A stretch of 64,000 bases of DNA, taken from positions 55,012,545 to 55,076,544 of the forward strand of contig NC_068994.1 in assembly GCF_001194135.2 (NCBI RefSeq). The letters are read 5' to 3'. Each line of letters starts with the position of its first letter. Position 1 is the stretch's first letter. Positions 1 through 64,000 of this stretch are shown here, piece by piece. The position numbers and the translations under genes are program-made. Source of the DNA: Octopus bimaculoides (Eukaryota). Under the pieces are notes generated by a model, which saw nothing but the letters and a program-made list of their open reading frames with translations, was not told the origin of the DNA and made no database searches.

Positions 1-12579: not shown

Positions 12580-14253
12580 ATGAAGTTTGCTGTTACAAAA
12601 GCTGTTCTTTTCGTTTTTCTGATTCCAATTTTTGCATTGACCGTAACATGTCGTGTGTTGTCTTCCAGGGGACACGATCTTGTTGATTGGGAACATTCAC
12701 GGCTAGGGCCTCAAGATGGCCTCACTGAAGACGCTTATCGTCTTCGTCACCTTCCTTCACAGCCTGATGTCCCCAATGTTCCGTCATCATCTTCTTCTCT
12801 TTCTTCTCCTGTTAATCACCGACGGCGTTATCATCGCCAGAACCTCGATCACCACCAGGTGGAATCCCCGGAGGAGACTGTCAATGGAGAGTACGAAAAC
12901 GTCCAACAATGGGACGAAGAAGATCCGCAGTGTCGTCACAAAGAACAAATCCATGCGCGAAACGGAAAACACGCCCGACAAAGTCACGGGAAATCTATTC
13001 GGCGACGACAGAGGGAACGCCACGAACAGCGATCCGGGGAACGAAACCGGCGTCGACGCATAGAGCGTCTTGGTCAACGACTTAGAGGTCATCAGAGAGA
13101 ATTCTACAGGAAGCCGATGAAAGGGCTCAACCAGCACCAACACCGGCGAGGAAGGTTCGATGAGTATCATGGCTTAGAAATCACTGGACATCGAGAAGGA
13201 GATTTCGACGAGCTGCAACGTCTAGGAGGCTCTCAGCATCAAGAGGAAGATTTTTACGACTTACAGGCCGCCCAACACCAAGAGGGGGATTTTGACGAGC
13301 AGCCAGATTTAAGGGCCACTCAGCACCGAGAAGAAGATTATGATAAGCAGCAACGCTTCGATGCCCCTCGATACAGTGAGGGAGAGTTTTATGACTTAGA
13401 TGCCGCTCAGCATCAAGAAAGAGATTTTGACAAGCAGCAAAACTTAGGGGCTACTCAGCACCAAGACGAAGATTTTGACGAGAAGCAAGACTTAGGGGCT
13501 ACTTATCACCAAGATGGGGATTTTGACGAGCAGCAACACTTAGGGACTACTCAGCACCGAGACGAAGATTTCGACGAGCAGCAAGACTTAGGGGCCACTT
13601 ATCACCAAGATGAGGATTTTGACGAGCAGCAACACTTAAGGGCCACTCAGCACCGAGACGAAGATTTTGACGAGCAGCAAGAATTAGGGACCACTTATCA
13701 CCAAGATGGGGATTTTGACGAGCAGCAACACTTAGGGATCACTCAGCACCGAGACGAAGATTTTGACGAGCAGCAGCCCTTAGGTACGCCTCGATACCAT
13801 AACAGCGAGTTTTATGACTTAGAGGCACCTCACCACCGCGAAGGAGATTATGACGAACAACACAACTTAGGGGTCACTCAGCATCGAGAGGAAGATTTTG
13901 ATGAACAGCGAGACTTAGGGGCCACACAGCACCGATGGAGGGACCATGATGAACAGCAAGATTTATGGGCCACTGAACAAGAAAGAGAATTTCACGAACA
14001 TCCAGAATTAGGAACTGCTCAACACCAACAGGAAGAATTCCACGAAGAATTACTGACACAAGACTATGAGCTGCCAGGAAGGAACGCTAATATGGATGAA
14101 GATGAAAGTCAATATATTAGTGATATCAATAAAGAAGCTATGATGCCTACAGGTGAGGGAGTCCCCAGACTCCACAACCATCACCAACATCGTATTGACT
14201 ATGATAAACATCACCGTGTGACTGAGAGCTTGAATCATGTAAATATTGACTAG
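12580..14253 (+). CDS. Secreted 557-aa protein: signal peptide, Arg-rich block, and acidic His/Gln/Asp/Glu-rich tandem repeats; no recognised family
   Basis: Uninterrupted 1674-nt ORF in otherwise stop-rich DNA. ATG at 12580 in context GAACCATGA; the track start at 12556 is a TTG. The N-terminus MKFAVTKAVLFVFLIPIFALTVTC is signal-peptide-like. Codon-preserving 48-bp repeats; TAG stop at 14251-14253. Confidence 0.85.
   Translation: MKFAVTKAVLFVFLIPIFALTVTCRVLSSRGHDLVDWEHSRLGPQDGLTEDAYRLRHLPSQPDVPNVPSSSSSLSSPVNHRRRYHRQNLDHHQVESPEETVNGEYENVQQWDEEDPQCRHKEQIHARNGKHARQSHGKSIRRRQRERHEQRSGERNRRRRIERLGQRLRGHQREFYRKPMKGLNQHQHRRGRFDEYHGLEITGHREGDFDELQRLGGSQHQEEDFYDLQAAQHQEGDFDEQPDLRATQHREEDYDKQQRFDAPRYSEGEFYDLDAAQHQERDFDKQQNLGATQHQDEDFDEKQDLGATYHQDGDFDEQQHLGTTQHRDEDFDEQQDLGATYHQDEDFDEQQHLRATQHRDEDFDEQQELGTTYHQDGDFDEQQHLGITQHRDEDFDEQQPLGTPRYHNSEFYDLEAPHHREGDYDEQHNLGVTQHREEDFDEQRDLGATQHRWRDHDEQQDLWATEQEREFHEHPELGTAQHQQEEFHEELLTQDYELPGRNANMDEDESQYISDINKEAMMPTGEGVPRLHNHHQHRIDYDKHHRVTESLNHVNID
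13126..14049 (+). repeat. Coding tandem repeat: about 20 units of 48 bp (16 aa, consensus LG(A/T)T(Q/Y)H(Q/R)D(E/G)DFDEQQx) with three 39-bp (13 aa, ...FYD) variants
   Basis: Core units start at 13444, 13492, 13540, 13588, 13636, 13684, 13732 (exact 48-nt spacing). They alternate TQH and TYHQ types, giving a 96-bp higher-order period. Flanking units are degenerate. Confidence 0.95.
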
Positions 14254-14503
14254 CATATACACAAGGTAAGACAGCCCTTATTTTGATCTGTGTGTGCGTG
14301 TGTATGTGTGTGTGTGTAATTTAATTGAGGAAAAGAAGTCAATCGCTATTACGATTTAAAAAAAAAACACATTTTTGTTTGTCTTGTTTACACGCAAAAC
14401 CCTCACAACAACACACACACGCACACACGTTATTTGTTTTGTCCTGTTCTGTCCATAATGGTTTTCTTAATGTAAACCCTTGTGGTTAATAAAGAAATCA
14501 TCA

Positions 14504-14558
<55 letters not shown>

Positions 14559-14596
14559 AGCGAGCTGAATTCTTTATTACAGGCACAAGGCCTATC

Positions 14597-14810
14597 AAGG
14601 CGGCGAGCTGGCAGAATCGTTAGCACGCTGGGCTAAATGCATAGCGGTATTTCGTCTGTCGCTAATGTTTTGAGTTCAAATTCCGCCGAGGTCGACTTTG
14701 CCTTTCATCCTTTCGGGGTCGATAAATTAAGTACCAGTTGCGTACTGAAGTCGATCTAATCGACTAGCCCCTTCCCCCAAAATTTCGGGCCTTGTGCCTA
14801 GAGTAGAAAA
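14597..14810 (+). mobile_element. SINE family 2 (central GCCTTTCATCCTTTCGGGGTCGATAAATTAAGTACCAG, Deu/Nin-domain-like); many copies
   Basis: Related copies at about 29458-29610, 34686-34900, 36320-36465, 40355-40915 (three), 42095-42290, 46930-47265 (two), 51460-51570, 53160-53350, 61485-61700. The Nin/Deu assignment is from memory of the motif. Confidence 0.8.
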
Positions 14811-15896
14811 CATTTCGATAGGCATGTAGATGCCTTTGAAGTAAACAAATAAATGACATCGATTCATAGTTAAATTAATTTATTTACTGTACTTGCATTT
14901 GCCTTTGGTATACAATATTCTTCACTACACGTAATTGTTGACAACTGCTACGAGTTGCTAATAATGGAAATAGGGCACATCTCTGGAGGTGATATGTCTG
15001 ATCTGAATATGTTTGTGTGTGTGCGCGCGTCGTTCATCTGAGAAAAACAGTCTGCCAAAGCCTTTCTTGTCTCCGTCCTAGGCAACCACTGTGGCAGCTA
15101 GAAGGACAGACATACTGCAACAGAGATTGTGCCGAAATAGGTCAGCTCCTGTCCATTTGGACTTCGCCTGACATGGCTGAGGTCGTCGGTCAAAGGGAGA
15201 TAATTCATCATTTTTTTTTGACAAGACAAAGAGAACCTTTTTTCGTGCCTGTTGATCGTGGTGGTTTGGGCAACCGAGAATCCTTAGATTCGGTTTCGAA
15301 TCTAAGTTTGGAGAAGAAAGTGTTCATTTTTACACATGTGTGTGTGTGTGTGTGTGCGTGTGTATGTATATATGTGCGTGTGTATAAATATGCGTAAGTG
15401 TATATTGGCATTTCTTTTTCCATTCTTTAACTTGTTTTAGTCAATACACTGCGGCCATGCTGGGGTACCACCTTGATGGCTTTAGTCGATCAAATCGATG
15501 CCAAGACTTACTTAAAAAAAAAATCTGTTGCTTGTTTAAATCTGAACTTTGTTCGCCAAATTGCTAAGTTATGGTATTATAAATACCCACCCCACTCCAG
15601 CCACACACACACACACACACGACAGATACGACTGGCTTCTACACAATTTCCACCTTCGAAATTCGTTCGCAAGTCATCAATCATGGGCTGGAATGTATTT
15701 GATCGTTAGTCTTACTCGGTCAGAGATAACAGCTGGCTAATCAAACAGCAGCAACCGAGAAGAACATTCTGGAACAGATTAAAAACATTTTAAATAGGAT
15801 GGGTTAATAGTTTCCAAATCTTGTGACTGTCTAATTGGGGTTATTAAGAGGGCTTTATAATTATTCAGGGCAACAAAACAAACCGTTTAATGCGAA

Positions 15897-15969
<73 letters not shown>

Positions 15970-16036
15970 AAAACATGTACTCTTCCAGTGCATGATAAAT
16001 ATCATTTAATATACACAGTATTTAAATAAGAGTTAT

Positions 16037-16404
16037 GCATGGCCTAGTGGTTAGGGGTGGTTAGGGCAGCGGACTCGCGGTCATAGGATCGCGGTTTCGA
16101 TTCCCAGACCGGGCGTTGTGAGTGTTTATTGAGCGAAAACACCTAAAAACTCCACGAGGCTCCGGCAGGGGATGGTGGCGAACCCTGCTGTACTCTTTCA
16201 CTACAACGTTCTCTCACTCTTCCTGTTTCTGTTGTGCCTGTATTTCAAAGGGGCTAGCCTTGTCACGCTGAATATCCCCGAGAACTACGTTAAGGGTACA
16301 CGTGTCTGTGGAGTGCTCAACCACTTGCACGTTAATTTCACGAACAGGCTGTTCTGTTGATCGGATCAACTGGAACACTCGTCGTCGTGACTGACGGAGT
16401 GCCA
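16037..16404 (+). mobile_element. tRNA-derived SINE family 1 copy
   Basis: Colinear with 8911-9291. Confidence 0.85.
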
Positions 16405-16629
16405 ATGCCATTTATACTCTTAGTTCCGTACTGTGAAAACACAATAAACTAGCAAGCTTTATATATCATGCCTTGTGATATTACAGGCTCTAATATACAT
16501 CATGCCTGTACATTTGAGTCTGTAAGATGGTTTTTAAATTCAAGGCTTGATGTAGTTTATTGTGTTCTGACAGCATGATACAAATAGCTCATATCTAAAT
16601 ACGGTGTATAATGCTATTTATAATTATAT

Positions 16630-17040
16630 AGGCGCAAGAGTGGCTGTGTGGTAAGAAGCTTGCTTCCCAACCACATTGTTCTAAGTTCAGTCCCACTGCG
16701 TAGCACCTTGGGCAAGTGTCTTCTATAGCCTCGGACCAACCAAAGCCTTGTGAGTGGATTTGGTAGACGTAAACTGAAAGAAGCCCGTCGTATGTATATA
16801 TATATAGATAGATATATGTGTGTGTGTGTGTGTGTGTGTCTGTGTTTGTCCTCCCACCATCGCTTGACAACCGATATCGGTGTGTTTACGTCTGCGTAAC
16901 TTAACAGTTCTGCCAAAAGAGACCGATGTAATAAGTACTAGGCTTACAAAGAATAAGTCCTGGGGGTCGATTTGTTCGACTAAAGGCGGTGCTTCAGCAT
17001 GGCCACAGTCAAATGACTGAAACAAGTAAAATAATAAAAG
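16630..17040 (+). mobile_element. SINE family 3 (tRNA-like head, internal (TG)n, tail ending AATGACTGAAACAAGTAAAA)
   Basis: Full reverse copy at 11049-11460. Partial copies at about 3080-3300, 6200-6520, 15400-15680, 38700-38850, 39850-40000, 44715-44915, 54520-54680, 55860-56000, 58105-58265. Confidence 0.8.
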
Positions 17041-17678
17041 AATGTGTGTGTGTGTGTGTGTGTTTCTTTGTTCTGATGGTAATCTGAATTTAATATTTGT
17101 CTCTCAATATATTTTCTTTTCAGATGCTGTGTCCTTGAAAGTAATACAAAGGATTATTACATTCTTCAAGTTACTAGTGGTTTCACCTATTGTTTCATTC
17201 ATTACCTGCCTATATCATGAGTTAAATCTGCAACTGAACGTCCGTCCAATCTATTTGTCATAATCGGCTGAATCTATCTTCAAAACACTTGTGTTGACAT
17301 CTGCTTGAATCAACATCTCTTGGTATCTGTACAACACATCAAGTTAAATTTGACCGCTGAATATTTGCAGACTTCAACATATGAAACACTTTGCTTGATA
17401 TACCTGACTAAAATTCACCTGCTTGATATATATGTGTATCAAGGTCTATGGTGGTTAACATCAGCCTTGGAGGATCTTCAAAAGTCTTGGAATAACACTA
17501 ACTGTTTCCTTTCTTGTGTTCCTTTGCCCAAACCATGAAAAGACAGCCTGGATCTTTTTATATGTCTAATAAAATTGACCGTTATATAACAGCGTAAACA
17601 GCAATTTACATTTATTTCTTCCGTTTTAAATAGATGTTGAATTTATCTGTTCGATCAATCTGTCAAAACCACAGCCAT

Positions 17679-17737
<59 letters not shown>

Positions 17738-18284
17738 CATACATGCATACATACATACATACATACATACATACATAGTTGCCTAAAAATCTATGAGTAA
17801 AAAACAACTGTCATATTTCGATTAATAAAGTGGGTATAGCAACTTTACTAATCAATATGATATCAGGAGCTGAGATAACTTGGTAATCATCAGAAAATGG
17901 TATCCACATACACGTTAGAGGGAAAGCATAATAGACAGAAGAGAAAAAGGAGAAGAAAAGGGAGGAGACTGAGGTGGGAGGCGAAAAAGAGAGGGACTAT
18001 ATGACAAAGATGTGAGGGGAGAAGTTTCACGTATGAGAAATATGTTTTGATTTTATTTTAAAGTGAGAAATTTTAATTTCTTTCTTTTGAAAGTTAGCAT
18101 TCATCTCATGGTTTTGTCTCAGCAGCAAGAAATTTGATGGTAAAAGTTAAATCATAATCATTGAATGGATATCATATCTCCTGACATAAACTCATAGTGG
18201 CAAAAGTCTACGTCCAGAGTTACTCGTCATACGACGGGTAACACTTCAGGATGTCTACTAAGCCAGTCATCATTATTATGTATA

Positions 18285-18483
18285 TACGAAGGAGAACTGA
18301 AACGTTCCTGGCTTTAAGGGTCGCGCGAAAGGCCTGGTTGGTGCTTATGAAATAAGCAAATAACAAAACTTCACAATAAGTGTGTGAATCTGAGCGAGGA
18401 ATATGTTGTATAAAATCGTAATTAGCTGATCCTCTTGTATTTTCTTTTATTCAACGCCAGAAACTTTTCATCACCCCATCGTG
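18285..18483 (+). mobile_element. Mariner-derived MITE (TIR about TACGAGGGGGTGCTGAAAAGTTCCTGGCTT)
   Basis: Imperfect TIRs at both ends. Homologous to 36075-36295 (-) and 41546-41766 (+). Confidence 0.7.
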
Positions 18484-20399
18484 TGTGTGTGTATATATAT
18501 ATGGCGGACGGAAAACAAGACNNNNNNNNNNNNNNNNNNNNNNNNNNNNNNNNNNNNNNNNNNNNNNNNNNNNNNNNNNNNNNNNNNNNNNNNNNNNNNN
18601 NNNNNNNNNNNNNNNNNNNNNNNNNNNNNNNNNNNNNNNNNNNNNNNNNNNNNNNNNNNNNNNNNNNNNNNNNNNNNNNNNNNNNNNNNNNNNNNNNNNN
18701 NNNNNNNNNNNNNNNNNNNNNNNNNNNNNNNNNNNNNNNGAAGAACGTATATATATACATGTACATATATATGCATATACTCATATATTGTTTATATATA
18801 TATATATATATATATATAGTGAAGAGAATTTACAAAAAACAAAAGACGAAGACGGGTGTGTAAACAACAAATAGATGTATTAGTTTAACGCTCGGGAAGT
18901 GAGAAAGTCTTTTACGTTTCGAGCCTACGCTCTTCGACAGAAAGGAACACAGAAATAAACAGGGAGAGAAAATAGAAAAGGTTTAGGGGCTGGCGATACA
19001 CACATACATAATTTTCTTTGAAAATATCAATAAATGTAAACGCTATTAAGAGTGTTGCGTTATCCTTCTGATTAAATACAATTTTACATTAAAAAAAAAA
19101 AAAACAATGTTTCGTGTGTGAAAGCGTATGGCCTGGTGGTTAAGGTGTTACACTCACGATCGCAAGATCATGGTTTCGATTCCTAGATCGGCAGTGCATT
19201 GAGCTCTTGAGCAAAGGACATAATTTAACGGTGCTTTGCTCTACTCAGCTATAAATGGACAGCCCGGAGACAGACTGGCGTGCGCACACACACAACGGGT
19301 TTTCGCAGTTCTCGTCAGGGAGATTCTATTCAGAATCTATTATCAACCTAGTGACACGTTAAAAGACATTTGCTCTAAAACGTTCCACGTAAAGGGATCG
19401 AACCCGGAACAGCCCAGTCAGTATTGTATCGTGGTTGCGAAGCGAACTTCTTAACCGCACAGCTATACCAACCTATCTTCTCACTGGCAAGATGATGTTA
19501 TCTTATAAACATGAAGGTCATCTCTCTTTGTTTAGTTTCAATAACATTTCGTTCGTAGTTACTGCATTCTCATTATCTTCTCATTAATATTCTACTCTAA
19601 ATTAAAGCTAACTTAATTCTAGTCATATCCTAAATCTAGGATTTTCAGATTGATAATTACACTGCCTTCTCTGCTCAAAAGAAAAAAAAAAGAAAAAAAA
19701 AAGAAAAGGAAAAACCGAAACGAATTTATGAACTCCACCTCCGTTATTCATGACAGCACTACATAGAATCTGCTTCCATACAGTTTAAAATTATCTTGAT
19801 TTTTGTAAACATGGCTGTTTGTCTAACACGGTTGTTCCCAAACTTTTTCGGGCTGCTACCCACTTGGCACCTTAGGCTGCATTCCTAGCGCACTCCCACT
19901 CACCACCTCAATCATAGGCCACTTACTGCAGCAAATTCAAAGCAACTGCACTTCACAAATAAAACTTAACCTAATTAACCCATTATTTTGTTGTTTTTAC
20001 ATTTATCACCCGCTTTTGGCCACCATAGAGAAAGCCTCTATTCCCTGAAGAAGCTTACTCCCTATTGCACAAACTTGACAAACGTCCTCCAGTTCTATTT
20101 TTCATCTATGCCCCTTCAGATTCACTTATCCAAAAATGAAAGAGAACGTTGACTTCGAAGTGATTTGAAATCACCGACTGAATAATAATATCAGGAAAAA
20201 AAGAAAACGAACAAACAGACAGCGATATGAATGTGAAAGGGTTCAGCTAAAGAAGAAAAAAATACGGTAAGGCCGCAGGAAAAAAGTTTTAGTGTGGTGG
20301 TCATTCGTTAATTCTTTTTTTGGTAGTATACAATAGCAGATAGGCTGCATGTGAAGACAAGAACGACTACACTAATATTTATTTGAGTTTTCATAGACA

Positions 20400-20800
20400 A
20401 AGTGCATTCCAAAAGTTTTGAACTTTTTCAGGAGAGACATTAATTTCAAAGAAGTACAAAATTCTAATATCCTTCAAAATAAGATCCTCTCACTTCAACA
20501 TACTTGTGCTCTAGACACTTCGTGAAGGCCTCTTAGAGGCCCTTCTCACAGCCTCCATCTTCTCCTTCAAGTGGGGAAGCAACCAAAAGTCACAAAGTCT
20601 GGTCTATAGGAAAGGTGAAGGACAGTTTTGATGTCCATCTCTGTCAAGTGTGGACTGGTACATTCTCCTGATGCAGGTTCTCTGGCCTTTTACGACGAAA
20701 TCCCTTCCTGAACTTCCTCAAAACTTCTACAAAATACTCTGTGTTGACCGTCTAACTAGAGGGAACCCAGTGGATGTAGAGAATGCCTTTGCTGTCGAAA
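20400..20800 (-). mobile_element. Degenerate mariner (DD34D-type) transposase fragment
   Basis: Minus strand reads FDSKGILYIHWVPSS*TVNTEYFVEVLRKFRKGFRRKRPE..LHQENVPVH / EMDIKTVLH.SYRPD..DFWL, with a stop and frameshifts. Confidence 0.75.
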
Positions 20801-20996
20801 CAGCAACCAACTATTGAAAAGGTTGCAAGACGCAACGAAAATTTTAGAAAAATAAAAAAGAAATAAGTGGAAATTTTACCGGTGAATGTGTTAAATTATA
20901 AGGCACCAAAAGAGAATGACTCATCCCAGACACAACAGTATATATATGTGATGTCTGACAGAACCGTACCAGTTAGGATAGATGAATATACAATGC

Positions 20997-21052
<56 letters not shown>

Positions 21053-21373
21053 GAAGAAAGACAGGTGGACAGACAGAAAACAGACAGACAGACAGACAGA
21101 CAGGCAAGTAAGCATATACAGACAGACAGGCAGACAGACAAACAGAAACAGTGACGTTAAGTCGCCGAACCGATTTTGTTATCTGACAATATGTTAAGAG
21201 TTTGTCATGCCATCCTCGTTAAGCCGTTTCCGTTCCCAAAGCACTTATTTATCAATAGTATTGTTCACTTAGTCCTAAGTGTTATAGTTTTCCTTTGCTG
21301 AGCAATGGCAAATGTGAGGAATTACCAATTTCTTTTCTAGGGAGCGCTGTTTGAGTTCAAGCCCAGCACGCAG

Positions 21374-21411
<38 letters not shown>

Positions 21412-21807
21412 TAGGACAATCAGTAAGTTGTCATAATAGAACTCAGAGTTTCAAATACCGAAGCTAAGAACTTCGAGGCATTTTCACTGGTTATTTAGAC
21501 GGGTCTATCGTCTATATATATACATATATNNNNNNNNNNNNNNNNNNNNNNNNNNNNNNNNNNNNNNNNNNNNNNNNNNNNNNNNNNNNNNNNNNNNNNN
21601 NNNNNNNNNNNNNNNNNNNNNNNNNNNNNNNNNNNNNNNNNNNNNNNNNNNNNNNNNNNNNNNNNNNNNNNNNNNNNNNNNNNNNNNNNNNNNNNNNNNN
21701 NNNNNNNNNNNNNNNNNNNNNNNNNNNNNNNNNNNNNNNNNNNNNNNNNNNNNNNNNNNNNNNNNNNNNNNNNNNNNNNNNNNNNNNNNNNNNNNNNNNN
21801 NNNNNNN

Positions 21808-22219
21808 GGGAAACAATCAAGAGTATTGAAAAGAAATTGGAGGTGTTTCAAAATAAATATTTACGAAAATTTTTGAAGGTCCGCTGGCTGAATACGATCT
21901 CGATTAGCCGACTACACGCCAAGGCTAACGTGAAACCAATGAGGGAAACTATTGAATCAAGGAGATGGAAATGGCTGGGTCGAGTTTGTCGCTATAAAGC
22001 GAACTCAGTTGTCAGGATTGCTTAGCAATGGGTTCCATGGAGTAAAAGAAGACGTGGTCGACCGAAGGAAACGTGGCCGAGAGCAATAAGAGATCTTAAA
22101 AGCAGATGGTTAACAATGGAACGAGCTGTCAAGGACGCTCACGGTGTTAGAAGGTGGCATGATCTTGCTGTCGCCTCAAGTTCCACAAGGCACAACGAGA
22201 ACCGATTGAATGAATGAAT
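21808..22219 (+). mobile_element. RTE-clade LINE 3' end (RT C-terminus plus (TGAA)n tail)
   Basis: EVFQNKYLRKFLKVRWLNTIS...IESRRWKWLGRVCR...IA*QWVPWSKRRRGRPKETW...; tail GATTGAATGAATGAAT. Confidence 0.8.
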
Positions 22220-22524
22220 ATGCATATATATGTATACACATGCATACATACATATGTATTTACACACACACACACACACATACACTCAATATACACCAAT
22301 CTGTTCAATTATACATATGTTCGACATGCTGTTTAATGTTTGCAAAATTTTCAAACCGAGTAATTTGATCCTAAGTTACGCAACATCGTGTAAAACATCA
22401 TTTTTACATTAGTTACATGACATCGCTTGAGATACATTTGTCAATATGTATCGATTTTTCTAGATATATATATTAGCTGTTTTCATCTCAGAACTCAGCA
22501 GTGTAGACGTCTTCATTCATAAAG

Positions 22525-22573
22525 ATGATCCGCAATCTCTTGGTACTTGCTTGTCTCGTCGCTGTGGTCTTTG
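22525..22573 (+). CDS. Signal-peptide exon of the pacifastin-like precursor ([16 protein letters not shown]|)
   Basis: Acceptor TTTTCATCTCAG ends at 22491. An in-frame TAG lies upstream of the ATG at 22525, followed by a hydrophobic core and a phase-1 donor G|GTAAGA at 22573/22574 that matches the phase-1 domain exons. Confidence 0.75.
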
Positions 22574-23367
22574 GTAAGAAACATTTATTATTATTATTAT
22601 TTCGTGTGAATAAGCGTGTATGTATGTATGTATGTATGTATGTATGTATGTATGTATGTATGTATGTATGTATGTATGTATGTATGTATGTATGATTCGA
22701 GCATGTAGATGATTTAGATCTCATATAGAAGCAGTTGTAGAAGCTGAAGGTGACTTTATTGAATAACATTTTAGAAAAGAGGGTTTATTTTTATCCTCAA
22801 CATTTTTTGATTAAGTTTTTATGTTATTATATACCCGTTTTTTTTTTAGAAACATAAATCTGTCCTCAAATATCTTATGCACCCTGTATATATATATATA
22901 AATATATATGTAGTGAAACTACCTTACATATATATATATATGTATGTATATATACACACACATTGAGAAAAATGTATACTAAAAATAAGATAAATATATA
23001 TAGGGAGGGAGAAAAAATGCACATATCGAGTAGAGGTCGGCAATGCCCCTGCAGAGTTTTAGGTCCAATAAGGCTTGCACAACACCTCATAGATCCACTC
23101 CACTTTATTGACATTATCCAGATACAAGCCAGAGCAAGATGTCTGGTGCCAATATGAGTCACATACATACATACATACATACATACATACATACATACAT
23201 ACATACATACATACATACAAACATTTATATATATATACGTGAGTCGTCTAAGAGACCATAAGTCAAGGAAAAAAGTTTATGTATTATCCGAAATGTATAG
23301 TATTAAATACCAATTACGGTTGGTAAGACCAGTCGTGATGGACATTCAATACTATACGTTTCAGATA

Positions 23368-23449
<82 letters not shown>

Positions 23450-23783
23450 GTACTCTGTTTTTAGCGCCATTGCATGGACGTCTGTCGTTGTCTTTTATTG
23501 AATGGGCCAATTTGATATCGTGACATCGTCGTTTCCGTTTGTCATGACATAGCCTCATCTCTCAGCACAGTGGAATATCCGGCAGTTTCTTATGCGCATT
23601 TACATTCACTCCTTCATACTGTCAAGTGTGTTGACCATTTTTTTTTATCGACTGGTTCCTGAACAGTCACGAATCTTCGAGCATCAACCTCTTTCAGTAA
23701 TCGGTCACTGATGCTATTTAATAGAGTCTAGTTCGAGAGACTGTAGTACATTCTGTACTAAATTTTGACTTTAGTCTTACCAA

Positions 23784-23817
<34 letters not shown>

Positions 23818-48963: not shown

Positions 48964-51900
48964 GTAAGTGTTAATTATATCAATGGATTTTTAACGAATT
49001 TTCTTTTGTTAATATAATTTCTTTTTTACGAATTTTTATTCATATATTTAAATAATATGTTAATGTACATTTTTTTTTTATTAGAAACTTATTTTATTAA
49101 TGTTAACTTTTTTTTGACCCAAGCCAGCTCCCGATCTAGCAAGGACCTACCAGTAAAAACGTTTTCCTACCATGATCATCCTATATAATTTATTTTACTC
49201 AACATAAGCTTATCTGAGACTACATTATCAAATGTATCCTCTCCTTTTATTAACCTGGATCAAATATATCTTCCCCCCTATGTTAACATGGTAAATGCGT
49301 CCAAGATATGAGGGACGTTTGGCTACTATTTCTACCAGGATATTTGACACTGTTTATTATAATATTATAATTTTTCTTTGTGATTTTCTGAGTTTAAAAT
49401 CTGTCGAGATTATTTTTGCTTCTCAAACCTTCCCTGATCAATATAAGGTATAATAAGTGCCAGTCAAGTGCGATAAAATATATGGTCTTGTCTCTGCCTG
49501 TGTTTTTATAAGCAATTATTTTTTTGCTACTGTAGTAAAAGGTCAGTGACATGTTGGGGGGTGATTAAGTTTATTTGTTAATTAACTTGATTAGCAAACA
49601 GTTACAAATGTCATCGCATACTTATTTTATCTTTGTTTTCTTACAGCAAAGAAATATATCATTTTCCATTTTATTAATAATAAAATCGGCGTAGATAAAC
49701 AAACAAAAAACAAAGAAGGGGTTAATTAAAAACAATTTTTTTTTTCGTTACTATATATGGGCTTAACTACTAATTGGTTCCTCGTCCCCAGCATTTCTTT
49801 CCTAAATTCTGTATATACATAATTGTAACCTACATTCTCAGAAACGTATCTGCAAAATTTCATTTAAAAATATGCTTATTTCAAAAAAGTTACGAGTTAA
49901 TAACGACAGTGGGTCACTTAATAATTTGCATCTGTGTATATATATATTTCTTCAACTGTCTGATCTTTTATTTCTTGATTAAGTTAGTGTCTGAAGTTTA
50001 GATCTTTGTTATTATTATTATTATTATTATTGTTATGTACTACTGAAACGTTTTGAAACCTGTAGATGTGTTCAAGTGTTTGTATTTGTCAATACGTTTC
50101 TTCTGCTGTTTCTCTGTGGTTGGTTCTTTGTCAGAATGTGAAATCTTTATTTATGGCTGACGACATCATTGTGCCAAATAACAAGAACGTTGTATAATGT
50201 TGTTTTAGCATTACTGCTAGAGATAAATTTATGTAAATACGAATTAAACATTTACTGCTTTCTTTTTTCCCCCATTTGTTTCTTATTCCTTATCTTGGGC
50301 CGTGATCTTGGTTTATGTATTTATATTTTATCGTTCCTTCTATGATATATATACCTAATTATAATGGAATTCTCGATAAGAGTGGTAGGAACTATCTTTG
50401 TTTTATTAAGGATTTTTTCTTTCTATTAAATAATAATTTTGCCAATAATATGCACAAAGTAATATATTTAAGGGGTAGGGGTCAGTCGATTAAATCGGTT
50501 CCAGTACTTGACCGATGGGGAAAGAAATTCCCATTGTTTGAAACACAGTAATACCCCATAAGGTAGTGATGGCCCCCGGGAGAAGAAAAACTGATGTCAA
50601 TTGTTACGAGGTTCGACCTCAAAATGTAATGAGATGCAACTAAATAAATATAGCAGGGCCTTTTATACCGACTAATTAAACGCTGGACTAAAATTACTTC
50701 AGCTTTTTTTCACCCAGTCCGGGATCGATTAAAATATATACTTCAGCGAAATTATATATCTTTTATATCCTTCCGTGCAAATCTTTGGCCTTTATCAACA
50801 TTAAAAGAATTATTATTGCTTCACCTAAGTTTATTGGTTTATAATTATATGTCACAAATGTTCACCATAAACCCGAGTAACAAGTTAATTACGTCATTGA
50901 GATGTCATAACTATTTAAAATCCACAAACAGTTTCATTTTGTAGTTAGCATAATAGCACCAGTAAAAATATCAGTCTGTCTTAATTGAATAAGTGTTGGT
51001 GTCTGTGACCTTATCCTACCGTACTTCAGTGTCTGATGTGAAAAAAAAATAGTGGCATGTGATATGGATAGTATTATATAAGTTTCTAATTTAGGCATAA
51101 GGCCAGCAATTTTGAGGACGAGTGGCTAGTTGATACTATCAATTTCATTACTTGACTGATATTTTGATATATCGACTCTCAGAAGGATGAATGGCAAAGT
51201 TGAACTCGGAACGTTAATAGACAGGAACAAATACCGTAAGGCATTTGTTTCCGACGATGTATTTCTGCCAACTCATCGCTATATGATATTACTTCATAAT
51301 AAAACAAACGTGAATGTAATAAACCTTTTAAAAGGCTGAGGTTGTAAGAAAAAGCAAATGTTTTTCGCTGGTAAAAGGTCTGTCTCAAAGCGCCAGACTG
51401 GAACTTCTCTGACAACGAGGGCGACCGATTGACAGTCATTCGACCGTAGGATAGATTGCTTTGCGGCAATCGTGTCAACTCTACGCTCCGAGTTCAAATC
51501 CCGCCGAGGTCAACTTTGTCGTTCATCCTTTCGAGGTAAATAAATAGGGTGCCAGTCCTGTACTGAGATCCAGCTTTCTCTTTCTCTCCCTTTTTGTTTC
51601 CGTCTGGCTGCGGTCGAACCAGGAAATGGATGGGCTCTGCCGGGTGTCAAAAGGCCTCAAGGCATGCTGTGTTTCAGCTCGGTGCCCCTACAACTCTACT
51701 AACGAGTTGAGATCCTATCGTAAGGCATTACCATACCTGATGGCTCCACCTTGCCAACGTTCCCTTAATCGCACCTGGGATTTTGGCACATTATTGTAAT
51801 CTTCGATACTTTCCAAAGACCAGAGGGTCATTGTTGGGATGTCTTTGATCATGAGCGTGCTGGTCTAACTTTGGTCTAGGATCAAATCACTATGTATTAT

Positions 51901-54295
51901 AGAGTAGTGGTTGATCACAGTTGACCCCTTAACCATCACCACCCCCACCTTGGAATCTTTATCTTTTGAAGACGAGAAGGTGTATTCGAGGGAGTTTGGG
52001 TCTGGTATTTTTAGCGGGTTGATCTGCGGAGTGTGTTTAAGTGAAGAATGTTTTTTATCACCACCAGAGTACGGGCTGGTGTCTTTTTATTTATTTAAAA
52101 TATTTCTCTCTTTTTCTTATCAAGTATGATTTTTTATTTAACGTGTCTGAGACTTGTATGGACGGTCACCCAGCAAGTAGGCAAGCAGGCAATCTGTCCG
52201 AGATCTTGAACTGATGTTAAAAATAACAACAAAAAAAAAAGACTCATTATACACGAAGGGTTTCCGATAATAATAGCCGGTTGATGACATTAAGCAGAAG
52301 ACTTGACATTGTCTTGGACGTATTCGGGAGCGTCAGATTTTGATAATGGCCATTTGGTAACATTATCTGTGGTTATGTGACTTCCAGTATGTATAATTGT
52401 ATTGCTAGTCTCTAATTTTCTGTAGTCTAGGTATGATGGCATAACTATACTTTGGTTTCTTCATGTCTCTCTGGAAATCGAAATAGCTGGTAATAGGAAG
52501 GGCCTTAGAAAACCTACCTCTACAAATTCCGATAATCAATCGTTTTTGGTCTTGGAGAATTAAAAGTATTTGCTCAGCAAGTTCCTTATAAATTTTTTAT
52601 TTCTTTAATGTTTATTTATTTGCAACTGAACAGTGAAAAATACTGTCGCACACTCAGTAACTTATATATACATTCATAAATTATGTGTGTGGGTTGGTGT
52701 GTGTGTCACTGTTCAACTGCAAAAAATACACATCAAAGAAATAAAAAAATTATACGGAACTTGCCGAACAAATAATTTTAGTTCTCCGAGACCAAAAACG
52801 ATTGATTGCCTAGATTCCGTCTAACCCATGCAAGCATGGGAAAGCGGACGTTAACACAATGATGGCTCACTTTTTAATTACTGTAAATTATCTTAATTCA
52901 TAATCACCTACATTGTTGTTAGAAATTTGGCTTATATGTTATAATCTCTACTTAGAAAAAGAATTTCTTTTTTTCAATTTGGCGATAAGCATCTTCAGTT
53001 AATACTTATTTTAAATATAAACATATGTGCTGATGTGTCAGTTGTTTTGTGTGGCTTGTAGCTTTAATTATATAGGAAATTAAATTTTAAAAATGCGATC
53101 AATACAGACTGTAAAATACACTATATTTAATTCACCATATATAAAGGTGAGGTGATCAAAACCGCTGCTAACATATGTTAATATCATTAGCACGGCATTT
53201 CGTTCGTCTTGATGTCCTGAGTTCAAATTCCGCCGAAGACGACTTTGCCATTCATCCTTTCGAGATCGATGAAATAAATATCAGTTGAGGACTGTGGTCG
53301 ATGTGAACAACTTATCCCCATCACACGAAATTGCTGGCCTTGTGCCAAAATTTGAAATCAATATTTAAAACGGTATTTGTTAATTTGATATGCTAATCTC
53401 CGATATTGCCATAAAATTATTTTTTCATTCTGAATGCTATAAAATTAAAGTATGATGTATGTTTATAGATATATAGTTTTAGTTTGTTTTAACCTAGACA
53501 CTTAAGGGAATACAGCCTTTTATTCAGGCATACTTATGAACATTTGTTAAGGGCATAACTACAGATATTCCTTAAGTAGTGTCTGCTTTCTAACCTCTCC
53601 ACTTCAGTGTTAATAATAATAATAAAGAAAAAAATTTTAAAACCGGACTTGTTAATTCTTAAGTACATTTTTCCGGCAGCATATCAAGTTTCTTCCCTTC
53701 ATACTACAATTCCAGCACATTTCCCACTTTCAAGTCTGAAGTATTTTCCTGTTCATTCAAGAAGCTTTATTTTATTTTGCTGTGATTTTGGCTCCGCATT
53801 GTGAACCAATAATACAGTTAACCTCATTCTACACTCTATGGTATGTGTGGGTTTGCAAGGTTTATTAATATTTAGGTGTTATACATTTAAAAAAAAATTT
53901 CTGTGCTATACTGCTTGTATTTCAAAGCATAAAATTTTCGGGGTTGTGTTGACGTGGTGGATGATGATGATGTTTATATAATTTAAAAAATGACTAACTT
54001 GCAGGTGGAAGCTCTTCGATTCAAACTGTATAGAATCAGTTCACTGTTGCTGGGCAACCATTTCCTGCTACTTAGACTTGTCTGTTTGTTAATACTATGT
54101 CTACAACAGATGTTGCACACACACTTACGGTCGTTGTCGTTTAAGGTCCACATTCCATGCTGGCATGTGTTGGACTGTTTGACTGGGATGCCCTTCCTAA
54201 CGCTAACCACTCTGAGAGTGTAGTGGGTGTTTTTACGTGCCGCCGGCACGGGAGCCAGTCAAGCGGCACTGGCATCGGCCACGCTCGAATGGTGC

Positions 54296-54361
<66 letters not shown>

Positions 54362-56672
54362 GTCCCCAGGTTGATCAAAACCTTGTGAATGGATTTGATT
54401 GACAGGAACTAAACGAAACCTGCCATATATGTGTACGTTTGTTTCTTTGTCTCGGCGTCACATGATAGTTGGAAGTGAGTGTCACTATCGTACGAATGGT
54501 GCTGCTCGTTTACAGTTTTAGACGATGTGCTCTTTCAGTTTCCGTTTACCAAACCCACTCACAAGTCTTAGTCAGCCTGGTACTGTAGTAGAACACTTGG
54601 CAAAAGTACCAAGTAGTGGGACTGAACTGGAAACCTTGTGGATAGGAAGCAACCTCCTCAATCTCACAGCTGCATCTGTACACATTTATTTATCCTCCAA
54701 ATCCGTTTTCCATGCTAGCATGGATTGGACAGTTTGACTGAGGTCTGGAAAGCCAGCAGCTGCACCAGGCTCCAATCTGATTTGGCAAGGTTTCTACAGC
54801 TGGATGCCCATCCTAATGCCAACCACTCCGAGAGTGGAGTGGGTGCTTTTTATGAGCCACCAGCATGGGAGCCAGTCAGGCGGCACTGGTGTCGGCTTTT
54901 TAAGTACCACCAGCATGGGTACCAGTGAGGTGGCACTGGCATCGGCCACGCTTGAATGGTGCTGTTTACGTGCCACCGGCTCGGATGCTAATCAGGCAGC
55001 ACTGGCATTGGCCACAACTATGATTTCACTTGGTTTAGCAGGTCTTCACAAGCATGGCATATTGCCCAATGTTTAAAGGGTGCTTTTAAATGGGCCATTT
55101 ATGCGACACTGGCATCAGCCATGGCCACAATCTTACTTGGCTTGCCGGGTCTTCTCAAGCACAGCATATCTCCAAAGATCTCTGTCTCTTTGTCATTGCC
55201 TCTATGAGGCCCTACGTTCAAAGGTCGTGCTTCACTACCTCGTCCCATGTCTTCCTGGGTTTACCTCTTCTACAGGTTCCCCCCACTGTTTGGGTGTGAC
55301 ACTTCTTCACACAGCTGTCCTCATCCATATGCAACACATGACCATACCAGTGCAACCATCTCTCTTGCACACCACGTCTATTGTTGTTTCCATACACTTA
55401 TTAGTCAGTATCGAATCTGAACAGGCACATACAATTAGGGCTCAAGGTTGACTAGAAGCCTACAACCAACAAAAAGCAACAACCTCATAGCTGTATAATT
55501 ATGATTGACTACTACAGGCTGTTTATCAATTGAGCATGTACAAACTTAAAAGGATAACACAATTGACCTGCAAAACAACTGTTATCAGTTTAAATCCTGA
55601 CATTTATGTCTTTAAACATGATGTTACATAAGTATTTATTTCCATCCTCCTTCTGATCTGTACTTTTATTGTAACATCGTGTTTAACTCTTTAACATTTA
55701 AACCGGTCACATCCAGCCCAGATATTCTACCAGTTTTATATTCAAACTGATCAGATTCAGATCCAGCTTCTCACACTTATCCTACAATGCCATTTAGAAA
55801 TAAACAATCACATCATAAAAATCTCGCAGCTGTGAGATATCTTTTATCTTCTGTTACTTGCCCCAGCCAAATGACTGGGACCATGCTGGGGCACTGTCCT
55901 GAAGGGTTTTTAGTTGAACAAATCAACTCCAGGACTCAATTTCTTTAAGCCTATTACTTATTCTCTCGGACTCTTTTGCTGAACTGCTAAGTTATGGGGG
56001 ACTTAATTGCTTTGCTTTAATGGTTAATCCTTGTTGTCGTTTTAATCTACATTGTTAATCCATTAGAAATTATCCCTGTCTATTTAAACGCTCTATCTTC
56101 TCTCACTACTCCTCACTTATATCAGATTTTATACAAAATAAACACTTTACCCAATCCTTCCTAATTACAACTTTTTGGGGCTTCTTTGGTTCCCATCAAC
56201 CTTCCATGTTCTAGCAAAGCATCGGTCTCTTTCTGTTTGTGTGGAATTGTAAGTAGATAAAACGGGCTCCTTTTATAAACCTGATAATTCTTTTTATTAA
56301 CCCGATTTACATCAAGAAATGAAATTCCCTCTTCATTGATCACACACTCTTAATCCACTGCAGGTGTTTTAATGTTGAACCTATTCCTTTAGTGGTATGA
56401 CTGAGGAGTGGTGGCAGTGATGTCACTGCTGGTAGTCAGAAATTTTATCTTTTGTTAGCATATTTCTGTTGACAAACACTGCCTTCAATTCTTAAAATAA
56501 TGATGAATTTAATGTCTTTATCAAACTGGTGTTTGAGACATAAATGAAAATGAAATTTTGATAGGAAGTTCTAATTTAGATCATTTAAAACCGCAAGTTT
56601 AGATCACAGATCCAGGGCCATCTCAGGTAGGATGGTATCAAGAGTTTATACCTTGAATGTTGTTTTTTCTTT

Positions 56673-56706
<34 letters not shown>

Positions 56707-57704
56707 NNNNNNNNNNNNNNNNNNNNNNNNNNNNNNNNNNNNNNNNNNNNNNNNNNNNNNNNNNNNNNNNNNNNNNNNNNNNNNNNNNNNNNNNNNNNNN
56801 NNNNNNNNNNNNNNNNNNNNNNNNNNNNNNNNNNNNNNNNNNNNNNNNNNNNNNNNNNNNNNNNNNNNNNNNNNNNNNNNNNNNNNNNNNNNNNNNNNNN
56901 NNNNNNNNNNNNNNNNNNNNNNNTTTTTTTTTTTTTTTTTTTTTTACCTTTTCCAATGTGCCAGGGACTGGTAATATTTCTTAGTAATATTAATTTATTC
57001 CGGAAACAATATATATAATGAATATAATGAAAGTTGTCAATTTTTTTTGTCTTCTATTTATTTTGTAAACAAATGATACAGTATTACATAAGCTGATAAG
57101 TTGTTTACTGCAGTGCATAAGGCAAAATTACTGAAATTCTGCTACCGTTTTTCTTTCTTTTCTGGATATTTGCCACGTACTGGCAGCTGATGGGTCACAG
57201 ACCACCACTCTGAGTAGCACTGCTCTACATGTCTTTTAATCTTTATAAAAAATTTTCATTCAGAATTAAAGTATTATGAAAGTCACTCAGCAACAAAAAA
57301 GCCAATGTGTCATTCCATTCATCATAGTCACATGATCAGATAAGCAATTGTAAAAAAAGAAAAAGTTTTAGAAGGCAATGTTTGAACAAATGTATAAAGA
57401 CTGTTGTCCTTCAACAATATTTGCTTGTGTGCTGTTGAGTAAATATATTCTATATTTTTTACTAGTATTCTATTATGTTAGAATAACATTCTATTATTAT
57501 TTCAGTCATGAGACTAATGCTATGTTGGGATACGACTCTCAAAGGTTTTTTTAAGGTCAATTATATTGTTTCCAGAAATAATTTCAATCCGTTTATCTTA
57601 TCAATTGCCTACAAGCTGAGTTTTTGTTTTGTTTGTTTGTTTAATTGCCACGGTGATATATTTGCTGTATTTTTAAAATATTTTTTGAATTTCTTTCTTT
57701 CAGA

Positions 57705-63714
<6,010 letters not shown>

Positions 63715-63774
63715 GTATGTCTATCAAATTTTATTGTTTGTATTTTATTCTTTTTATTTTATTTTTTATGTTGT

Positions 63775-64000
63775 GGTTGGCACTCCGTCGCTTACGACGT
63801 CGAGGGCTCCAGTTGATCCGATCAACGGAACAGCCTGCTCATGAAATTAACGTGCAAGTGGCTGAGCACTCCACAGACACGTGTACCCTTAACGTAGTTC
63901 TCGGGGATATTCAGCGTGACACAGTGTGACAAGGCTGGCCCCTTTGAAATACAGGCACAACAGAAACGGGAAGAAAGAGTGAGAGAAAGTTGTGGTGAAA
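63775..64000 (-). mobile_element. tRNA-derived SINE family 1 copy in the last visible cathepsin intron (truncated by window end)
   Basis: Reverse complement of the 3' part of 8911-9291. Confidence 0.85.

What the first reader, a model, noticed from the sequence alone, without database searches (positions are those of the whole stretch)
12580..14253. Uncharacterised secreted protein with about 20 acidic His-rich repeats
Seen: a signal peptide, then a single large exon with 16-aa units such as LGATYHQDGDFDEQQH and LGTTQHRDEDFDEQQD in an alternating 32-aa higher-order pattern. Three 13-aa ...FYD units punctuate the array; there is only one Cys after the signal peptide. I recognise no known family. 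Inference: an intrinsically disordered, strongly acidic, His/Asp/Glu-dense secreted protein suited to metal or Ca2+ binding, pH-triggered condensation (granin-like granule packaging), or a structural secretion such as mucus, egg coat or adhesive. It may be cephalopod-restricted.
Basis: partly seen in the sequence, partly recalled or inferred. Interest (0 to 1): 0.75.

Follow-up and report, generated by a model that had tools for sequence, protein, structure and literature searches.

The report
Orphan secreted acidic repeat protein, octopus
This is a real, intronless-looking Octopus bimaculoides gene for a secreted, disordered protein made of a short arginine-rich block followed by 19 acidic repeats that each keep one histidine and an Asp-x-Asp core. 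It matches no known protein family, its function is unknown and can only be inferred, and orphan repeat proteins of this sort are fairly common in molluscs.

Summary
Window 12580..14253 (+) is a 557-codon ORF. It has a signal-peptide-like start and a 19-unit repeat array (14 units of 16 aa, 3 of 13 aa ending FYD, 2 of 15 aa; nt 13174-14052). There are 96-nt and 135-nt higher-order repeats and one Cys after the leader.

The same product is a called single-exon gene on Octopus bimaculoides chromosome CM046614.1. Repeat units differ mostly at synonymous sites (pN/pS 0.41 in frame; 1.09 and 0.72 off frame). They keep L1, H6, D10 and D12 invariant, so the peptide has been under selection.

The mature pI is about 5.0. 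Computed net charge goes from about 0 at pH 5 to -63 at pH 8.1.

The array is predicted to be disordered. Pfam, PDB, 1.84 billion representative proteins, a repeat-profile search and the literature all gave no relative. A control shows that octopus proteomes are absent from these databases, so restriction to cephalopods is untested.

[quoted passage not shown] That function is inferred and untested. Interest is moderate to low.

The parts
12392..12448 (+). A/T-rich stretch with TATA-like motifs (TATAATAA, TATTTAAATA), 130-190 nt upstream of the ATG and just after a (CA)n microsatellite at 12324-12369. Candidate core promoter.
   Evidence: Read directly from the sequence. No functional evidence.
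12553..12555 (+). In-frame TGA upstream of the start. It fixes ATG 12580 as the first possible start in this exon.
12580..12651 (+). Signal-peptide-like leader, aa 1-24 (MKFAVTKAVLFVFLIPIFALTVTC). Cleavage is predicted after C24, or a few residues earlier.
   Evidence: Sequence and a rule-based reading (n-, h- and c-regions). The hydrophobic core of about 15 residues is too short for a typical membrane anchor. Not run through SignalP.
12652..12924 (+). Non-repetitive region, aa 25-115. Mixed charge, with a poly-Ser patch (SSSSSLSS) and an RRR site at aa 81-83.
   Evidence: AlphaFold2 pLDDT 39-57.
12925..13173 (+). Arg/His/Gln-rich basic block, aa 116-198. pI 12.4 and net charge about +20 at pH 7.4. 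It contains the only post-leader Cys (C117). It carries the dibasic sites RRR 141-143, RRRR 157-160, RK 177-178 and RR 189-190. AlphaFold2 predicts one long helix at 116-177.
   Evidence: (pLDDT up to 92 for aa 141-170)
13042..13059 (+). RNRRRR, aa 155-160. These are the only two overlapping R-x-[KR]-R (furin-type) matches in the protein.
   Evidence: pattern match only
13174..14052 (+). Acidic repeat array, aa 199-491, 19 units. D+E 30%, Q 15.4%, His 8.9%, net charge -67. Consensus LGATQHRDEDFDEQQx. L1, H6, D10 and D12 are invariant in all 14 full units.
   Evidence: pN/pS between units is 0.41 in frame, against 1.09 and 0.72 in the other frames.
13423..13775 (+). Youngest core of the array: 3.7 copies of a 96-nt (32-aa) higher-order unit at 92% identity. 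It alternates ..TYHQDGDFDEQQH with ..TQHRDEDFDEQQD.
13222..13260 (+). First 13-aa unit, LGGSQHQEEDFYD. Tyr in an acidic context.
13357..13395 (+). Second 13-aa unit, FDAPRYSEGEFYD.
13780..13818 (+). Third 13-aa unit, LGTPRYHNSEFYD.
14053..14253 (+). Non-repetitive His-rich tail, aa 492-557, ending ...HVNID, plus the TAG stop at 14251-14253. No KDEL/HDEL-type motif and no hydrophobic C-terminus.
14150..14158 (+). Strong donor-like site CAG|GTGAGG. The exon would end at 14152, in phase 1. It is one of only two sites matching 8 or more of 9 donor consensus positions in 12580-14300. Its phase fits the downstream pacifastin exons.
   Evidence: Use of this site is unproven.
14263..14271 (+). Second donor-like site AAG|GTAAGA, 12 nt after the stop codon. 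Possible 3'-UTR intron.
14488..14493 (+). AATAAA polyadenylation-signal hexamer, 235 nt after the stop codon.
   Evidence: Read from the sequence.

Best explanation
SHOWN. Window 12580-14253 is a real gene of Octopus bimaculoides with a single coding exon. It encodes a 557-aa soluble secretory-pathway protein built of four parts:
- a leader peptide;
- about 90 aa of mixed sequence;
- an Arg-rich basic block of about 83 aa (about +20) with dibasic and furin-type sites;
- a 293-aa array of 19 acidic repeats (net -67), followed by a short His-rich tail.
Each full repeat keeps one His and a D-x-D core, as H-x-[DE]-x-D-[FY]-D-E-Q-Q. The repeats have been under purifying selection at the protein level. 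The array is predicted to be disordered.

INFERRED (most likely mechanism). The protein is a charge-segregated polyampholyte that acts as a low-affinity, high-capacity binder of divalent cations (Ca2+, and Zn2+ or Cu2+ through the His/Asp sites). It would also serve as a pH-switchable condensing matrix inside secretory compartments.
- At granule pH of about 5-5.5, the roughly 49 His are protonated and net charge falls to about 0 to -13. The basic block can then pair with the acidic array of neighbouring molecules, helped by Ca2+, and the protein condenses.
- At hemolymph or seawater pH of 7.4-8.1, net charge is about -58 to -63, so the material repels itself, hydrates and disperses or releases bound cations.
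- Cleavage at the RNRRRR site could separate the basic block from the acidic block and make dispersal irreversible.

In function this resembles granins and the vertebrate histidine-rich Ca-binding protein (HRC), without being related to either. Tissue, ligand and processing are all untested.
For: Gene reality:
- The exact 557-aa product is a called gene on NCBI GCA_001194135.2, chromosome CM046614.1, at 55,025,124-55,026,797. The gene range equals the CDS.
- It is the longest ORF in the window. An in-frame stop lies 27 nt upstream of the ATG, there is an A at -3, and an AATAAA lies 235 nt after the stop.

Selection on the peptide:
- pN/pS between the 14 full units is 0.41 in the ORF frame, against 1.09 and 0.72 in the other frames. 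It is 0.35 for the older outer units.
- Differences by codon position are 300/302/500.
- Columns L1, H6, D10 and D12 are invariant, and H-x-[DE]-x-D-[FY]-D occurs 14 times.

Charge architecture:
- Mature pI is 4.99. Net charge is -0.3, -13, -38, -58 and -63 at pH 5.0, 5.5, 6.5, 7.4 and 8.1.
- The block at aa 116-198 has pI 12.4. The array has pI 4.15.
- Charge segregation kappa is 0.25, against 0.17 +/- 0.02 in 200 shuffles (maximum 0.22).

Disorder: every segment lies on the disordered side of the charge-hydropathy plot. AlphaFold2 gives no structure for the array, with pLDDT 34-45.

Processing sites: dibasic and furin-type motifs occur only in the N-terminal third.

Precedent: HRC has a signal peptide and tandem His-plus-acidic repeats. 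It binds Ca2+ with low affinity and high capacity without any canonical Ca2+ motif (PMC6171002).
Against: - There is no expression, localisation, binding or condensation data of any kind. The function rests on composition and analogy.
- No orthologue could be examined, so conservation, and even expression as a protein, is unverified.
- pKa-based charge curves ignore local electrostatics. In a polyanion, His pKa values shift upward, which would move the switch toward neutral pH.
- The protein lacks the defining parts of HRC (HRHRGH, poly-Glu, the CxxC cluster) and of chromogranins (the N-terminal disulfide loop).
- The acidic array contains almost no dibasic sites, unlike granins, which are cut into many peptides.
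- The signal peptide was judged by eye and not by a trained predictor.
Confidence: 0.4

Rival explanations
1. Extracellular acidic matrix protein. After secretion it would control CaCO3 or other mineral deposition (statoliths), or build a structural secretion. It would be analogous to acidic repetitive shell-matrix proteins and fish otolith matrix proteins. Alternatively, it could be cross-linked through its conserved Gln-Gln pairs by transglutaminase.
For: It has a signal peptide plus an acidic, repetitive, low-complexity, lineage-specific sequence. That is the typical profile of mollusc biomineral matrix proteins (class described in PMC4897951 and bioRxiv 10.1101/2021.07.10.451900). The D-x-D-x-D/E spacing recurs regularly. 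Q14 and Q15 are conserved in 12 and 11 of 14 units.
Against: O. bimaculoides has no shell, and no proteomic link to statoliths or any other structure was found. Literature searches for the repeat peptides in full text, and in one salivary-gland proteome supplement, found nothing. Lys is nearly absent from the array (3 K), so self-cross-linking by transglutaminase would need a partner. The basic block and the furin-type site are not explained by this reading.
Confidence: 0.2
2. Pro-protein whose active product is the cationic Arg/His-rich N-terminal part. This could be an antimicrobial, polyanion-binding or signalling peptide. The acidic array would act as a charge-neutralising pro-region, removed at the dibasic or furin-type sites. 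Mollusc antimicrobial-peptide precursors also carry an anionic C-terminal extension.
For: All five dibasic sites and both R-x-[KR]-R matches lie in aa 81-190, immediately upstream of the array. The basic block is predicted as a confident helix, with pLDDT up to 92. The arrangement is opposite charge blocks in one precursor.
Against: The acidic part (-67) far exceeds what is needed to neutralise about +20. It is itself under purifying selection with invariant residues, so it is more than a spacer. The basic helix is almost devoid of hydrophobic residues and so is not amphipathic like typical helical antimicrobial peptides (sequence). No amidation-type G-[KR][KR] peptide ends are evident.
Confidence: 0.15
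3. The ORF is the alternative 5' exon of a larger transcript. In this model it splices from the phase-1 donor at 14152|GT into the downstream pacifastin-domain exons. The acidic region would then be an N-terminal pro-domain of a multi-domain protease-inhibitor precursor.
For: CAG|GTGAGG at 14153 is one of only two strong donor-like sites in the gene. It lies just after the array. It is in phase 1, the same phase as all eight pacifastin exons (acceptor ..cag|TG AAA AGA; donor ..G|gtat). Splicing would read ...P-T-V-K-R-S... in frame.
Against: The gene call ends at the TAG at 14251. A separate 419-aa gene is called from window 22525, with its own ATG and signal-peptide exon ([17 protein letters not shown]|gtaaga, phase 1). 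Phase agreement has a 1-in-3 chance. The ORF stays open for 33 codons past the putative donor and is followed by AATAAA.
Confidence: 0.05
4. Not a functional protein. It would be a fortuitous or decaying ORF kept open by expansion of a 48-nt minisatellite, and annotated only by an ab initio gene caller.
For: No homologue exists anywhere in the searchable databases. No transcript evidence is accessible. The origin of the gene call (evidence-based or ab initio) is unknown. Tandem repeats propagate an open frame. Other frames in the N-terminal part are also partly open.
Against: There are 264 non-repeat codons open (P about 9e-7). A signal-peptide-like sequence sits exactly at the first ATG after an in-frame stop. 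There is a frame-specific excess of synonymous differences between units, even among the old, diverged outer units (pS 0.68, pN 0.24). Four columns are invariant.
Confidence: 0.07

Closest known systems
Histidine-rich Ca2+-binding protein (HRC) of vertebrate sarcoplasmic reticulum
   Same: N-terminal signal sequence. A long run of near-identical tandem repeats that each combine His with acidic residues. More than 30% acidic residues in the repeat region and no canonical Ca2+ motif. HRC is a demonstrated low-affinity, high-capacity Ca2+ binder (PMC6171002). The octopus array is 30% D+E and 8.9% His.
   Different: No detectable sequence relationship: there is no Pfam hit above noise, and no hit in 1.84e9 proteins. 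HRC repeats are 29 aa, with an HRHRGH cluster followed by a block of 10-11 acidic residues. Here the units are 16 aa, with one invariant His and interleaved D/E/F/Q. There is no poly-Glu stretch and no C-terminal CxxC cluster (only one Cys). The octopus protein has an Arg-rich basic block that HRC lacks.
Granins (chromogranin A/B, secretogranins)
   Same: Secretory-pathway proteins that are acidic (pI about 5), disordered and carry dibasic sites. From my general knowledge, granins bind Ca2+ weakly and aggregate at low pH and high Ca2+ to drive granule formation.
   Different: No Granin-family match. No N-terminal disulfide loop. Dibasic sites are confined to the N-terminal third. The tandem-repeat architecture is not a granin feature. 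Neuroendocrine expression is untested.
Acidic repetitive biomineral matrix proteins of molluscs (for example Aspein or Pif80 type) and otolith matrix proteins of fish
   Same: Signal peptide, extreme acidity, low-complexity tandem repeats, intrinsic disorder, and lineage restriction with no homologues.
   Different: Those proteins are typically poly-Asp or Ser/Asp-rich and are found in mineral extracts. This one has a fixed 16-aa motif with His, Phe and Gln-Gln. It also has a basic block and no known link to any mineral. The host species is shell-less.
Tetratricopeptide repeats (designed consensus CTPR3Y3, PDB 2wqh)
   Same: Local similarity LG..Y...GD[FY]DE recurs every second unit. PDB phmmer E = 0.003, and Pfam TPR_1 E = 0.16, below its cut-off.
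   Different: The period is 32 and not 34, so the alignment needs a 2-residue gap per repeat. The helix-B half of the TPR and its hydrophobic signature are missing. The protein is secreted and strongly charged, and AlphaFold2 predicts no helices in the array. I treat this as a chance or local-motif resemblance.

Membership tests
HRC (histidine-rich Ca-binding protein) | Detectable sequence or profile similarity to HRC repeats | tested here: not met
   Pfam scan at E<=1 returned only sub-threshold TPR_1 and Glu_dehyd_C. Exhaustive phmmer against 1.84e9 representatives returned only spurious period-16 repeat matches.
HRC (histidine-rich Ca-binding protein) | 29-residue repeats with an HRHRGH cluster plus a block of 10-11 acidic residues, a poly-Glu stretch, and a C-terminal cluster of 14 Cys (CxxC). 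Features as listed in PMC6171002. | tested here: not met
   Units are 16/13/15 aa, with a single invariant His and interleaved acidic residues. The longest pure acidic run is 3-4 residues. There are only two Cys in the whole protein.
HRC (histidine-rich Ca-binding protein) | N-terminal signal sequence and luminal low-affinity, high-capacity Ca2+ binding | tested here: inconclusive
   A signal-peptide-like leader is present. Ca2+ binding cannot be tested with these tools.
Granins | Granin-family sequence signature and the N-terminal disulfide loop (CgA/CgB) | tested here: not met
   No Pfam hit. There is only one Cys after the leader.
Granins | Acidic pI, multiple dibasic processing sites, secretory leader | tested here: met
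   Mature pI is 4.99. There are five dibasic sites and a leader. These features are generic and do not establish membership.
Granins | Sorting to dense-core granules of neuroendocrine cells, with aggregation at low pH and high Ca2+ | not testable with these tools
   No expression or biochemical data were accessible.
TPR repeat proteins | 34-residue helix-turn-helix unit with conserved small and hydrophobic positions in both helices | tested here: not met
   TPR_1 scores 12.3 bits against a cut-off of 27.8. The alignment to CTPR3Y3 covers only the helix-A/turn half and needs gaps. No helices are predicted in the array.
EF-hand / DxDxDG Ca2+-binding loops | 12-residue loop with Gly at position 6 and Glu at position 12, flanked by helices | tested here: not met
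   The unit has D8/E8-x-D10-x-D12 but Glu at the 'Gly' position, and no Glu at position 12. There is no EF-hand Pfam hit.
Mucins / gel-forming secretions | Pro/Thr/Ser-rich O-glycosylated repeats, usually with Cys-rich terminal domains | tested here: not met
   S+T+P is 11.5% overall. The array has 1% Ser and 2% Pro. There are no N-x-S/T sites and only two Cys.
Multi-copy neuropeptide precursors | Repeated peptide units each flanked by dibasic (KR/RR) cleavage sites, often with Gly for amidation | tested here: not met
   No dibasic site lies inside the array (aa 199-491). The Arg at unit position 7 is present in only 8 of 14 units.
Pacifastin-type inhibitor precursor (as N-terminal part of the neighbouring gene) | Same transcript as the Pacifastin_I domain exons | tested here: inconclusive
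   A phase-compatible donor lies at 14152. However, separate gene calls exist, and the pacifastin gene has its own signal-peptide exon at 22525. RNA-seq is needed to settle this.
Transposable element / repeat-derived ORF | Similarity to transposase, RT, integrase or other TE proteins, or multiple genomic copies | tested here: not met
   No Pfam domain. tblastn finds no second copy in the 64-kb window. Genome-wide copy number could not be tested.

The most novel reading that the evidence does not exclude
The 16-residue unit L-x-x-T-x-H-x-[DE]-x-D-[FY]-D-E-Q-Q-x would be a previously undescribed metal-binding repeat. Each unit would offer a His/Asp/Asp site. Fused to an Arg-rich block, it would form a self-complementary, pH-switchable polyampholyte that octopods evolved de novo. 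Its role would be as a granule-condensing or cation-storing scaffold, a functional analogue of granins or HRC with independent origin.
Probability: 0.2. Interest if true: 0.6.

Novelty: new member of a known kind. Interest (0 to 1): 0.33.

Why it matters
If the inferred mechanism holds, this would be an independently evolved invertebrate counterpart of vertebrate luminal polyanions (granins, HRC, calsequestrin-like buffers). It would come with a compact, regular motif that is convenient for biophysics. The block design (+20 then -67, with about 49 titratable His) is a natural model for pH-gated complex coacervation. It could also interest materials scientists already mining cephalopod His-rich proteins.

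For genome annotation, it is a clean example of a lineage-specific gene grown by nested minisatellite expansion (48-, 96- and 135-nt units) under purifying selection.

As it stands, it is one more uncharacterised orphan secreted repeat protein, a class that is common in mollusc genomes.

Tried and rejected
- Homology searches, all negative:
  - Pfam.
  - Word-indexed search of 5.8e9 proteins with the whole protein. The candidate list reached 8000, probably a cap filled by low-complexity words.
  - The same collection with a profile of three-unit repeat blocks: 1108 candidates, none significant.
  - Exhaustive phmmer against 1.84e9 representatives. The 11 hits at E<=1e-3 are all unrelated proteins whose own repeats of about 16 residues align periodically.
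  - PDB sequences.
  - JGI metagenome contigs.
- Control search: the window's cathepsin-L exon finds nothing above 64% identity, and the query is not in the clustered collection. The collections therefore lack octopus proteomes, and I withdraw any inference about taxonomic restriction.
- Exact look-up with the alternative TTG start: not on record.
- Literature: full-text search for four repeat peptides gave 0 papers. The supplements of an O. vulgaris salivary-gland proteome paper gave 0 hits. Keyword searches for octopus acidic, His-rich or orphan secreted proteins found nothing specific.
- TPR reading: rejected (period, missing helix B, no predicted helices).
- EF-hand reading: rejected (loop positions 6 and 12 are wrong).
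- Neuropeptide precursor: rejected (no flanking cleavage sites in the array).
- Mucin or adhesive: rejected on composition.
- A resemblance to the acidic, Tyr-sulfated exosite-binding tails of leech-type anticoagulants was considered. Nine Tyr sit in contexts with 3 or more acidic and at most one basic/His residue within +/-5. I did not pursue it, because there is no biological rationale in an octopus and no way to test it here.
- Bacterial promoter/terminator scan: irrelevant for a eukaryotic locus.
- Fold search: not run, because the model's mean pLDDT of 48.9 would give meaningless matches.
Full report
**1. What is there**

The window is draft eukaryotic DNA: about 36% G+C, many dinucleotide microsatellites and 17 N-gaps. 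An exact-product look-up places the finding on Octopus bimaculoides chromosome CM046614.1 (assembly GCA_001194135.2) at 55,025,124-55,026,797. The fetched locus is identical to the window.

The ORF runs 12556..14253 on the + strand. An in-frame TGA sits at 12553-12555, and the first ATG is at 12580, with A at -3. This gives a 557-aa product ending at TAG 14251-14253.

A TATA-like A/T stretch lies 130-190 nt upstream. An AATAAA lies 235 nt downstream, at 14488-14493. A SINE-like element follows at about 14570-14790.

**2. Check of the observation**

- The N-terminus MKFAVTKAVLFVFLIPIFALTVTC has the n-, h- and c-regions of a signal peptide. I judged this by rule, because no trained predictor was available.
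- The array occupies aa 199-491 (nt 13174-14052) and parses into 19 units. There are 14 of 16 aa, three of 13 aa ending FYD, and two degenerate units of 15 aa.
- Tandem Repeats Finder reports three periods. Period 48 has 8.1 copies at 81% matches.
- Only C24 (at the predicted cleavage site) and C117 are Cys.

This Arg/His/Gln-rich block has pI 12.4 and about +20 net charge. It holds four of the five dibasic sites (the fifth, RRR, lies just upstream at aa 81-83) and the only R-x-[KR]-R matches (RNRRRR, aa 155-160).

**3. Is it a real coding sequence?**

- The 264 non-repeat codons alone have about a 9e-7 chance of being open at the window's stop-triplet frequency. This is somewhat optimistic, because two other frames are partly open in the N-terminal region.
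- More telling is the pattern among the fourteen 16-aa units. Synonymous differences exceed non-synonymous ones only in the annotated frame: pN/pS is 0.41, against 1.09 and 0.72 in the shifted frames. The ratio is 0.35 among the older, diverged outer units and 0.43 in the young core. Differences by codon position are 300/302/500.
- Columns L1, H6, D10 and D12 are invariant. T4, F11, E13, Q14 and Q15 are nearly so. The motif H-x-[DE]-x-D-[FY]-D occurs 14 times.

The array is therefore a selected peptide motif and more than a compositional accident.

**4. Physical character**

- The mature protein has pI 4.99. With standard pKa values, net charge is -0.3 at pH 5.0, -13 at pH 5.5, -38 at pH 6.5, -58 at pH 7.4 and -63 at pH 8.1. 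The swing comes from 49 His.
- The array alone is 30% D+E, 15.4% Gln and 8.9% His, with 21 K+R and a net charge of -67.
- Charges are segregated. Kappa is 0.25, against 0.17 +/- 0.02 in shuffles.
- All segments fall on the disordered side of the charge-hydropathy plot.
- Single-sequence AlphaFold2 gives mean pLDDT 48.9. It finds no secondary structure and pLDDT 34-45 across the array. It predicts one confident long helix at aa 116-177, with pLDDT up to 92.
- There are no N-glycosylation sequons, only two S-x-E sites, no ER-retrieval motif and no C-terminal hydrophobic segment.
- Nine Tyr sit in contexts with three or more acidic and at most one basic/His residue within +/-5, including the three FYD units. 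These could be sulfation sites (inference).

**5. Relatives**

None was found.

- Pfam gives only sub-threshold noise: TPR_1 at E 0.16 and Glu_dehyd_C at E 0.23.
- The word-indexed search of 5.8e9 proteins found nothing with the whole protein. It also found nothing with a profile of three-unit repeat blocks: 1108 candidates, none at E<=0.01.
- The exhaustive phmmer scan of 1.84e9 cluster representatives gave 11 hits at E<=1e-3. On inspection, all are unrelated proteins whose own repeats of about 16 residues align in register.
- PDB sequences give only a designed consensus TPR (2wqh, E 0.003). The match runs through the local string LG..Y...GD[FY]DE, needs a 2-residue gap every 32 aa, and misses the whole helix-B half.
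- JGI metagenome contigs gave nothing. Full-text searches for the repeat peptides gave nothing.

One caveat is important. A control query with the window's own cathepsin-L exon found no hit above 64% identity. The query protein itself is not in the clustered collection. Octopus proteomes are therefore not in these databases. The negative result means only that nothing similar exists among prokaryotes, metagenomes and the eukaryotes that are present.

**6. Neighbourhood and gene boundaries**

tblastn finds no paralogue in the window.

The next gene is called 8.3 kb downstream on the same strand (419-aa product). It starts at window 22525 with its own signal-peptide exon, [17 protein letters not shown]|gtaaga, in phase 1. 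It continues through at least eight exons at about 24.1-33.5 kb. Each exon encodes K-R-S plus one six-Cys Pacifastin_I domain (PF05375, E 3e-14 to 4e-11), and all are phase 1/1. Pacifastin precursors are known components of octopus posterior salivary glands (PMC7693380). A cathepsin-L-like gene occupies 59.5-63.8 kb.

Inside the acidic gene, only two sites match 8 or more of 9 positions of the donor consensus.
- CAG|GTGAGG at 14153 is in phase 1, just after the array.
- AAG|GTAAGA at 14266 is 12 nt past the stop.

The first would splice in frame into the pacifastin exons. The pacifastin gene has its own leader exon, the gene calls are separate, and phase agreement is a 1-in-3 event. I therefore rate a fusion transcript at about 5%, but RNA-seq could settle it quickly.

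**7. Most likely mechanism**

Shown: this is a secretory-type, disordered, charge-segregated polyampholyte with a regularly spaced, selected His/Asp/Asp/Glu motif.

Inferred: it binds divalent cations with low affinity and high capacity. Ca2+ would bind on the carboxylates, and Zn2+ or Cu2+ at the His6/Asp10/Asp12 sites. His6 and Asp10 are i and i+4.

Also inferred: it condenses when His is protonated and Ca2+ is high, as in acidic secretory compartments. There its net charge approaches zero, and the +20 block can pair with the acidic arrays of neighbouring molecules. At pH 7.4-8.1 the net charge of about -60 would drive swelling, dispersal or cation release. Cleavage at RNRRRR would uncouple the two blocks.

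The closest functional precedents are HRC and the granins. HRC has a signal peptide and nine His-plus-acidic 29-aa repeats. It binds Ca2+ with low affinity and high capacity without a canonical motif (PMC6171002). The defining features of both families were tested and not met, so this is an analogy and not membership. I give this mechanism about 0.4.

**8. Rivals**

- An extracellular acidic matrix or structural protein, for example in statoliths, or cross-linked through the conserved Gln-Gln pairs: 0.2.
- A pro-protein whose active part is the cationic N-terminal region, with the array as a neutralising pro-region: 0.15. Against this, the array is oversized and itself under selection, and the basic helix is not amphipathic.
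- A fusion with the pacifastin gene: 0.05.
- A non-functional ORF: about 0.07. Against this are the frame-specific synonymous excess and the leader peptide at the first ATG.
- TPR, EF-hand, mucin, adhesive and neuropeptide-precursor readings were each tested on their defining features and rejected.

**9. Novelty and verdict**

The gene is already called in the public assembly but is, as far as I could find, uncharacterised. It belongs to no family. In kind, it is another lineage-specific, secreted, acidic tandem-repeat protein, a class well known in molluscs.

The neat motif, the opposite-charge block design and the large computed pH-dependent charge swing make it a reasonable candidate for biophysical work. 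Without expression or comparative data, it is of moderate to low interest (0.33).

The most novel reading not excluded is a new metal-binding repeat forming a pH-gated condensate scaffold of independent origin. I give that about 0.2 probability.

Noticed in passing
window 22525-33522 (+): A multi-domain pacifastin-type serine-protease-inhibitor precursor gene (called product 419 aa). It has a 49-nt signal-peptide exon at 22525-22573 ([17 protein letters not shown]|gtaaga). At least eight phase-1/1 exons follow, each encoding a K-R-S dibasic site plus one six-Cys Pacifastin_I domain (PF05375, E 3e-14 to 4e-11). The Cys1-to-Cys6 cores lie at 24191-24298, 25119-25226, 25759-25866, 27355-27462, 29024-29131, 29753-29860, 32484-32591 and 33331-33438. 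Pacifastins are already reported from octopus posterior salivary glands (PMC7693380).
   Followed up: partly
window 59537-63841 (+): Exons of a cathepsin-L-like papain-family cysteine protease (Peptidase_C1: E 8e-23 for 63410-63841, E 2e-10 for 61950-62312). The gene runs off the 3' end of the window.
   Followed up: partly
window 14150-14158 and the pacifastin exon acceptors (for example about 24170): The strong donor-like site CAG|GTGAGG near the end of the acidic ORF is in phase 1, the same phase as every pacifastin exon. An in-frame fusion transcript is therefore formally possible (it would read ...PTVKRS...). Only RNA-seq junction reads can decide.
   Followed up: partly
window 3304-3421 (-): 5S rRNA match (RF00001, 42.2 bits against a gathering score of 38, full length 1-120), next to a 533-nt N-gap. 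It could be a 5S gene, a pseudogene or a 5S-derived element.
   Followed up: no
window about 14570-14790 (+) and about 61487 (+): SINE-like element immediately downstream of the gene's AATAAA. A 26-mer from it recurs with 3 mismatches at 61487-61512, inside the cathepsin gene region. ARAGORN calls no tRNA in the window.
   Followed up: partly
window 30032-30376 (+): ORF fragment that looks to me like a Tc1/mariner-type DDE transposase remnant (…[46 protein letters not shown]…). It lies between pacifastin exons and has no Pfam hit at E<=0.1.
   Followed up: partly
window 14506-14557: A perfect (ATT)17 microsatellite directly after the polyadenylation hexamer. (CA)n/(GT)n tracts flank the gene at 12324-12369 and 14290-14320. 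They are potential sources of length polymorphism near the UTRs.
   Followed up: no
protein databases used (not a window feature): The large protein collections contain neither this gene's product nor any close match to the window's cathepsin-L (best 64% identity). Octopus proteomes seem to be missing, so negative homology results for cephalopod genes from these tools need that caveat.
   Followed up: yes
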